This document shows, piece after piece, positions 1 to 32,000 of a DNA stretch of 32,000 nucleotides (within the stretch, counting starts at the first letter, position 1; each line of letters opens with the position of its first letter). The notes under the pieces were generated by a model. The model saw nothing but the letters and a program-made list of their open reading frames with translations, did not search any database and was not told where the DNA came from. Where the stretch lies: the NCBI GenBank assembly GCA_963931495.1, contig OZ007020.1, positions 750,001 through 782,000 on the forward strand. Reading direction: 5' to 3'. Position numbers and translations under genes: made by a program. Source of the DNA: an uncultured Alphaproteobacteria bacterium (lineage in GTDB: Bacteria; Pseudomonadota; Alphaproteobacteria; Rs-D84).

Positions 1-60
1 TGTTTTATTTTCTTCTTCTATCCGTTCCAACAGAACATAATTATGCAAAGGCTTGAACAT
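1..60 (-). CDS. groES: co-chaperonin GroES, first 20 codons only (gene runs off the left edge)
   Basis: Reverse-strand translation from the ATG at 60-58 gives MFKPLHNYVLLERIEEENKT. This fits the conserved GroES N-terminus pattern (PL..xV.V...E.E.KT). GGAG (72-69) lies 8 nt upstream of the ATG. The ORF is missing from the track because it is truncated. Confidence 0.6.
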   Translation of the reverse strand, partial: MFKPLHNYVLLERIEEENKT

Positions 61-111
61 ATTCATATCTCCTTTTAAGTTTTGTTCCAGTACACTTGTT
101 TCTGGGTATGG

Positions 112-139
112 ATATAGTGCGTTAAAACACGATTTCAAG
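112..139 (-). promoter_or_regulatory. RpoH (sigma-32)-type heat-shock promoter candidate for groES
   Basis: The minus strand reads CTTGAAA (139-133), then CTATAT (117-112). This gives CTTG-N18-CTATAT, close to the alphaproteobacterial RpoH consensus CTTG-N17/18-CYTATNT. I saw no CIRCE inverted repeat. Confidence 0.4.
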
Positions 140-198
140 GCTTGATTTTAATCCATTGTTATAATACGCTGGGACTTGTTCAGATAAAAGAGGAAACA

Positions 199-546
199 AT
201 GTACGATAATAATAATATTTTCGCAAAAATCATTCGTGGCGACGCCCCATCACGCAAGATTTATGAAGACGATTTTGCACTGGCATTTGATAACATTGCA
301 CCACGCGCAAAGACACACGTATTGGTCGTGCCCAAGGGTGAATACACCGATATATACGATTTTACCGCAAATGCACCCGCGGATTTACAGATTGGATTCT
401 GGGGCGCGGTTCGGAAAACAGTTGATACACTGGGACTGGGGAATAATTTCCGGATTGTTGCCAACACGGGCCCAGGCGCCGGCCAAAGTGTATTTCATTT
501 CCATGTGCATGTTATGAGTGATGAAAAATTCAAATCAGACTTTTAA
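199..546 (+). CDS. HIT (histidine triad) family nucleotide hydrolase
   Basis: The histidine triad HFHVHVM lies near the C-terminus, and the N-terminus has the typical IFAKIIRGD motif. I prefer the ATG at 199, which follows AGAGGAAA. The track's TTG at 142 adds a non-conserved extension. Confidence 0.9.
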   Translation: MYDNNNIFAKIIRGDAPSRKIYEDDFALAFDNIAPRAKTHVLVVPKGEYTDIYDFTANAPADLQIGFWGAVRKTVDTLGLGNNFRIVANTGPGAGQSVFHFHVHVMSDEKFKSDF

Positions 547-751
547 TGTTCGCGTTATCCCACGCGCACGAAAAGATGACATTACTGTTGACCCAGATGG
601 TACGTTGCGCGTGCATACAACCGCCGCCCCCACAGATGGGGCGGCGAATGATGCAGTTGTAAAAATAATTGCCAAACACTTTGATGTCGCAAAATCCCAG
701 GTTAAAATCATACGTGGCGCAACATCACGTAATAAAATAATTCAACTGTGA
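518..751 (+). CDS. DUF167 (YggU-like) small protein
   Basis: The 77-aa product has the DUF167-like pattern (V.V.P.A....I......L.V....P.DG.AN..V...IAK.F.V.KS.V.I..G..SR.K). It starts at GTG 518 or ATG 521 and overlaps the end of the HIT gene. Confidence 0.7.
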   Translation: MMKNSNQTFNVRVIPRARKDDITVDPDGTLRVHTTAAPTDGAANDAVVKIIAKHFDVAKSQVKIIRGATSRNKIIQL

Positions 752-1299
752 TAATTTAATATTAAATCAAATAATTCTGAAACATCCGCAGAACCATGAA
801 TGTTATAATCATGGATGCTTTCAATAAAACCACAGCGCTGCATATGAATAAACAGCCGCACAAACGGAATCCAGAACCCCGCCGTGTTCAAAAAGAACAG
901 TGGCTTTTGCGATTCACCAATTTGCTGCATTGTCATGATATCTGTTAATTCATTTAATGTACCAATCCCACCAGGCAAAATGATAAACGCATCAGACAAT
1001 TCAAACATACGTTGTTTACGTTCATTAACACCATCCACAATTTGAATTTCTATGCCATCATGTACTGGTTCTTGTTTTTCTATGACATTATTTGTGGACA
1101 CACCGATTACACGACCGCCATTTTCAATTACCGCTGATGCCACTGTACCCATTAATCCAACATCACCACCCCCAAACACCATACGCATATGATTGTCGGC
1201 CAGAAACTTGCCAATTTTTTTTGCGTCACGCGCATAGTCTGGATTTGTGCCAAATTGATGCCCACAATATACCGCGACCGATTTTAATATTCCTGCCAT
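742..1299 (-). CDS. LOG family protein (TIGR00730-type, cytokinin riboside 5'-monophosphate phosphoribohydrolase-like)
   Basis: The product carries GGGDVGLMG and the LOG signature PGGIGTLNE and is 185 aa long. AAAGGA lies upstream of the ATG. Confidence 0.85.
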   Translation of the reverse strand: MAGILKSVAVYCGHQFGTNPDYARDAKKIGKFLADNHMRMVFGGGDVGLMGTVASAVIENGGRVIGVSTNNVIEKQEPVHDGIEIQIVDGVNERKQRMFELSDAFIILPGGIGTLNELTDIMTMQQIGESQKPLFFLNTAGFWIPFVRLFIHMQRCGFIESIHDYNIHGSADVSELFDLILNYHS

Positions 1300-1349
1300 T
1301 TTTTATTTTTCCTTTATTTTTGCGAATTATATCATAAAATGGCATTACT

Positions 1350-2339
1350 ATGAATCAAAAGTTTGTGGATTTTATGCATAAATACGCCGGAATGCGGTTG
1401 GCCGTCGCGGTCAGTGGTGGCGTGGATTCTGTGTGTTTACTGTGCTGGATGGCCCAGATTGGTGCAAATGTGATATGCCTGCATGTAAATCACGGTTTGC
1501 GTGCCAATGCAGAAATTGAAACAGAATATGTACGCCATTTGTGCCATAAACTGGGCGTGGAATGCAAAATTTTTTATTGGACGGGGGATAAACCGTCAAC
1601 TGGACTGGAAGCGGCCGCCCGCGATGCACGATATAAATTCATGACTGATTTTTGCCATGAAAATAATATTGATGCACTGGTTACCGCACACCAGGCAGAC
1701 GATCAAATTGAAACATTTTTTATGAATCTGGGGCGCGGCAGTGGATTGTACGGCTTGGCGGCAATGCGCCCGGTTACATATCGCGATGGGGTAAAAATTC
1801 TGCGTCCGTTATTAAATGTACCGCGCACAGAACTGAAAAAATTCTGCGATGATAATGGTATTAAATATTTTACGGACGAAATGAACAGCGATCCGCATTA
1901 TACACGTGTTCGTATTCGCCAAAATCGTCATTTGGTTGGCGAAAAACTGGGAATCAGCGATGCGCGTATATTGTTGGCGATACAAAATCTGGGGCGGGTA
2001 CGCGATGCAATTGATGCGCGTGTCGCAGAAATGGTGGCGTCTGTTACAAATAACCGGCGTGCGATGTTTGTTGATTCTTTTCTGTTTGACCAATCACCAG
2101 ATATTAGATTAAAGTTGCTGGGGACATTGGTTCAAAAAATTGGGGGGAATGAATATCAACCACGCTTGAATTCGTTGTCAAATGCACTAGATAACTTACA
2201 ACACGATTGTAAATTTACGCTGGGGCATTGTACATTACGACGTCTGGGCGAAAAGATTTTAATCGTTCCCGAAGGTTCAAAAACAAGTTTCAGGACAAGA
2301 TATGGAAAAACAAAATCAGCAAGCACAAATAAAAAATAA
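1350..2339 (+). CDS. tilS: tRNA(Ile)-lysidine synthase
   Basis: The PP-loop motif SGGVDS lies near the N-terminus, followed by LHVNHGLR and HQADDQIET blocks. The conserved tilS-ftsH adjacency is present. Confidence 0.85.
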   Translation: MNQKFVDFMHKYAGMRLAVAVSGGVDSVCLLCWMAQIGANVICLHVNHGLRANAEIETEYVRHLCHKLGVECKIFYWTGDKPSTGLEAAARDARYKFMTDFCHENNIDALVTAHQADDQIETFFMNLGRGSGLYGLAAMRPVTYRDGVKILRPLLNVPRTELKKFCDDNGIKYFTDEMNSDPHYTRVRIRQNRHLVGEKLGISDARILLAIQNLGRVRDAIDARVAEMVASVTNNRRAMFVDSFLFDQSPDIRLKLLGTLVQKIGGNEYQPRLNSLSNALDNLQHDCKFTLGHCTLRRLGEKILIVPEGSKTSFRTRYGKTKSASTNKK

Positions 2340-4218
2340 AAAAATAAATCGGCCACGTCGTCGTGGTGATGGTTCGTTATTCTTGACAATATTTGCGGTA
2401 CTGTTTATCGCGATGATGGCGCGTTCTTTTATCGGTGGCACATCGGCACCGCAAGTAATGCCAAATGGTCAACCAACGCCCCCGCCGGTTGAATTAACAT
2501 TTTCCGATGTACTGCGTCGTGCCCCAGAAATTAAAACTATGGAAATTCGTGGCAACGATGCATCTGGTACATTAAATGATGGCACACCGTATACTGCAAC
2601 AATAACATATGACCCGGAATTGTTAAGTAAAATTGCAGAAAACGGTGCAACGGTATCAATTAATACGTCAAAAACATGGGTTGATTACCTGGGGACATGG
2701 GTGCCTATTTTAATGGGACTGTTCTTTATATGGTGGTTGTTCCGTGGGTTAAAGGGCGGCGCCGGCGGTATCAGCCGCAGTCTGGCCCAGCAAAATCCAA
2801 CAAAAATAACAACCGGTAAAACAAAAACAACGTTCAAGGATGTTGCCGGAATTGATTCAGAAAAACAAGAATTAATGGAAATTGTGGATTTTCTGAAAAA
2901 TAAAGAAAAATTCAAAGACGTTGGTGCACGTGTACCACGTGGAATATTGCTGTCTGGCGAACCAGGAACAGGAAAAACACTGTTGGCACGCGCCATTGCC
3001 GGCGAAGCAAACGTACCATTTTTTGCCGCATCTGGCAGTGATTTTTCCGGTATTATTGTCGGATTGGGGGTTGCAAAAATCAAAGAAATATTTGATATGG
3101 CAAAGCGTCATGCACCGTGCATTCTGTTCATTGATGAAATTGATGCTATTGGTCAGCGACGCAGTACGCATTCATATAACGACCAAGATCGTGAACAAAC
3201 ACTGAATCAATTACTGATTGAAATGGACGGTTTTTCAAATGACACGGGCATAATCGTCATTGGTGCAACAAATCGTGCAGATATGCTGGATCCGGCATTG
3301 TTGCGTCCCGGCCGTTTTGATCGCCAGGTATATATTGAATTACCTGATTTGGCGGGACGGCGCGAAATTTTGGACCTGTATGCGACCAAGGTCAAAATTG
3401 CCCCGGATGTTAACCTGCAAGATTTGGCACGTGGAACGACCGGATTTTCTGGGGCGGATTTGGAAAACCTGTTGAACGAAGCGGCGTTGCTGGCGGTGCG
3501 TAACAATCGTACAGAAATTGCACCCGCAGATGTTGAAGAAGCACGCGATAAAATACTGATGGGGCCACGCAAAGTTCGCAAAATGCGCCCCGAAGATATT
3601 AAACTGACCGCATATCACGAAGCCGGTCATGCATTCGTCAGTGTTATGTATGCGGATGTAACCGACCCAATACACAAGGCGACAATTATTCCGCGTGGAC
3701 GGGCGCTGGGGATGGTTCAACACTTGCCAATTGATGATAAAGTTTCAATGACAATCGCCGAAGTGCGCGCAAATCTGGCCGTCGCACTGGCCGGGCGCAG
3801 CGCCGAAGAAATTTTCTTTGGTTCAGACAAAATTACCACTGGCGCCGAAAGCGATATTGCAATGGCAACGCGATTGGCACGATATTCAATTACAACCGCG
3901 GGGCTGTCACGTAAAATTGGATTGGCGGCAATAAACCAGGTTAATAATTTCGGCAATCGTACAGCGTTGGAAAATGCGTCTGAAAAAACCGCAGAAATGG
4001 TGGATGCCGAAGTGCGGGAATGGCTGGATGCGGCACATGATGATGCGACAAAACTGTTATCAAAAAATAAAGACACTGTTCGCAAATTGGCCGAAGAATT
4101 GTTGGCACGCGAAACACTGACAGGTGCAGAAATCAAAGAAATTGTTATGGGCGCATCAAAAAAAACAACATCACAGAAAAAATCAGATAAAGCACGCAAA
4201 AATGCAAAATCAAAATAA
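2302..4218 (+). CDS. ftsH: ATP-dependent zinc metalloprotease FtsH
   Basis: The product has an N-terminal TM segment, Walker A GEPGTGKT, Walker B ILFIDEIDA, the SRH region, and the zinc motif HEAGH. Confidence 0.97.
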   Translation: MEKQNQQAQIKNKKINRPRRRGDGSLFLTIFAVLFIAMMARSFIGGTSAPQVMPNGQPTPPPVELTFSDVLRRAPEIKTMEIRGNDASGTLNDGTPYTATITYDPELLSKIAENGATVSINTSKTWVDYLGTWVPILMGLFFIWWLFRGLKGGAGGISRSLAQQNPTKITTGKTKTTFKDVAGIDSEKQELMEIVDFLKNKEKFKDVGARVPRGILLSGEPGTGKTLLARAIAGEANVPFFAASGSDFSGIIVGLGVAKIKEIFDMAKRHAPCILFIDEIDAIGQRRSTHSYNDQDREQTLNQLLIEMDGFSNDTGIIVIGATNRADMLDPALLRPGRFDRQVYIELPDLAGRREILDLYATKVKIAPDVNLQDLARGTTGFSGADLENLLNEAALLAVRNNRTEIAPADVEEARDKILMGPRKVRKMRPEDIKLTAYHEAGHAFVSVMYADVTDPIHKATIIPRGRALGMVQHLPIDDKVSMTIAEVRANLAVALAGRSAEEIFFGSDKITTGAESDIAMATRLARYSITTAGLSRKIGLAAINQVNNFGNRTALENASEKTAEMVDAEVREWLDAAHDDATKLLSKNKDTVRKLAEELLARETLTGAEIKEIVMGASKKTTSQKKSDKARKNAKSK

Positions 4219-4849
4219 CGAACCAAAATTTGAAATACTGCATATGCCCCCAGAAAACACGAATTCTGTGTTGGTGTCAGTGGGCGATGATGCGGTTATA
4301 TTTGACCCATGGGGACATCCAGAAAGTTGGCAAAAATTGATTGAACAACGTGGATTAAAACTGCGCGCGATATATATTACCCATGGGCACAGTGACCACA
4401 TTTCATCCGCACCAAAATTGGCCACAGAATACGATGTGCCATGGTACATGAATCATGCAGATAACGATTTAGTCATGTGGGGTAATCAATTATTGGATTT
4501 TTTCCAGATTCCACGCATTGAACCCGGATATCGCCAACCAACAGATATTGGTGCCGGCACGCGCGAAATATTGCATGGTGTGAAAATGGATGTTATTGAA
4601 ACCCCGGGGCATTCGGCCGGTGGATTAACGTTTTACTTTCCTGACTTTGGCATATTATTAACAGGTGACACACTGTTCCGCGACTGTGTTGGCCGCTGTG
4701 ATTTGCCCGGCGGGGATGAAAACACACTGAAACAATCAATATCAAAAATATATGAAATGGGGTTGCCGGATTCAACATATGTTGTACATGGTCACGGAAT
4801 TGATTCAACAATTGAAATTCTGAAAAAACAAAATCCATATTTTGAATAA
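4202..4849 (+). CDS. MBL-fold metallo-hydrolase (glyoxalase II-like)
   Basis: The HxHxDH motif is present as THGHSDH, with downstream TPGHSAGG and a GD..F block. I prefer the ATG at 4202. The upstream part of the track ORF lies inside the ftsH coding region. Confidence 0.8.
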   Translation: MQNQNNEPKFEILHMPPENTNSVLVSVGDDAVIFDPWGHPESWQKLIEQRGLKLRAIYITHGHSDHISSAPKLATEYDVPWYMNHADNDLVMWGNQLLDFFQIPRIEPGYRQPTDIGAGTREILHGVKMDVIETPGHSAGGLTFYFPDFGILLTGDTLFRDCVGRCDLPGGDENTLKQSISKIYEMGLPDSTYVVHGHGIDSTIEILKKQNPYFE

Positions 4850-4879
4850 AAAAGTCCCCGCCGTGGGAGATAGCGGGGA
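4848..4879 (-). terminator. Rho-independent terminator of the Cys-rich gene pair
   Basis: Stem tccccgc (4855-4861) pairs with gcgggga (4873-4879) around an 11-nt loop. On the minus strand a T-run (plus A-run 4848-4853) follows the stem. The site lies between convergent genes. Confidence 0.6.
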
Positions 4880-4897
4880 TAAAAACCAGCATGCATA

Positions 4898-5539
4898 TTA
4901 ATTTTGATAATACGCGGCCCCGGTACACGACCAAGATCCGGTACTGTCACTGCCGGTCAGACCGGTAACATAGCATGATGTGATTGATTCTGCCCCAGAA
5001 CCAGATGTTGTTCCGCCACCACTGCATTGGGTACAGCCGGTGTAATTGCCAATCATTTGCATCGCTGGTGGCGTTCCCCACCAACCTTTGGCACAACGAT
5101 ATGAAGATTTTTTGGAACATGTGCATGTTGACGTATTGCATGTCGCATCAGTAACATATTCGTATCCTGTGGCGGGCGATGTCACCGAATCAAGACAATT
5201 ATCACATGTGCCATCACAATCATCACCGCCACCGATATCACCACCCTGTTTTACACAGTCGTAATATGTCCCCGTATTGGCACACGGTGATACCAACTGT
5301 ACTGTTTTCCGTGTTCGGGTGTATCCGCTGTTGCATGTGGTACATGATTCAATTTTGTTATTCGTGCTGCCGCCCCAACAACTGACTGTTTTTGTTTTGC
5401 AATTCAAAACACGTACCATCGGCGTTGTTGTATCCCCTGTTTGACAGGCCTGGTCTGAACATGCCATACCCAACGCCCACGCATTTGATGTCAGCGCACC
5501 CCCGCAAATAATTGTTAAAAATATTGTGAACTTTTTCAT
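4898..5539 (-). CDS. secreted cysteine-rich protein, paralog A (function unknown)
   Basis: The signal peptide is MKKFTIFLTIICGGALTSNAWA. The mature part contains about 19 Cys. It aligns by motif with the upstream gene: TC.SGY.R, DDCDGTCD.C, TGY.Y...ATCNT..C.C, WGTP, GCT.C, SIT.CY and GSDS.GSW. Confidence 0.75.
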   Translation of the reverse strand: MKKFTIFLTIICGGALTSNAWALGMACSDQACQTGDTTTPMVRVLNCKTKTVSCWGGSTNNKIESCTTCNSGYTRTRKTVQLVSPCANTGTYYDCVKQGGDIGGGDDCDGTCDNCLDSVTSPATGYEYVTDATCNTSTCTCSKKSSYRCAKGWWGTPPAMQMIGNYTGCTQCSGGGTTSGSGAESITSCYVTGLTGSDSTGSWSCTGAAYYQN

Positions 5540-5560
5540 ATTCTGATTTTTTCCCCCCCA

Positions 5561-6325
5561 TCAATAGAAACAATTTCCGCCTTCAATCACCCACGACCCG
5601 GAACTGTCACTGCCAACGGTTCCATTGGGTAAATAGCATGCAGTAATTGACGTACTGCCCGCCATACAGCGCGCGGTATCAGGGGCGCACCGTGTACACC
5701 CAGATGTCAGTGATACATTCGGGGTTCCCCAATAATTTGGGGCACACTGTGTGTGCCTGTCTTTGGTGCATTCACATAAATCCGTGTTACATGTTGCAAC
5801 GGTGCGGTATTGATATCCTGTATTGTATGTTTGCCACGGTGTACTGGTACAATCGTCGCACGTGCCATCACAGTCATCTGGCGCGCCTGGATATTTGCAA
5901 TCGGTATATGAAACCGTGTTTGTACATTCGCCATTCAGTTTTATTGTTCGTGTTACGCGTTCGTAACCCGATTTGCACGTATTACATGTCGCAACCGCCG
6001 CACTGGTTGTTGCCAGATTTTGGCCATAGCATGTCATGCTGGACGCCATGCAATTACGCAATATATTATCAGGCACAACTTCGTCAGAACAGCCCCGGGG
6101 TTGGCATACCTGGCCTGTTGTACCACCGCCACCAACACCACCGCTGCCACCGCCGGGATTTGTGGGGTCGGTGCCACTGCCACCTTCGTTGCCGCCAACG
6201 TCACCACCAGATGAACTGATTGCATATGCAGTATCAATATGCGCCACAGTGCATAAAAGTGCGGTAATGCATACCAATGAAATTAATGCACGCGCCGAAT
6301 CTAAACCTCCGTTTAGATTCGGCAA
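5561..6325 (-). CDS. secreted cysteine-rich protein, paralog B (function unknown); start codon uncertain
   Basis: A hydrophobic signal-like segment ends in TAYA. A Gly-rich linker follows, then about 20 Cys with the same motif order as paralog A. The track start TTG 6325 lies inside the conserved upstream element. An alternative in-frame TTG lies at 6277. Confidence 0.7.
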   Translation of the reverse strand: MPNLNGGLDSARALISLVCITALLCTVAHIDTAYAISSSGGDVGGNEGGSGTDPTNPGGGSGGVGGGGTTGQVCQPRGCSDEVVPDNILRNCMASSMTCYGQNLATTSAAVATCNTCKSGYERVTRTIKLNGECTNTVSYTDCKYPGAPDDCDGTCDDCTSTPWQTYNTGYQYRTVATCNTDLCECTKDRHTQCAPNYWGTPNVSLTSGCTRCAPDTARCMAGSTSITACYLPNGTVGSDSSGSWVIEGGNCFY

Positions 6326-6422
6326 AATACGAGAGATAAAAAATGCAGAAATCTGGGATTTTTACAAAAATAAAAACCGCCGCTGTAAACGGAGGTTTAG
6401 ATTCGGCATAAATATTACACCC
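6294..6422 (-). repeat. conserved ~129-bp element, copy 1, 5' of the Cys-rich operon (candidate regulatory switch or structured leader)
   Basis: 6294-6314 (gccgaatctaaacctccgttt) is the perfect reverse complement of 6387-6407. A local 13-bp palindrome spans 6294-6306 and 6311-6323. The direct repeat gtttagattcggc occurs at 6311 and 6395. By hand alignment the element shows about 16 differences in ~129 positions against 18865-18992. Confidence 0.8.
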
Positions 6423-6459
6423 AAAATAGTAATATATTTATTGCATTCGCGTCAATAAA

Positions 6460-7227
6460 TTAATGTATTTTTTGTGAATTTTGCATGATTTTTTGGTATG
6501 CCGCCGACCATTCGCCATGGGCACGCATTAAACGTTTTGCAATAAAATCAACTGGCTGGTGTGCACCAATATATATTTCCGTGCCGCCGGGCCCATTATC
6601 AACAATAAATCCGCGTGTTACAGACATGGAATCCAGATACGCAAACATCGGCAAATGTTCAACGTTTACACGTTCCATATCCAGTTTTTGATGATTATCC
6701 GATGATATCTGGACACATTCGCGCGTCATTGCCGGCGGCGTGTGAAATACAGGGACTGTTTTGCACTGAATTTTTGATTGAATTTTCTTGCGATACTGGT
6801 TGCTGCCACGCATAACTGCACGGTATCCGTGTTTTTCATAAAAACGACATGATTTTAACAATGATACTAAATCCAACAGCCGCGCGCCCATTGCACCAGC
6901 AGATTCAGCATATTTTAACAATTGCCCCCCGATGTTGTTTGACATGCATTCTGGTAATACATACAATCCGCGTATTGTTGCAACGCGATTAACACAATCG
7001 CCATTTACAAATCCCACAATATCAGAACCATTATATGCCCCAAACGCAAAATTAAATCCACGGCGACGCCACACCGCGGCGTATTCTGCACGGGCGTCAT
7101 CGCGTTCATTTTGGGTCATATTATGATTGTAAACATGCTGCATCGCAGATGCACGTATACGTAAAAAATCGTCCCAGATATTCGGGGCCGCTTGGTTAAA
7201 AATTGGTAAAATATTTATATCAGTCAT
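6460..7227 (-). CDS. GNAT family N-acetyltransferase with an uncharacterised C-terminal extension
   Basis: The N-terminal half shows a GNAT motif A-like block (IRGLYVLPECMSNNIGGQLLKYAE ... FYEKHGY). I did not recognise the C-terminal ~100 aa. Confidence 0.5.
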   Translation of the reverse strand: MTDINILPIFNQAAPNIWDDFLRIRASAMQHVYNHNMTQNERDDARAEYAAVWRRRGFNFAFGAYNGSDIVGFVNGDCVNRVATIRGLYVLPECMSNNIGGQLLKYAESAGAMGARLLDLVSLLKSCRFYEKHGYRAVMRGSNQYRKKIQSKIQCKTVPVFHTPPAMTRECVQISSDNHQKLDMERVNVEHLPMFAYLDSMSVTRGFIVDNGPGGTEIYIGAHQPVDFIAKRLMRAHGEWSAAYQKIMQNSQKIH

Positions 7228-7237
7228 AACGTGTCCT

Positions 7238-7266
7238 TATATAGTACAAAAATATATTTTAGTCAA
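7238..7266 (-). promoter_or_regulatory. sigma-70-type promoter candidate for the GNAT gene
   Basis: The minus strand reads TTGACT (7266-7261), a 17-nt spacer, then TATATA (7243-7238). AAGGAC lies before the ATG at 7227. Confidence 0.45.
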
Positions 7267-7286
7267 GCACAAATATAAATTTTTTA

Positions 7287-8018
7287 TTATTCAAAAAAAT
7301 CTATTTGCAGATTGCCAAAATCGCCATGGGTTGCATTGGGAACAACGATTATATCGTCATAATCCGCAATCCGGGTGGTTAATTCATATGGCACGGTATC
7401 ATCATCGGTACCGACATAATGAATCTGGGGGACATCTGGTAAAACAGTCATGTCCAGTGATTTATCCAATGGCGCATCACCAAAATATTCAGACCATTCA
7501 GTATGATTCAAAACCCCGGCAATCGTTATCCATTGGCGCACATCAATATCGGGATTCTGCAAAATTACCAACCCTGATACCATTGCCCCACCCGAATATC
7601 CAATCAAGACAACCGGGCGGGCGGGCGCAACATATCGTATCGCATTTGCCATTGCATCAATAATCTGGGGTGAAAAACGTCCATCTGTCCAATCTGAAAC
7701 ACGGCAAATATCTGACATAATAAACTGGCACGGGCGCGCAATATATACAACATTTGGTGCCGTATCAGACATCGCCAAATCACGCATAAATGTGCCATGT
7801 GGCGTTGGGTCGCGCGTCGGCACACCGCGACCATCAAACGCGTGACCGTCACCTTCCAAATAAATATGAATTACAGAACTGTCATCCGTGATTTTCTGCC
7901 ACGATGCGATTTCATACCCACCGGCATGAATTGGCATGTATACAAAATCATCCGGCGCAACCCAACCAGATACACACCCACACAATAAAAATACAGATAA
8001 AATTGCGTAACGCAACAT
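7287..8018 (-). CDS. alpha/beta-hydrolase fold lipoprotein
   Basis: The N-terminus MLRYAILSVFLLCGC has a lipobox-like LCGC. The nucleophile elbow is GYSGGA. The later Asp (GTDDDTVP) and His (NATHGDF) come in catalytic-triad order. Confidence 0.6.
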   Translation of the reverse strand: MLRYAILSVFLLCGCVSGWVAPDDFVYMPIHAGGYEIASWQKITDDSSVIHIYLEGDGHAFDGRGVPTRDPTPHGTFMRDLAMSDTAPNVVYIARPCQFIMSDICRVSDWTDGRFSPQIIDAMANAIRYVAPARPVVLIGYSGGAMVSGLVILQNPDIDVRQWITIAGVLNHTEWSEYFGDAPLDKSLDMTVLPDVPQIHYVGTDDDTVPYELTTRIADYDDIIVVPNATHGDFGNLQIDFFE

Positions 8019-8086
8019 AGTACTGGCAATTATACACCAAAATACAACACAACGTCAAACCAAAGAATTATACCTGTCATGCACAC

Positions 8087-8139
8087 TTGACAAAAACATT
8101 GACAAAATACTTGACAAATATTATATTTAGGACAATAAT
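8087..8139 (+). promoter_or_regulatory. promoter region with three phased TTGACA boxes
   Basis: TTGACA occurs at 8087, 8099 and 8111, spaced 12 bp apart. The third box is followed after 17 nt by AATAAT (8134-8139). The second is followed after 17 nt by TATATT (8122-8127). AAGGGA lies before the ATG at 8173. Confidence 0.5.
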
Positions 8140-8172
8140 CTGTATTGAAAAAGCACAAAAAGGGATAGTAAC

Positions 8173-8949
8173 ATGTTCAAAGCACTGAAAATGAAATTTG
8201 CCGCATGGCGCATGAATCGTAAATCTGCATCACGTTCGCGTGCGCGCAAGACCAACAGCAAACGTAAAACGCCGTCATTCTGGGCACGTGTATGGAACGC
8301 AATTTGTGTGCCATTTCGTGCGATTTGGCGCGGGTGCAAACGTATGTGGGCATGGATTTGCGGAATAAACCTGGTTGGAATGGCAAACATTACATTGTTA
8401 TGTGCAATCATCGTATTATTTTCTGGGCTGATATTAAACATTGTCGGACGCAACCAACCAAACGTTGTTTTGGTTGCAAAAAATGACGTATCAAATATAA
8501 CCAGCACAAATGTAACCGTTAACCAGAATTCTGTTACACGAATTGTTCGTGATCGGCCAGCAACATTGCCAATCAAAATCAATCCAAAAACACGTACACT
8601 GGACAGCCGACCGATAAACGTTGCACACGTTACCCCAGATTATGTCGCAATTAACCAGACTGCGCGTCGTGGCAATGTAATGTATGGCGATGTAATTATT
8701 GACAGCCGTGGCGCCGCAGAAATGCTGAAATGCGGCGATGAAGTACATGGGAACCTGTATTTGCAAAATATGCGCAAATATACATTACCGTGCAATATAC
8801 GCATAGATGGTAATTTATTTCTGCGTGATGTTGGAATGTTACAGTTCTGTGGCGAATTCACAGTAACCGGAAATATATACGTAAATCCGCGTTCTTCGTT
8901 TGGGCCCCTGCCCCGGAATGCGCGTATTGGCGGGCAAGTCATTATATAA
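8173..8949 (+). CDS. hypothetical membrane-anchored protein with C-terminal 20-21-aa repeats
   Basis: The N-terminus is very basic and Trp-rich and is followed by one TM segment (ANITLLCAIIVLFSGLILNIV). The C-terminus has four or five repeats of G-[ND]-[LIV]-[YFI]-[LIV], each with a conserved Cys. I recognised no family. Confidence 0.55.
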   Translation: MFKALKMKFAAWRMNRKSASRSRARKTNSKRKTPSFWARVWNAICVPFRAIWRGCKRMWAWICGINLVGMANITLLCAIIVLFSGLILNIVGRNQPNVVLVAKNDVSNITSTNVTVNQNSVTRIVRDRPATLPIKINPKTRTLDSRPINVAHVTPDYVAINQTARRGNVMYGDVIIDSRGAAEMLKCGDEVHGNLYLQNMRKYTLPCNIRIDGNLFLRDVGMLQFCGEFTVTGNIYVNPRSSFGPLPRNARIGGQVII

Positions 8950-8976
8950 AATGTTTTCATACTCCCTGAAAAAAAA

Positions 8977-9005
8977 ACAGACTGCAATAACGCAGTCTGT
9001 TTTTT
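8977..9005 (+). terminator. Rho-independent terminator
   Basis: Stem acagactgc (8977-8985) pairs with gcagtctgt (8992-9000) around a 6-nt loop. TTTTT follows at 9001-9005. Confidence 0.75.
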
Positions 9006-9026
9006 ATAGATTTTTTACATAAAATA

Positions 9027-9035
9027 TGGTATAAT
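9027..9035 (+). promoter_or_regulatory. extended -10 promoter candidate (TGgTATAAT)
   Basis: TG at 9027-9028 and TATAAT at 9030-9035 lie about 27 nt upstream of AAAGGAAGAG and the ATG at 9063. There is no good -35 box. Confidence 0.4.
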
Positions 9036-9062
9036 TATTCCGTCCAAGTAAAAGGAAGAGAA

Positions 9063-9332
9063 ATGAATACATTTGAAAGAATTTTATCTGTATTTGGGAA
9101 AAATTTGGGGTATACAATCGTACTGGTTATTGCGGTTATATTCTTTGCGTTTTTCTCGGATGGGTTAATTTACGGTTTGATTACGGCATTCAGTGCGCTG
9201 GTTGCGTACACATGCTGTGTGATGCTGTATAAAGAATTCAAAAGTGAATTCGCACGTAAAAAGACTGTTTCTGCAACAGTAAAAAAAGCGGCGTCTGGAA
9301 AGACCGTAAAAAAGAAAACAAATAAAAAATAA
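9063..9332 (+). CDS. small hypothetical membrane protein with a Lys-rich tail
   Basis: The 89-aa product has two hydrophobic segments and a C-terminal KK-rich tail. It has a good SD (AAAGGAAGAG) and is bracketed by terminators on both sides. Confidence 0.5.
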   Translation: MNTFERILSVFGKNLGYTIVLVIAVIFFAFFSDGLIYGLITAFSALVAYTCCVMLYKEFKSEFARKKTVSATVKKAASGKTVKKKTNKK

Positions 9333-9350
9333 AATATATTTATTAAAAAA

Positions 9351-9377
9351 ACATCCCAATTTTTGGGATGTTTTTTT
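9351..9377. terminator. bidirectional Rho-independent terminator
   Basis: Stem acatccca (9351-9358) pairs with tgggatgt (9364-9371). An A-run lies upstream and a T-run downstream. The site lies between convergent genes (9063-9332 plus strand, secG minus strand). Confidence 0.75.
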
Positions 9378-9381
9378 ATCA

Positions 9382-9741
9382 CTATTCCGATACAGAATCC
9401 AATGCGTCGGATGCCCCGTCTGGGGTTGTATTACTGATTGGGCCAGACACTTCATTGGCCGCCTGTTCAACCAATTCTTGCCGCAAATTGCTTTGCTGTG
9501 ATGCCATATCGGACTTCGCCGATACCAACGCCAACGCCGCGCATAATATAAAAAATATCGTTGCCAATATTGCGGTCGCACGTGTCAGAAAATTTCCCGC
9601 CGCCGCACCAGTTAACGCCCCGCCAAACATAGATGCCGCCGATGAACCGGACATACCGCTGCCTTCGGACTTCTGTAACAAAATTATACCAATCATCAAA
9701 ACTGCGACGATTATCAATAAAACCAATAATATTGTAAACAT
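9382..9741 (-). CDS. secG: preprotein translocase subunit SecG
   Basis: The product reads MFTILLVLLIIVAVLMIGIILLQKSEGSGM, with a second TM segment and a low-complexity tail, which is the SecG pattern (LLQ..+G.G). I prefer the ATG at 9741, preceded by AAAGGG. The track's extension to 9795 adds no conserved sequence. Confidence 0.85.
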   Translation of the reverse strand: MFTILLVLLIIVAVLMIGIILLQKSEGSGMSGSSAASMFGGALTGAAAGNFLTRATAILATIFFILCAALALVSAKSDMASQQSNLRQELVEQAANEVSGPISNTTPDGASDALDSVSE

Positions 9742-9784
9742 TATAAAGACCCTTTGTTTGCGCTTAATTCTATATTCTGATACA

Positions 9785-10417
9785 TCAAATTGCAAGAATT
9801 TTCAATAACTGTTCGGCGGCGGCGGTACTGGCGGCTTTTTTTGACGACCCACTGGCCGTGGCGCTGTGCCCCATCGCCGATACCCGAACGTTAAACACCG
9901 GACTGTGCGATGCGCCGGTCGCAGACAAATATTCATATATCGGTAACGCACCGTTATCCATACGCTGTACAAATTCTTGCAATGCAGTTTTGGCATCTTT
10001 TGGAACGGATATTTCCGCAGCCGCCAAATCACGCCAAATGTCAACAATCACGTCCCGAGCAGCATTAAACCCGCCGTCCATAAATATGGCACCAAATACA
10101 GCCTCGGTCGCATCAGCGTACAGATTATCGTTCCGGCCCGCCGTCATGTGACCATGACGCACCATTTTATCAATACCAACCATTGCGGCAACATGTGCCA
10201 GTGTTTCTGTTGACACCAATACAGAATGACGACGCGCCAAATCGCCTTCGTTTTCGTTTGGAAACATTTCGTACAGCATTGCGGCAACCGCCAAACCCAA
10301 TACGCGATCACCAATAAATTCCAAACGTTCGTTGTTATGTTTAGCGTTTACACCACTTTGTGTTAAGGCTAAATTCAACAGTTCTGGATTCTGAAATTCA
10401 TATTTTAATTTTATCAA
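9785..10417 (-). CDS. rnc: ribonuclease III
   Basis: The RNase III signature NERLEFIGDRVL is present, with a C-terminal dsRBD-like region. The TTG start lies 1 nt after the lepB stop, giving the classic lepB-rnc linkage. Confidence 0.95.
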   Translation of the reverse strand: MIKLKYEFQNPELLNLALTQSGVNAKHNNERLEFIGDRVLGLAVAAMLYEMFPNENEGDLARRHSVLVSTETLAHVAAMVGIDKMVRHGHMTAGRNDNLYADATEAVFGAIFMDGGFNAARDVIVDIWRDLAAAEISVPKDAKTALQEFVQRMDNGALPIYEYLSATGASHSPVFNVRVSAMGHSATASGSSKKAASTAAAEQLLKILAI

Positions 10418-10418
10418 T

Positions 10419-11315
10419 TTATTTTATCCCCATACCAAATCTGTCCCAGCGCATCTTGTCACCCCAATTCCAAACCGCCAGCATTGGTGAATAATAGTTA
10501 TGTGAATACCATATAAACCATGCCGGCCCCAATACATTATCACGCGGAACATAACCAATATCAGCACGGCTGTCGCCACTGTTATCACGATTATCGCCCA
10601 TAAAGAAATAATGATTTTCTGGCACAGTGAACATCATTGTATCATCAAAACGGGCATTGTCAGACATTTCAATTATACTGTGCTGAACCCCGTTGGGCAG
10701 CGTTTCTGTGTATTCTGTTGCTTCAAAAACACCGCACGCCCACGCGTTTGCACGACAAAAATCATCATCTTTGTATTCAATGGTGTAATTAAATTCCGCC
10801 GGCTGGTTATCAACCCATATTTTGTTGCCCTGTATCATCATATTTTTTTCTGTATCATGGTACCCCGCGCGACGCAGCGATTTCGGCAAATTCGCAACAA
10901 TATACGGACGCGGATTATCACGTGGCACCATTTCACCATTTATATACAACCGCCCGGCAATCATCTGGATTGTGTCACCCGGTTTGCCAATTAAACGTTT
11001 AATATAATCCTGGGACTCATTAATAGGATTGCGGAATACCACAACGTCACCAACATCTGGTTCCCCGCCCCAAAAACGCCCGTTCCACAAGTGCCACGAA
11101 CCAAACGGAAAAGAATAGCGCGAATACCCATACGCCCATTTTTGGACAAATATGTGATCACCAACATGCAATGTCGGTATCATTGACCCCGATGGTATAT
11201 TAAATGGTTCCAACAAAAAACTGCGGAACGCAATCGCAATCAACGCACCATAAAAAATCGTATTAAACCAATCACGCGCAACATTTGATTTCTTTTTAGC
11301 CGGCATAATTTTCAT
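10419..11315 (-). CDS. lepB: signal peptidase I
   Basis: The product has an N-terminal TM segment, the catalytic Ser box SGSMIPTL, and the GDNRDNSGDSR box. The start may be the second ATG at 11306, which is better spaced from AAGGG. Confidence 0.95.
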   Translation of the reverse strand: MKIMPAKKKSNVARDWFNTIFYGALIAIAFRSFLLEPFNIPSGSMIPTLHVGDHIFVQKWAYGYSRYSFPFGSWHLWNGRFWGGEPDVGDVVVFRNPINESQDYIKRLIGKPGDTIQMIAGRLYINGEMVPRDNPRPYIVANLPKSLRRAGYHDTEKNMMIQGNKIWVDNQPAEFNYTIEYKDDDFCRANAWACGVFEATEYTETLPNGVQHSIIEMSDNARFDDTMMFTVPENHYFFMGDNRDNSGDSRADIGYVPRDNVLGPAWFIWYSHNYYSPMLAVWNWGDKMRWDRFGMGIK

Positions 11316-11340
11316 CCCCTTGTTCGGGGTATTTTATAAC

Positions 11341-11369
11341 TTGAATTGATGTTGCGCAAGTTTTAATAT
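11341..11369 (+). promoter_or_regulatory. sigma-70-type promoter candidate for comM, probably leaderless
   Basis: TTGAAT (11341-11346) is followed by a 17-nt spacer and TAATAT (11364-11369). The ATG at 11376 lies only 6 nt downstream and has no SD. Confidence 0.4.
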
Positions 11370-11375
11370 GCAAAT

Positions 11376-12896
11376 ATGATTTCTTTGAATTCAATCATAT
11401 TTAATGGAATGGATGCAACGCCAATTGATGTCCAGGTTCAATTGTCAGCGGGGTTGGCAAAGCCGGAATTTAACATCATCGGATTGGCTGATCGTGCGGT
11501 CAAAGAATCCGCAGAAAGAATACGAAACGTGTTGTCTGCATTGAACATGTCACTGCCGCCAAAGCGGTTAACTGTAAACTTATCGCCCGCCGATGTTGAA
11601 AAAAGCGGTTCACATTTTGACCTGCCTATTCTGTGTGGAATTTTATGTGCGATTGGCGTGCTGCCTGAAAATGAATTAAGTAAATATATTATCACAGGCG
11701 AAGTCGGACTGAACGGCGCCATACTGAAAACAGACGGCGTTTTACCGGCCAGTGTTTGGGCCAACCAGCATAATATGGGAATTATCTGTCCTGGCGACCA
11801 AGGGACCGAGGCACGATGGGCCGGACACACAAATATTCTGGCACCGTTTCATGTACTGGAATTAATAAATCACTTCAAAGGAACACAAATTTTACCACTG
11901 CCGGATATGGCCACGCCAATTAATGATAATGTGACCAATATTGATATGGCCGAAGTACATGGCCAAGCGGCCGCAAAACGCGCACTGGAAATCGCGGCGG
12001 CGGGCGGGCATGCAATGTTAATGGTTGGGCCACCGGGGTCGGGGAAAACAATGCTGGCATCGCGATTGCCAACAATTTTGCCCGAAATGACCCCAGATGA
12101 AATTTTGGAAACATCTGTTATTTATTCAATTGCCGGCCAATTAAACGGACGTTCGTTGGTGACACATCGCCCATTTCGCAGTGTTCATCATACGTCCAGC
12201 GCGGTATCGTTGGCAGGTGGCGGTGCCGATGCACGACCGGGTGAAATATCATTGGCGCATAATGGTGTTTTGTTTTTAGACGAATTGCCTGAATTCAATC
12301 GGGCAACACTGGAAATACTGCGTCAACCGATGGAGGCTGGCAAAATCATGATTGCACGCGCACGACGAACGGCGGTATATCCCGCACGTTTCCAGTTAAT
12401 TGCCGCAATGAATCCGTGTCCGTGTGGGCACCTGGGGAATGCCGCGTTGTCGTGTTCACGCGCGCCACGATGTGCCGAAGCATATCAAAACAAAATTTCT
12501 GGGCCATTGCTGGACAGGATTGATTTACACGTTGATGTTGATCCAGTAAATCCATGGGACATGAATAAAAACGATTCTGGACCTGTTGAAACATCGGCAC
12601 AAATTCGCGCACGTGTCGTTGCGGCACGTGAACGGCAAATTGCACGCCAGGGAAAACCAAACGCATATCTGGATGGGGCCGAATTGGATAATCACGCCAA
12701 ACTGTCCGATGAATTAACAAATTTTCTGAACAGTGCGGCCGAAAAAATGGGAATGTCGGCACGTGGATATAATCGTATCAGACGCATCGCACGCACAATT
12801 GCCGACTTGCGTGGATGCCCAGATATTGAAATGCCGGATATTGCCGAAGCACTGTCTTATCGTCCAATAAATCGTGGTAAGTATGGCGTAAAATAA
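11376..12896 (+). CDS. comM: YifB/ComM family Mg-chelatase-like ATPase
   Basis: The N-terminal Lon-protease-like domain reads GL......IVGLADRAVKES.ERI. Walker A is GPPGSGKT, followed by GVLFLDELPEF and a C-terminal helix-turn-helix-like region. Confidence 0.9.
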   Translation: MISLNSIIFNGMDATPIDVQVQLSAGLAKPEFNIIGLADRAVKESAERIRNVLSALNMSLPPKRLTVNLSPADVEKSGSHFDLPILCGILCAIGVLPENELSKYIITGEVGLNGAILKTDGVLPASVWANQHNMGIICPGDQGTEARWAGHTNILAPFHVLELINHFKGTQILPLPDMATPINDNVTNIDMAEVHGQAAAKRALEIAAAGGHAMLMVGPPGSGKTMLASRLPTILPEMTPDEILETSVIYSIAGQLNGRSLVTHRPFRSVHHTSSAVSLAGGGADARPGEISLAHNGVLFLDELPEFNRATLEILRQPMEAGKIMIARARRTAVYPARFQLIAAMNPCPCGHLGNAALSCSRAPRCAEAYQNKISGPLLDRIDLHVDVDPVNPWDMNKNDSGPVETSAQIRARVVAARERQIARQGKPNAYLDGAELDNHAKLSDELTNFLNSAAEKMGMSARGYNRIRRIARTIADLRGCPDIEMPDIAEALSYRPINRGKYGVK

Positions 12897-12915
12897 AAAC
12901 CCGTCATCCGACGGG
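12895..12915 (-). terminator. terminator hairpin between convergent comM and the OMP gene
   Basis: Stem cccgtc (12900-12905) pairs with gacggg (12910-12915) around a 4-nt loop. The T-run is present only in the minus-strand sense (plus A-run 12895-12899). Confidence 0.55.
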
Positions 12916-12920
12916 CAAAG

Positions 12921-13916
12921 TTAAAATTCAAACCGAATACCCAGCATTAATGTTGCATATATTGTATTATTCGCGCTGAACCAATCGCGATGCACAGAAC
13001 CGTCGGCATTTGTCAACGTCCATTTTATTGTCGGAACATACGCAACGCGTGCGCCGATATCAAAGAACAATGAATCTGTTATCCCATATGACAGGCCCAA
13101 CGCCGCCAATACCGCGATATTTGGATTATCTGTTTCAGATTGATAGAAATTTATTACCGATAATTCCGGTTTGTCCTCCAAACGTTGGCCAAATTCATCC
13201 AAATATGTTGAAGATAAATCACCATACGGGTCACTTAAATTCAACACTGTTTTTACATCTGCGTATCCAACACCCAACCCGACATATGGTATCACAGTGC
13301 GCGCAGGTTTTTGAATACCATCATAAAAATCATAATATGCCATTACACTGATTATATCCGTGGATACCGTTGATTTTACATCGCCACTGGGGACCAATGC
13401 AATCAATCCCGCCGCCGGGCCGCCAAACAGTTCTGCTTCGCCTTCTAAAAATGGGGATGAATTATATTGCGATTCGGCAATATGGTCCCATCCGGCTTCA
13501 ATCCGCCATTGGGGTGAATATGGGATTGTCCAACCCAAACTGACCCCCGCCGCCACAGAAAATGATTCAAAATTCTTGGTTGGTGATAAATCGCCAACAT
13601 TGATATATCCGGCCGCAGTATATCCAACACACGCTTCGGGATTAGAACCCATTATACACTGTTCATATGCCAATTGCGGCATGATATTCGTCTGGTTCGC
13701 ATCAATGTAATACAGCGGGGTTAATTCACCAATATCATTTTGAATTACCCCATATCCAAAAGATGCGCCACCACGAAAAGATATGGTAAAGCGACTGCCA
13801 TCATCGGTATATGCACCATCACCAACATAATATCCGGAATATTCCCAATTTGCATACGCTGGTACAGCCGCAAAACAAGACAACAGTGATAAAAACAACA
13901 GGTTCCTACATTTCAT
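12921..13916 (-). CDS. outer-membrane beta-barrel protein (porin-like, family unassigned)
   Basis: The signal peptide is MKCRNLLFLSLLSCFAAVPAYA. The sequence alternates Gly/aromatic-rich strands and ends in an OMP-type C-terminus, LGIRFEF. Confidence 0.6.
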   Translation of the reverse strand: MKCRNLLFLSLLSCFAAVPAYANWEYSGYYVGDGAYTDDGSRFTISFRGGASFGYGVIQNDIGELTPLYYIDANQTNIMPQLAYEQCIMGSNPEACVGYTAAGYINVGDLSPTKNFESFSVAAGVSLGWTIPYSPQWRIEAGWDHIAESQYNSSPFLEGEAELFGGPAAGLIALVPSGDVKSTVSTDIISVMAYYDFYDGIQKPARTVIPYVGLGVGYADVKTVLNLSDPYGDLSSTYLDEFGQRLEDKPELSVINFYQSETDNPNIAVLAALGLSYGITDSLFFDIGARVAYVPTIKWTLTNADGSVHRDWFSANNTIYATLMLGIRFEF

Positions 13917-13971
13917 ATCCTGTATTATATCATAAAATCAATGCTAATAAAAACAGATTTTATTGGTTATT

Positions 13972-15762
13972 TTATTCCTGTAAAAAACCACCAGATTGCA
14001 TTTTCCACAACCGCGCATATTCCCCGCGCCGCCGCAGTAATTGATTGTGTGTTCCCTGCTCTATTATTTGGCCATTTTGCAACACAACAATTTTCGTCAT
14101 ATTACGCAGCGTTGACAATCTGTGTGCAATGGCGACGGTTGTGCGCCCACGCGCCAATTCATCAAAAGATTTTTGAATTGCAATTTCCGTTTCACTGTCC
14201 AGTGCGGATGTAGCCTCGTCCAAGACCACAATTGGTGCATCTTTTAAGAAAGCCCGTGCGATTGCTATGCGTTGTTTCTGACCGCCGGATAATTTTATAC
14301 CACGGTCGCCAACCATGGAATCATATTTCTTTTCAGTTCCCATGATAAAATCATGCGCCGCTGCACGATGCGCCGCATCACGAATCTGCTTGTCCGTGGC
14401 ACCCGGTTTGCCGTATTCAATATTTTCACGAATTGTGCGATTGAACAATGTTGGTTCTTGGGGAATAAATGCGATACTGCGACGCAAAGAATCCTGGGTT
14501 ATAGTCTTTATATCTTGCCCATCAATTAAAATTTCGCCACGCGTTGGGTCGTAAAACCGCATCAATAAATGCACCAGTGTTGATTTACCCGCACCGGATG
14601 GTCCAACCAACCCGACCCGTTCGCCTGGTTTTATCGTTAAATTAAAATCGCGCAAAACCCATTTACGTTTATATTTGAACCATACGTTTTTGAATTCTAT
14701 CTTGCCATGTGACACAACCAAATCAGGTGCATTTTCCACGTCGCGCACAGCCAATTCCACATTTAATTCATCATACGATTTTTTCGCGCTGCCCAATTTT
14801 TCAACTACATCTGGGATTTGTCCGATAATGCGCGATATCATTCCCATAACATTAAAGAACACAGACATCGTAAATACTATTTCGGATATCAATATATTGC
14901 CTTTGGAAAACAAAATCACGCACAGCAACATAGTCAGCCCAAACGCAATATCCCACACAAAATTCGGCAATCCCCAAAACCAGCGTTGAATAAAGAACGA
15001 ATAAATGCGTGTGGTAATTGTCTTTTTACGTGCAGGCTTCAAATATTCGCGTTCGGCATCCGCCGCGGCAAATAATTTCACAACTGAATAATTTGAAATA
15101 CTATCCACAATTTTACCGGACAGCGAACTGTTTTCTTCACTGGCGGTTTTGGCAGAATTACTCATCGGTTTCATTAAAGCCAAACCATATATCAATCTGA
15201 ATACAAAAACAGCTGCAAATATCAATGCAACATACGAATTTATTTCCAATACCAATCCCACATTTATCAAAATCATCGCAATGGAACCGAATATTTCCAA
15301 GAAATTCATAATAACCGTGAATCCGGTTGATACATAGTTAATCTGGGAATTTATTTTTCCCGCCATGCGCCCGGTCCAAAAAGACATAGACTGATGCTGG
15401 ACAAAATCGTTCAATACATCAGATATTTGATTTGATATTATCGGTTGCCAACGACCGTGTAACATGCCGCGTAAAATCAAGCAAGTATCCCACAGTATAA
15501 ACAGTCCTGTGATAAATAAAATCGTCGGCAATGCAAACTCAACAAAACCAACGCCCGCCGGTGGTGTTTGTTCAAATAATGCAATAAACCAACGCTGATA
15601 ATTTGGGAACAACACAGCGTCTGACATAACACACATGAACAATACCGCATAACCAATCATCAACGGCCAATGGCCGCGCATTGCATATTTGAAATAAAAC
15701 TTCCATAAAGATTTTGGTAATTTTTTAGCATAATCGTACGACATAACATGCCAACTGTACAA
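13972..15762 (-). CDS. ABC exporter, fused permease and ATPase (MsbA-like type)
   Basis: An N-terminal multi-TM domain is followed by Walker A GPSGAGKST, the signature LSGGQKQR and Walker B IVVLDEATS. The start is either TTG 15762 or ATG 15744. Confidence 0.9.
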   Translation of the reverse strand: MYSWHVMSYDYAKKLPKSLWKFYFKYAMRGHWPLMIGYAVLFMCVMSDAVLFPNYQRWFIALFEQTPPAGVGFVEFALPTILFITGLFILWDTCLILRGMLHGRWQPIISNQISDVLNDFVQHQSMSFWTGRMAGKINSQINYVSTGFTVIMNFLEIFGSIAMILINVGLVLEINSYVALIFAAVFVFRLIYGLALMKPMSNSAKTASEENSSLSGKIVDSISNYSVVKLFAAADAEREYLKPARKKTITTRIYSFFIQRWFWGLPNFVWDIAFGLTMLLCVILFSKGNILISEIVFTMSVFFNVMGMISRIIGQIPDVVEKLGSAKKSYDELNVELAVRDVENAPDLVVSHGKIEFKNVWFKYKRKWVLRDFNLTIKPGERVGLVGPSGAGKSTLVHLLMRFYDPTRGEILIDGQDIKTITQDSLRRSIAFIPQEPTLFNRTIRENIEYGKPGATDKQIRDAAHRAAAHDFIMGTEKKYDSMVGDRGIKLSGGQKQRIAIARAFLKDAPIVVLDEATSALDSETEIAIQKSFDELARGRTTVAIAHRLSTLRNMTKIVVLQNGQIIEQGTHNQLLRRRGEYARLWKMQSGGFLQE

Positions 15763-15787
15763 AAATAGAAAAATCCATTCAAGCGAT

Positions 15788-17563
15788 TTATTTCACAATT
15801 TCATGGAAAATCGTGGCCGGAATTGTGCCACCGGTAATCTTTGATGACATCGGGGTAAAATCATCATTACCCGTCCACACACCGATGACTAAATTATCTT
15901 TTGCGCCAACGAACCATGCATCACGATTATCATTGCTGGTACCCGTCTTGCCGCCCAAGACGCCTGGGGCCATTGCGCGATGTCCTGTACCTGCGGGGCG
16001 AACCACGTCTGCCAATAACTGGGTCATGTATTCAACTGTTTGTGGCATTAAAATCTGTAACGGTTCGGATGGATTGCGTTCGTATATTACATTGCCGTAC
16101 GGGTCTGTGATTTTCGTAATTGAATATGGGCGCACAGAATATCCATCATTCCAAATAACCGCATATATCGTTGTCAAATCCAACAACGACATTTCAGACG
16201 CACCCAATACAGTTGAATATTCACGGCGCAACTTATTACCAACGCCCAAACGTCCCGCCATATTCAATACAGAATCAATGCCAAATGTTTCTGTCAATTT
16301 TACCGGCACAGAATTTACAGATTTTGCAAATGCAGTTGCCAATGTTATATCGCCATAGTATTTGTTGTTATAATTTTTTGGTGAATAGTCGCCAACTGTG
16401 AACGGCGAATCATTAACATAACTGTCGGGGGTCATGCCGTTTTCTAACGCCACCAGATACACAACAGGTTTAAACGAACTGCCGGGTTGACGCAGTGCCA
16501 ATGCACGATTAAATTGACTTTCTTGATAATCAGTACCACCAACCATCGCACGCACCGCGCCACCCGTATCCATGACGACGGCCGCCCCCTGGTACGTGCC
16601 GACATGCTGGGGCAAAATTGCGGCAATATTATCCTGTAAATTCATGTCCAGTGTTGTGTAAACGTACATATCAGAATCAAACGAACCGATTGTTGATTGC
16701 ACTTCATCCAAAACAAAATCTGTCCAGTAACGATATATGTTTGTATTTGGGGCCGGCGTCGCAGGCGCCAATTGGCGCGCCGCAATACGTGCCTGGTTCA
16801 ACGATATGTAACCTTGGCGTACCATTTCTTGTAATATAACGCGGGCACGCGCAATATTTTTATCCGGATGCAACAATGGACTGTATGCAGTTGGTGCCTT
16901 TAACATTGCGGCGATTTGCGCCGCCTGGGCAATGGTCATTTTATTTGCCGGTGTTTGAAACATTACACGTGACGCCGCATCAATACCGCGCAGTCCACCA
17001 ACCAATGACACACGATTCATATACAGGTCCAGTATCTGATTTTTATTAAACCGATTTTCCAACCAGTATGATAAAATCAGTTCTTGAACCTTGCGCGAAA
17101 TCTTTTTTTCACGGGATAAAAATATATTTTTTGCCGTTTGCTGGGTAATCGTGGATCCGCCCGCCGCCAACCGACCATGTGCCAAGTTAGACATCATCGC
17201 ACGCGCAATGGCACGAATTTCAATCGGGCCATGTTCAAAGAAACGTTTATCTTCAATTGCGACAATTGCCTGCCATACATATGGGGGCAACGTTTCCACC
17301 GATACAGGCGTGCCCATTATACGATTTGATGAACGAATTTCATTCCCATTCATATCCATAAACACAACCGCCGCCGGACGCGTTTCGTGTAAAATCGCAT
17401 CCAGTGATGGCATCTGTAAAAAGATTACGACAACGTATATCGCAACCCCAACCAAAAACAGCATAAATAAATTAATCAGCCACACAATCAACCGTACCCC
17501 ACGTGACGGCGATTTACGCGTTGCATCAGACGTGCGCACATGATTGTTTTTTGATTTATGCAT
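15788..17563 (-). CDS. mrcA: class A penicillin-binding protein (glycosyltransferase plus transpeptidase), compact form
   Basis: GT51 motifs are EDKRFFEH, GGSTITQQ and RKVQE. Transpeptidase motifs are SSFKP, SVN and KTGTS. An N-terminal TM anchor is present. Confidence 0.9.
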   Translation of the reverse strand: MHKSKNNHVRTSDATRKSPSRGVRLIVWLINLFMLFLVGVAIYVVVIFLQMPSLDAILHETRPAAVVFMDMNGNEIRSSNRIMGTPVSVETLPPYVWQAIVAIEDKRFFEHGPIEIRAIARAMMSNLAHGRLAAGGSTITQQTAKNIFLSREKKISRKVQELILSYWLENRFNKNQILDLYMNRVSLVGGLRGIDAASRVMFQTPANKMTIAQAAQIAAMLKAPTAYSPLLHPDKNIARARVILQEMVRQGYISLNQARIAARQLAPATPAPNTNIYRYWTDFVLDEVQSTIGSFDSDMYVYTTLDMNLQDNIAAILPQHVGTYQGAAVVMDTGGAVRAMVGGTDYQESQFNRALALRQPGSSFKPVVYLVALENGMTPDSYVNDSPFTVGDYSPKNYNNKYYGDITLATAFAKSVNSVPVKLTETFGIDSVLNMAGRLGVGNKLRREYSTVLGASEMSLLDLTTIYAVIWNDGYSVRPYSITKITDPYGNVIYERNPSEPLQILMPQTVEYMTQLLADVVRPAGTGHRAMAPGVLGGKTGTSNDNRDAWFVGAKDNLVIGVWTGNDDFTPMSSKITGGTIPATIFHEIVK

Positions 17564-17601
17564 ATATGAATATCCTGTGATGGAATTATATCACAAACGG
17601 C

Positions 17602-17631
17602 TTGCCTTTTTCCATAAATTAAAATTATAAT
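17602..17631 (+). promoter_or_regulatory. sigma-70-type promoter candidate for the small OMP gene
   Basis: TTGCCT (17602-17607) is followed by an 18-nt spacer and TATAAT (17626-17631). AAAGGA lies 8 nt before the ATG at 17659. Confidence 0.5.
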
Positions 17632-17658
17632 AAATCAACCAAGCGAAAGGATTCTGGG

Positions 17659-18273
17659 ATGAAACGTTATTTATTAATCACAATATGTACAATCATTTTA
17701 CCAACACTGGCATATGCAGAGGATAGTTATAATGCGCGCGATACGTATGTTGGGGTGCGTGTACACAAAAACGACAATATTGCATTTATGATGGAACCAG
17801 ATAACGGCGATGGTGTGACATTGCGCGATGACGGATTTGGTGTCGGATTAACAATCGGAAACAGACTGACCCAGAACGTAAAAATTGAATTTGAAACCGC
17901 ATATACAAATGGCAAAGATTCTGATGTCGGAAACGATTTTGAATTTCATGTATGGTCAAATATGTTGAACATGTATGTTTATCAACAATTTGGTGGCGCA
18001 GTTGAACCATATATTGGGTTCGGTATCGGGGTATCTGGATTGTGGGGTAAATCACATGGGCTGTACGATTTATCCGATGCAACCGCAGATTTGTCGTGGT
18101 CATTAATGCTGGGGGTGAACTTTGCATTAAATGACTATGTTGACCTGAACCTGGGACTGAAATACCAGAACTATGGCGATATGGATATGACGAATGACGC
18201 CGGATATCATAACTATACCGAAATTGACGCCACAGAAATATATATTGGTGCCGCGTACAAGTTCGGTTTATGA
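17659..18273 (+). CDS. small outer-membrane beta-barrel protein (Omp25/31- or OmpW-like)
   Basis: The signal peptide ends in LAYA. The sequence has alternating beta-strand character and ends IGAAYKFGL. Confidence 0.6.
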   Translation: MKRYLLITICTIILPTLAYAEDSYNARDTYVGVRVHKNDNIAFMMEPDNGDGVTLRDDGFGVGLTIGNRLTQNVKIEFETAYTNGKDSDVGNDFEFHVWSNMLNMYVYQQFGGAVEPYIGFGIGVSGLWGKSHGLYDLSDATADLSWSLMLGVNFALNDYVDLNLGLKYQNYGDMDMTNDAGYHNYTEIDATEIYIGAAYKFGL

Positions 18274-18855
18274 ACTCATATCATAATTACACTGTTGTAC
18301 CCATTCACCACTGCCGGTGCTGTCTGAAAATTCGGTACCAACCGCGATATAACAGCTGGTAATAAAAGCATTTCTACCATGGATGCTGGTGGTTGTTTCA
18401 CCGTTTGGCCCCGCCGGACATTGTTGACATGATGGTCTGGAACCATAATATCCCGCGTCACAGTATGCGAGGACCACACTCCCCCTGCACGGTTCGCAAC
18501 AAAGCAATGAATATTGTGTACAATTACCGTTTGAATCAGTACACACTTGACACAATTGTCCGGGTGGCGGGGTTATTGCTGTTCCGCCACCATCATCGCC
18601 ATCGTCACCATCGTCGCCGCCATCACCCGAACCTTCGCCACCACCCTGGTCCACATCTTTACAATACGTTGAGCATAATTGTACACTGGGCGCACAACAA
18701 ACAGTGCCTGATGCAACCATACTGATACACGCGACTTGACCGGCTGGGCAATTCTGGCCAGATTCTGCACCGCCCAGTGCATAAGACGCGTTTGGTGTAA
18801 TCAAATTAACAAATACACAACCGACAAATAATAATTTATTAAAATATTTCCACAC
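18268..18855 (-). CDS. secreted cysteine-rich protein, paralog C (function unknown)
   Basis: The GTG start gives the signal peptide MWKYFNKLLFVGCVFVNLITPNASYA. The mature part has about 17 Cys and a G/D linker. The C-terminal module CDAGYYG...CQQCP...ITSCY...SDSTGSGEW matches the C-termini of paralogs A and B. Confidence 0.7.
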   Translation of the reverse strand: MWKYFNKLLFVGCVFVNLITPNASYALGGAESGQNCPAGQVACISMVASGTVCCAPSVQLCSTYCKDVDQGGGEGSGDGGDDGDDGDDGGGTAITPPPGQLCQVCTDSNGNCTQYSLLCCEPCRGSVVLAYCDAGYYGSRPSCQQCPAGPNGETTTSIHGRNAFITSCYIAVGTEFSDSTGSGEWVQQCNYDMSS

Positions 18856-18866
18856 AACAGTTGCAT

Positions 18867-18992
18867 CTGAATCTAAACCACGTTTAGATTAGGCAAAAAA
18901 CGGGATATAAAAAATGCAGAATTCTGGGATTTTTACAAAAATAAAAACCGCCATTATAAACGGTGGTTTAGATTAGGCATAATATCACACCC
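18867..18992 (-). repeat. conserved ~129-bp element, copy 2, 5' of Cys-rich paralog C
   Basis: The architecture matches 6294-6422. A local palindrome spans 18870-18878 and 18882-18890. The direct repeat gtttagattaggc occurs at 18882 and 18966, again 84 bp apart. The inner inverted repeat matches 16 of 17 positions. The element ends 11 nt before the GTG start. Confidence 0.8.
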
Positions 18993-19040
18993 TGCGTGGC
19001 AATATTTTATCAATTTTTTCAACCAGAATCAATAATAATA

Positions 19041-19062
19041 AAAACGCCCAATCGGGCGTTTT
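19041..19062. terminator. bidirectional Rho-independent terminator downstream of ackA
   Basis: Stem aaaacgccc (19041-19049) pairs with gggcgtttt (19054-19062) around a 4-nt loop. A/T runs flank both sides. Confidence 0.75.
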
Positions 19063-19064
19063 TA

Positions 19065-20306
19065 TTATTTTGCAAATGAATAATCCATTTCCAAATGATT
19101 TGGATTATATGTTCCATTCATAATTGCAATCGTGTCTTCAACAATAACCAATTCTTCGTTTGTTGCAATCATGAATATTTTCACACGACTGTCGGGTGCG
19201 GAAATTTCCATTTCATCAACACCCTTGCGCGCCAATGCCGCAGCATTTTTTTCAGAATCCAATTTAACCCCAAATTCTGTTAAACCACTGCAAAACTTTT
19301 CACGCAGGTAATCGTCGTTTTCACCAACACCCGCAGTAAACACCAACGCGTCCGTATGCCCCAGTTCCGCCATAAATGCACCAATATATTTTTTTACATT
19401 GTGCGATTCCATTTCTATGGCCAGGCGACACTTGTCATTCGTTTCACGATTTTCTTCTACGTCACGACGGTCGGCGAAACATTCAGTCAACCCCAGCAAT
19501 CCAGAATCTTTGTTCAAATGCATCTGCATCTGGTCCGGTGTTAAGTGCAGACGCTGCATCACATACAAAACAACGCCTGGGTCCAAATCACCCGGCCGGG
19601 TACCCATGGTCAGCCCCGCCAATGGCGTCATGCCCAACGATGTGTCCACGGAAACACCATTACGTATCGCCGTCGCAGATGCCCCAGAACCAATGTGCAA
19701 TGTCACCAAGTTACATTCCGATGCAGGCTTGCCCAACATTTTTGCGGCACGTTTTGAAACATATAAATGCGATGTTCCATGAAAACCGTATCTGCGCACA
19801 CCTAATTCTGTGTACCATGCGTTTGGCACCGCATAACGATATGCATAGTCTGGCATTGTTTGATGAAATGCGGTATCAAATACCGCAACCTGGGTTGCGT
19901 TTGGCAACAACTGTTTTGCCGTGACAATGCCCATCAATGCCGCCGGATTATGCAACGGTGCAATTTGCGACAGTTCATCAATTGTCTTGATAACGTCGTC
20001 ATTTATTTCCACAGATGATGCAAATTTATCGCCCCCCATAACAACACGATGCCCAACGCCACCAATTTCATTCATGTCAATTGATGCTTCGCGTAACATG
20101 AACAAGACGACGTTCAACGCTTCGTTATGATTTTTCATTTCTGTATCTTTGCGTTGTTTGGTGCCATCTGGATATTTTTGTGTTATAAAAGAATCCGCCA
20201 ATCCGATTTTTTCAACATTTCCGCCAACAACATATTTTTTTGAATCGGCGTCAAAAACCTGGTATTTCAGTGACGACGACCCACAATTTAATGCAAGTAT
20301 GTACAT
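19065..20306 (-). CDS. ackA: acetate kinase
   Basis: The N-terminus reads MYILALNCGSSSLKYQVFD. FHGTSH and later ASKHA-fold blocks follow. I prefer the ATG at 20306, preceded by AAGGGGA. Confidence 0.95.
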   Translation of the reverse strand: MYILALNCGSSSLKYQVFDADSKKYVVGGNVEKIGLADSFITQKYPDGTKQRKDTEMKNHNEALNVVLFMLREASIDMNEIGGVGHRVVMGGDKFASSVEINDDVIKTIDELSQIAPLHNPAALMGIVTAKQLLPNATQVAVFDTAFHQTMPDYAYRYAVPNAWYTELGVRRYGFHGTSHLYVSKRAAKMLGKPASECNLVTLHIGSGASATAIRNGVSVDTSLGMTPLAGLTMGTRPGDLDPGVVLYVMQRLHLTPDQMQMHLNKDSGLLGLTECFADRRDVEENRETNDKCRLAIEMESHNVKKYIGAFMAELGHTDALVFTAGVGENDDYLREKFCSGLTEFGVKLDSEKNAAALARKGVDEMEISAPDSRVKIFMIATNEELVIVEDTIAIMNGTYNPNHLEMDYSFAK

Positions 20307-20376
20307 GTTATCCCCTTTGTTATCCGCGCCCAGCATAACATACGACACTGGATGTTTCAACACTAAAAAAAAGCAA

Positions 20377-21672
20377 TTAATTATTCAGTATATCCCCAGA
20401 TTTTATATATTCTGGACTGTCGTGTGGCAATGAACGCTGGGCACGACGCGCATATTCACGCGCCATATCATCTTTGCCCATCATGTGATAGTATTCTGCA
20501 CGTGCCCAATCGGCACGGCCATCATCATATGCGCGCGCCAACACCCAATATGTCAACGGCATTGGCGACGTCAACAATGCCCGCTTGCATAATTCAATGG
20601 CCCGTGTTACATCACCAGGCTTTCTGCGTTCGGTTAACACCAACGCCAGTGCCGTTTCAATCTGGGGGGCGTTATCTGTCAGTTTTAACGACTGTTCATA
20701 TGCATCAACACTGTCGTCATAGTGTCCCAATTGATATTCAATATCACCCAACAGTTCATAAAAATACGGATTATCTGGATTATTTGAAATCAGATTTAAT
20801 GTTCCGACGCGCGCATCATCTAAATTGCCTGATTGCATTCGTGCGATCGCACGCGCATATTGCGCGGCATCTGATGTATCTGTGTTCGGGTATAATGTCG
20901 CCACACGGTCAGGATTATACAAATACCCAACCAACTTTGCACGCGCCAGTTCATATTCTGAACGCTGTTGCGGCGTTGGCGCATTTGTTGGCACATAATC
21001 AGAATCTAATTTTTGTATTTGTTCACGAACATTGGACAGGCGTTCACTGGTCAATGGGTGATTTATCCGATTAGGATTTATACGGGATTCCAACGCACCA
21101 GTTATATTTTCCATTTGCCTGAACACGTCAATAAACCCGTTTGGATCCAGTTTTGCACGTACCATTAATTTTACCCCCATGTCGTCGGCGATACGTTCTT
21201 CGTCACGCGTAAATGCCAACATAGACTGTTGTGCAACACCGCTGGATCCCGCCAACACCCCAGCCCCCAGTGACGGGTCACCACCAATTGCCATTAATCC
21301 AATCCCCAGTGCTTGGATTAACATCGTGCGCGTCATTTCGGCCGACATACGTTGTGACATTTGTGCCATATGTCCGCCCAATGTATGCCCCAGTTCATGC
21401 GCAACAACCGCCTGTAAAGCATCTGGGGATTTTATTTGGGTCAATAATCCAGTATAAATATATACATCTTCGCCCCCCATAACGAACGCATTAAAATCGT
21501 CACTGTTGACAATATGAACATTTAACCGCCCATCTGGGATATCGGCCGCCGTCGCCAATGGCGCGACCAGTTCGGTTAAAATGCGTTCCAGTTCGGTATC
21601 ATTTATCAATGATGCGGCATACGTCGGCAGCGCAAAAATAACGCACAGTAAAAATATGAAAAACTTACGCAC
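20377..21672 (-). CDS. M48 family metalloprotease with C-terminal TPR repeats (BepA-like)
   Basis: A signal peptide is followed by the zinc motif HELGHTLGGH and a TPR-like C-terminal half. The GTG start overlaps the recG stop by 8 nt. Confidence 0.8.
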   Translation of the reverse strand: MRKFFIFLLCVIFALPTYAASLINDTELERILTELVAPLATAADIPDGRLNVHIVNSDDFNAFVMGGEDVYIYTGLLTQIKSPDALQAVVAHELGHTLGGHMAQMSQRMSAEMTRTMLIQALGIGLMAIGGDPSLGAGVLAGSSGVAQQSMLAFTRDEERIADDMGVKLMVRAKLDPNGFIDVFRQMENITGALESRINPNRINHPLTSERLSNVREQIQKLDSDYVPTNAPTPQQRSEYELARAKLVGYLYNPDRVATLYPNTDTSDAAQYARAIARMQSGNLDDARVGTLNLISNNPDNPYFYELLGDIEYQLGHYDDSVDAYEQSLKLTDNAPQIETALALVLTERRKPGDVTRAIELCKRALLTSPMPLTYWVLARAYDDGRADWARAEYYHMMGKDDMAREYARRAQRSLPHDSPEYIKSGDILNN

Positions 21673-23719
21673 TGATTGTCACCCCACGATCAAATATGAA
21701 CATCAAATCACGAACTGTCTGGGTTGGCGATGTCATATCGCGCGCGGCCGACGCCGCCAAACGGAATAAATCACGATGCCGGGCATAATCAACAAAGTGA
21801 TAATTTATCCATCCGCTTTGTCGTGTCCCCAGCAATTCCCCAGTACCGCGCATAATCAAATCTTGTTCTGCGATTTCAAAACCATCGTCCGTTTCGGTCA
21901 AAACATCCAAACGTTTCAGTCCAGCATCACTGACGTTGCGCCCATACAGTAATATACAATACGACTGTGCATTGCCGCGTCCGACACGCCCCCGCAATTG
22001 ATGCAATGCCGCCAAACCAAACTGTTCTGCGTTTTCAATTACGATAATTGTTGCGCGCGGGACATCAATGCCAACCTCTATGACAGTTGTAGCGACCAAG
22101 ATTCGCATGTCTGAATTATCATCTGCAAATTGTGCCATTACGGAATCACGTTGTGATTTGTCCATTTGCCCGTGCACCAACCCCGCATGTGGAAAAATCT
22201 GTTTTAATTCATCATATCTGGATTGAACCGCGGTTAAATCAGACACGTCTGATTCTGCGACCAATGGACATACCCAAAACACCTTGGCGCCGGCATCAAC
22301 CTGGATTTTCAGGCGCGCAACCAGTTCACTGATACGCGCGATGGGCAACTTGGTCGTTTTTATCGGCAAACGCCCGGCGGGTTTTTCATTTATAACCGAT
22401 ACATCCATGTCCCCATATACCGTCATTGATAACGTACGCGGAATCGGTGTCGCCGACAGCGCCAGCATATCTGGATTTGTGCCCTTGGTGCGTAATGCTT
22501 CGCGTTGCGAAACGCCAAAGCGATGTTGTTCATCAATTATCACCAATCCCAAATCTTTATATTCCACATCATCAGAAAATAACGCGTGCGTACCAACGAC
22601 AATCTTGGTGCGCCCGGAACGCAATGATATTAATTTTTCACGCCGGGATGCGCCCTTGTCCCGACCAGTTAAAATGTCGCACACAATACCGATTTTTTCA
22701 CACAGTGGTGCTATCTTGGCATAATGCTGTTGTGCCAGGGTATCTGTCGGCGCCAACAGTGCTGTTTGTGCCCCAGATTCAGCCATCTTTATCGCCGCCG
22801 CCAATGCGACAATTGTTTTACCGCTGCCCACGTCACCCTGGACCAGGCGCATCATCGGTATATCCCGCGACATATCAGAAAAAATTTCATTTATTGCCCG
22901 CATTTGGGCACCGGTCAGCGAAAATGGCAATGTGCCATAGAATTTTTCCACCAGTTTATATTTCTGGGGGCGCACGATACGCCGATTACGCACATCAGTG
23001 CGGTTACGACGACTGATTACAATTGCCGATTGGTGCGCCAATAATTCCCAATATGCCAACTTTACCATATATGGTGAATTCGGTAATAAATCATCCCCAG
23101 ATTCTGGATAGTGCACATGACGCAATGCATCAAAAAATTCGCAAATATCAGAATCTGATTCCCCGGCGATTTTATCCGGCAACATGTCAAAAATCTGGTC
23201 CCGAACATTTGCAAAAGTCTTTTGCGTCAAACCTTCGCCAGATGGATATATCGCCTGGACAGATGGGATTTTATTCGCATATTGCATTTCTTCAATAAAT
23301 TCAGGATGATTTATAACCGCCCGCGATCCGCGTTCCAATTTACCACTGACCATGCGCCATTGGCCAATTGGTAATTTCTTTAACCAATAATCCAGAAAAT
23401 TCACATTAAAAAATTGAACAACCACAGAATTACCCATTTTGTCCGCGCATATGATTTGTGTTGGGGCGCGCCGACCACGGAAAGAACCGCCACGCTTGTG
23501 CGATTTAACCAACAATGGAATCGTTATAACGTCACCCGGCATCGCATCAGTAACAATATCTGTGACGCCACGTGCACGAACGTATGCCGGGATATGCAAC
23601 ATAAAATCCAAAACACGTCGTCCACCCAACACATCACCAAAGCGCGTTGCCAGAACCGGCCCCACGCCCTTGATAAATTGCAAATCAGAATTCAAAAAAT
23701 CAAATAATTCGCGCTTCAT
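21665..23719 (-). CDS. recG: ATP-dependent DNA helicase RecG
   Basis: A wedge/OB N-terminal domain precedes Walker A GDVGSGKT, DEQHRFG and the helicase C motifs (QLHQLRGRVGRG). Confidence 0.95.
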   Translation of the reverse strand: MKRELFDFLNSDLQFIKGVGPVLATRFGDVLGGRRVLDFMLHIPAYVRARGVTDIVTDAMPGDVITIPLLVKSHKRGGSFRGRRAPTQIICADKMGNSVVVQFFNVNFLDYWLKKLPIGQWRMVSGKLERGSRAVINHPEFIEEMQYANKIPSVQAIYPSGEGLTQKTFANVRDQIFDMLPDKIAGESDSDICEFFDALRHVHYPESGDDLLPNSPYMVKLAYWELLAHQSAIVISRRNRTDVRNRRIVRPQKYKLVEKFYGTLPFSLTGAQMRAINEIFSDMSRDIPMMRLVQGDVGSGKTIVALAAAIKMAESGAQTALLAPTDTLAQQHYAKIAPLCEKIGIVCDILTGRDKGASRREKLISLRSGRTKIVVGTHALFSDDVEYKDLGLVIIDEQHRFGVSQREALRTKGTNPDMLALSATPIPRTLSMTVYGDMDVSVINEKPAGRLPIKTTKLPIARISELVARLKIQVDAGAKVFWVCPLVAESDVSDLTAVQSRYDELKQIFPHAGLVHGQMDKSQRDSVMAQFADDNSDMRILVATTVIEVGIDVPRATIIVIENAEQFGLAALHQLRGRVGRGNAQSYCILLYGRNVSDAGLKRLDVLTETDDGFEIAEQDLIMRGTGELLGTRQSGWINYHFVDYARHRDLFRLAASAARDMTSPTQTVRDLMFIFDRGVTISA

Positions 23720-23804
23720 TCATTGCTAAATTTATCCAAAATATTGCAATTTATCAACATAATAGTTGTAACCAGAATTTTGCATTCTGTATATTAAAAA
23801 TTAT

Positions 23805-23831
23805 AAAAAACAGCGGGGTGATGCCCCGCTG
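23805..23831 (-). terminator. Rho-independent terminator of rne
   Basis: Stem cagcgggg (23811-23818) pairs with ccccgctg (23824-23831) around a 5-nt loop. A T-run follows on the minus strand (plus A-run 23805-23810). Confidence 0.75.
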
Positions 23832-23834
23832 AAT

Positions 23835-25631
23835 TTATCCGACCAATTTTTGCCAAATTGTTTTCTTTTTTGCCGGCGCTTTCTTGCGCTTGCGACGCGG
23901 GGCGTTAACCGTGGCACGCCGCGCTTCGTTATGCTGCGCATTTTTACGCTTGGCATCCGTTGATGGCGCATATGCATTCAGCACATCTTCGGTTTTGTTT
24001 TGTTCGGGTGCGACACGTTGAATTGAATATTGATCAATATTCATCAAACTGTCGTCGCCAACAATCACGATTTCTGTGTTGAATTCATTTTCCATTGCCG
24101 CCAATTCTGCACGCTTGTTATTCAACAGATATATCGCAATATCGGTTGGGACCGTCATGATAATTTTTTGGGCACTTTTTGCCAACAATTTTTCCTGTAA
24201 ATGACGGAACAATATAATAGACGCCGTTTGAATTGATGGCACAACGCCCGCCCCCATACAGTGCGGACACGCAACATACGATGATTCAATAAAACTGCTG
24301 CGCAGACGTTGACGCGACAACATCAAGACACCAAAGTTGTTTATTTTTGCAACCTGGGTCCGGGCACGATCGCGTTTCATCACTTCACGCATTTTCATTT
24401 CCAATTTGCGATTGTTCTTTTCTTCTTCCATATCAATAAAGTCAATCGCAACAATGCCGGCCAAATCCCGCAAACGTAATTGCAATGCGATTTCTTCGGC
24501 CGCTTCCAGATTTGTATTCAGCGCGGTTTGTTCAATATCTTTTTCTTTGATGGCGCGGGACGAATTAACGTCAATCGTAACCATGGCTTCGGTTTGATTG
24601 ATGACCAGCGATCCACCAGACGGCAATTGAACATACGGGCCATGCATTCCTTCCAGTTGTTTTTCAACACCGGCCTTGACCATTAATGGCACGGCGGCAT
24701 CTTTGTATTGAACCAACTGTTTACGTGGGGCGCGACCATACATTTGAACAAAATACTGTTTGGCGGCATCATACGCATCTTCGCCCTGGATAATCAATAC
24801 ATCGTCTTTATCTGCCAAGAAATCACGGACAACGCGACGCAACAGTGAATCTTCGGTATGAATCGTCACCGGCGCAATTGATTCCAATGTTGTTTTACGA
24901 ATTTCATTCCATAACCCGACCAGATAATCATAGTCTTTGGCGATATCAACCGCATTTGCGCCGTACGCCGCGGTACGCAATACAACCGTCATGCCCTTGG
25001 GTATTTTTAATTCATGCAACACTTCACGTAAACGCGCACGTTCAGTCTTGTCAGAAATCTTTTTTGAAATACCGTAACTGTTACGCTTGCGCGAATTTGG
25101 CATCAGCACCGCAAAACGGCCCGCCAACGACAGATATGTTGTCATTGATGCGCCCTTTTGCCCACGTTCTTCTTTGACGCCCTGGACCAGCAATATTTGC
25201 TTTGGCTTTATGACGTCTTGGATTTTGAATTCATGCGCGCGTTTCAAAAATTCCTTGTTATCTTCGCCCGCACTGTGGTCATCGTATTCGGCAACTTCAT
25301 CGTTTTCATCATCTGGATCGTCATCGTCATCAACGATATTCGCATGCGCCAGTTCCAGCAGTTTCTTTTTCTGTTCTGGGGTTACCTGGTAATAATCAGG
25401 ATGAATTTCCGAAAATGGCAAAAATCCATTCTTGCCCGAACCATAGTCAACAAACGCCGCCTGTAACGATGGTTCAACACGAATAACCTTGGCCAGATAA
25501 ATGTTCCCTTTTATCTGGGGTTTTGTCGTTGTTTCAACGTCAAAATCCGAAACACGATTGGTTGCGGCATCCACCACAACCACCCGTGTTTCTTCCGGGT
25601 GGACTGCGTCCACATAAATCTTCTTTGACAT
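23835..25631 (-). CDS. rne: ribonuclease E/G family endoribonuclease (compact RNase E)
   Basis: The S1 domain reads GNIYLAKVIRVEPSLQAAFVDYG. A DNase I-like domain follows, then the Zn-link CPHCMGAG and a short basic tail. An acidic insertion (DDDDDPDDENDE) interrupts the N-terminal region. Confidence 0.85.
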   Translation of the reverse strand: MSKKIYVDAVHPEETRVVVVDAATNRVSDFDVETTTKPQIKGNIYLAKVIRVEPSLQAAFVDYGSGKNGFLPFSEIHPDYYQVTPEQKKKLLELAHANIVDDDDDPDDENDEVAEYDDHSAGEDNKEFLKRAHEFKIQDVIKPKQILLVQGVKEERGQKGASMTTYLSLAGRFAVLMPNSRKRNSYGISKKISDKTERARLREVLHELKIPKGMTVVLRTAAYGANAVDIAKDYDYLVGLWNEIRKTTLESIAPVTIHTEDSLLRRVVRDFLADKDDVLIIQGEDAYDAAKQYFVQMYGRAPRKQLVQYKDAAVPLMVKAGVEKQLEGMHGPYVQLPSGGSLVINQTEAMVTIDVNSSRAIKEKDIEQTALNTNLEAAEEIALQLRLRDLAGIVAIDFIDMEEEKNNRKLEMKMREVMKRDRARTQVAKINNFGVLMLSRQRLRSSFIESSYVACPHCMGAGVVPSIQTASIILFRHLQEKLLAKSAQKIIMTVPTDIAIYLLNNKRAELAAMENEFNTEIVIVGDDSLMNIDQYSIQRVAPEQNKTEDVLNAYAPSTDAKRKNAQHNEARRATVNAPRRKRKKAPAKKKTIWQKLVG

Positions 25632-25841
25632 TTTGTAATCCTTTTATGTTGGGTGCGTATGCAATGGATATGACCTGACCCCGTGGGGCGTCCAAGCCCA
25701 TGCCAAGGGATTGCACCACGATAATCATCAGTGCAAAGCAAATCATATAATAAATCAGTGATAACATAAACACTTAGTATCTGCCCCATGCTATACGACA
25801 AAGCACAGCATAGCACGCATAAATATAAGATATCAAGGCAA

Positions 25842-26873
25842 TTATTTTTTTCTGGACCGAATATTTTTATTGGCCGACCATTTCCCGGAAATATGCGGAA
25901 TCTTTTCCTTGGCATCCGCCAACCAGCGTTTCATTCGGGCCCGCAACCAATTTTCGTATACAAAAAACAGACCACCAACACCAATCAGCGGTAATACATA
26001 GTATATAATTCGGTATGCCAATAATGCGCCGAATATATCCGCCTTGTCCACAGTATCTGGTAATGCCAACAAGAATATACTTTCAAAAACACCGATTCCG
26101 CCGGGAACCTGGCTGAAAACGCCGGTTGCCTGGGCGATTACAAACAATCCGATATAGGTGCCAAACGGAATATGCACAAACGGTAACAGGCAAAAATACA
26201 AAACAAGCCCAGCCAAAAAACTGTCCATGGCCCCCAAAAGCGTTTGAAAAAAGGCCGTCCGGGTTGACGGTACATCAAACTTGATATTACCAATTTTAAT
26301 GCTTTTATTGCGAAAGAATATTGTGGCCGCAAAATACGCCAAAACAACCGCCAAACAAATGAAAAACAGTGTATTCAATCCGACGCTGGTACCAACAGAT
26401 GCGTTCAATATATGGGATGGAACCAAGAAATACCCGGCAATAACAATTGCAGAACAGCCCAGAAAGAACGTTAATCCCGAAAATGTTATCATTTTTACAA
26501 TATCACCACCGCGAATACGCCAACGTGTGTACAAACGATAACGAATTGCACCACCACTGACCACCGCGTTGCCGGCATTATTGCTGATTGCGAACCCCAG
26601 CATACCCGCCAACATCCACTTCCACCAAGAAACCCGCGCACCAATATAGCGTAAAGCTAAATAATCGTATAACGACAGCGCAATATATCCCAACAAACAC
26701 GCAACGCATGCCGCCACCAGATTCAACCATGGTATATCTATAATTGCATGAACAACGTCAGAAAAACTGTATTCCCGCAATTGCCACCACAGCATCACAG
26801 CCGCCAATATAAAGAAAAAAATGCCTGAATAACTGACTAATCTTTTGAACAGGCGTTTTGCCTTGATTGACAT
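25842..26873 (-). CDS. polytopic membrane protein, lysylphosphatidylglycerol-synthase TM-region-like (UPF0104/flippase-like)
   Basis: I count about 8 hydrophobic segments. The N-terminal pattern (YDYLALRY ... GAIRYRLY) resembles the MprF-type TM domain. There is no synthase domain. This is a pattern-level call only. Confidence 0.45.
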   Translation of the reverse strand: MSIKAKRLFKRLVSYSGIFFFILAAVMLWWQLREYSFSDVVHAIIDIPWLNLVAACVACLLGYIALSLYDYLALRYIGARVSWWKWMLAGMLGFAISNNAGNAVVSGGAIRYRLYTRWRIRGGDIVKMITFSGLTFFLGCSAIVIAGYFLVPSHILNASVGTSVGLNTLFFICLAVVLAYFAATIFFRNKSIKIGNIKFDVPSTRTAFFQTLLGAMDSFLAGLVLYFCLLPFVHIPFGTYIGLFVIAQATGVFSQVPGGIGVFESIFLLALPDTVDKADIFGALLAYRIIYYVLPLIGVGGLFFVYENWLRARMKRWLADAKEKIPHISGKWSANKNIRSRKK

Positions 26874-26993
26874 AAATATCCTTTTTCCATGGCGCAGGGT
26901 ACACGTATATCAGAAAAAAAGCAAATATAAAAATTGCTTTCTTGATATCTTTGGTTATACTTACGCAATACATATTAAATCAAAGGATACATT

Positions 26994-27710
26994 ATGATAC
27001 GTCCGTCATTGCGCAAACCAGACCAAATTCGCCCAACATCAATGGAAACAGGAATTAATAAATGGGCCGAAGGTTCGTGTCTGATTAAAATGGGCGGAAC
27101 ACATGTTTTATGCACTGCATCAATTGACCTGAACCAACCATTATGGAAACGACTGCAAAATAAAACAGGCGGATGGGTCACCGCGGAATATTCTATGTTG
27201 CCACGCGCCAACGGAACACGGAAATCGCGTGATGCAATGATGCGCGATCACCGGTGCGCGGAAATATCACGCCTGGTTGGGCGCGCATTGCGCAGTGTCA
27301 CAGACATGGAAAAATTGGGACGACATACAATAACAATTGACTGTGACGTAATCCAGGCAGACGGCGGCACGCGGTGCGCATCTGTGACCGGTGGGTTCGT
27401 TGCGTTGGCGTTGGCGGTTCGGCACCTGATGGAACAAGGCCGCATCACCGAAAACCCAATACGGGATTATGTTGCCGCAATTTCAGCCGGCCTGTGGAAC
27501 AACGAATTAATACTGGATTTGGATTATGACGAAGATTGTGCCGCAGAACTGGATTCAAATTTTGTGGTGTCTGGGGCCGGAAAATTTGTTGAAATCCAGG
27601 CCACCGGTGAACAGCATCCATTTGAACAAAATCAAATTATTGAATTAATGAATATGGCGGCCAATGGATGCAAGAAATTAATAGAAATGCAAAAACAAGT
27701 ACTGGCATAA
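26994..27710 (+). CDS. rph: ribonuclease PH
   Basis: The N-terminus reads MIRPSLRKPDQIRP......AEGSCLIKMGGTHVLCTAS, followed by the DCDVIQADGGTR block. AAAGGA SD precedes the ATG. Confidence 0.95.
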   Translation: MIRPSLRKPDQIRPTSMETGINKWAEGSCLIKMGGTHVLCTASIDLNQPLWKRLQNKTGGWVTAEYSMLPRANGTRKSRDAMMRDHRCAEISRLVGRALRSVTDMEKLGRHTITIDCDVIQADGGTRCASVTGGFVALALAVRHLMEQGRITENPIRDYVAAISAGLWNNELILDLDYDEDCAAELDSNFVVSGAGKFVEIQATGEQHPFEQNQIIELMNMAANGCKKLIEMQKQVLA

Positions 27711-27713
27711 CAA

Positions 27714-27747
27714 AAATCCGCCATTCGGCGGATTTTTTATTTTTTTA
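27714..27747. terminator. bidirectional Rho-independent terminator shared by rph and the small lipoprotein gene
   Basis: Stem aaatccgcc (27714-27722) pairs with ggcggattt (27727-27735) around a 4-nt loop. A long T-run follows, and an A-run lies upstream. Confidence 0.8.
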
Positions 27748-27891
27748 GCACCCTGTGGCCGTGCCAATCCATTTAGAAATTGAAATATCCTTGTGTAACA
27801 AGAAATCATATTCACAATTGCCCTGTTTATAATGCCCCATACATGCAGACAATGTCAAAACGGCAAACAACGCCAACATTACTTTTTTCAT
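27745..27891 (-). CDS. 48-aa lipoprotein (short ORF absent from the ORF track)
   Basis: Hand translation gives MKKVMLALFAVLTLSACMGHYKQGNCEYDFLLHKDISISKWIGTATGC. The lipobox is LSAC. AAAGGAGAA lies 5 nt before the ATG, and the gene has its own consensus promoter and a terminator. Confidence 0.7.
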   Translation of the reverse strand: MKKVMLALFAVLTLSACMGHYKQGNCEYDFLLHKDISISKWIGTATGC

Positions 27892-27926
27892 TGCGGTTCT
27901 CCTTTATGCATAAAAAACACGAATAG

Positions 27927-27955
27927 ATTATATAAGAATGTATTAATTAAGGCAA
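27927..27955 (-). promoter_or_regulatory. sigma-70-type promoter for the 48-aa lipoprotein gene
   Basis: The minus strand reads TTGCCT (27955-27950), a 17-nt spacer, then TATAAT (27932-27927). Confidence 0.55.
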
Positions 27956-27960
27956 GCAAC

Positions 27961-28314
27961 TTATATTATACCGCGAATCCAGCGAATTTTGTGCCCTGTA
28001 ACCACAATTGCGTCAAAGCGTGCATCCCCATTCCAATGTGTGCGCGCAATATAAGTTTCAGCCGCACGACGCAAACGCACAGACTGGGCCGGCGTAATCG
28101 CATCCAGTCCAGTGATAACATCATGACGATATTTTACTTCTATGAACAACAACAGATTTTTACGCTTTGCAATTATGTCAATTTCGGCACGTCCAGTATT
28201 TCGGCCGGTTGTATATCGCCGATTTACAATAAGGAATCCATGTATACGCAAATACATCCGCGCAATAAATTCGGCCCACAAGCCTGATTTATAAGAATTA
28301 AATTCCTGTGTCAT
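27961..28314 (-). CDS. yraN: YraN family (UPF0102) predicted endonuclease
   Basis: The pattern GLWAE..A..YL...G..I..RRY....GEIDIIA......L.F.EVK.R is present here as RAEIDIIAKRKNLLLFIEVKYR. The start overlaps the upstream stop as TAATG. Confidence 0.8.
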   Translation of the reverse strand: MTQEFNSYKSGLWAEFIARMYLRIHGFLIVNRRYTTGRNTGRAEIDIIAKRKNLLLFIEVKYRHDVITGLDAITPAQSVRLRRAAETYIARTHWNGDARFDAIVVTGHKIRWIRGII

Positions 28315-29099
28315 TAAAATGCGTATGGTTTGGCCTGGAAATTTTCACGTGCCGCCTGGATATTCTTGGCAACATCAGACGAATACCGACCCATGTCAAC
28401 CAAATCCAATGAACCATAATACGCCGTCATCATTGGGTCATATGCATTATTCGTTGATATCCATTTGTCTGTACCAGAATTTGGCGCACCGTATTTATCC
28501 AAGACACCTTGCCAAAATGCCAAAATTTTCTTTTCGCGCTGGTCAGCAAATTTTTCATTATCGCCTTCTATATCATTAACATCATTGTTATACAGAACAC
28601 GCCATACGACGTTATCACTGGCATTACTGGTAAAATACACAACGATTGTTTCACCGGTTCTTTCGCGTACCAAGTGTAATTCGGACGCATACATCAGTCC
28701 CCTGTCCCGCGCCAACGTATTAATGCATTGTTCCAGTTCATCTGGGGCGACAATACCCTGCTGGCGACACTCGTAATCCAGATTATATTTCCATTCTTTT
28801 TGTATTGAATAAATAATACTGTCTTTTTCACGCGGGCTGTATAATCCCTTGGCCTTAAAGAACAGTGTTTGAATGTCTTCAAACGACGCCCCCAGCATAA
28901 TCCCAGCAATATCAAAATTGCTGACTGTTATTGGCTGGGCCCCGATATTCAAACTGACCGTTTCAGCAGATAAATCACCCGTCCCGCCGTCAGTAATGGC
29001 AAAATTACTGAAATCAAAATCATCTGTGGCCGCATGTGCCCCAAACACACCCCCAGAACAAAATATTAACGCGACAAAAATTTTATATATTTGCTTCAT
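28314..29099 (-). CDS. secreted or periplasmic protein, function unknown
   Basis: The signal peptide is MKQIYKIFVALIFCSGGVFGAHA. The 261-aa product matches no motif I recognise and ends in PYAF. It is translationally coupled to genes on both sides. Confidence 0.55.
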   Translation of the reverse strand: MKQIYKIFVALIFCSGGVFGAHAATDDFDFSNFAITDGGTGDLSAETVSLNIGAQPITVSNFDIAGIMLGASFEDIQTLFFKAKGLYSPREKDSIIYSIQKEWKYNLDYECRQQGIVAPDELEQCINTLARDRGLMYASELHLVRERTGETIVVYFTSNASDNVVWRVLYNNDVNDIEGDNEKFADQREKKILAFWQGVLDKYGAPNSGTDKWISTNNAYDPMMTAYYGSLDLVDMGRYSSDVAKNIQAARENFQAKPYAF

Positions 29100-29104
29100 G
29101 TGTC

Positions 29105-29746
29105 TCAGCCTTGAATAATCTCGTTAACACGAAAATGAAAGACAGTGCACGGATCACCCCCGTTTTCAAGATAATCATGCAAAGCCTGAATGTCTATGTT
29201 TGATAACATACGCGGTTCATATGTTATATCCATAAACATTGTTCCACGTGATTTTTGCGGAATAACGCCGAAATTATTCGGGCCATTCCATGTCGTTAAT
29301 TCATAATTTACAATCCAATACGTACTGTTAACCGGACGCGTAACCCGATCAATAACACGCACAGTACGGAATGCCCTGTTCCCCGCCATTTCTTGGATTG
29401 TGCGCGCTTCGCCATTCAGCCAACTGTCAAATACCGACCGGGATGACATACGCCCCAGTGCACCATTTGCCCCCATACGACGCGCGATATTTTCAACATC
29501 TGGGGCAACATAAAAGTATTCAGTAACATATTTGCGAACCAGCAAATCCAGAAATTCCATTTCACCCATTTCTGTCGGTGTTTCGGGTGTCCCAGGACGA
29601 TGTTCTGACAAATTATTCGGTTGAAAAAAGTATGGTATAATACGCTGGGACGACGTCGCATCATATATTGCCCCAGCCAAATATATCGCCCCACCAGACA
29701 TGGCGACCAATATCAATCCTAATAAAAACAATAATATTTTTTTCAT
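29105..29746 (-). CDS. bitopic membrane protein, VirB8-like (second of a tandem pair)
   Basis: An N-terminal TM segment is followed by SQRIIPYFF, which parallels SQRIDPFIV in the upstream paralog. The periplasmic domain has a VirB8/NTF2-like block order (..KYVTEYFYV.., YWIVNYELTTW, ..DITYEP..). The ATGA overlap links it to the upstream gene. Confidence 0.4.
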   Translation of the reverse strand: MKKILLFLLGLILVAMSGGAIYLAGAIYDATSSQRIIPYFFQPNNLSEHRPGTPETPTEMGEMEFLDLLVRKYVTEYFYVAPDVENIARRMGANGALGRMSSRSVFDSWLNGEARTIQEMAGNRAFRTVRVIDRVTRPVNSTYWIVNYELTTWNGPNNFGVIPQKSRGTMFMDITYEPRMLSNIDIQALHDYLENGGDPCTVFHFRVNEIIQG

Positions 29747-30468
29747 TCGCTTATCTTGTACGCATTAAAATCCGCCACATAATATCCCATCGTTTGCGGA
29801 TATTTTTCCGTGTTACGTGCAATCTTGGCAAACGCAATCACAGATATTTCACCCGCCAAATTTGATTTTATCGTTGCCGTAACCCGCCATGTTCCACCAA
29901 CATCAGACACATTCCCCACCGGTTCCATATAGATTTGATTTTTATCAACAACCCATTCTTCGCCCAGCGCAACACGTTCTTGATACAGCGGCACAACATC
30001 GTATATAAAACGTGAAAACAATTCTTCCCCAGACACACAATACAGATTACATGTTTTATCAGAAAAAGAATATGGACTGGCGGTGCCACAGTCAACATCA
30101 CGTTCGCATGTTTGCCACATTGCGTCATTCACCTGGGCATCCCCAGATACAGAAAACCAATTAGCGGTAAAATTCCCCAGCACAGATTCTTGTAATGCCA
30201 TCTTGGCCGAATATTCAATCGGGCCATTGCCATGAGAATGCCCAACAACCGTCCATTGACCAGTTAATTTATCTATCTCTACAATAAATGGGTCAATCCG
30301 CTGGCTGCGTACCGCCCAGATTAAAATACCACATAAAAATATTACCAACAAAAACGTCACGCACGACGCAATGCCCATAAATCTGGACAACGCCACAGAC
30401 TTTCCCGCCGGGAATGCGGGTGTGTTAAAATCGCTTGGATAATCCAATGGCATCCCCCCCTGTGACAT
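29743..30468 (-). CDS. bitopic membrane protein, VirB8-like (first of a tandem pair)
   Basis: A ~30-aa cytoplasmic N-terminus is followed by one TM segment. Then comes IDPFIVEIDKLTGQWTVV, which matches the VirB8 hallmark EPYV(I/V)RVD..TG....VV. The C-terminal end is P.TMGYYVADFNAYK (compare NPLGFQVTSYR). The length of 241 aa is typical of VirB8. Confidence 0.55.
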   Translation of the reverse strand: MSQGGMPLDYPSDFNTPAFPAGKSVALSRFMGIASCVTFLLVIFLCGILIWAVRSQRIDPFIVEIDKLTGQWTVVGHSHGNGPIEYSAKMALQESVLGNFTANWFSVSGDAQVNDAMWQTCERDVDCGTASPYSFSDKTCNLYCVSGEELFSRFIYDVVPLYQERVALGEEWVVDKNQIYMEPVGNVSDVGGTWRVTATIKSNLAGEISVIAFAKIARNTEKYPQTMGYYVADFNAYKISE

Positions 30469-30475
30469 ATGGCGG

Positions 30476-30622
30476 TTATGCCTGGTACACCATGATGCAC
30501 GCGCATGGGCTTAATTTCAATTCGTTGTTATCGTAACCGACACCCACGGGTTCGCGGTCATAAATCTGGCCACATCCGGCCAGCGCCAATGCAATGAATG
30601 CACCCAGTAAAATTTTTTTCAT
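30476..30622 (-). CDS. 48-aa lipoprotein at the VirB7-like position (short ORF absent from the ORF track)
   Basis: Hand translation gives MKKILLGAFIALALAGCGQIYDREPVGVGYDNNELKLSPCACIMVYQA. The lipobox is LAGC. A strong SD (AAAAGGGGGAAAAGG) precedes the ATG. The stop lies 7 nt before the next gene's ATG. Confidence 0.7.
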   Translation of the reverse strand: MKKILLGAFIALALAGCGQIYDREPVGVGYDNNELKLSPCACIMVYQA

Positions 30623-30653
30623 AACCTTTTCCCCCTTTTATTTCCTTGGTTGA

Positions 30654-30683
30654 ATTATAAGAAAAATTCGCCATCCCGGTCAA
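30654..30683 (-). promoter_or_regulatory. sigma-70-type promoter of the lipoprotein/VirB8-like/yraN operon
   Basis: The minus strand reads TTGACC (30683-30678), an 18-nt spacer, then TATAAT (30659-30654). The promoter begins 10 nt after the bamA stop. Confidence 0.6.
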
Positions 30684-30692
30684 GATATAAAA

Positions 30693-32000
30693 TCAAAACT
30701 GGGTTTCAAATGACAATAAAAAGCGCTGTTCACGGTCATATGGTGTCATTTTAATTGGCCACCCCCAACTGAAATTCATTGGCCCCATCGGCGTATTCCA
30801 ATAAATACCAACACCCGCAGATGTACGAATTGTATCATCAATATAATTTTGTATCAGTATCCCGCCATAATCATATTCGTATTCTTGTTTCGGTGGCTTG
30901 CCCAAGATTCCGTAATCAAAGAATACAAAGCCCTTGACCTGGTATTCGTCTGGGATAAATATCGGAAAGTTTAATTGCACAGAACCATTAATCTTCCATA
31001 ATCCGCCCAACGCATATGTTGAATAGTACCGCGCACGTGAACCAACACCCGCAATATCAAATCCACGCAGTGATTCCCCACCCAAGAAGTAACGATATAC
31101 ACGCGATACGTATGAATCCCCCAGCGGCTGGATTAATCCCAAATCCAATGATGCGCGCAATTGCCACCGGTCATCAAAAAACTTTACCATACCGATAACG
31201 TCCGCATTATACCGCATATATGTTTCGGTTCCACCAAATCCAGTGTACGCAATCCCCAGATTGCCGACAATGCCCGTATGGGTATTTTGTTCAAAATTCG
31301 TGTCCAGGTTATAGTACCGTAAATATGTACCAACTGTAAACAAATTTGCATTACGCCAATCTTGCCCCGTACGCATCGCAGAATACAAATCGTAATTCTG
31401 GTCAAACGCCGCCGACAAGCGCACCGTCTGGGACCAATGGTCGGTCAAACGCCACCCCATGCGCCCGGCAATGGTCAAAGAATCACGGTCATACCCAAAG
31501 CCGCCCAGTGACGTATAATCATACATTGTGTATGCAACATCAAAGCCCGCCGACAATGGCCGACCAAACAAATATGGTTCGGTGAAACTGAATAATGCCT
31601 GTTTTTGATATTGCGCCAACGATGCGCGTAATTGCACCACTTGGCCCCGCCCCATAAAGTTAGATTCAGAAATTCCTGCATCAACCATAAATCCGTTTAT
31701 GTTTGACCACCCAAATCCACCAGATAATTCGCCGGTTGGTTGTTCTTCAACCTGGATGTCCAAGTTTATCATATTTGCATCAGCAATACGATTAGGCACC
31801 ATCTGGACATTTTTGAAATACCGCGTACGCATCAAATTCTGGCGCGCTTCTTCAATTGTCTGTAATGAAAATGGATCGCCCGAACGCATCGGCACCAATT
31901 GTTCAATCACAGAATCAAATGTACGAACATTACCTAAAATATTTATATTATTCAGGTATATTCTGTTTGTGGGCTGGATTCTGAAATTTATATCAATTGT
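30693..32000 (-). CDS. bamA: outer membrane protein assembly factor BamA, C-terminal part (gene continues beyond the right edge)
   Basis: The last POTRA domain and the Omp85 barrel are visible (FLGGESLRGFD, C-terminal LLSFETQF). The reading frame stays open from 31910 to position 32000 (TIDINFRIQPTNRIYLNNINILGNVRTFDSVIEQ...), so the track's Met at 31910 is internal. Confidence 0.9.
   Translation of the reverse strand, partial: TIDINFRIQPTNRIYLNNINILGNVRTFDSVIEQLVPMRSGDPFSLQTIEEARQNLMRTRYFKNVQMVPNRIADANMINLDIQVEEQPTGELSGGFGWSNINGFMVDAGISESNFMGRGQVVQLRASLAQYQKQALFSFTEPYLFGRPLSAGFDVAYTMYDYTSLGGFGYDRDSLTIAGRMGWRLTDHWSQTVRLSAAFDQNYDLYSAMRTGQDWRNANLFTVGTYLRYYNLDTNFEQNTHTGIVGNLGIAYTGFGGTETYMRYNADVIGMVKFFDDRWQLRASLDLGLIQPLGDSYVSRVYRYFLGGESLRGFDIAGVGSRARYYSTYALGGLWKINGSVQLNFPIFIPDEYQVKGFVFFDYGILGKPPKQEYEYDYGGILIQNYIDDTIRTSAGVGIYWNTPMGPMNFSWGWPIKMTPYDREQRFLLSFETQF

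Follow-up and report, generated by a model that had tools for sequence, protein, structure and literature searches.

A 114-bp invertible switch at the start of a Cys-rich gene pair in a gut alphaproteobacterium of the order Rs-D84

DNA inversion occurs at the 5' end of the upstream gene of a Cys-rich gene pair in a genome of the order Rs-D84. The start of this gene (254 aa; locus A) lies inside a 114-bp invertible segment composed of perfect 22-nt inverted repeats (IRa and IRb) and a 70-nt core, and both orientations of the segment are found in public assemblies with matching flanks and recur in several samples. The encoded proteins most likely belong to a phase-variable surface or secreted protein family. 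With moderate confidence, the pair can be read as an operon of phase-variable, exported members of this family that is governed by the inversion switch and a promoter outside it, and that is OFF in the orientation present in the window (the whole stretch of 32,000 nucleotides that was analysed). The segment may be switching actively within populations.

The first-pass annotation had described a tandem minus-strand pair of secreted, Cys-rich paralogs 21 nt apart. The coordinates (Table 1; gap at 5540-5560) agree with this description, and the proteins share 36% identity over 185 columns (BLASTP, E=4e-27). The estimate of about 19-20 Cys in each mature part was also accurate, with 19 (9.9% of residues) in the 213-aa and 20 (9.1%) in the 254-aa protein, compared with 0.97% of residues in the 24 other ORFs of the window. 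Both proteins carry three CxxC motifs and the reported Gly/Asp linkers, and the common ordered motifs are all present in both, although in the 213-aa protein the first has the form SCTTC where TC(N/T)TC had been listed. Signal peptides, likewise proposed earlier, were recognised by inspection: the N-termini of the pair have hydrophobic cores ending in AWA (followed by L) and AYA (followed by I), and Sec-type n-, h- and c-regions and an AXA motif for cleavage can be read in the pair and in a third paralog (MKKFTIFLTIICGGALTSNAWA followed by L, ...LISLVCITALLCTVAHIDTAYA by I and MWKYFNKLLFVGCVFVNLITPNASYA by L). AXA-type ends are common to the listed relatives, and the pair proteins would, as inspected, be Sec-exported substrates of signal peptidase I. 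The proteins are probably exposed on the cell surface; against this stands the lack of a lipobox, of a membrane anchor and of any known sorting signal, and their C-termini (CFY or YYQN) have no hydrophobic segment.

No terminator was predicted between the two genes, suggesting that they probably form one operon; a G-rich ribosome-binding site of its own (GGGGGGGAAAAAATCAGAAT-ATG) precedes the 213-aa gene, which is present on 34 contigs in public data. The pN/pS of the 254-aa gene is 0.92, compared with values of 0.00-0.26 in neighbouring genes, and all its Cys are retained; the ORF is intact with every Cys conserved in six of the six other assemblies compared. Public gene callers skip this ORF in the window orientation and call it once flipped (locus L021). 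Pseudogene status was considered and rejected, given an unbroken ORF in every strain and its recognition by gene callers in the flipped form. All changes in the 213-aa gene among six strains are synonymous, and this absence of amino-acid variation is unlike a diversifying antigen and counts against the favoured explanation.

Table 1. Positions in the window of the gene pair, the third paralog and the elements of the two switches.
Feature	Position	Strand	Basis or remark
Terminator-like site, directly 3' of 213-aa gene	4855..4870	(-)	prediction
213-aa secreted Cys-rich protein gene	4898..5539	(-)	ORF, ATG start; downstream member of pair
254-aa Cys-rich paralog gene, window orientation	5561..6325	(-)	ORF, TTG start
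Inverted repeat IRb, TAAACGGAGGTTTAGATTCGGC	6294..6315	(-)	22 nt; perfect repeat
Invertible core, 70 nt	6316..6385	(-)	in-silico inversion
Terminator-like stem-loop + U-run, IRa/core junction	6366..6392	(-)	6392->6377, then TTTTTATTTT; prediction
Inverted repeat IRa, GCCGAATCTAAACCTCCGTTTA	6386..6407	(-)	promoter-proximal boundary of switch
Fixed promoter-like region outside switch	6414..6455	(-)	consensus matches only; transcription start inferred
Third family member, 195 aa from GTG	18268..18855	(-)	family profile
Second switch copy (locus B)	18866..18978	(-)	IRa 18978-18957, core 18956-18887, IRb 18886-18866

Inversion is seen when locus A is compared with L021: the two share 100% identity across both the flanks and the 114-nt segment, but the segment is reversed. 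In-silico inversion of the 70-nt core gives the L021 leader without a mismatch. Flipped, the gene starts at an ATG within the inverted core and encodes 266 aa, compared with 254 aa unflipped; its N-terminus was predicted beforehand and then found in the 266-aa forms P0214 and P0216, which start MQKSGIFTKIKTAAVNGGLDSARAL. In both orientations the switch holds the start codon and first codons of the gene, and since the TTG and the first residues (MPNLNGGLDS) are encoded in the invertible segment, the N-terminus depends on orientation. In L008, an ATG and a ribosome-binding site belonging to the gene itself lie downstream of the switch. The window is identical to a 958,617-bp contig over the 1,700 nt compared.

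The core contributes different elements in its two orientations. In the window orientation it gives the 3' half of a terminator stem, a U-run and the TTG start, and IRb together with 6316-6323 forms a perfect 13-bp hairpin (-21.7 kcal/mol) that includes the G of the TTG. When flipped it gives GAGAGA-N7-ATG followed by the codons MQKSGIFTKIKTAAV. Across species, the core keeps the motif TCCCAGATTTCTGCAT. The terminator-like element stands on the strand of the gene in the window orientation only, and on the opposite strand in L021. Its stem at locus A is weak (-11.7 kcal/mol, z=-2.4); the predicted terminator is conserved with other stem sequences in L009 and L023, and stronger ones occur in other species, for example CACCGAT-N4-ATCGGTG with a U-run. 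Outside the switch, a promoter-like TTGACG-18-TACTAT is present at 6455-6426, as well as a conserved -10-like TGTAAT at 6419-6414 that aligns with TATAAT in other species. The ribosome-binding sites of the organism are AAGGA-like, and none precedes the TTG and GTG starts. Three earlier readings of the 5' palindrome, as a ribosome-binding site in a hairpin loop, as a leader-peptide attenuator or kissing-loop RNA, and as a REP/MITE-like repeat, were dropped once both orientations had been found. Strain L005 does not preserve the loop covariation, and the long-range helix in the RNA fold is a mere product of the inverted repeats.

A second copy of the switch lies at a third member of the family. 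This protein shares its C-terminal module with the pair, but its N-terminal part, also Cys-rich, is a different one; most of its relatives are of 209 aa (MPNLNGGLDSDATVV...), and P0202 is a flipped form of 220 aa. Neither the invertible switch nor the third paralog had featured in the earlier reading of the sequence. Locus B is inverted in L019 and L020, where the flanks are collinear and the central 106 nt match at 95% identity in reverse, and in the present strain its IRb has a 1-nt deletion at the centre. As at locus A, a promoter-like site (19032->19004) is located outside the switch and a terminator-like site (18964->18947) lies on the sense strand in the window orientation. On a single contig, locus A has the window orientation (L003) and locus B is flipped (L019). 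The third paralog, 12.5 kb away, has a switch copy to itself, and the two switches would flip independently.

In the proposed mechanism, a fixed promoter just outside the 114-bp site-specific switch would serve the 254-aa gene. In the window orientation, transcripts would reach an intrinsic terminator at the IRa/core junction, and the sole in-frame start would be a TTG that has no ribosome-binding site and is buried in the 13-bp hairpin, from which it follows that this orientation is probably OFF. In the flipped orientation, which would probably be ON, the terminator would face away, and an ATG behind a purine-rich stretch, with a Lys-rich signal n-region, would be fused to an unchanged mature protein. 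The majority of assemblies show the window orientation, and this predominance also fits a gene that is ON in the window. The opposite polarity, in which a promoter in the core or a near-leaderless TTG transcript makes the window orientation ON and the flipped form is OFF or yields a differently targeted precursor, is nonetheless unlikely. A -35-like TTGTAA/TTGAAA does follow the U-run in several species, and in classical invertons the promoter sits inside the invertible segment (PMC2784873). However, no promoter-like site was predicted inside the core in either orientation, the TTG lies in a strong hairpin and is not preceded by a ribosome-binding site, the predicted sense-strand terminator is conserved across species, and distant members, in the flipped form, repeatedly have ATG starts of the MQK(S/T) type.

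The survey of homologs proposed by the first-pass annotation brought out a large family, with 1,380 representatives (clusters at 50% identity) at E<=1e-3 and 600 at E<=1e-10; the 213-aa protein matches the family profile at E=1.5e-68. Every named member is from a gut alphaproteobacterium with a small genome (Ca. Enterousia, the order Rs-D84 and relatives). The related loci are from gut Alphaproteobacteria, 'Rickettsiales' or Ca. Enterousia MAGs, with the sole exception of a weak 33-residue match labelled Bacteroides fragilis. As far as its members are named, the family appears to be confined to bacteria, namely gut Alphaproteobacteria with reduced genomes. It is large and unannotated, and no curated bacterial family covers it, in line with the earlier remark that the proteins fit no known bacterial family: searches of the pair against Pfam and NCBIfam at E<=10 returned no family, nor did PHROGs and PADLOC, nor did an Rfam search of the whole window. 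A phage or defence origin was rejected by the PHROGs and PADLOC searches. A typical member would be a small (~200 aa), Sec-exported, all-beta protein with ~20 Cys, and the proteins appear to be modular, with variable Cys-rich N-terminal parts and a conserved C-terminal unit of ~65 residues. An AlphaFold model of the 213-aa protein (pLDDT 85.7) is all beta. Foldseek searches of the PDB, with a mediocre and then with a good model, gave no significant match, and the top, non-significant fold matches were TNFR domains.

The C-terminal unit may be a divergent cysteine repeat of the ephrin-receptor-like/TNFR type with SDSTG...CYY at its end. A likeness to ephrin-receptor-like repeats had been suggested earlier, and it finds partial support among the relatives of the window proteins. 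PF07699 is the Pfam family matched by most members, yet by just 4 of 141 (best E=2.5e-5); the relative P0146 scores 27.7 bits, above the Pfam cutoff of 23.1, and matches the mastigoneme protein Mst1, an ephrin-receptor-like repeat protein, at E=2.7e-7. The C-terminal unit of the family (A5) aligns with the Mst1 repeats over 35 columns (hhalign, 89% probability, E=2.4e-6). Neither member of the pair itself matches PF07699 at E<=10, and no match was obtained with the third paralog or the family consensus. The framework C..G(Y/W)(Y/W)G...C..CP..G.S..G...C is common to the family unit, to Ephrin_rec_like/GCC2_GCC3 (PF07699) proteins such as Chlamydomonas Mst1 (8tx1) and to TNFR domains. Some relatives carry tandem copies above the Pfam threshold, whereas each window protein has one divergent unit that falls under all Pfam and PDB sequence thresholds and is joined to bacterial-specific modules (CxxCxSGYxRT...TYYxC; CDGTCDNC...ATCNTxTCxC) and the SDSTG...CYY tail. 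A sequence search of the window proteins against solved structures gave no match, the full-length family profile found nothing among PDB sequences, and the profile of the C-terminal unit returned chance matches alone (a Fab, zinc fingers) and no ephrin-like protein.

The other eukaryotic repeats named earlier fared less well, and neither PF03302 (Giardia VSP) nor furin-like families were matched by the window proteins or the 141 members. The variant-specific surface proteins (VSPs) of Giardia, an anaerobic gut organism, are rich in Cys and in CXXC motifs and come from a large gene family whose expression varies; they have a C-terminal membrane anchor and a CRGKA tail and are controlled post-transcriptionally. 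The present family is alike in composition, setting and size. It differs in that the window proteins have no PF03302 match, C-terminal anchor or CRGKA tail, and in that control here would be by DNA inversion. It is improbable that the proteins are host-mimicking effectors of eukaryotic origin whose ephrin-receptor-like repeats engage host receptors. Life in the gut and the kinship of the module with PF07699, Mst1, TNFR and Eph cysteine repeats speak for this reading. Nevertheless, the window proteins reach no eukaryotic family, and the searches recovered no eukaryotic homolog; a search with the repeat unit for eukaryotic multi-repeat proteins returned only short bacterial proteins, although its word index may limit its reach. 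A large family that has diversified in one bacterial lineage also argues for long residence there. A eukaryotic origin or host mimicry is not supported.

Among the closest counterparts of the switch is that of cwpV in Clostridioides difficile (Emerson et al. 2009, PMC2784873), which controls a surface protein of a gut bacterium and is inverted by the tyrosine recombinase RecV (PMC2784873). Both have a promoter upstream of the invertible region (here a consensus prediction), repeats of ~21-22 nt, and a stem-loop with poly-U at the junction of left repeat and core in one orientation only (here predicted at both loci). In cwpV strain R8366 a small deletion accompanies the absence of inversion, which may be compared with the 1-nt IRb deletion at locus B. 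The core is 70 nt here and 195 nt in cwpV, and in a switch of the cwpV type the ORF would lie wholly outside the invertible region; here the switch overlaps the coding start and swaps the start codon and signal n-region, and several switch loci per genome are present in an alphaproteobacterial host. The mpl (P35) family of Mycoplasma penetrans (Horino et al. 2003, as described in PMC2268961) is similarly an exported-protein multigene family spread over several loci of a reduced genome, with a small adjacent invertible element for each gene. Its products are lipoproteins and the promoter lies in the invertible element, whereas no lipobox is found here, the promoter is apparently outside and the terminator is inverted. 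Gut and 'partial intergenic' invertons (PMC10028968; PMC11892184) also have short repeats and a flipping segment at or overlapping genes of surface function; the present switch differs in being short (114 bp in total) and in recoding only the N-terminal end of the signal peptide. In the literature searched, no such switches are reported for Rs-D84, Ca. Enterousia or this Cys-rich family.

No recombinase gene was found in the window, and approximate Hin, XerD and FimB queries found none near the window in ~298 kb of fetched loci. L023 encodes a 198-aa Resolvase+HTH protein, located 5.3 kb downstream of a switch and within what is probably a mobile island. The lack of a recombinase in both searches favours the view that the orientations are fixed strain differences, dating from rare inversions in the past at a repeat able to form a hairpin, as do the reliance of the comparison on assemblies, the mismatched repeat centres of some strains and the 1-nt deletion at locus B. 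We consider this highly unlikely, given that the flanks and inverted segment of locus A are identical, which argues for a recent event, that two loci differ independently on one contig, that the architecture with its precise 22-nt repeats is conserved in several species, and that both forms are seen repeatedly in several samples.

Formation of ~10 disulfides in an anaerobe without respiratory chains, as Rs-D84 is described (PMC12306168), is unexplained and counts against the favoured reading of a phase-variable exported family. That metabolism, the three CxxC motifs per protein and the lack of a Dsb gene in the window would suit Cys residues engaged in metal binding or periplasmic redox chemistry and not in the disulfide scaffold of an exposed protein, a role that seems very improbable, as the model, an all-beta stack of hairpins, resembles disulfide-laddered ectodomains (its top TNFR fold matches being non-significant), the Cys positions are scaffold-like in conservation and have no His or Asp partners, and phase variation typically controls exposed structures (PMC11892184).

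The family could provide phase-variable exposed or secreted proteins for contact with host or partner cells, or for evasion of immunity or phage. As a tentative possibility, Rs-D84 runs antigenic or adhesive variation through a very large disulfide-rich family, individual genes of which are toggled by 114-bp switches. A common ephrin-receptor-like C-terminal stalk or anchor would then bear interchangeable heads (Cys-rich modules, saposin-like domains and unrelated cassettes), the switches would flip a terminator while swapping the start codon and signal n-region, and strains could exchange the cargo downstream of a switch. If true, such a system would be the bacterial equivalent of the variant surface proteins of protozoa. 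The work adds a compact switch in which terminator flipping would be combined with start-codon swapping. It also bears on annotation, as the gene is overlooked by standard gene callers in one orientation, where they report a spurious antisense ORF in its place. Both Rs-D84 and Ca. Enterousia occur widely in the gut, are uncultured and have genomes of <1 Mb; they are without most biosynthesis and are thought to be partner-dependent (PMC12306168). For Rs-D84, which may depend on a partner, and for Ca. Enterousia, the interface with other cells has its most obvious candidate in this large, fast-diversifying family of exported proteins under DNA switches.

The first-pass annotation had proposed two adjacent genes for secreted, cysteine-rich paralogs. 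Both are real, lie 21 nt apart (see table) and, by sequence comparison, encode clear paralogs (BLASTP E=4e-27, 36% identity over 185 columns). The expected 19-20 mature cysteines were borne out, with 19 and 20 counted after the predicted signal peptides; these make up 9-10% of residues, against 0.97% in the 24 other ORFs of the window. The claimed signal peptides, assigned by eye, are predicted from a hydrophobic core followed by AWA|L or AYA|I, a pattern common to relatives. The ordered motifs also recur in the pair, apart from a minor variant, SCTTC, in the 213-aa protein. Elsewhere in the window, a VirB8-like protein (E=3.2e-6) adjoins two ORFs without a family match, in a region that may belong to a type IV secretion cluster.

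Positions of the genes, switches and associated features
Feature	Sequence	Position	Strand	Remark
213-aa ORF	window	4898-5539	-	ATG start
254-aa ORF	window	5561-6325	-	TTG start
136-aa annotated gene	window	6036-6458	+	probably spurious
Locus A switch	window	6294-6407		5' end of 254-aa gene
IRa	window			GCCGAATCTAAACCTCCGTTTA
IRb	window			TAAACGGAGGTTTAGATTCGGC
Core-centre motif	window	6351-6366		TCCCAGATTTCTGCAT
Mini-ORF	window	6362-6409	-	15 codons
195-aa ORF	window	18268-18855	-	with its switch, 18268-18978
Locus B switch	window	18866-18978		at 195-aa gene
Locus B IRb	window	18866-18886		one base missing
Putative type IV secretion region	window	28314-30468	-	VirB8-like protein, 29743-30468
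Fourth family member	L001	17437-17970		177 aa
Inverted locus B core	L019	2950-3060		mosaic
Recombinases and methylase	L023	4519-8385

A perfect 13-bp palindrome at the 5' end of the 254-aa ORF takes in the G of its TTG start, and a related sequence sits 84 nt upstream. The leader of this ORF (~125 nt) recurs, ~90% identical, ahead of a third family member, the 195-aa gene, which lies 12.5 kb away on the same strand and has its own switch copy. Two perfect 22-nt inverted copies, IRa and IRb, flank a 70-nt core. Members of the 195-aa gene cluster have two alternative N-termini, one being the exact product of the reverse-complemented core, and in the public contig L019 the middle of locus B is reversed between collinear flanks. 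For the 254-aa gene, the N-terminus of the flipped form was predicted beforehand as MQKSGIFTKIKTAAVNGGLDSARAL and then found in the retrieved proteins P0214 and P0216. Moreover, the public locus L021 matches the window at 100% over both flanks and the 114-nt switch, save for the orientation of that segment, and in-silico inversion of the window core gives the L021 leader with zero mismatches. On a single contig, locus B is flipped and locus A is in the window orientation, and thus the two loci switch independently. An assembly artefact is an unlikely source of the inversion, since the 22-nt repeats are probably, by estimate, shorter than typical assembler k-mers.

No terminator was predicted between the paired genes and one was predicted downstream of the 213-aa gene, so that the pair is probably co-transcribed from the switch. 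Public annotation omits the 254-aa ORF and carries a 136-aa gene that crosses the switch, antisense to the Gly-rich linker; this poly-Pro shadow ORF is probably spurious, as the call is lost in the flipped locus L021. At locus B of this strain, IRb lacks one central base (GTG versus GGTG in L019), which shifts the MPNLN start out of frame and yields 195 aa, compared with 209 in other strains; by analogy with the 2-bp deletion that locks the switch of C. difficile R8366, it may lock this one. In addition, the inverted locus B core of L019 resembles the locus A core over its first ~30 nt and locus B over the remainder, suggesting exchange between the two switches. A motif at the core centre, conserved in the cross-species alignment A6 and a perfect palindrome in L008 (TCCCAGATTTCTGGGA), may serve to bind a protein or to bend the DNA, as an unusually short invertible core of 70 nt might require.

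Both loci have promoter-like sites beyond the switch, and a conserved block directly upstream of IRa aligns across species with the TATAAT of L008 and L023. In the window orientation, both loci have a stem-loop and U-run at the IRa/core junction on the gene's strand; in L021 it runs in the opposite direction, and other species retain a stronger stem-loop whose stem sequences differ. The window-orientation start is weak, being a TTG within a -21.7 kcal/mol hairpin with pyrimidine-rich sequence upstream, whereas the organism's genes use AAGGA-like sites. In the flipped form, GAGAGATAAAAA precedes an ATG, and the signal n-region is Lys-rich. Only in this form does public gene calling recognise the gene of the 254-aa locus, and the exact 254-aa sequence had zero occurrences in a collection of 15 billion proteins. 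With a fixed promoter outside, the window orientation would place a terminator at the IRa/core junction and a weak TTG start before the gene (OFF), and the flipped orientation would turn the terminator away and supply the ATG and Lys-rich n-region (ON). We lean towards the window orientation being OFF; the main rival is the opposite polarity, with the window orientation ON.

The model proposed for C. difficile cwpV (PMC2784873) has a promoter outside the switch and, in the OFF state, a terminator where the left repeat meets the core. The predicted OFF state of the window orientation would have the same layout, with the addition that the switch overlaps the gene start, which in the terminology of PMC10028968 makes it a 'partial intergenic' inverton. 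A mini-ORF (MPNLNLRLQRRFLFL, then stop) begins at an ATG joined to IRa. Inversion changes it to MPNLNLRLDSAKYER, with its stop 3 nt ahead of the main ATG, so that translational coupling to the main gene is possible. The mini-ORF ATG is not conserved in P0018-type loci.

No recombinase for the switch was found in the window or the DNA of the fetched loci. In L023, a switch-controlled family gene is followed, 3-7 kb downstream, by genes for a 198-aa serine recombinase (Resolvase and HTH_7), a 542-aa large serine recombinase and a C-5 cytosine methylase; the small recombinase is only a lead as candidate invertase, and may belong to a mobile island instead. L022 and L024 share an identical switch and upstream flank with L023 but differ in cargo, which is a 294-aa family gene in L023 and a 149-aa and a 253-aa protein of another Cys-containing family (…GYCWCKMLSPAVSKWV…) in L022/L024. 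The gene after the cargo is the same in L023 and L024, the two loci compared, and the arrangement looks as if one cassette had replaced another next to a conserved switch.

The first-pass annotation could not place the pair in a bacterial family, and none of the curated libraries searched (Pfam, NCBIfam, PHROGs, PADLOC) recognised it. A word-indexed search gave few relatives, and an exhaustive profile search gave 1,380 representatives at E<=1e-3 (600 at E<=1e-10; 50% clustering). Nearly all of the 150 matches listed are 160-330 aa long, and the retrieved sequences have a median of 20 Cys and signal-like N-termini. MAGs with relatives carry the labels Alphaproteobacteria, 'uncultured Rickettsiales' and Candidatus Enterousia, and come from the guts of humans, ruminants, roe deer and termites; the taxonomic placement of the window is inferred through them. 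An ENA metagenome assembly has a 958,617-bp contig identical to the window across the 1,700 nt compared, and cluster look-ups also place these proteins on a contig of 968,759 bp. PMC12306168 describes Ca. Enterousia (order Rs-D84) as anaerobic gut bacteria with genomes <1 Mb that lack the TCA cycle, respiratory chain and most biosynthesis and are possibly partner-dependent. A fourth family member (E=4.6e-19) is encoded ~2 kb outside the window, on the side of its start, giving at least four paralogs in ~21 kb of a 0.96-Mb genome.

The family is modular, with an N-terminal part (C-x4-C ... NC ... C-Y), a module CxxCxSGYxRT...C...TYYxC (two copies in some members), a module CDGTCDNC...W...ATCNTxTCxC and a C-terminal unit, RCAAGYYG...GCTxCPxxGTSxAGxxxITxCYIPAGT followed by SDSTG...CYY. 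By sequence this unit is what stays constant: the third window paralog shares nothing else with the pair, and the unit stands alone in ~90-aa proteins and is tandemly repeated in P0158, P0126 and P0146. In P0150 (287 aa) a SapB_2 saposin-like domain (26.3 bits, cutoff 21) replaces the usual N-terminal module before C-terminal units, which may point to a head that acts on lipids or membranes, carried by a shared stalk. An AlphaFold model (141-sequence alignment, pLDDT 85.7) is all beta, with the Gly/Asp linker between two confident blocks.

The suggested ephrin-receptor-like character held only in part, at the domain level. The window proteins had no sequence match to PF07699 or to solved structures; Foldseek returned TNFR-type matches only, all non-significant. 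PF07699 was the Pfam family matched by most members (4/141), and P0146 exceeds its curated cutoff. The C-terminal region of P0146 matches the ephrin-receptor-like repeats of Chlamydomonas mastigoneme Mst1 (E=2.7e-7), then TNFR members and, weakly, EphA4 and R-spondin, and the family's C-terminal-unit profile and the repeat units of Mst1 align with a probability of 89%, their Cys frameworks staying in register. The resemblance thus appears real but distant, and confined to one unit. Family searches recovered no eukaryotic homolog, the family is large within a single bacterial lineage, and the likeness does not show a eukaryotic origin.

Among 6-7 near-identical strains, and therefore on small numbers, pN/pS is 0.92 for the 254-aa gene, with every Cys retained, against 0.00-0.26 for neighbouring genes. 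In sharp contrast, the 213-aa gene has synonymous changes only. These values, small numbers as they are, would fit an exposed, diversifying product beside a conserved partner.

The proteins appear to be exported, and their conserved-Cys-rich scaffold is as in disulfide-bonded ectodomains. From these features, together with great diversity inside a narrow lineage and per-gene DNA inversion, we infer phase-variable exposed or secreted proteins for contact with host or partner cells, or for escape from immunity or phage. Surface structures are the typical target of DNA-inversion control in gut bacteria, according to PMC11892184, and per-gene control is also described for the mpl family (PMC2268961). 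Phase-variable exported proteins and a cwpV-like switch are known in kind; the lineage, the protein family and the switch details are new. More important than the ephrin-like reading is a large unannotated family under invertible-switch control.

What the first reader, a model, noticed from the sequence alone, without database searches (positions are those of the whole stretch)
6294..6422. Non-coding ~129-bp element conserved far better than the Cys-rich genes it precedes
My hand alignment of 6294-6422 with 18865-18992 gives about 16 differences, including 2 single-base indels, in ~129 positions. The downstream coding regions can only be aligned at protein-motif level. Both copies have the same orientation relative to the gene and end within ~10-16 nt of the likely start codon. 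In copy 1 the track's TTG start at 6325 lies inside the element. In copy 2 the same frame hits a TAG, so the element is probably non-coding. An identical 45-nt core (ataaaaaatgcagaa.tctgggatttttacaaaaataaaaaccgcc) is present in both copies. This pattern implies purifying selection or gene conversion on a cis-acting element dedicated to this gene family.
Basis: seen in the sequence. Interest (0 to 1): 0.8.

Follow-up and report, generated by a model that had tools for sequence, protein, structure and literature searches.

The report
Tiny invertible DNA switch for surface-protein genes
The conserved 129-base "non-coding" element is a reversible DNA flip-switch: a 70-base piece between two inverted repeats is found in both orientations in nature. 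One orientation supplies the ribosome-binding site, start codon and first codons of a secreted cysteine-rich protein. The other orientation, seen in this window, removes them and puts a terminator-like hairpin in their place.

Summary
The repeat is real: 6294-6422 and 18865-18992 are 87% identical, while their flanks are at background (~52%). It is not an RNA leader or a MITE. It is an inverton.

Each copy has two 34-bp sites (ATGCCKAATCYAAA-N6-TTTRGATTMGGCAT) in inverted orientation, 84 bp apart. They sit between a sigma70-like promoter and a secreted Cys-rich protein gene on the minus strand.

In-silico inversion predicted new N-termini (MQKSGIFTKIKTAAVNGG..., MQNSGIFTKIKTAIINGG...). Both exist in public assemblies. 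Contigs L133, L134 and L136 carry exactly the inverted segment with unchanged flanks.

Both window copies are in the OFF state: no RBS or start codon, and a terminator-like hairpin plus T-run behind the promoter. Copy 2 also has a 1-nt deletion in its proximal site.

About 40 related switches occur in gut and termite Alphaproteobacteria MAGs, always at the 5' ends of signal-peptide genes. They come in three payload types: invertible promoter, terminator only, and RBS plus start plus signal-peptide N-region.

The recombinase was not identified. I rate this a new variant of a known kind.

The parts
6426..6455 (-). Copy 1: predicted sigma70-type promoter TTGACG-N18-TACTAT, outside the invertible segment, about 17 nt upstream of site 1
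   Evidence: 9/12 match. A promoter at the equivalent position scores 9-11/12 in most related switches. Not mapped experimentally.
6376..6409 (-). Copy 1 distal recombination site S1: left arm ATGCCGAATCTAAA (6409-6396), spacer CCTCCG (6395-6390), degenerate right arm (6389-6376)
   Evidence: The arm consensus is conserved across species. The spacer is the reverse complement of the S2 spacer.
6386..6407 (.). Copy 1 inverted-repeat arm, distal (22 bp, perfect partner of 6294-6315)
   Evidence: I5, 100% complementary, 70 nt between the arms.
6316..6385 (.). Copy 1 invertible interior (70 bp), found in the opposite orientation in other assemblies
   Evidence: Alignment A2, (L133, L134 inverted; window and L135 not). 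In one search a 111-nt segment aligns in reverse at 100%.
6367..6392 (-). Copy 1 terminator-like hairpin CCGTTTACAGCGGCGG plus T5AT5 run, present only in this (OFF) orientation
   Evidence: Function inferred.
6331..6411 (+). Copy 1 flippable expression cassette on the strand opposite to the gene: SD-like GAGAGA (6331-6336), ATG (6343-6345), and codons MQKSGIFTKIKTAAVNGGLDSA that run into S1 in the OFF state
   Evidence: In-silico flip. Real proteins P0028, P0030, P0031 and P0033 start with MQKSGIFTKIKTAAVNGGLDSAR.
6292..6325 (-). Copy 1 proximal recombination site S2: left arm TTGCCGAATCTAAA (6325-6312), spacer CGGAGG (6311-6306), right arm TTTAGATTCGGCGC (6305-6292). It is translated as ..NGGLDSA.. 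in the ON state
5561..6305 (-). Body of Cys-rich secreted protein gene 1 (h-region and AYA cleavage site of the signal peptide, then the mature protein). It lacks its own RBS and start in the OFF state
   Evidence: No Pfam family.
4898..5539 (-). Second Cys-rich secreted protein gene, 21 nt downstream and co-oriented, probably co-transcribed and therefore co-switched
   Evidence: Co-transcription is inferred from spacing only.
19004..19032 (-). Copy 2: predicted promoter TTGATT-N17-TAAAAT with TG extension
18947..18980 (-). Copy 2 distal site S1 (ATGCCTAATCTAAA CCACCG ...)
18887..18956 (.). Copy 2 invertible interior (70 bp). The + strand carries ATG at 18914-18916, reading MQNSGIFTKIKTAIINGG
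   Evidence: Alignment A3, (L136 inverted). Protein P0045.
18937..18964 (-). Copy 2 terminator-like hairpin ACCGTTTATAATGGCGGT plus T-run (OFF orientation only)
18864..18896 (-). Copy 2 proximal site S2, with a 1-nt deletion in the spacer in this window (CGTGG; other strains have CGGTGG)
   Evidence: L138, L139 versus the window.
18268..18855 (-). Cys-rich secreted protein gene 3, read from GTG 18855 in this strain. In other strains the frame is open through S2

Best explanation
Each copy is a phase-variation switch that works by site-specific DNA inversion (an inverton). Two 34-bp sites, each with 14-bp arms around a 6-bp asymmetric spacer, lie in inverted orientation 84 bp apart between a fixed upstream promoter and the body of a secreted Cys-rich protein gene. 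Shown: the 70-bp interior exists in both orientations in natural populations, with identical flanks. Inferred from sequence, OFF state (both copies in this window): the transcript meets a hairpin plus U-run shortly after the promoter, and the gene body has no ribosome-binding site, no proper start codon and no positively charged signal-peptide N-region. Inferred from sequence, ON state: the T-run moves away. An SD-like purine stretch, an ATG and about 14 codons are placed in frame with the gene through the proximal site, giving a complete signal peptide, for example MQKSGIFTKIKTAAVNGGLDSARALISLVCITALLCTVAHIDTAYA|ISSS. Inferred: a trans-acting site-specific recombinase, most likely a tyrosine recombinase given the arm-spacer-arm layout and spacer matching, recognises the conserved arms. 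Each gene switches independently, which would give combinatorial surface variation in a reduced-genome gut alphaproteobacterium.
For: 1. A perfect 22-bp inverted repeat flanks 70 bp.
2. Prediction and confirmation. In-silico inversion of copy 1 gave MQKSGIFTKIKTAAVNGGLDSAR.... The 90%-identity cluster of this protein holds 266-aa members with exactly that N-terminus beside 254/255-aa MPNLNGGLDSAR... members. Contigs L133 (internal in a 198-kb scaffold) and L134 carry the interior precisely inverted between unchanged flanks. P0029 (OFF) and P0031 (ON) are identical from GGLDSAR onward, and a 111-nt segment aligns reversed at 100%.
3. The same holds for copy 2. The predicted MQNSGIFTKIKTAIINGGLDSDATVV... 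is found as P0045, and the DNA is seen in L136. That same contig has copy 1 OFF (L003), so the two switches act independently.
4. Family level. About 40 elements from the species-representative genome scan share the arm consensus and an 83-86 bp spacing. Their spacers differ between elements but are reverse complements within an element.
5. In 16 of 17 evaluable elements of this type, the flip creates an SD-like sequence plus ATG/GTG in frame with an ORF of at least 90 aa.
6. Terminator-like hairpin plus T-run occurs only in the present orientation for W1 and W2 and six other elements, and only in the flipped orientation for L073 and L114.
7. In related elements the interior carries a 10-11/12 sigma70 promoter. 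It points toward the gene in L029, L048, L028 and L141, and away from it in L011, L031, L055, L088, L111, L120 and L122.
8. An ON-state element was found unselected in MAG locus L031.
9. All downstream proteins have signal peptides.
Against: No recombinase gene was found in the window, in 133 neighbouring ORFs of related loci, or by a crude motif scan. The enzyme and its family are therefore inference. There are no read-level data, so within-sample ON:OFF ratios and switching rates are unknown. Promoter, terminator and SD assignments are consensus matches only, and GAGAGA is a weak SD. A 70-84 bp invertible segment is very short for recombinase synapsis. Some elements have only 4/6 spacer complementarity. 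Copy 2 in this window may be locked or defective because of the 1-nt deletion.
Confidence: 0.85

Rival explanations
1. The inversion is real but recombinase-independent: template switching or short-homology recombination at any 22-bp inverted repeat, giving a polymorphism rather than a programmed switch.
For: No recombinase was identified. Perfect inverted repeats can promote inversion on their own (general knowledge).
Against: The arms (GCCKAATCYAAA) are conserved across divergent MAGs while the interiors and spacers diverge. The spacing is fixed at 83-86 bp. The flipped state yields a coherent SD, ATG and signal peptide in 16 of 17 elements. Three payload types are built on the same sites. 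Half-sites are absent elsewhere in the window. All of this points to a recognised, selected site.
Confidence: 0.08
2. A structured 5'-UTR RNA element (attenuator or long-range stem) regulates the genes without DNA rearrangement. This is essentially the first reader's view.
For: The RNA folds strongly (-52.9 kcal/mol, z = -7.8). The spacers co-vary between the two sites. There is a terminator-like hairpin.
Against: The element folds equally well on both strands, as any inverted repeat does. No Rfam family matches. Strain-level changes in the stem are not compensatory. The interior occurs in both orientations at the same locus and across loci, which an RNA motif cannot tolerate. Spacer co-variation is what identity of crossover regions between recombination sites would produce. 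An RNA hairpin/terminator probably is part of the OFF mechanism, but only as a consequence of DNA orientation.
Confidence: 0.03
3. A MITE- or REP-like mobile repeat with terminal inverted repeats that happens to sit upstream of these genes.
For: Size of about 115-130 bp, terminal inverted repeats, and several copies per genome.
Against: I saw no target-site duplication at either copy when reading the ends. Every one of about 40 copies lies between a promoter and a signal-peptide gene in one orientation, often contributing the start codon. Flanks stay fixed while only the interior flips. There were no copies in viral contigs and none elsewhere in the 32-kb window.
Confidence: 0.03
4. The 'ON' contigs are assembly artefacts caused by the inverted repeat.
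For: L137 shows a fold-back artefact at its contig end. L136 has a chimeric copy-1/copy-2 interior.
Against: Four distinct ON-state protein alleles come from different samples. L133 and L136 are internal in contigs of 198 kb and 37 kb with correct flanks on both sides. A 22-bp repeat is below the usual final k-mer size (general knowledge). The ON state was predicted in advance and gives a functional reading frame.
Confidence: 0.02

Closest known systems
Clostridioides difficile cwpV switch (RecV), PMC2784873
   Same: The promoter lies upstream of and outside a short invertible segment flanked by about 21-bp imperfect inverted repeats. The OFF orientation creates an intrinsic terminator about 60-70 nt after the transcription start. 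It controls a surface protein.
   Different: The cwpV segment is 195 bp and contains neither the promoter nor any part of the ORF. Here the interior is 70 bp and also carries the RBS, the start codon and about 14 codons. The repeat sequences are unrelated, the host is an alphaproteobacterium, and the recombinase is unknown.
Mycoplasma penetrans mpl (P35) lipoprotein family (Horino et al. 2003, as summarised in PMC2268961)
   Same: Many dispersed surface-protein genes in a reduced genome, each with its own small invertible element, are switched ON and OFF independently by recombinases acting at several loci.
   Different: The mpl elements invert a promoter. The two window copies invert RBS, start and N-terminal codons plus a terminator. 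Promoter-carrying relatives of the window element do exist (L011, L029, L048).
Mycoplasma pulmonis vsa / M. agalactiae vpma / Ureaplasma mba inversions (PMC2268961, PMC3047005)
   Same: The recombination site lies in the 5' part of the coding region, so inversion joins promoter, RBS and the 5' coding end to a gene body.
   Different: In those systems one expression site is shuffled among several silent genes by large inversions. Here each gene owns a private mini-cassette that flips in place, giving ON/OFF rather than gene swapping.
Bacteroides invertible promoters and gut invertons in general, including partial intergenic invertons (PMC11602134, PMC10028968, PMC9881135)
   Same: Gut bacteria, shared repeat consensus at many loci, surface structures as targets, and a recombinase acting in trans. 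Formally this element is a 'partial intergenic' inverton.
   Different: The repeat consensus is different and the host lineage has not been surveyed for invertons. According to PMC10028968, partial intergenic invertons are typically long shufflon-like systems that exchange protein domains. This one is very short and toggles translation initiation.

Membership tests
Inverton (site-specific DNA inversion switch) | Inverted repeats flank the segment | tested here: met
   22-bp perfect inverted repeat around 70 bp in copy 1. The imperfect repeat in copy 2 is seen.
Inverton (site-specific DNA inversion switch) | Both orientations occur at the same locus in natural populations | tested here: met
   Copy 1: L133 and L134 versus the window, L135 and L001-L008. 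Copy 2: L136 versus the window, L138 and L139. Both protein N-termini are on record.
Inverton (site-specific DNA inversion switch) | Orientation changes expression of the adjacent gene | tested here: inconclusive
   Sequence logic is strong: SD, ATG and signal-peptide N-region appear only when flipped, and the terminator-like hairpin only in the present orientation. No expression data were available.
Inverton (site-specific DNA inversion switch) | A dedicated recombinase catalyses the inversion | tested here: inconclusive
   None in the window, none enriched among 133 neighbouring ORFs, none by motif scan.
Invertible promoter (fimS / Bacteroides / mpl type) | The promoter lies inside the invertible segment | tested here: not met
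   For the window copies the best internal match is 7/12 in either direction. It is met by relatives L011, L029, L048, L088, L111, L120 and L122, which score 10-11/12.
cwpV-type terminator switch | The promoter is outside and upstream, and an intrinsic terminator forms in one orientation only | tested here: met
   Promoters. Terminator-like hairpin plus T-run is present now and absent after the flip. This rests on consensus scans only.
Tyrosine-recombinase core site | Two inverted binding arms around a 6-8 bp asymmetric overlap region that is identical in the partner sites | tested here: inconclusive
   The 14-6-14 layout is present. Spacers are fully complementary (6/6) in 18 of the 42 table rows and 5/6 in 9 more, with at least ten different spacer sequences. 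A subgroup has only 4/6. The cleavage positions are unknown.
MITE / REP-type dispersed repeat | Copies at many unrelated positions, target-site duplications, either orientation | tested here: not met
   All copies are at gene 5' ends in one orientation. I saw no target-site duplication when reading the ends. No extra half-sites occur in the window.
Known cis-regulatory RNA family (Rfam) | Match to a curated covariance model | tested here: not met
   No hit at gathering threshold in the window. Only sub-threshold noise appeared at E up to 10.

The most novel reading that the evidence does not exclude
An undescribed family of ultra-compact invertons (about 84 bp between crossover centres) may be shared by reduced-genome gut Alphaproteobacteria, probably order Rs-D84 / Ca. 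Enterousia and termite-gut relatives. One conserved pair of recombination sites would have been reused for three different payloads: an invertible promoter, a movable terminator T-run, and a cassette with RBS, start codon and signal-peptide N-region whose proximal site is itself translated. An unidentified trans-acting recombinase would then give these roughly 1-Mb genomes combinatorial control of a large repertoire of Cys-rich surface proteins.
Probability: 0.45. Interest if true: 0.7.

Novelty: new variant of a known kind. Interest (0 to 1): 0.6.

Why it matters
The finding turns an apparent conserved non-coding element into a verified phase-variation switch, with natural ON and OFF alleles, in an uncultivated gut lineage with a reduced genome.

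Practical consequence: in the OFF state public gene callers either miss the gene, call a spurious antisense ORF, or start it at a false TTG/ATG inside the recombination site. Surface-protein repertoires of these organisms are therefore mis-annotated.

Mechanistic interest: inversion toggles translation initiation and signal-peptide completeness together with a terminator, on an interior of only 70 bp.

The conserved site consensus gives a direct handle for finding all switches, and by co-occurrence the recombinase, in Rs-D84-type genomes. It also allows ON:OFF states to be read from metagenomes.

Tried and rejected
- **Rfam.** The search at gathering threshold and at E up to 10 gave nothing meaningful.
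- **RNA folding.** It gave strong z-scores but equally on both strands, so it did not discriminate.
- **Binding-site and sigma-28 readings.** I first read the two direct 'boxes' as transcription-factor sites or a sigma-28-like -10 element. I dropped this when the boxes proved to be left arms of palindromic sites whose spacers are reverse complements.
- **Leader-peptide attenuation.** I considered attenuation from the ATG in box 1. There is no SD and the reading frames are inconsistent.
- **MITE reading.** Rejected on position, orientation and the lack of target-site duplications.
- **Genome scan.** A variable-gap pattern must start with four plain bases. True hits were recovered through the 92-93 nt match-length peak.
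- **Recombinase hunt.** Pfam on window ORFs, a regex for tyrosine and serine recombinase motifs in 40 loci, and Pfam on 133 neighbouring ORFs found no candidate.
- **Other collections.** The metagenome scan for perfect palindromic sites gave only two loci, both fitting the model. The viral scan gave none.
- **Literature.** I could not retrieve Horino et al. 2003. Details of mpl beyond PMC2268961 rest on my memory.

Full report
**1. Observation**

The two stretches are real repeats. 6294-6422 (129 nt) and 18865-18992 (128 nt) differ by 14 substitutions and 3 gap columns, which is 87% identity, and they share a 30-nt identical run. The adjacent coding DNA and the DNA on the other side align at 53% and 51%, which is background.

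The genes concerned are on the minus strand:
- 5561-6325, a 254-aa ORF from TTG.
- 4898-5539, which follows it 21 nt downstream.
- 18268-18855.

All three are Cys-rich, have signal peptides, and match no Pfam family. No Rfam family matches, and there are no tRNAs in the window. The window comes from an uncultured gut alphaproteobacterium. One carrying contig is 958,617 bp and its name ends in 'c'. Relatives include a Candidatus Enterousia MAG. That genus belongs to order Rs-D84, whose members have genomes of about 0.75-1.0 Mb (PMC12306168). The assignment of this window to that order is my inference.

**2. Anatomy**

Copy 1 contains a perfect 22-bp inverted repeat, 6294-6315 and 6386-6407, around 70 bp. 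Read in gene orientation, each copy has the following order:
- A sigma70-like promoter: TTGACG-N18-TACTAT for copy 1 and TTGATT-N17-TAAAAT for copy 2.
- A first box, ATGCCKAATCTAAA.
- A short hairpin followed by T5AT5.
- An AT-rich core.
- A second box of the same sequence, exactly 84 nt after the first.
- The open reading frame.

The RNA folds strongly (-52.9 kcal/mol, z = -7.8). It does so on either strand, which is what any inverted repeat does.

Among eight same-species contigs, all 7 variable positions within the aligned 300 nt fall inside the element, apart from one difference at the last aligned position. The changes are not compensatory. This argues against simple purifying selection on an RNA stem.

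**3. Relatives**

A different species (L011/L012, MAG GCA_017463185.1) has two copies of a different-looking 200-nt element with the same two boxes 85 nt apart, upstream of two other genes.

I scanned one genome per species for the two-box pattern. The pattern had to be weakened and the scan was truncated. It still gave a sharp peak of matches 92-93 nt long in gut and termite-gut Alphaproteobacteria / 'Rickettsiales' / Ca. Enterousia MAGs, with several per genome.

Listing about 40 of these showed three things:
- Each box is the left arm of a 34-bp near-palindromic site, ATGCCKAATCYAAA-N6-TTTRGATTMGGCAT.
- The two sites are 83-86 bp apart.
- The N6 of site 1 is the reverse complement of the N6 of site 2, and N6 differs from element to element (CCTCCG/CGGAGG, CCACCC/GGGTGG, CGGTCC/GGACCG, CGTCCC/GGGACG, CGTTCC/GGAACG, CGCTGG/CCAGCG, and others).

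This is the layout of recombinase core sites in inverted orientation: binding arms plus an asymmetric crossover spacer that must match in the partner site.

**4. Prediction and confirmation of inversion**

In several relatives the interior holds a 10-11/12 sigma70 promoter. It points toward the gene in L029 and L048, and away from it in L011, L031, L055, L088, L111, L120 and L122.

In the window type the interior has no promoter. When I inverted it in silico, an SD-like purine run and an ATG/GTG appeared at +46 to +50 and read in frame through site 2 into the long ORF. This held in 16 of 17 evaluable elements. For copy 1 the predicted N-terminus was MQKSGIFTKIKTAAVNGGLDSARALISLVC...

I searched the protein collection with this hypothetical protein and listed its cluster. 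The cluster contains 254/255-aa members starting MPNLNGGLDSAR (the OFF-state reading). It also contains 266-aa members (P0028, P0030, P0031, P0033) starting with exactly the predicted sequence.

Their contigs confirm the DNA. L133 is internal in a 198-kb scaffold, and L134 is a second example. Both have the interior precisely inverted between unchanged flanks. P0029 (OFF) and P0031 (ON) are identical from GGLDSAR onward, and 111 nt align reversed at 100%.

The same test for copy 2 gave P0045, which reads MQNSGIFTKIKTAIINGGLDSDATVV..., and the inverted DNA in L136. That 37-kb contig carries copy 1 in the OFF state (L003), so the two switches are independent.

**5. Mechanism**

*Shown.* The segment inverts in nature. 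The ON orientation encodes a complete precursor with a charged N-region, whereas the OFF orientation does not.

*Inferred from sequence, OFF state.* The promoter is followed within about 40-60 nt by a hairpin plus T-run. The gene body has no SD or start. The TTG at 6325 is part of the recombination site.

*Inferred from sequence, ON state.* Site 1 becomes a perfect hairpin without a U-run. It is followed by an A-rich leader, GAGAGA, six nucleotides, and then ATG. Site 2 is translated as ..NGGLDSA.., which explains why the 'NGGL / KGGL / NVGL' peptide recurs across the family.

*Related payload types on the same sites.* Two other versions occur among relatives:
- Type II is an invertible promoter in front of a gene with its own SD and ATG.
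- Type III moves only the T-run, like cwpV. L100, L105, L106, L119 and L026 are OFF. L073, L114 and L142 are ON.

An ON-state element of the window type sits unselected in L031, next to a type II OFF element. All downstream products have signal peptides, and many contain 5-9% Cys or Thr/Pro repeats.

*Recombinase.* It was not found. I infer a trans-acting enzyme, most likely a tyrosine recombinase.

*Copy 2 in this window.* It has a 1-nt deletion in the site 2 spacer relative to other strains. This would break both spacer identity and the reading frame. That copy may therefore be locked OFF, or the deletion may be an assembly error.

**6. Rivals**

- An RNA-only leader is contradicted by both orientations occurring at one locus, and by the non-compensatory strain changes.
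- A MITE is contradicted by position and orientation, the lack of target-site duplications, and fixed flanks.
- Assembly artefact is unlikely, given four ON alleles from different samples inside long contigs and the prior prediction. L137 does show a fold-back artefact, and L136 has a chimeric interior.
- Recombinase-independent inversion remains possible. It does not explain the conserved arms, the fixed spacing, or the coherent payloads.

**7. Comparison and novelty**

The closest analogues are:
- The C. difficile cwpV terminator switch: 195 bp, promoter outside, no ORF part inside (PMC2784873).
- The per-gene invertible promoters of the M. penetrans mpl family (PMC2268961).
- Mycoplasma and Ureaplasma inversions whose sites lie in the 5' coding region (PMC2268961, PMC3047005).
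- Gut invertons in general, including the 'partial intergenic' class (PMC10028968, PMC9881135, PMC11602134).

I found no report of invertons in Rs-D84 or Enterousia. The kind of system is known. The site consensus, the 70-bp interior, the payload combining RBS, start, signal-peptide N-region and terminator, and the three payload types on one scaffold appear to be new.

Verdict: new variant of a known kind, interest 0.6.

Noticed in passing
window 18878-18882 (site 2 spacer of copy 2): This window has CGTGG where other strains have CGGTGG (L138, L139). The 1-nt deletion breaks the post-inversion reading frame and the spacer identity. It could be a naturally locked-OFF allele or an assembly error.
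   Followed up: partly
L136:1950-2060 (copy 2 in the ON state, sample ERZ24773291): The inverted interior is chimeric. The SD-proximal half is identical to copy 1 (GATTCGGCAAAATACGAGAGAT) and the rest to copy 2. This is either gene conversion between the two switches or an assembly chimera across the shared 30-nt core.
   Followed up: no
window 6036-6458 (+) and L001:9082-9492: In OFF-state assemblies the public gene calls show a 136-aa antisense ORF across the switch and only a 56-aa fragment of the Cys-rich gene. In ON-state assemblies the 266-aa gene is called correctly. This is a systematic annotation artefact caused by switch state.
   Followed up: partly
window 6563-6586 and 18228-18251: A 24-nt inverted repeat, 92% complementary, with copies 11.6 kb apart. 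One copy is in the GNAT acetyltransferase gene next to copy 1, the other at the 3' end of the OMP gene next to copy 2. Both encode the peptide TEIYIGA with the same codons. By my rough estimate this is unlikely by chance, and its meaning is unknown.
   Followed up: no
L031:2108-2450: Two switches lie back to back about 200 bp apart and drive divergent genes. One is promoter-type in the OFF state and one is start-codon-type in the ON state.
   Followed up: partly
L026, L055, L058, L081, L100 (contig ends): Many MAG contigs begin or end inside a switch, and L137 shows a fold-back. The switches therefore fragment short-read assemblies, so counts per genome are underestimates.
   Followed up: no
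L028:4488-4620: A promoter-type switch has a 106-bp rather than 84-85-bp site spacing. Both of its sites are fully palindromic and the promoter points toward the gene. The spacing is therefore not absolutely fixed.
   Followed up: no
window 19034-19069: A strong 16-bp-stem terminator-like hairpin with T-runs on both sides lies between the acetate kinase gene and the copy 2 promoter. It probably insulates the switch from upstream transcription.
   Followed up: no
window 4898-6325 and 18268-18855; P0002-P0019: The Cys-rich secreted proteins form a family with no Pfam match and a conserved C-terminal motif (..ITSCY..GSDSTGSW..C.Y). Homologues were found only in a handful of gut alphaproteobacterial assemblies (17 hits).
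   Followed up: partly

What the first reader, a model, noticed from the sequence alone, without database searches (positions are those of the whole stretch)
18867..18992. Element architecture: long inverted repeats, 84-bp-phased direct repeats, and an outward-facing promoter opposite a terminator-like hairpin
Copy 1 has a perfect 21-bp inverted repeat (6294-6314 against 6387-6407) flanking a 72-bp core. Copy 2 keeps 16 of 17 inner positions, and a compensatory change is visible between copies (cTcc/ggAg becomes cAc/ggTg). The 13-mer gtttagatt(c/a)ggc occurs twice per copy. It changed in concert within each copy and sits exactly 84 bp apart in both, which is 8 helical turns. The core of copy 2 carries TTTACA-N17-TATAAA (18932-18960) reading away from the gene. 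Copy 1 has the weaker TTTACA-N17-TGTAAA. In the gene-sense direction the same sequence forms an imperfect GC hairpin followed by T5AT5. Inversion between the repeats would point the promoter at the gene and would rebuild the -10 box from the repeat. I see three competing hypotheses. (a) An invertible ON/OFF switch for phase variation of surface proteins, although the 72-bp core is short for site-specific inversion and no recombinase gene lies in the window. (b) A structured 5' leader in which a local 13-bp hairpin competes with a 21-bp long-range helix next to the start codon. (c) A protein-binding operator with two phased sites and a central palindrome (cagaattctg).
Basis: partly seen in the sequence, partly recalled or inferred. 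Interest (0 to 1): 0.82.

Follow-up and report, generated by a model that had tools for sequence, protein, structure and literature searches.

The report
Conserved structured leader of cysteine-rich genes
The repeats are real and belong to a ~125-base leader, absent from Rfam, that sits between a promoter and the start of many genes for cysteine-rich secreted proteins in small-genome gut Alphaproteobacteria; it looks like a shared RNA-level control element rather than a flip-flop DNA switch.

Summary
Read on the minus (gene-sense) strand, each copy has the same order. A sigma-70-type promoter comes first. Then a first arm, GCC(G/T)AATCTAAAC, runs into a terminator-like hairpin plus T5AT5. Then come a 26-nt core, a pyrimidine tract, and a second copy of the arm that starts at the start codon and forms a 13-bp hairpin.

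At least 35 related leaders exist in nine or more uncultured order Rs-D84 (Candidatus Enterousia-like) genomes. Nearly all precede orphan cysteine-rich secreted-protein genes. Four things are conserved:
- the upstream promoter (27/31);
- the 84-nt spacing of the arms (30/32);
- the core;
- reverse complementarity of the two hairpin centres (31/31 aligned; five sequence states with two further copies).

The outward promoter is not conserved, the core never appears inverted, and the window has no recombinase.

Best reading: a transcribed, structured 5' leader that hides the start region and, in some lineages, ends transcription early. A paired DNA operator is not excluded. No Rfam family matches.

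The parts
6426..6455 (-). Copy 1 promoter-like site TTGACG-N18-TACTAT, 18 nt upstream of the first arm
   Evidence: Homologous promoters at a fixed distance in 27/31 family members against 10% of shuffles.
6395..6410 (-). Copy 1 first arm (DR1) GCCGAATCTAAAC preceded by AT, giving ATG. It opens a 15-codon upstream ORF, MPNLNLRLQRRFLFL*.
   Evidence: The ATG is present in groups W and B but not in group A.
6366..6394 (-). Copy 1 centre CTCC, terminator-like stem (CCGTTTACAGCGGCGG) and T5AT5 tract, gene-sense
   Evidence: -16.8 kcal/mol for the 5' part of the leader.
6338..6363 (-). Copy 1 core AAAAATCCCAGATTTCTGCATTTTTT, a weak palindrome around CAGATTTCTG
   Evidence: Its 20 3' bases (CCCAGAWTTCTGCATTTTTT, the search pattern; W = A or T) are identical in all 31 aligned leaders; the six bases before it vary. 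No copy lacking the pattern was found in about 337 kb of those loci.
6294..6325 (-). Copy 1 start codon TTG (6325-6323) and second hairpin: arm GCCGAATCTAAAC (6323-6311), centre GGAG (6310-6307), arm GTTTAGATTCGGC (6306-6294)
   Evidence: -21.7 kcal/mol, z -6.5. The orthologue P0001 is called from this codon.
4898..6325 (-). Two cysteine-rich secreted-protein genes behind copy 1: 5561-6325 (254 aa, 22 Cys) and 4898-5539 (213 aa, 20 Cys), 21 nt apart
19004..19032 (-). Copy 2 promoter-like site TTGATT-N17-TAAAAT with TG before the second hexamer
18966..18980 (-). Copy 2 first arm GCCTAATCTAAAC preceded by AT (upstream ORF MPNLNHRL*)
18937..18965 (-). Copy 2 centre CACC, terminator-like stem (ACCGTTTATAATGGCGGT) and T5AT5
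18909..18934 (-). Copy 2 core AAAAATCCCAGAATTCTGCATTTTTT
18866..18894 (-). Copy 2 second hairpin: arm GCCTAATCTAAAC, centre GTG (one base shorter than GGTG in other strains), arm GTTTAGATTCAGA
   Evidence: In other strains the ORF is called from this arm (P0022, MPNLNGGLDSDATVV...).
18268..18855 (-). Cysteine-rich secreted-protein gene behind copy 2 (195 aa, 18 Cys, GTG start in this strain)
18932..18960 (+). It is made from the reverse complement of the terminator loop and the TGTAAA that follows the T tract.
   Evidence: Not reported by the scanner and not conserved in the family.

Best explanation
The element is the transcribed 5' leader, about 125 nt long, of genes for cysteine-rich secreted proteins. 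It is one member of a leader family shared by many such genes in gut Alphaproteobacteria of the order Rs-D84.

Layout. A sigma-70-type promoter lies just upstream. The transcript carries two related 30-nt palindromic units, each a 13-nt arm, a 4-nt centre and a 13-nt arm. They sit 84 nt apart around a near-invariant A/U-rich core. The centres are reverse complements of each other. The RNA can therefore fold in two ways: as two local hairpins, or as one long imperfect hairpin in which the first unit pairs with the second. The second unit begins at the start codon, so either fold buries the translation start region.

Lineage difference. In the window's lineage and one other, the first unit has become an intrinsic terminator (stem plus U5AU5). 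Transcripts from the promoter should then mostly stop after about 50-60 nt unless something prevents it.

Proposed mechanism. The leader keeps these genes off by default, through premature termination where the terminator exists and through occlusion of the start region everywhere. An unidentified trans-acting factor that recognises the invariant core or the hairpins relieves this for the whole gene family.

Shown: the anatomy, the conservation, the promoter position, the covariation and the predicted folds. Inferred: that the leader is transcribed, that the terminator works, and that a factor exists.
For: Promoter. One is found upstream of both window copies and in 27/31 family leaders, against 10% of shuffled controls. 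Its distance is fixed: 26 nt in group A, 25 nt in window copy 2, 14 nt in most of group B.

Family. The core scan of GTDB genomes gave about 28 true copies in Alphaproteobacteria MAGs, about 17 of them in one roe-deer MAG. Three more came from a human-gut collection, and diverged copies from the covariance model.

Downstream genes. About 28 of the 34 ORFs examined have at least 6% Cys.

Pairing.
- RNAalifold's only consensus helix joins the two centres: GC:18/AU:12/UA:1 and AU:18/CG:12.
- The centre pairs are kept in 31/31.
- The full inverted repeat is 73% paired against 29-44% when slid.
- Centre states seen: TCCG/CGGA, ACCG/CGGT, GACG/CGTC, ACAG/CTGT and CAAC/GTTG.
- L024 keeps a 16-bp pairing of the start region with quite different sequence.

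Start codon. Where the second arm opens the ORF (group A and relatives) the codon is ATG, GTG or TTG in 18/18. Where the gene starts further downstream (group B) it is TCG in 4/9.

Folding. Folding all 31 leaders leaves the start codon mostly paired, mean probability unpaired about 0.25. Terminator-type 5' hairpins fold at -15 to -17 kcal/mol.

Other support. Homologous genes in related genomes carry a second, riboswitch-like terminator leader, so attenuation is a recurrent theme for this gene family. The core is identical between genomes whose FtsH, AckA and TilS are only 79, 81 and 65% identical. No Rfam family matches.
Against: - No transcript data: start sites, termination and translation effects are all inferred.
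- Group A, the largest group, has no U tract, so termination cannot be the common mechanism.
- The 84-nt spacing is kept although the sequence between the first unit and the core differs greatly between groups. That is more typical of DNA helical phasing than of an RNA linker.
- Every pairing is equally explained by a DNA inverted repeat.
- The G:U versus A:C test is inconclusive: 80 against 30 cells, but 11 against 12 columns.
- The upstream ORF is not conserved in length or presence.
- The leaders were found with an exact 20-mer from the core, which inflates its apparent invariance. Four diverged copies have altered cores.
Confidence: 0.55

Rival explanations
1. Paired DNA operators. The two 30-bp palindromes bind a dimeric or tetrameric regulator on the same face of the helix. 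With the A/T-tract-rich 84-bp spacer they form a small repression loop or roadblock downstream of the promoter.
For: The spacing of the arms is 84 bp (8.0 turns at 10.5 bp) in 30 of 32 members, with 83 and 85 in the other two, despite very different intervening sequence between groups. The arms are nearly uniform within a genome and differ between genomes, as expected for a co-evolving factor. The spacer is rich in phased A and T runs.
Against: Both sites lie downstream of the promoter. In the window's and group B's first unit the right half-site is replaced by terminator sequence. In group A the right half of the first palindrome varies freely (TTAT, TCTG, CCTT and others) while the left half is invariant. 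An operator model gives no reason for the two centres to be reverse complements in 31/31. No regulator gene is linked in the window.
Confidence: 0.15
2. Invertible DNA switch. The two units are lox- or hix-like recombination sites in inverted orientation. Inversion of the segment between them turns the genes on or off, as in the cwpV leader switch of Clostridioides difficile, where the promoter is upstream and a terminator forms in one orientation.
For: The site layout is 13-nt arm, 4-nt asymmetric centre, 13-nt arm. The centres are always identical in inverted orientation, as crossover regions must be. In the window's lineage the present orientation carries a terminator that an inversion would dismantle. 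Precedent: PMC2784873.
Against: The same core orientation is seen in all 31 aligned leaders and in six assemblies of copy 2. Three of the four leaders added agree, and the fourth (L070, altered core) looked the same by eye. With roughly 40 loci, an inverted majority state would have to occur at under about 7% of loci to escape notice. The segment is only 84 bp centre to centre and the centre is 4 nt, which from general knowledge is short for tyrosine recombinases and awkward for serine invertases. No recombinase is in the window. Several copies have broken repeats (window copy 2, L015, L051a). In copy 1 an inversion removes the only in-frame start codon (sequence).
Confidence: 0.07
3. A conserved 5' module kept mainly as a recombination anchor. 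Promoter, leader and first codons are homogenised by gene conversion and serve as the homology through which variable cysteine-rich gene cassettes are exchanged. The hairpins would then be by-products of an ancestral palindrome duplication.
For: Strain L013 carries window copy 1's right half in copy 2. L060 and L059/L068 share promoter and leader but have different genes behind them. Identity ends inside the second hairpin and resumes at a shared 3' terminator. Leaders cluster by genome while the proteins do not.
Against: Gene conversion within a genome cannot explain an identical core across genomes with 65-81% identical housekeeping proteins. It also does not explain the covarying centres, the fixed spacing or the start-codon constraint. 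One leader precedes a glycosyltransferase gene instead.
Confidence: 0.13
4. Miniature mobile element of the Correia/MITE kind that happens to carry promoter and terminator signals.
For: About 115 nt, terminal inverted repeats of 21-30 nt, multi-copy, and a long hairpin when transcribed. Compare the properties of Correia elements (PMC2649163).
Against: Every copy is in the same place and orientation, between a homologous promoter and a gene start, nearly always of the cysteine-rich family. Homology extends beyond the inverted repeats to the -35 box and into the coding sequence. No empty sites, target duplications or intragenic copies were seen.
Confidence: 0.03

Closest known systems
Intrinsic-terminator attenuators and riboswitch-type 5' leaders
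   Same: It lies between promoter and start codon. It contains a stem plus U tract in the sense direction, mutually exclusive local and long-range helices, and an occluded start region.
   Different: No Rfam family matches and no recognisable ligand or tRNA sensor is present. The largest subgroup lacks the terminator. The long-range partner is transcribed after the terminator, so it cannot act as a classical antiterminator. The arm spacing is fixed at 84 nt.
cwpV leader switch of Clostridioides difficile (PMC2784873)
   Same: The promoter is upstream of inverted repeats that flank a leader segment, and a terminator is present in one orientation. It controls a variable surface protein.
   Different: In cwpV, 195 bp are inverted by RecV and both orientations are observed. 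Here the segment is 84 bp, only one orientation is seen in about 40 loci, and no recombinase is identified.
Conserved 5' regions of variable surface-protein gene families (for example Mycoplasma vsp/vlp; from general knowledge, not tested here)
   Same: Many divergent genes in a small genome share a nearly identical promoter, leader and N-terminal region, with signs of recombination at that region.
   Different: Those families vary by homopolymer tracts or site-specific inversion. Here the shared region is a double-palindrome leader with no variable tract: the T run is 6 or 7 by substitution, not by slippage.
Correia repeat-enclosed elements of Neisseria (PMC2649163)
   Same: Similar size and terminal inverted repeats around a conserved core. 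They are co-transcribed into hairpins that RNase III can cut and can affect adjacent genes.
   Different: Correia elements are dispersed in many contexts and orientations. This element has a fixed context and orientation and includes the start codon.

Membership tests
Invertible promoter (fimS or Bacteroides type inverton) | Inverted repeats flank the segment | tested here: met
   21-22-nt perfect inverted repeat in copy 1. Family-wide the repeat is 73% paired.
Invertible promoter (fimS or Bacteroides type inverton) | A promoter lies inside the invertible segment | tested here: not met
   The outward TTTACA-N17-TATAAA fails standard criteria. At that position 0/31 pass strictly and 7/31 pass relaxed criteria. 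No sense-strand promoter lies inside the element in 31/31. The conserved promoter is outside.
Invertible promoter (fimS or Bacteroides type inverton) | Both orientations occur | tested here: not met
   One orientation in all 31 aligned leaders and six assemblies of copy 2. Three of the four leaders added agree and the fourth was checked by eye only. Only assembled consensus was available, not reads.
Invertible promoter (fimS or Bacteroides type inverton) | A site-specific recombinase is present | tested here: inconclusive
   None in the 32-kb window. The rest of the 958-kb genome could not be read.
cwpV-type invertible leader | Promoter upstream of the repeats and an orientation-dependent intrinsic terminator | tested here: inconclusive
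   Upstream promoter: met. A terminator in the present orientation occurs in the window's lineage and group B only, not in group A.
Intrinsic-terminator attenuator or riboswitch leader | Terminator stem plus U tract between promoter and gene | tested here: met
   Both window copies and all group B copies. Absent in group A.
Intrinsic-terminator attenuator or riboswitch leader | An alternative structure that competes with the terminator before it forms | tested here: inconclusive
   Only a 5-bp UAAAC/GUUUA alternative and an upstream ORF overlap the terminator. The strong competitor lies downstream.
Intrinsic-terminator attenuator or riboswitch leader | Match to a described aptamer or leader family | tested here: not met
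   No Rfam hit at gathering score. Only chance-level hits at E up to 5.
Operator pair with DNA looping | Two palindromic sites an integral number of helical turns apart | tested here: met
   84 bp in 30 of 32 members.
Operator pair with DNA looping | Both half-sites of each palindrome conserved, and a cognate regulator | tested here: not met
   The right half of the first palindrome is variable or replaced. Whether a regulator exists cannot be tested with these tools.
MITE or Correia-like mobile repeat | Copies in varied genomic contexts and orientations, with target-site duplications | tested here: not met
   All copies lie in the same promoter-to-gene context and orientation. Homology extends past the repeats.

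The most novel reading that the evidence does not exclude
The leader may be the control point of a family-wide variation system in a reduced-genome gut symbiont. There are two versions. In the first, the abundant terminated leader RNAs, which carry the sequence complementary to the start-region hairpin of every sibling gene, act in trans to decide which cysteine-rich proteins are made. In the second, the two lox-like sites are real recombination sites used for inversion or for cassette exchange of the variable genes.
Probability: 0.1. Interest if true: 0.85.

Novelty: new variant of a known kind. Interest (0 to 1): 0.62.

Why it matters
Order Rs-D84 bacteria (Candidatus Enterousia and relatives) are uncultured gut residents of humans and animals. 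Their genomes are about 0.75-1.0 Mb and their lifestyle is unknown (PMC12306168). One of them devotes at least 17 genes to orphan, fast-evolving cysteine-rich secreted proteins, and these genes share one leader.

Understanding that leader would show how such an organism controls what it displays or secretes toward its host or neighbours. The leader also gives a compact, testable motif: a fixed 84-nt geometry, covarying centres and an invariant core. It is not in Rfam. A second, riboswitch-like leader on homologous genes suggests that this gene family is a good place to look for new RNA-based regulation.

Tried and rejected
- Rfam searches at gathering and permissive thresholds: nothing beyond chance.
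- Exact 24-mer of the left part of the core in GTDB genomes: no hit. A 20-mer shared with locus L010 worked.
- Metagenome scan with an orientation-neutral pattern anchored on the group A promoter, meant to count normal and inverted cores: no hit, although the pattern matches 16 held loci. The second scan found only three true members, all in the normal orientation.
- Covariance model search for extra copies in the window: only the two known.
- G:U against A:C asymmetry, to separate RNA from DNA pairing: inconclusive.
- Leader-peptide attenuation: the upstream ORF has ATG in groups W and B. It is absent in group A, varies from 8 to 33 codons, and has almost no leader in group B. It is kept only as a side possibility.
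- Sigma-54, IHF and CsrA-type motifs in the core and loops were checked by eye and none is conserved.
- Contig breaks at the left edge of copy 2 (L003, L004) first suggested rearrangement. They are explained by co-existing strains that differ by a T just upstream.
- Pfam, a structure model and a PDB fold search of the cysteine-rich proteins gave no family.

Full report
**Observation**

Both copies are as described. On the + strand, copy 1 has a perfect 21-22-nt inverted repeat, 6294-6315 against 6386-6407. The 13-mer GTTTAGATT(C/A)GGC gives six matches in the window, three per copy, against 1.1 expected. None of 100 shuffles reaches six. The two direct copies are 84 nt apart in each element, and the elements are 90% identical over 102 nt. 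TTTACA-N17-TATAAA is at 18932-18960. The gene-sense hairpin plus T5AT5 is found by the scanner in both copies. The gene-sense RNA of each copy folds far better than shuffles, z = -6.9 and -5.4. Two small corrections apply. The copy-2 13-mer coordinates are one base off. The 'concerted' c/a change fails in another strain, where copy 2 has GCCTAATC in the first arm and GCCGAATC in the second.

**Context**

The relevant strand is the minus strand. Each copy lies directly upstream of a gene for a secreted protein with 8-9% cysteine:
- 5561-6325, followed 21 nt later by a third family member at 4898-5539;
- 18268-18855.

None has a Pfam match even at E up to 10. A model of one of them is all-beta, pLDDT 76, with no PDB match.

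The window comes from a 958,617-bp metagenomic contig. Homologues are annotated as Alphaproteobacteria MAGs, and related loci come from Candidatus Enterousia and relatives. This is the order Rs-D84, uncultured gut bacteria with genomes of about 0.75-1.0 Mb (PMC12306168).

**A family, not a pair**

A homologue's locus (L010) shared only the right half of the element. A 20-mer common to all three sequences, CCCAGAWTTCTGCATTTTTT, was then scanned against one genome per species.
- It found 43 loci. About 28 are true relatives, all in gut Alphaproteobacteria MAGs. About 17 are in one roe-deer MAG, eight in a second MAG, and two in Ca. Enterousia intestinigallinarum.
- Three more came from human-gut metagenome contigs.
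- A covariance model built from 31 aligned leaders found diverged copies in other loci. It found no third copy in the window.
- About 28 of the 34 downstream ORFs examined have at least 6% Cys. One diverged leader precedes a glycosyltransferase-92 gene.

**Anatomy shared by the family (gene-sense)**

1. Promoter. A sigma-70-type promoter (TTGCAA or TTGACG, N17-18, TAAAAT) is present in 27/31 against 10% of shuffles. It sits at a fixed distance from the first arm. The window copies have TTGACG-N18-TACTAT and TTGATT-N17-TAAAAT.
2. First palindromic unit, beginning GCCGAA.
   - In the window's lineage and in 'group B' its right side is a terminator stem followed by U5AU5 (-15 to -17 kcal/mol).
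   - In 'group A' it is a plain hairpin with no U tract.
3. Core, AAAAATCCCAGATTTCTGCATTTTTT.
4. Pyrimidine-rich tract.
5. Second unit, beginning at (A/G/T)TG.
   - In group A and relatives this triplet is a valid start codon in 18/18 and the ORF is called from it (MPNLNVGL...).
   - In group B it is TCG in 4/9 and the frame hits TAA at once. The real gene starts 30-50 nt further on with its own ribosome-binding site.
   - So the second hairpin is conserved whether or not it is coding.
   - In the window strain, copy 2 has lost one base of the centre (GGTG to GTG). This closes that frame and leaves the GTG at 18855 as the start. Other strains keep the longer ORF.

**Pairing**

The alignment of 31 leaders is almost free of gaps.
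- RNAalifold's only consensus helix joins the centres of the two units, with full covariation: GC:18/AU:12/UA:1 and AU:18/CG:12.
- Counting pairs, the whole inverted repeat (31 pairs) is 73% paired against 29-44% when slid. The four centre pairs are kept in 31/31.
- The two local hairpins score the same, 74%. This is expected, because the second unit is essentially the reverse complement of the first.
- With the diverged copies, five centre states are seen, each complementary: TCCG/CGGA, ACCG/CGGT, GACG/CGTC, ACAG/CTGT and CAAC/GTTG.
- L024 keeps a 16-bp pairing of the start region with a different sequence.
- Partition-function folding gives the long-range helix P of at least 0.7 in about 20 of 31 leaders. 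The start codon is mostly paired, mean P(unpaired) about 0.25.

**Spacing**

The two arms are 84 nt apart in 30 of 32 members, with 83 and 85 in the others. The sequence between the first unit and the core differs greatly between groups. This is the strongest point in favour of a DNA-level constraint, since 84 bp is eight helical turns.

Against (c):
- Both palindromes are downstream of the promoter.
- The right half of the first palindrome is free to vary or is replaced.
- An operator model does not explain the complementary centres.

A G:U against A:C count gave 80 against 30 cells but 11 against 12 columns. It does not decide between RNA and DNA.

**The inversion hypothesis**

- The outward promoter is built from the terminator loop and the TGTAAA after the T tract. 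At that position it passes standard criteria in 0/31 and relaxed criteria in 7/31.
- The conserved promoter is outside the repeats.
- All 31 aligned leaders have the core in the same orientation relative to promoter and gene. So do three of the four added by the model-based alignment and all six assemblies of copy 2; the fourth (L070) was checked by eye only.
- No recombinase domain occurs in the window.
- In copy 1, inversion would remove the only in-frame start codon (sequence).
- A cwpV-like switch has an upstream promoter and a terminator in one orientation (PMC2784873). It remains the only form of this idea that fits, at low probability. Only read-level data can close it.
- Short-read contigs that end at the left edge of copy 2 are explained by co-existing strains.

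**Evolution**

Leaders cluster by genome while the proteins behind them do not. Two cases show recombination in the leader:
- In strain L013, copy 2 carries copy 1's right half.
- In human-gut strains the same promoter and leader are followed by different genes. Identity ends inside the second hairpin and resumes at a shared 3' terminator.

So the leader is also a recombination junction. Gene conversion alone cannot explain an identical core between genomes whose FtsH, AckA and TilS proteins are 79, 81 and 65% identical.

**Mechanism proposed**

The element is a transcribed leader that keeps the family off by default. It does this by occluding the start region in all lineages, and additionally by early termination in the window's lineage. 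An unknown trans-acting factor that recognises the invariant core or the hairpins would relieve the block.

The anatomy, conservation, covariation and predicted folds are shown. Transcription, termination and the factor are inferred.

A second, unrelated, riboswitch-like terminator leader precedes homologous genes in related genomes, and in some genomes that also carry this leader. This supports leader-based control as the theme for the gene family.

**Comparison and novelty**

No Rfam family matches, and no paper in the held library links Rs-D84 with cysteine-rich proteins. In kind it is a structured 5' leader or attenuator. In detail it has no close described relative: a double palindrome with complementary centres, a fixed 84-nt geometry, a start codon at the base of the second hairpin, and up to 17 or more copies per roughly 1-Mb genome.

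Noticed in passing
L007 9790-9990, L008 9800-9990, L069 9755-9975 and 10858-, L070 9775-9975; also L015 7888-7902(-), L056 4097-4111: A second, unrelated structured leader of about 160-215 nt precedes homologous cysteine-rich genes. It has a GGGGUGU..ACCC stem and a GCGUC..GACG stem with a variable insert. A long-range stem, GGU(UG/CA)GAGG..CCUC(CA/UG)ACC, has four compensatory pairs. A CCACC..GGUGG-U6 terminator then overlaps that stem, in a riboswitch-like layout. No Rfam hit. Not present in the window.
   Followed up: partly
L060 1-1500 against L059 (reverse) 2101-3800 and L068: Strains share the same promoter and leader but carry different genes behind it. Identity stops inside the second hairpin, after GCCGAA, and resumes at a shared terminator CCCCAATTTATTTGGGG. 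This is a cassette-like gene replacement.
   Followed up: partly
window 4898-5539 (-): A third cysteine-rich family member (213 aa, 20 Cys, ordinary signal peptide) lies 21 nt downstream of the copy-1 gene with no leader of its own. It is probably an operon.
   Followed up: partly
window 18879-18881 against L013 10016-10019: The window strain has a 1-nt deletion in the centre of copy 2's second hairpin (GTG instead of GGTG). This shifts the start of the gene from the hairpin to the GTG at 18855. All six assemblies of this strain agree.
   Followed up: yes
L070 2138-2260 (+): A diverged leader (core CCCCGATTTCTGCGG, spacing 83, with terminator) sits in front of a glycosyltransferase family 92 gene rather than a cysteine-rich gene.
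   Followed up: no
L068 7745-7871 (+): In this apparently decaying copy the core is a perfect palindrome, AAAATCCCAGAAATTTCTGGGATTTT. This suggests the usual core is a degenerate third hairpin at the centre of the element.
   Followed up: no
L042 4181-4260 and other group A loci: The -10 box of several group A promoters is flanked by an 8-nt inverted repeat (CTGTACGC ... GCGTACAG). Its sequence differs between copies while some symmetry remains. It could be an operator or a 5'-end structure.
   Followed up: no
window 29743-30468 (-): A VirB8-like protein (Pfam E 3e-6) hints at a type IV secretion component in this reduced genome.
   Followed up: no
window 4898-5539 (-) and homologues P0001-P0021: The cysteine-rich proteins share motifs such as C-x-x-C-x-S-G-Y-T-R and C-A-x-G-Y-Y-G ... 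C-x-x-C-P. They have no Pfam hit even at E up to 10. An AlphaFold model (pLDDT 76) is all-beta with no PDB match, so this is an orphan family.
   Followed up: partly
L003 1-5, L004 1-3, L012 1-10, L014 1-20: Short-read contigs repeatedly start at or inside the leader. This fits a repeated sequence, or strain differences at this spot, breaking assemblies.
   Followed up: partly

What the first reader, a model, noticed from the sequence alone, without database searches (positions are those of the whole stretch)
27961..30683. Self-contained, translationally coupled five-gene envelope operon immediately downstream of bamA
A near-consensus promoter (TTGACC-N18-TATAAT) and a strong SD start the operon 10 nt after the bamA stop. 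Five minus-strand genes then follow with minimal junctions: a 48-aa lipoprotein, a 7-nt gap, a 241-aa bitopic protein, an ATGA overlap, a 213-aa bitopic paralog, a 5-nt gap, a 261-aa secreted protein, a TAATG overlap, and yraN. By predicted topology the products comprise a lipoprotein (possibly outer-membrane), two inner-membrane-anchored periplasmic proteins and a soluble periplasmic protein. That is the composition expected of a trans-envelope complex, yet the set matches no described system I know.
Basis: partly seen in the sequence, partly recalled or inferred. Interest (0 to 1): 0.72.

Follow-up and report, generated by a model that had tools for sequence, protein, structure and literature searches.

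The report
Orphan VirB8-pair envelope operon beside bamA
Next to bamA, an uncultured small-genome gut alphaproteobacterium carries a strongly conserved operon for a tiny near-invariant lipoprotein, two divergent VirB8-type (type IV secretion) membrane proteins and a periplasmic protein of unmatched fold, a combination that fits no described system.

Summary
All five minus-strand genes, the tight junctions and the TTGACC-N18-TATAAT promoter are at the stated coordinates. The promoter is conserved in 77 of 82 related loci.

The functional unit is four genes, not five: lipoprotein, 241-aa, 213-aa and 261-aa proteins. These four keep their order in about 160 related loci from the uncultured order Rs-D84 (Candidatus Enterousia). 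In ten loci (nine distinct contigs) the block is inverted in place between bamA and yraN, so yraN is only a neighbour.

The two bitopic proteins are divergent VirB8/TrbF-family paralogs. The 261-aa protein is unassigned: no Pfam match, and a confident AlphaFold model without any Foldseek match in PDB or BFVD. Its distant homologs occur alone in other Alphaproteobacteria.

The mature 31-residue lipopeptide is 95% identical across species, which is more conserved than BamA (80%).

No other T4SS gene lies within 10 kb in any locus. One sub-lineage has an orphan VirB11-like ATPase 6–7 kb away.

Most likely this is an inner-membrane-anchored periplasmic scaffold of T4SS ancestry. It either belongs to a dispersed, reduced T4SS-like machine or has been co-opted for another envelope role.

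The parts
30654..30683 (-). Operon promoter: -35 TTGACC (30683-30678), 18-nt spacer, -10 TATAAT (30659-30654). It is followed by a strong Shine-Dalgarno AAGGGGGAAAAGG before the ATG at 30622.
   Evidence: Best sigma-70-like site in 27600-30800, 11 of 12 matches. TTGAC[CG]-N18-TATAAT is present upstream of the lipoprotein gene in 77 of 82 related loci, with a variable spacer.
30476..30622 (-). Gene for a 48-aa lipoprotein. Signal peptide with lipobox LAG|C; mature 31-residue peptide CGQIYDREPVGVGYDNNELKLSPCACIMVYQA.
   Evidence: Pfam LPAM_1 hit, 25.2 bits. The mature peptide is nearly invariant in 82 loci, with mean pairwise identity 95% against 80% for BamA. Third-codon-position identity is only 55%, so the constraint is on the peptide.
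29743..30468 (-). VirB8-family bitopic protein 'P241' (longest ORF 241 aa; likely start 30453, 236 aa). It has a conserved cytoplasmic N-terminal motif YPxxFxTPAFPAG, one TM helix (about residues 31-53), and a periplasmic domain with a four-cysteine loop.
   Evidence: Pfam VirB8 PF04335 scores 27.6 bits against a cut-off of 23.2. 34 of 37 orthologs hit VirB8, best E 3e-8. One ortholog is named 'VirB8/TrbF family protein' by NCBI. Conserved residues are listed.
29105..29746 (-). Second, more divergent VirB8-family protein 'P213' (213 aa). There is almost no cytoplasmic tail: MKK, then a 25-residue hydrophobic anchor, then the periplasmic domain. Its start overlaps the P241 stop (ATGA).
   Evidence: hhalign of the P241 family against the P213 family gives probability 87%, E 3.8e-6, over 148 columns. 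10 of 32 orthologs hit Pfam VirB8; P0153 matches profile positions 25-172 of 213 at 25.2 bits. The P213 HMM hits P241 orthologs at about 1e-8. The overlap or abutment with P241 is kept in 73 of 83 loci.
28314..29099 (-). Secreted periplasmic protein 'P261' (261 aa). It has a signal peptide (…GAHA|AT), a disordered N-terminal stretch carrying the clade-specific motif FDFxNFAIxD, and an alpha/beta domain ending in the conserved tail Y-x-F, whose last residue is Phe in nearly all members.
   Evidence: No Pfam or NCBIfam hit, alone or in 106 family members. The AlphaFold2 model built on a diverse alignment has pLDDT 89.1 and pTM 0.81. Foldseek finds no match in PDB (best E 0.4, TM 0.13) or BFVD. 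The family has 142 representative clusters; members looked up were all from uncultured Alphaproteobacteria. C111, C125, E150 and W213 are invariant.
27961..28314 (-). yraN (UPF0102, predicted endonuclease-like cytoplasmic protein). It is co-oriented, and its start overlaps the P261 stop (TAATG). It is a neighbour and probably co-transcribed here, but not part of the conserved module.
   Evidence: Pfam UPF0102 66.6 bits; NCBIfam YraN 90.2 bits. It is separated from the module by an in-place inversion (L040-L043; L098, L101, L102, L108, L160, L162) or by a GT2 gene (L001, L002).
27745..27891 (-). A 48-aa DUF4223-family lipoprotein gene downstream of yraN, with its own promoter-like site (27955-27927).
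   Evidence: Pfam DUF4223 45.4 bits. Promoter-like site matching 10 of 12 positions. It follows yraN in 68 of 71 loci, with 84% mean identity.
27712..27737 (.). Terminator-like GC-rich hairpin with T-rich flanks on both sides, between rph (+) and the minus-strand genes. It is the first terminator-like site downstream of the operon.
   Evidence: 11-bp stem AAAAATCCGCC-ATTC-GGCGGATTTTT.
30693..31910 (-). 3' part of bamA (runs off the window), immediately upstream of the operon promoter.
   Evidence: Pfam Omp85 165.9 bits plus POTRA. Full-length 756-762-aa BamA lies upstream in L001, L002, L004 and L005.

Best explanation
The locus is an autonomously transcribed, translationally coupled four-gene module specific to the uncultured, reduced-genome gut alphaproteobacterial order Rs-D84 (Candidatus Enterousia). 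It encodes four products:
1. a tiny lipoprotein whose 31-residue mature peptide is almost invariant;
2. and 3. two divergent paralogs of VirB8, the bitopic inner-membrane scaffold protein of type IV secretion systems;
4. a secreted periplasmic protein with no recognisable fold relatives.

Proposed mechanism (inferred, not shown):
- The two VirB8-like proteins form a hetero-oligomeric assembly anchored in the inner membrane. This would resemble DotI/DotJ in the Legionella system.
- The conserved cytoplasmic tail of the longer paralog contacts a cytoplasmic partner, plausibly the orphan VirB11-like ATPase found in this lineage.
- Their periplasmic domains hold the 261-aa protein, possibly through its clade-specific disordered N-terminal FDFxNFAI motif.
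- The lipoprotein takes the VirB7-like position at the outer membrane, possibly using its invariant C-x-C cysteines.

Together they would form the periplasm-spanning scaffold of a strongly reduced, genomically dispersed T4SS-like machine in a partner-dependent bacterium.

What is shown: gene order, promoter, coupling, family membership of the two VirB8-like proteins, the selection pattern, and the absence of other T4SS genes nearby.

What is inferred: physical complex formation, the outer-membrane location of the lipoprotein, the link to the ATPase, and what, if anything, is transported.
For: - VirB8 membership: Pfam PF04335 scores above its gathering cut-off for P241 (27.6 against 23.2 bits). 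It hits 34 of 37 orthologs and 10 of 32 P213 orthologs, one across profile positions 25-172 of 213.
- Paralogy: hhalign probability 87%, E 3.8e-6, with cross-hits at about 1e-8.
- Gene order: a small lipoprotein gene directly upstream of a virB8-like gene mirrors virB7-virB8 and the R. typhi operon that begins rvhB7-rvhB8-I-rvhB9-II (PMC4676284).
- Unit behaviour: the four genes stay together in about 160 loci and invert as a block. The promoter is conserved in 77 of 82 loci. The stop/start overlap of the two paralogs is kept in 73 of 83 loci.
- Strong purifying selection in genomes of about 0.75-1.0 Mb (PMC12306168): lipoprotein 95% and P261 70% mean identity, with saturated synonymous sites.
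- A VirB11-like ATPase exists in the lineage. It scores 156.6 bits full-length against TIGR02788, and its best PDB hits are VirB11 and Cag-alpha. It lies 6-7 kb from the module in L137 and L172-L174.
- An ortholog of that ATPase, 53% identical, lies 3 kb from the P261 homolog in a distant lineage (L086).
Against: - No VirB2, B3, B4, B5, B6, B9, B10 or VirD4 homolog was found by phmmer with the R388 proteins. The search covered 22,650 ORFs from the window and about 170 related loci, each with up to 10 kb of flank. None is in the 32-kb window by Pfam.
- In known dispersed systems such as the Rickettsiales rvh, virB8 still sits with virB9-virB11.
- The fourth protein is not VirB9-like. Solved VirB9 structures exist (my own knowledge), and Foldseek found no PDB match of any kind.
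- Distant P261 homologs occur without any VirB8 neighbour.
- VirB7 proteins are, to my knowledge, poorly conserved, unlike this near-invariant lipoprotein. No PVNK-like VirB7 motif is present.
- The VirB11-like ATPase scores below NCBIfam's VirB11 cut-off (250 bits). It is adjacent to the module in only one sub-lineage.
- The VirB8 fold of the two proteins was not confirmed by a structure model.
- The profile built from the P241 alignment (A2) found no PDB VirB8 sequence.
Confidence: 0.45

Rival explanations
1. This is a T4SS-independent envelope complex. An ancestral VirB8 pair was co-opted as an inner-membrane scaffold and now works only with the invariant lipoprotein and the P261 protein. 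The role would be housekeeping: tethering the membranes, or assisting outer-membrane or cell-wall biogenesis next to BAM. No secretion ATPases or channel would be involved.
For: - The module sits in a housekeeping block (uppS-cdsA-rseP-bamA) where skp-lpxD-fabZ-lpxA usually follow in Proteobacteria. The block is seen; the usual arrangement is my own knowledge.
- It has a near-consensus, conserved promoter.
- No T4SS channel or ATPase genes lie within 10 kb in about 170 loci.
- The lipoprotein is more conserved than BamA, which is unlike VirB7.
- P261 is an older alphaproteobacterial periplasmic protein. Elsewhere it stands alone near envelope or cell-wall genes: AsmA, LptF/G and MurI in L086; MreB in L169; M23 peptidase, bactofilin and a polysaccharide deacetylase in L170; SPOR and FtsK in L089.
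- The only genome study of the order that I could read does not mention secretion systems.
Against: - To my knowledge every characterised VirB8-family protein is a T4SS component.
- The conserved cytoplasmic tail of P241 suggests a cytoplasmic partner.
- A VirB11-like ATPase is present in the lineage and lies close to the module, or to P261, in two separate lineages.
- The neighbourhood links of distant P261 homologs to envelope genes are loose and untested.
Confidence: 0.33
2. There is no common function. These are unrelated small envelope genes that happen to be co-transcribed downstream of bamA in a compact genome, and they do not form a complex.
For: - Reduced genomes pack unrelated genes into operons. 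yraN and the DUF4223 gene are such neighbours here.
- No interaction was tested.
- P261 homologs live alone in other lineages.
Against: - The four genes move and invert as one block, with their promoter, in ten loci from nine distinct contigs.
- Their order is invariant in about 160 loci, while flanking genes vary (for example L003).
- Stop/start overlaps and 3-8-nt gaps are conserved.
- Two of the four genes are paralogs of one scaffold family.
Confidence: 0.12
3. The module is a remnant of an integrated conjugative element or plasmid, that is, decaying T4SS genes.
For: VirB8-family genes usually arrive on mobile elements. Phage genes lie near the locus in L001.
Against: - GC content is the same as the rest of the window (0.43).
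- There is no integrase, relaxase or tRNA at the borders.
- The chromosomal position is the same in 258 species-level genomes.
- All four ORFs are intact and under purifying selection.
- tblastn finds no similarity in 72,556 plasmids.
Confidence: 0.03

Closest known systems
virB7-virB8(-virB9) segment of P-type type IV secretion systems, including the Rickettsiales rvh system with duplicated RvhB8-I and RvhB8-II
   Same: A small lipoprotein gene lies directly upstream of a VirB8-family gene, and the VirB8-like protein is bitopic. Two highly divergent VirB8 paralogs coexist in one genome, as in Rickettsiales, where the paralogs share no more than 19% identity (PMC4676284). The host is a reduced-genome alphaproteobacterium.
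   Different: No virB9, virB10, virB11 or virD4 follows. The two paralogs are adjacent and translationally coupled in one operon. The canonical NPxG motif is absent. The lipoprotein is near-invariant rather than fast-evolving. The fourth gene encodes a non-VirB protein of unmatched fold.
Legionella Dot/Icm DotI-DotJ (IcmL-IcmM), VirB8-like paralogs of a type IVB system
   Same: Two VirB8-like paralogs are encoded in the same system, one of them truncated, and they oligomerise together in the inner membrane (summarised in PMC4676284). This is the precedent for a hetero-oligomeric VirB8-like scaffold.
   Different: By my own knowledge, DotI and DotJ are adjacent genes (icmL-icmM) embedded in a complete Dot/Icm gene cluster. 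No sequence similarity to them was detected here. Hetero-oligomerisation of P241 and P213 is not tested.
BAM-associated genes downstream of bamA (skp/ompH, and small BAM/LPT lipoproteins such as BamE and LptM)
   Same: The module occupies the position directly after rseP-bamA. It includes a small lipoprotein and a periplasmic protein, both with very high conservation.
   Different: No homology was found. The only LptM hits are sub-threshold and cover the signal peptide and lipobox. There is no Skp or BamE Pfam hit, and the P261 model has no PDB match.

Membership tests
VirB8/TrbF family (Pfam PF04335) | Profile score at or above the curated Pfam gathering cut-off (23.2 bits) | tested here: met
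   P241 scores 27.6 bits. 34 of 37 orthologs match at E below 0.1, best 3e-8; five orthologs scanned individually score 26-29 bits. The window's P213 itself has no hit, but 10 of 32 orthologs do, and P0153 scores 25.2 bits over profile positions 25-172. P213 is tied to P241 by hhalign.
VirB8/TrbF family (Pfam PF04335) | Bitopic topology: short N-terminal cytoplasmic part, one TM helix, C-terminal periplasmic domain | tested here: met
   Read directly from the sequences. P241 has a TM helix at about residues 31-53 after a conserved 30-residue tail. P213 has a hydrophobic segment at about residues 4-28 after MKK. For P213, cleavage after A-G-A cannot be excluded.
VirB8/TrbF family (Pfam PF04335) | NTF2-like fold of the periplasmic domain | not tested
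Profile searches of the PDB sequences found no VirB8 chain.
VirB8/TrbF family (Pfam PF04335) | NPxG motif mediating canonical dimerisation (present in about 90% of VirB8 proteins, PMC4676284) | tested here: not met
   There is no NPxG in either family. P241 has a conserved YPxTxG-YYVxDFN and P213 has DPxxxFxF at the equivalent C-terminal position. These may be degenerate versions; that is my reading of the alignments.
VirB8/TrbF family (Pfam PF04335) | Encoded within or beside a T4SS gene cluster (VirB4, B6, B9, B10, B11) | tested here: not met
   phmmer with the R388 Trw proteins on 22,650 ORFs of the window and about 170 loci (up to 10 kb of flank each) found only two VirB11-like hits. Genome-wide presence could not be tested.
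VirB7-like T4SS lipoprotein | Small lipoprotein (about 45-55 aa precursor) with a lipobox, encoded next to virB8 | tested here: met
   48 aa, lipobox LAG|C, 7-22 nt upstream of the VirB8-like gene.
VirB7-like T4SS lipoprotein | Binds VirB9 (P[ILV]NK-type motif, or a disulfide to VirB9) | tested here: not met
   There is no such motif in CGQIYDREPVGVGYDNNELKLSPCACIMVYQA, and no VirB9 homolog nearby. Whether its C-x-C cysteines bond to a partner cannot be tested here.
Type IV secretion system (as a system) | VirB4-family ATPase, the universal T4SS signature | not testable with these tools
   None is in the window or within 10 kb in the related loci.
VirB11 ATPase (NCBIfam TIGR02788), for the orphan ATPase in L137 and L172-L174 | Score at or above the equivalog cut-off (249.95 bits) | tested here: not met
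   156.6 bits over the full length (model positions 5-306 of 308). This is far better than any other T2SSE subfamily, and the best PDB hits are VirB11 and Cag-alpha. It is VirB11-like, not a certified equivalog.
YraN / UPF0102 | Pfam PF02021 above its cut-off | tested here: met
   66.6 bits against 23.6; NCBIfam YraN models up to 90.2 bits.

The most novel reading that the evidence does not exclude
A new kind of trans-envelope assembly. VirB8 scaffolds would have been detached from type IV secretion and joined to a periplasmic protein of new fold and a near-invariant 31-residue lipopeptide. The assembly would be kept under strong selection beside bamA in every member of a partner-dependent order with genomes of 1 Mb or less. 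It would serve outer-membrane biogenesis, membrane tethering or cell-to-cell contact rather than secretion.
Probability: 0.3. Interest if true: 0.8.

Novelty: new variant of a known kind. Interest (0 to 1): 0.6.

Why it matters
- VirB8 proteins are known only as parts of complete type IV secretion systems. A VirB8 pair fixed in a housekeeping operon, without channel or VirB4 genes nearby, would mean one of two things. It could reveal an extremely reduced, scattered T4SS in a whole order of uncultured gut symbionts. Or it could be the first case of VirB8 co-option for another envelope function.
- Rs-D84 bacteria have genomes of about 0.75-1 Mb, lack respiration and standard nutrient transporters, and are thought to depend on partner cells (PMC12306168). 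A conserved envelope machine is therefore a candidate for that dependence.
- The locus also defines two protein families without annotation. One is a periplasmic domain found across uncultured Alphaproteobacteria, with a confident model and no fold match. The other is a lipopeptide more conserved than BamA.
- Both families are concrete targets for structural and interaction studies.

Tried and rejected
- Sequence searches of the PDB with each protein and with family profiles gave only noise: no VirB8, VirB9 or other relevant chains.
- NCBIfam gave only sub-threshold TrbF hits for P241, and LptM hits confined to the lipoprotein's signal peptide.
- The first AlphaFold run on P261 used a shallow alignment (at least 67% identity) and gave pLDDT 56, so it was discarded. 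The second, with distant family members, gave pLDDT 89.
- I considered that P261 is a tandem BamE/BLIP-like repeat, because of its GM-x-x-x-V and YG-x-P motifs. hhalign of its two halves gave probability 4% and no Pfam support appeared, so the idea was dropped.
- I considered that the C-terminal Y-x-F marks an outer-membrane beta-barrel. The model is a soluble alpha/beta fold, so this was rejected.
- tblastn against plasmids found nothing for P241 or P261.
- Two alignments were too diverse for the search for related loci.
- hhalign of the P241 and P213 alignments against R388 TrwG was attempted three times and failed for technical reasons, so it gave no result.
- The Begmatov 2023 Enterousia paper is not held in the library.
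It worked through its cluster members.
- The mobile-element remnant idea was rejected on composition, fixed chromosomal position and purifying selection.


Full report
**Observation.** Reading the minus strand from 30700 to 27700 confirms the description.

- bamA ends at 30693.
- A TTGACC-N18-TATAAT promoter lies at 30683-30654, followed by a strong Shine-Dalgarno sequence.
- A 48-aa lipoprotein gene follows (30622-30476, lipobox LAGC).
- Then comes a 241-aa ORF (30468-29743).
- A 213-aa ORF overlaps it by ATGA (29746-29105).
- A 261-aa ORF follows after 5 nt (29099-28314).
- yraN overlaps that ORF by TAATG (28314-27961).

The promoter is the best sigma-70-like site in the region, matching 11 of 12 positions.

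There are two minor corrections. Orthologs of the 241-aa protein begin at its Met6, so the start is probably 30453. The first terminator-like hairpin downstream, found on the opposite strand, is at 27712-27737. Its palindromic stem has T-rich flanks on both sides, and it lies beyond an additional 48-aa DUF4223 lipoprotein gene that has its own promoter-like site.

**Conservation and extent of the unit.** Homologs of all three larger proteins come only from uncultured gut Alphaproteobacteria.

- A scan of one genome per species found relatives of the 261-aa protein in 258 genomes. The best 80 are all Candidatus Enterousia / Rs-D84-type MAGs.
- I ran HMM searches on the ORFs of these loci. The order lipoprotein-P241-P213-P261 is kept in every locus long enough to show it.
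- The same order holds in 79 further metagenome contigs found with the P241 family. These include termite-gut, rumen and activated-sludge samples.
- In L040-L043 and six of the loci, the four genes with their promoter are inverted in place between bamA and yraN. L102 and L160 are the same contigs as L040 and L043, so this is nine distinct contigs.
- In L001 and L002 a glycosyltransferase gene separates P261 from yraN.
- In L003 and a few other loci bamA is not the upstream neighbour.

The unit is therefore four genes, and yraN and bamA are usual neighbours only. The promoter TTGAC[CG]-N18-TATAAT is present in 77 of 82 loci with a variable spacer. The P241/P213 stop-start overlap or abutment is kept in 73 of 83 loci, and the P213-P261 gap is typically 3-8 nt.

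**What the products are: the two bitopic proteins.** P241 matches Pfam VirB8 above the curated cut-off (27.6 against 23.2 bits).

- 34 of 37 P241 orthologs match VirB8, and NCBI names one of them 'VirB8/TrbF family protein'.
- The window's P213 has no Pfam hit, but 10 of 32 orthologs match VirB8. One does so across most of the periplasmic domain, profile positions 25-172 of 213.
- The two families align to each other with hhalign probability 87% and E 3.8e-6.
- The P213 profile hits P241 orthologs at about 1e-8.

P241 has a conserved cytoplasmic motif (YPxxFxTPAFPAG) and a loop with four cysteines. P213 has almost no cytoplasmic tail. Neither keeps the canonical NPxG motif.

**What the products are: P261.** P261 has no Pfam or NCBIfam match, either alone or across 106 family members.

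- With a diverse alignment AlphaFold2 gives a confident alpha/beta model (pLDDT 89.1, pTM 0.81).
- Foldseek finds nothing comparable in PDB (best E 0.4, TM 0.13) or BFVD. The other fold libraries were unavailable.
- The family comprises 142 representative clusters; the members I looked up all come from uncultured Alphaproteobacteria.
- Distant members have a signal peptide, a long acidic low-complexity linker and the same C-terminal domain ending in Y-x-F.
- In six distant lineages the gene stands alone, without VirB8-like or lipoprotein neighbours.

The association with the VirB8 pair is therefore specific to Rs-D84. So is the conserved but disordered N-terminal motif FDFxNFAIxD of P261.

**Selection pattern.** I measured mean pairwise identity across 71 genomes that carry all the genes.

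| Product | Mean pairwise identity |
|---|---|
| Mature lipopeptide | 95% |
| DUF4223 lipoprotein | 84% |
| BamA | 80% |
| P261 | 70% |
| YraN | 60% |
| P241 | 48% |
| P213 | 45% |

The lipoprotein's third codon positions are only 55% identical, against 95-97% at positions 1 and 2. The constraint is therefore on the peptide, CGQ[IV]YDREPVGVGYDNNELKLSPCACIMV[YF]QA, not on the DNA. A 31-residue lipopeptide more conserved than BamA is unusual and unexplained.

**Host and search for the rest of a T4SS.** Rs-D84 bacteria have genomes of about 0.75-1.0 Mb. They lack the TCA cycle, respiration and standard nutrient transporters. They are proposed to depend on partner cells (PMC12306168).

- The 32-kb window holds housekeeping genes only: TilS, FtsH, RNase III, LepB, PBP1, acetate kinase, RecG, RNase E/G and RNase PH.
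- phmmer with the R388 VirB2-B6, B8-B11 and VirD4 proteins on 22,650 ORFs of the window and about 170 loci found only two hits. Both are to VirB11.
- One hit is a 325-aa ATPase 6-7 kb downstream of the module in one Rs-D84 sub-lineage (L137, L172-L174). It stands alone among unannotated genes.
- That ATPase scores 156.6 bits full-length against NCBIfam VirB11, below the 250-bit cut-off but far above every other T2SSE subfamily. Its best PDB relatives are VirB11 proteins.
- The other hit is its ortholog, 53% identical, 3 kb from the P261 homolog in the distant lineage L086.

Whether VirB4, B6, B9 and B10 exist elsewhere in these genomes could not be tested.

**Explanation.** The best-supported reading has confidence about 0.45. 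The module is a periplasm-spanning scaffold of T4SS ancestry.

- A VirB8-like hetero-oligomer sits in the inner membrane.
- The P241 tail may contact a cytoplasmic ATPase.
- P261 is held in the periplasm.
- The invariant lipoprotein takes the VirB7-like outer position.
- Together they would form part of a reduced, dispersed T4SS-like machine.

The main rival, at about 0.33, is that the VirB8 pair was co-opted and the module works without any secretion machinery, in a housekeeping envelope role beside BAM. Several observations favour this rival:

- the housekeeping position and consensus promoter;
- the absence of channel genes nearby;
- the un-VirB7-like conservation of the lipoprotein;
- the independent, envelope-gene-associated life of P261 in other lineages.

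Mere co-transcription of unrelated genes (about 0.12) is disfavoured by block inversion and invariant order. A mobile-element remnant (about 0.03) is disfavoured by composition, fixed position and purifying selection.

**Comparison with known systems.** Three known arrangements come closest.

- The virB7-virB8 segment of P-type T4SSs, and the Rickettsiales rvh system with its two divergent RvhB8 paralogs (PMC4676284).
- Legionella DotI/DotJ, which is the precedent for a VirB8-like paralog pair that oligomerises together.
- Positionally, the genes that normally follow bamA.

The module differs from all of them. It lacks adjacent VirB9-B11. It places the paralogs in one coupled operon. It includes a protein of unmatched fold. 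Its lipoprotein is near-invariant.

**Verdict.** The novelty class is a new variant of a known kind, and interest is 0.6. The decisive test is a genome-wide T4SS search in complete Rs-D84 genomes together with multimer modelling.

Noticed in passing
L137 9417-10394 (+); same gene in L172 9499-10476, L173 10001-10978, L174 9417-10394; ortholog in L086 4082-5047 (-): An orphan VirB11-like ATPase of 319-325 aa. It scores 156.6 bits against NCBIfam VirB11, and its best PDB hits are VirB11 and Cag-alpha. No other T4SS gene is beside it. It lies 6-7 kb from the module in one Rs-D84 sub-lineage. An ortholog 53% identical lies 3 kb from the P261 homolog in a distant alphaproteobacterial lineage. Its 90%-identity cluster has 62 members.
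   Followed up: partly
window 27745-27891 (-), promoter-like site 27955-27927: A second 48-aa lipoprotein gene, Pfam DUF4223 at 45.4 bits (from memory, the E. coli YhfL family). It follows yraN in 68 of 71 related loci and is 84% identical on average. Its function is unknown.
   Followed up: partly
window 27712-27737: An 11-bp-stem GC-rich hairpin with T-rich flanks on both sides, between convergent rph (+, ends 27710) and the DUF4223 gene (-, ends 27745). It is probably a bidirectional terminator.
   Followed up: no
L001 2330-7723 and L004 2327-7717 (upstream context of the module in relatives): The module follows frr-uppS-cdsA-rseP-bamA. In most Proteobacteria skp-lpxD-fabZ-lpxA come next (my own knowledge), but none of these is seen within 10 kb here. 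Whether Rs-D84 makes lipid A or has Skp was not checked.
   Followed up: no
window 4898-5539 (-) and 5561-6325 (-): Two adjacent ORFs of 213 and 254 aa with no Pfam match even at E up to 1. They are not hit by the P241 or P213 profiles.
   Followed up: partly
L089 5869-6572 (+) and L169 7888-5858 (-): In two distant lineages a similar gene trio lies near the P261 homolog. It consists of a small lipoprotein (45-68 aa), a 116-126-aa protein with a signal peptide and two hydrophobic helices (pilin-like in appearance), and a TM protein of about 50 aa. The trio sits next to xerC/D-like and DnaJ-domain genes. R388 VirB2 and VirB3 did not hit these proteins.
   Followed up: no
L001 11683-14092: Phage genes (terminase large subunit, portal/head-tail connector, Bbp19-like) lie directly after the DUF4223 gene in a relative 59% identical in P241. 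This may be a prophage remnant.
   Followed up: no
P0318, P0323, P0340, P0342, P0362 (distant P261-family proteins): Distant family members carry acidic, Pro/Lys-rich low-complexity regions of 100-300 residues between the signal peptide and the conserved domain. The Rs-D84 proteins instead have a short conserved FDFxNFAI motif there.
   Followed up: partly
window 8173-8949 (+): A 258-aa ORF with a borderline Pfam hit (25.3 bits against a cut-off of 25) to the WisP-family C-terminal region.
   Followed up: no

Follow-up and report, generated by a model that had tools for sequence, protein, structure and literature searches.

Two diverged VirB8-like paralogues in a conserved four-gene operon of the alphaproteobacterial order Rs-D84

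VirB8 is considered a subunit dedicated to assembly and scaffolding in type IV secretion systems (T4SS). In P-type systems, the VirB8/TrwG/TraE family (PF04335) consists of single-pass proteins of ~215-240 aa with the N terminus inside, a post-transmembrane (post-TM) motif of the form P-[FVY]-[IVL]-x-[IV]-D...TG...V and an NTF2-like periplasmic domain of ~140 aa, and the gene for a small lipoprotein lies just upstream. All of these features recur in the pair of proteins described here, B8a and B8b, and this family also supplies their best structural matches. In contrast to VirB8/TrwG/TraE loci, the pair has no VirB4, B6, B9, B10 or B11 gene beside it and shares very little sequence with the family; B8a has an insertion with four cysteines and a cytoplasmic tail that is unusually well conserved, B8b is tailless, and their cassette is chromosomal, vertically inherited and order-wide rather than a mobile or virulence locus. 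Adjacent VirB8-like inner-membrane paralogues of unequal length are likewise found in DotI/DotJ (IcmL/IcmM) of the Legionella type IVB system and with TraM of R64. DotI and DotJ are thought to act as a hetero-complex, and both DotI and TraM are among the structural matches of the B8 models. DotJ, however, lacks a periplasmic domain whereas B8b keeps this domain and lacks the cytoplasmic tail, and DotI/J, unlike the B8 pair, sit inside a full dot/icm locus. The Rickettsiales, in which VirB8 duplicates and T4SS genes in scattered islands are known, offer a further parallel in the rvh system, where a genome-reduced alphaproteobacterial host carries two chromosomal, vertically inherited copies of VirB8 (RvhB8). 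These genes sit with virB9-virB10-virB11-virD4 and are easily recognised from sequence, but no such neighbour occurs in the Rs-D84 loci. PilN/PilO/PilP of type IV pili provide an analogy of design rather than homology, in that two single-pass paralogues, one with a conserved cytoplasmic docking peptide, are accompanied by a small lipoprotein and the inner-membrane platform is joined to an outer-membrane component; their periplasmic fold is ferredoxin-like as opposed to the NTF2-like fold seen here, and neither pilM nor pilQ neighbours the present genes.

Architecture and paralogy of the B8 pair

Both open reading frames are present on the minus strand of the window (the whole 32-kb stretch of DNA analysed) where the original prediction had placed them. 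The B8a frame as listed runs from 29743 to 30468 (241 aa), and translation probably starts at its second ATG, since orthologues begin there, the 99%-identical cluster P0001 is 236 aa long and a G-rich Shine-Dalgarno-like run lies just 5' of this codon. The longer protein had been called VirB8-like on account of its post-TM motif, and the profile search bears this out: B8a matches PF04335 at 27.6 bits (E 3.2e-6; gathering cut-off 23.2) over residues 32-118, which take in the TM segment and the motif. The same family is matched at E<=0.01 by 32 of the 37 B8a orthologues, and none of them matches a competing family. The sole hydropathy maximum falls at residue 32, within a TM segment of about residues 31-54, and the AlphaFold2 model (pLDDT 87.0) predicts a long N-terminal helix spanning residues 23-56. 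Comparison of this model with the PDB in Foldseek placed TrwG, CagV, TraM, DotI and VirB8 at the top (E 1e-4 to 1e-2; target-normalised TM-score 0.55-0.70), and Tim44 and other NTF2 proteins also appear in the list.

The shorter neighbour had been proposed to be VirB8-like as well, and its orthologues and predicted fold agree. The B8b of the window has no match in Pfam; VirB8 is matched by 8/33 orthologues (best E 1.7e-5), including P0153, which at 25.2 bits exceeds the gathering cut-off. Its sole hydrophobic segment has its hydropathy maximum at residue 4, and the AlphaFold2 model (pLDDT 83.4) again predicts a long N-terminal helix (residues 2-31). The first 41 Foldseek matches of this model in the PDB are VirB8-family chains throughout (35 at E<=1e-3; target-normalised TM-score up to 0.74), among them TrwG, TraE, CagV, IcmL-like chains and the VirB8 proteins of Brucella, Bartonella and Agrobacterium. 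For both models, nearly all of the best fold matches in the PDB are homologues of VirB8 rather than generic NTF2 enzymes, and the VirB8-like structure from Rickettsia typhi (4o3v) is among them.

The two proteins had further been taken for diverged paralogues, which the comparison of their family profiles upholds (hhalign probability 87.8%, E 3.4e-6, 148 columns running from the TM segment into the beta-sheet); the B8a HMM also matches one B8b orthologue directly (E 1.4e-4). Because the Pfam match of B8a, the matches of the AlphaFold models and the profile-profile match of both families point the same way, we assign the pair to the VirB8 family: B8a and B8b are diverged paralogues with VirB8 architecture, N-in and single-pass, with an NTF2-like periplasmic domain.

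The pair has diverged very far from canonical VirB8. Only 7-16% of residues are identical to those of solved VirB8 structures, and searches of the PDB with sequence profiles of the two families gave nothing useful, the link to VirB8 in the PDB coming through fold comparison only. Aligning the B8 profiles with the single A. tumefaciens VirB8 in hhalign gave no match, a single-sequence template being too weak for VirB8. An NPxG motif before the last strand is a C-terminal hallmark of VirB8, and the C-termini of B8a (YPQTMGYYVADF, with P224 in 34/37 orthologues and both G228 and Y230 in 37/37) and B8b (GGDPCTVFHF, with D198, P199 and F205 invariant), compared by eye, resemble this motif (TNPGGLVVTSY in A. 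tumefaciens) but are not identical to it. The low identity, the empty alignment with the A. tumefaciens protein and the appearance of Tim44 and other NTF2 proteins beside B8a would suit generic convergence on the NTF2 fold, or chance, with no evolutionary tie to T4SS. We consider this explanation very improbable, given that B8a exceeds a curated Pfam cut-off together with most of its orthologues and no rival family, that the match takes in a TM-proximal motif specific to VirB8, that the leading fold matches of B8b are all VirB8 homologues despite the many other NTF2-like proteins in the PDB, and that the single-pass topology is that of VirB8.

Two features set B8a apart from its paralogue, which has neither a cytoplasmic tail nor conserved cysteines. 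The four-cysteine insertion in its periplasmic domain (C-x5-C ... C-x3-C), already remarked in the original prediction, is conserved among orthologues (C121 in 33/37, C127 in 37/37, C140 in 36/37 and C144 in 37/37). Its cytoplasmic tail, with the pattern YP..F.TPAFPAG....SR, is the best-conserved region of the protein, the commonest residue having a frequency of 0.78 there versus ~0.57 elsewhere.

The operon and its partner genes

The pair, for which an orphan state had been suggested as one possibility, is not isolated: B8a and B8b are the central genes of a closely packed operon, lipo48-B8a-B8b-P3(-yraN), whose four-gene core is fixed across the order (Table 1). Junctions measure 4 nt (B8a/B8b, where the start codon of B8b and the stop of B8a overlap), 5 nt (B8b/P3) and 1 nt (P3/yraN), and B8a and B8b are translationally coupled within this chromosomal operon. 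The 48-aa lipoprotein gene upstream and the gene for a 261-aa secreted protein downstream had been overlooked earlier.

Table 1. Features of the operon region in window coordinates
Feature	Position	Strand	Description and evidence
bamA, 3' part	30693..32000	-	Omp85 barrel and last POTRA; Pfam Omp85 E 2.2e-48, POTRA
Sigma-70-like promoter match	30654..30683	-	TTGACC-18-TATAAT, 11/12; consensus match only
lipo48	30476..30622	-	48-aa lipoprotein precursor, lipobox LAGC; Pfam LPAM_1 lipid attachment site E 2e-5
B8a	29743..30453	-	VirB8-like single-pass inner-membrane protein, 236 aa from likely start; ORF open from 30468
B8b	29105..29746	-	VirB8-like paralogue, 213 aa; N-terminal TM segment
P3	28314..29099	-	261-aa secreted protein, signal peptide; starts 5 nt past B8b stop
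yraN	27961..28314	-	UPF0102, predicted endonuclease; Pfam UPF0102 E 2.5e-18, NCBIfam YraN

The upstream neighbour of the operon is bamA, whose reading frame is open to base 32000 and leaves the window. The promoter match sits in the 70-bp gap between bamA and lipo48, and a promoter of the operon's own is implied because in several species bamA and the cassette have a gene on the opposite strand between them. This intervening gene is alpha/beta-hydrolase-like and is neither a T4SS gene nor skp. At the other end, the start of yraN and the stop of P3 share 1 nt, and yraN is therefore probably co-transcribed with P3; its product probably plays no part in the working of the machine.

The mature lipo48 peptide of 31 aa, CGQIYDREPVGVGYDNNELKLSPCACIMVYQA, is almost invariant across ~80 species, and overall identity of the precursor is 75-94%. 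In size, lipobox and position upstream of a virB8-like gene, lipo48 matches VirB7. No sequence similarity to the A. tumefaciens VirB7 was detected with phmmer, though VirB7 proteins are so short and variable that this is no firm negative. Kinship with a nearby DUF4223 lipoprotein or with LptM was ruled out, as the signal/lipobox region alone matches.

P3 has a conserved core of ~200 aa (residues 58-261) containing one pair of cysteines and ending in an invariant C-terminal YAF, and belongs to no known family in Pfam, NCBIfam or PDB sequence searches. On sequence grounds a VirB9-like identity was rejected (probability 0.7% when the P3 family was aligned with A. tumefaciens VirB9 in hhalign), as was a third VirB8/NTF2 paralogue (probability below 1%). 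A profile search with P3 and its distant homologues returned only close relatives among the matches listed. Elsewhere in the Alphaproteobacteria, P3 homologues stand alone with no B8 or lipo48 gene nearby, and their neighbours at six loci, taken from representative-library matches, are lptF/G-asmA, tatABC, mlaA-mlaC or frd/suf. P3 is a member of an older, stand-alone alphaproteobacterial family.

Conservation and ancestral setting in Rs-D84

A scan of a genome collection identified 179 genome stretches that code for a relative, and the related loci come from uncultured gut Alphaproteobacteria of the order Rs-D84 (Candidatus Enterousia). The genes lipo48-B8a-B8b-P3 run colinearly at every one of the 80 related loci in which all four occur, including the most divergent members (L083, L084 and L093), and the operon is kept in every sampled Rs-D84 species. 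bamA lies immediately 5' of the cassette in 66/80 loci and yraN immediately 3' of P3 in 43/73; the bamA linkage has been lost in some species (loci L046, L047, L072 and L083). On average, lipo48 is 87%, P3 72% and BamA 81% identical to the counterpart in the window, and as judged from these sequences the operon appears to be under constraint at the housekeeping level. Because B8a and BamA rise and fall together in their identity to the window from locus to locus (r = 0.83), we conclude that the operon has been inherited vertically throughout Rs-D84. Its ancestral place is between bamA and yraN. The idea of a young mobile element or of a conjugative island in decay was rejected, as all loci are colinear, identities follow those of BamA and the vicinity has neither relaxase nor T4SS genes. 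Genomes of this lineage measure only ~0.75-1 Mb (PMC12306168), and the genes they retain are therefore likely to be needed.

The ancestral setting, right after bamA in the frr-uppS-cdsA-rseP-bamA cluster, raises the question of whether the cassette is an accessory module of BAM or of outer-membrane lipid homeostasis that would replace missing periplasmic factors. In this cluster skp-lpxD-fabZ-lpxA usually come next; lptF/G, asmA and mlaA-mlaC adjoin P3 homologues elsewhere, and the terminal YAF of P3 may be read as resembling an OMP-type C-terminal signature. Set against this, the bamA linkage is broken in the four loci named above, the operon apparently has its own promoter, and the P3 neighbourhoods come from six loci only and are mixed, with tat, suf and frd genes among them. 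To our knowledge, moreover, the VirB8 fold occurs in no BAM, Lpt or Mla component. An accessory role of this kind is accordingly improbable in our estimation, and equally so the corollary that the VirB8 fold would serve here only as an inner-membrane-anchored periplasmic adaptor.

Type IV secretion genes and the possible function of the cassette

The original prediction reported no other T4SS gene in the window, and our searches concur. The 38 window proteins (main open reading frames) gave matches to housekeeping and envelope families only in Pfam and NCBIfam, with no further T4SS gene among them, and phmmer searches with VirB1-B11 and VirD4 of A. tumefaciens as queries gave no match there. 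Homologues of these proteins were likewise absent from 19,755 open reading frames in 1.56 Mb (window and loci together), except for a single VirB11-like ATPase at an unrelated outgroup locus; about 13% of a genome (~119 conserved gene families) is represented in the sampled neighbourhoods. A VirB4-family ATPase, VirB6, VirB9 or VirB10 was found neither in the 32-kb window nor in the Rs-D84 loci (<=10 kb on each side). In outgroup loci, weak VirB2-pilin-like open reading frames (Pfam E ~0.1) lie ~2 kb from P3 homologues. Secretion systems are not mentioned in the published descriptions of Rs-D84 genomes that we consulted, and we found no description of the cassette or of T4SS genes in Rs-D84 in the literature.

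These results bear on whether the operon is a VirB7/VirB8 island, with a VirB9 analogue, of a scattered Rickettsiales-style T4SS whose ATPases and channel subunits are encoded elsewhere in the genome, an explanation that we hold to be possible but on balance unlikely. The VirB8 fold and motif in both proteins speak for it, as do the pilin-like frames of the outgroups and the Rickettsiales precedent for a duplicate VirB8 and dispersed islands. The order of a small lipoprotein, a VirB8-like protein and, further on, a secreted protein of ~260 aa also mimics virB7-virB8-virB9 of pTiC58, the plasmid used for comparison of vir gene order, and this tells against co-option. In the published cryo-EM structure of R388, VirB4 is reportedly bound by the cytoplasmic tails of VirB8, so the conserved B8a tail could equally mean a VirB4-like partner. 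A scattered system could, in addition, serve the suspected partner-dependent lifestyle, dependence of the lineage on partner cells having been proposed by the authors of PMC12306168. Weighing on the other side are the related Rs-D84 loci, which have no T4SS gene within ~10 kb, and the genome descriptions consulted, which make no mention of secretion systems. Similarity to canonical VirB8 is very weak, at 27.6 bits in Pfam and with no PDB sequence match; P3 is not VirB9-like and its distribution is independent of T4SS; and lipo48 has no VirB7 match, its family matches being confined to the signal/lipobox region.

The evidence is somewhat more in keeping with co-option into another envelope machine than with a scattered T4SS, because no T4SS gene lies within ~10 kb in the related Rs-D84 loci, the P3 family is stand-alone with non-T4SS neighbours and the B8 proteins are very diverged. 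Our preferred reading, held tentatively and at a little less than even confidence, is that the genes encode a VirB8-derived envelope-spanning scaffold co-opted for a constitutive envelope function. That a working piece of a conjugation or effector T4SS is less likely than this is the least certain step in our reasoning. By analogy with VirB8 in the R388 'arches' and with DotI/DotJ, B8a and B8b would form an inner-membrane-anchored, hetero-oligomeric periplasmic scaffold, which the almost invariant outer-membrane lipoprotein lipo48 and P3 may link to the outer membrane, while the conserved cytoplasmic tail of B8a would dock a cytoplasmic partner. The hetero-oligomer, the contacts of lipo48 and P3 and any tie to BamA we infer from gene order only. 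Such a scaffold might act in outer-membrane biogenesis or tethering, or as an envelope-spanning conduit.

A bolder version of co-option, which we regard as doubtful, is that the four genes build an envelope machine of unknown type that is independent of T4SS and essential to this ultra-reduced gut order. It is similarly doubtful that in this machine a ring of VirB8-fold heteromers sits in the inner membrane while P3 and the 31-residue lipopeptide reach the outer membrane, and we would put no greater trust in the suggestion that it is driven or regulated via the conserved B8a tail. Such a machine could work alongside BAM in assembling or tethering the outer membrane, or could serve for contact and exchange with partner cells.

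In this lineage, which keeps ~850 genes, VirB8 is found duplicated, strongly diverged and fixed with non-T4SS partners beside bamA. If the four genes do form a T4SS-independent machine, they would document for the first time that the VirB8 scaffold has been recruited to a task outside type IV secretion; re-use of the scaffold for a basic envelope task would give models of envelope-spanning complexes a new building block, and a cryptic, highly scattered T4SS would bear on the dependence on partner cells. The cassette would also offer a way into the uncharacterised P3 family, members of which are present in many other uncultured Alphaproteobacteria.

Gene order and inheritance of the cassette

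A compact gene row on the minus strand (27.9-32.0 kb of the window) carries the cassette, in which two adjoining VirB8-like single-pass inner-membrane proteins, B8a and B8b, are encoded between the 48-aa lipoprotein precursor lipo48 and the 261-aa secreted protein P3. We conclude firmly that this is a VirB8-fold paralogue pair within a four-gene, order-wide, vertically inherited operon. The B8a start most likely lies at the second ATG (30453, giving 236 aa), because orthologues begin there, a 99%-identical cluster is 236 aa long and a G-run precedes this ATG.

Features of the gene row near bamA and of the lipoprotein gene that follows it
Feature	Position	Strand	Remarks
bamA	frame runs off window end	minus	Pfam Omp85 E 2.2e-48 and POTRA
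bamA-lipo48 gap, 70 bp		minus	strong sigma-70-like match, TTGACC-18-TATAAT
lipo48	30476..30622	minus	lipobox LAGC; LPAM_1 E 2e-5
B8a ORF	29743..30468	minus	
B8b	29105..29746	minus	start overlaps B8a stop by 4 nt
P3	28314..29099	minus	start 5 nt past B8b stop
yraN (UPF0102)	27961..28314	minus	start overlaps P3 stop by 1 nt
Promoter-like site	27955-27927		flanks second lipoprotein gene
Second 48-aa lipoprotein gene	27745..27891	minus	just past yraN; MKKVMLALFAVLTLSACMGHYKQGNCEYDFLLHKDISISKWIGTATGC
Terminator-like hairpin	27712-27737		flanks second lipoprotein gene

Cassette homologues came solely from uncultured gut Alphaproteobacteria (Candidatus Enterousia and relatives), that is, the GTDB order Rs-D84, whose members have genomes of ~0.75-1.0 Mb without a TCA cycle or respiratory chain and are suspected of a partner-dependent lifestyle (PMC12306168). 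Scanning a single genome for each species yielded 179 stretches with an encoded relative, from which 80 loci were kept, and lipo48-B8a-B8b-P3 are colinear in 80/80 loci having all four genes. Directly upstream lies bamA in 66 loci; in nine others an inserted gene separates it from the cassette, and in three it lies elsewhere. In the six larger inserts examined (L032, L045, L050, L061, L069, L073) the inserted gene is hydrolase-like and on the opposite strand, and thus the cassette must have its own transcription in those species; the ~325-380-aa product has an HGYGGSP motif and is alpha/beta-hydrolase-like by eye. The most divergent members, L084 and L093, keep frr-uppS-cdsA-rseP-bamA-lipo48-B8a-B8b-P3-yraN, and this order is therefore ancestral; in L083 the cassette and yraN are retained but the bamA linkage is lost. 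Across loci, B8a identity to the window copy tracks BamA identity (r = 0.83), which argues for vertical descent, and mean identities to the window are 87% for lipo48, 81% for BamA, 72% for P3, 53% for B8a and 48% for B8b.

Directly downstream of P3, yraN is found in 43/73 related loci, and its linkage to envelope lipoprotein operons may be old, since in E. coli yraN follows the outer-membrane lipoprotein gene lpoA. The second lipoprotein gene encodes a DUF4223 (E. coli YhfL-like) lipoprotein that shares 92% identity with the L001 copy, which itself matches PF13978 at 7.8e-12. This gene also turns up close to the cassette in L001, L083 and L093, and the likeness of its product to lipo48 is in the signal peptide only.

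VirB8 identity of the paralogous pair

B8a scores 27.6 bits against the Pfam VirB8 profile PF04335 (curated threshold 23.2; E 3.2e-6) in a match that covers the TM segment and the post-TM motif from which the original prediction had recognized it; VirB8 is also matched by 32/37 orthologues, with no competing family, and NCBIfam gave a weak TrbF match only. Window B8b had no match in Pfam, and 8/33 of its orthologues match VirB8, one above threshold. Family profiles of both proteins found nothing among PDB sequences, and hhalign against a lone A. tumefaciens VirB8 was negative, so the sequence relationship to VirB8 is remote. With the family alignments as input, AlphaFold2 gave confident models (pLDDT 87.0 for B8a and 83.4 for B8b); in each, a TM helix at the N-terminus precedes helices that pack against a curved sheet. 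Foldseek matched both almost exclusively to VirB8 homologues in the PDB. The first 41 matches of B8b are all TrwG, TraE, Brucella, Bartonella or Agrobacterium VirB8, CagV, IcmL-like or Rickettsia VirB8-like proteins (35 at E<=1e-3; target-normalised TM-score up to 0.74), and the best for B8a are TrwG, CagV, TraM, DotI and VirB8, with Tim44 the sole outsider in the top 16. By these profile matches and predicted structures B8a and B8b are VirB8-like, as originally proposed. Generic NTF2 convergence is an unlikely explanation, because the matches are VirB8-specific despite the many other NTF2-like proteins in the PDB, the single-pass topology is common to B8a, B8b and VirB8, and Pfam matches were obtained.

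The suggestion that the two are diverged paralogues was borne out by comparison of their family profiles (hhalign 87.8%, E 3.4e-6, 148 columns; cross-hit E 1.4e-4). The four-cysteine insertion already remarked on in B8a (C-x5-C...C-x3-C) is likewise a family trait, its cysteines being kept in 33-37/37 orthologues, and probably forms two periplasmic disulfides; B8b is without conserved cysteines. The most conserved part of B8a is its cytoplasmic tail (YP..F.TPAFPAG....SR).

The secreted partners lipo48 and P3

The mature lipopeptide of lipo48, CGQ[IV]YDREPVGVGYDNNELKLSPCACIMV[YF]QA, is almost invariant, and past the lipobox it matched no family. Behind its signal peptide, P3 has an N-terminal stretch that varies and then a core (58-261) that is highly conserved, contains one invariant pair of cysteines and ends C-terminally in YAF; no match was found in Pfam, NCBIfam or PDB sequences, and sequence comparison showed it to be unrelated to the B8 families and to VirB9. 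Exhaustive phmmer searching gave 120 representatives. Many of them are secreted proteins of 250-520 aa, encoded by other uncultured Alphaproteobacteria; here the core lies at the C-terminus, behind a low-complexity linker that is often long and acidic or Pro-rich, and its last residues are [YF]-x-F. None carries a Pfam domain or an informative name. Judged from sequence, this core (~200 aa, [YF]-x-F end, one Cys pair) defines an undescribed secreted-protein family (P3 homologues P0176-P0285), and the members named by source and the neighbourhoods examined are all from uncultured Alphaproteobacteria.

The six outgroup P3 genes examined neighbour lptF/G and asmA (L086), xerC and a dnaJ-like gene (L087, L091), tatAB/tatC (L088), frd and suf genes (L089) or mlaA-mlaC (L092), and no homologue of B8a, B8b or lipo48 lies within 10 kb of them. 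By this distribution the periplasmic P3 family is older and stands on its own, and it came together with the VirB8 pair in Rs-D84. In L087 (7869-8572) and L091 (7177-8422), the region roughly 2 kb upstream of each stand-alone P3 homologue encodes VirB2/TrbC-pilin-like proteins of 126-168 aa that bear a signal peptide as well as hydrophobic segments (weak Pfam support, for the L087 126-aa ORF only, E about 0.1), accompanied in L087 only by a 45-aa lipoprotein-like ORF; these are a weak hint of scattered type IV secretion system (T4SS) genes near P3 in other lineages.

Possible role of the cassette

As first noted, the 32-kb window holds no other T4SS genes, its remainder being housekeeping (including HIT, LOG, TilS, FtsH, RNase III, signal peptidase I, ComM-like, ABC exporter, PBP1, OMPs, AckA, BepA-like protease, RecG, RNase E, MprF-like protein and RNase PH). 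When VirB1-B11 and VirD4 of pTiC58 were compared by phmmer with 19,755 ORFs from the window and 89 loci (1.56 Mb; neighbourhoods with ~119 conserved families, some 13% of a genome), the sole match, a VirB11-like ATPase, lies in an unrelated outgroup locus, and Pfam tables of related loci agree in placing no T4SS genes near the cassette. Between the two alternatives initially offered, we therefore tentatively favour co-option of the VirB8 fold for a constitutive envelope function, given the related Rs-D84 loci examined without T4SS neighbours, the extreme divergence from canonical VirB8 and the non-T4SS ancestry of P3. These same observations weigh against the other, membership of a scattered T4SS like the Rickettsiales vir homolog (rvh) system, which we consider rather unlikely even though the gene order resembles virB7-virB8-virB9 and B8a has a conserved tail, VirB8 cytoplasmic tails being known to bind VirB4. 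A BAM- or lipid-related role, one option within co-option that we counted as a separate rival, seems improbable.

In our reading, B8a and B8b would form a heteromeric periplasmic scaffold anchored in the inner membrane, by analogy with VirB8 oligomers (R388 arches) and DotI/DotJ; lipo48 and P3 would connect it to the outer membrane, and the B8a tail may bind a cytoplasmic partner. The B8a/B8b/lipo48 arrangement recalls the design of PilN/PilO/PilP. Our literature search found no paper describing the cassette, and NCBI annotates one orthologue as 'VirB8/TrbF family protein' and the others as hypothetical; its interest would be high if T4SS independence were shown.

A few kb from the cassette in 30 loci, and absent from the window, podovirus-like portal (Head-tail_con PF12236), split large terminase and 'nozzle' genes flank dnaB (L001, 13.9-20.7 kb; L084, 9.9-17.7 kb). 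The portal is 76-100% identical across these 30 species-level loci, a conservation equal to that of BamA, and the set seems to be a phage module domesticated throughout the Rs-D84 order, not a prophage.
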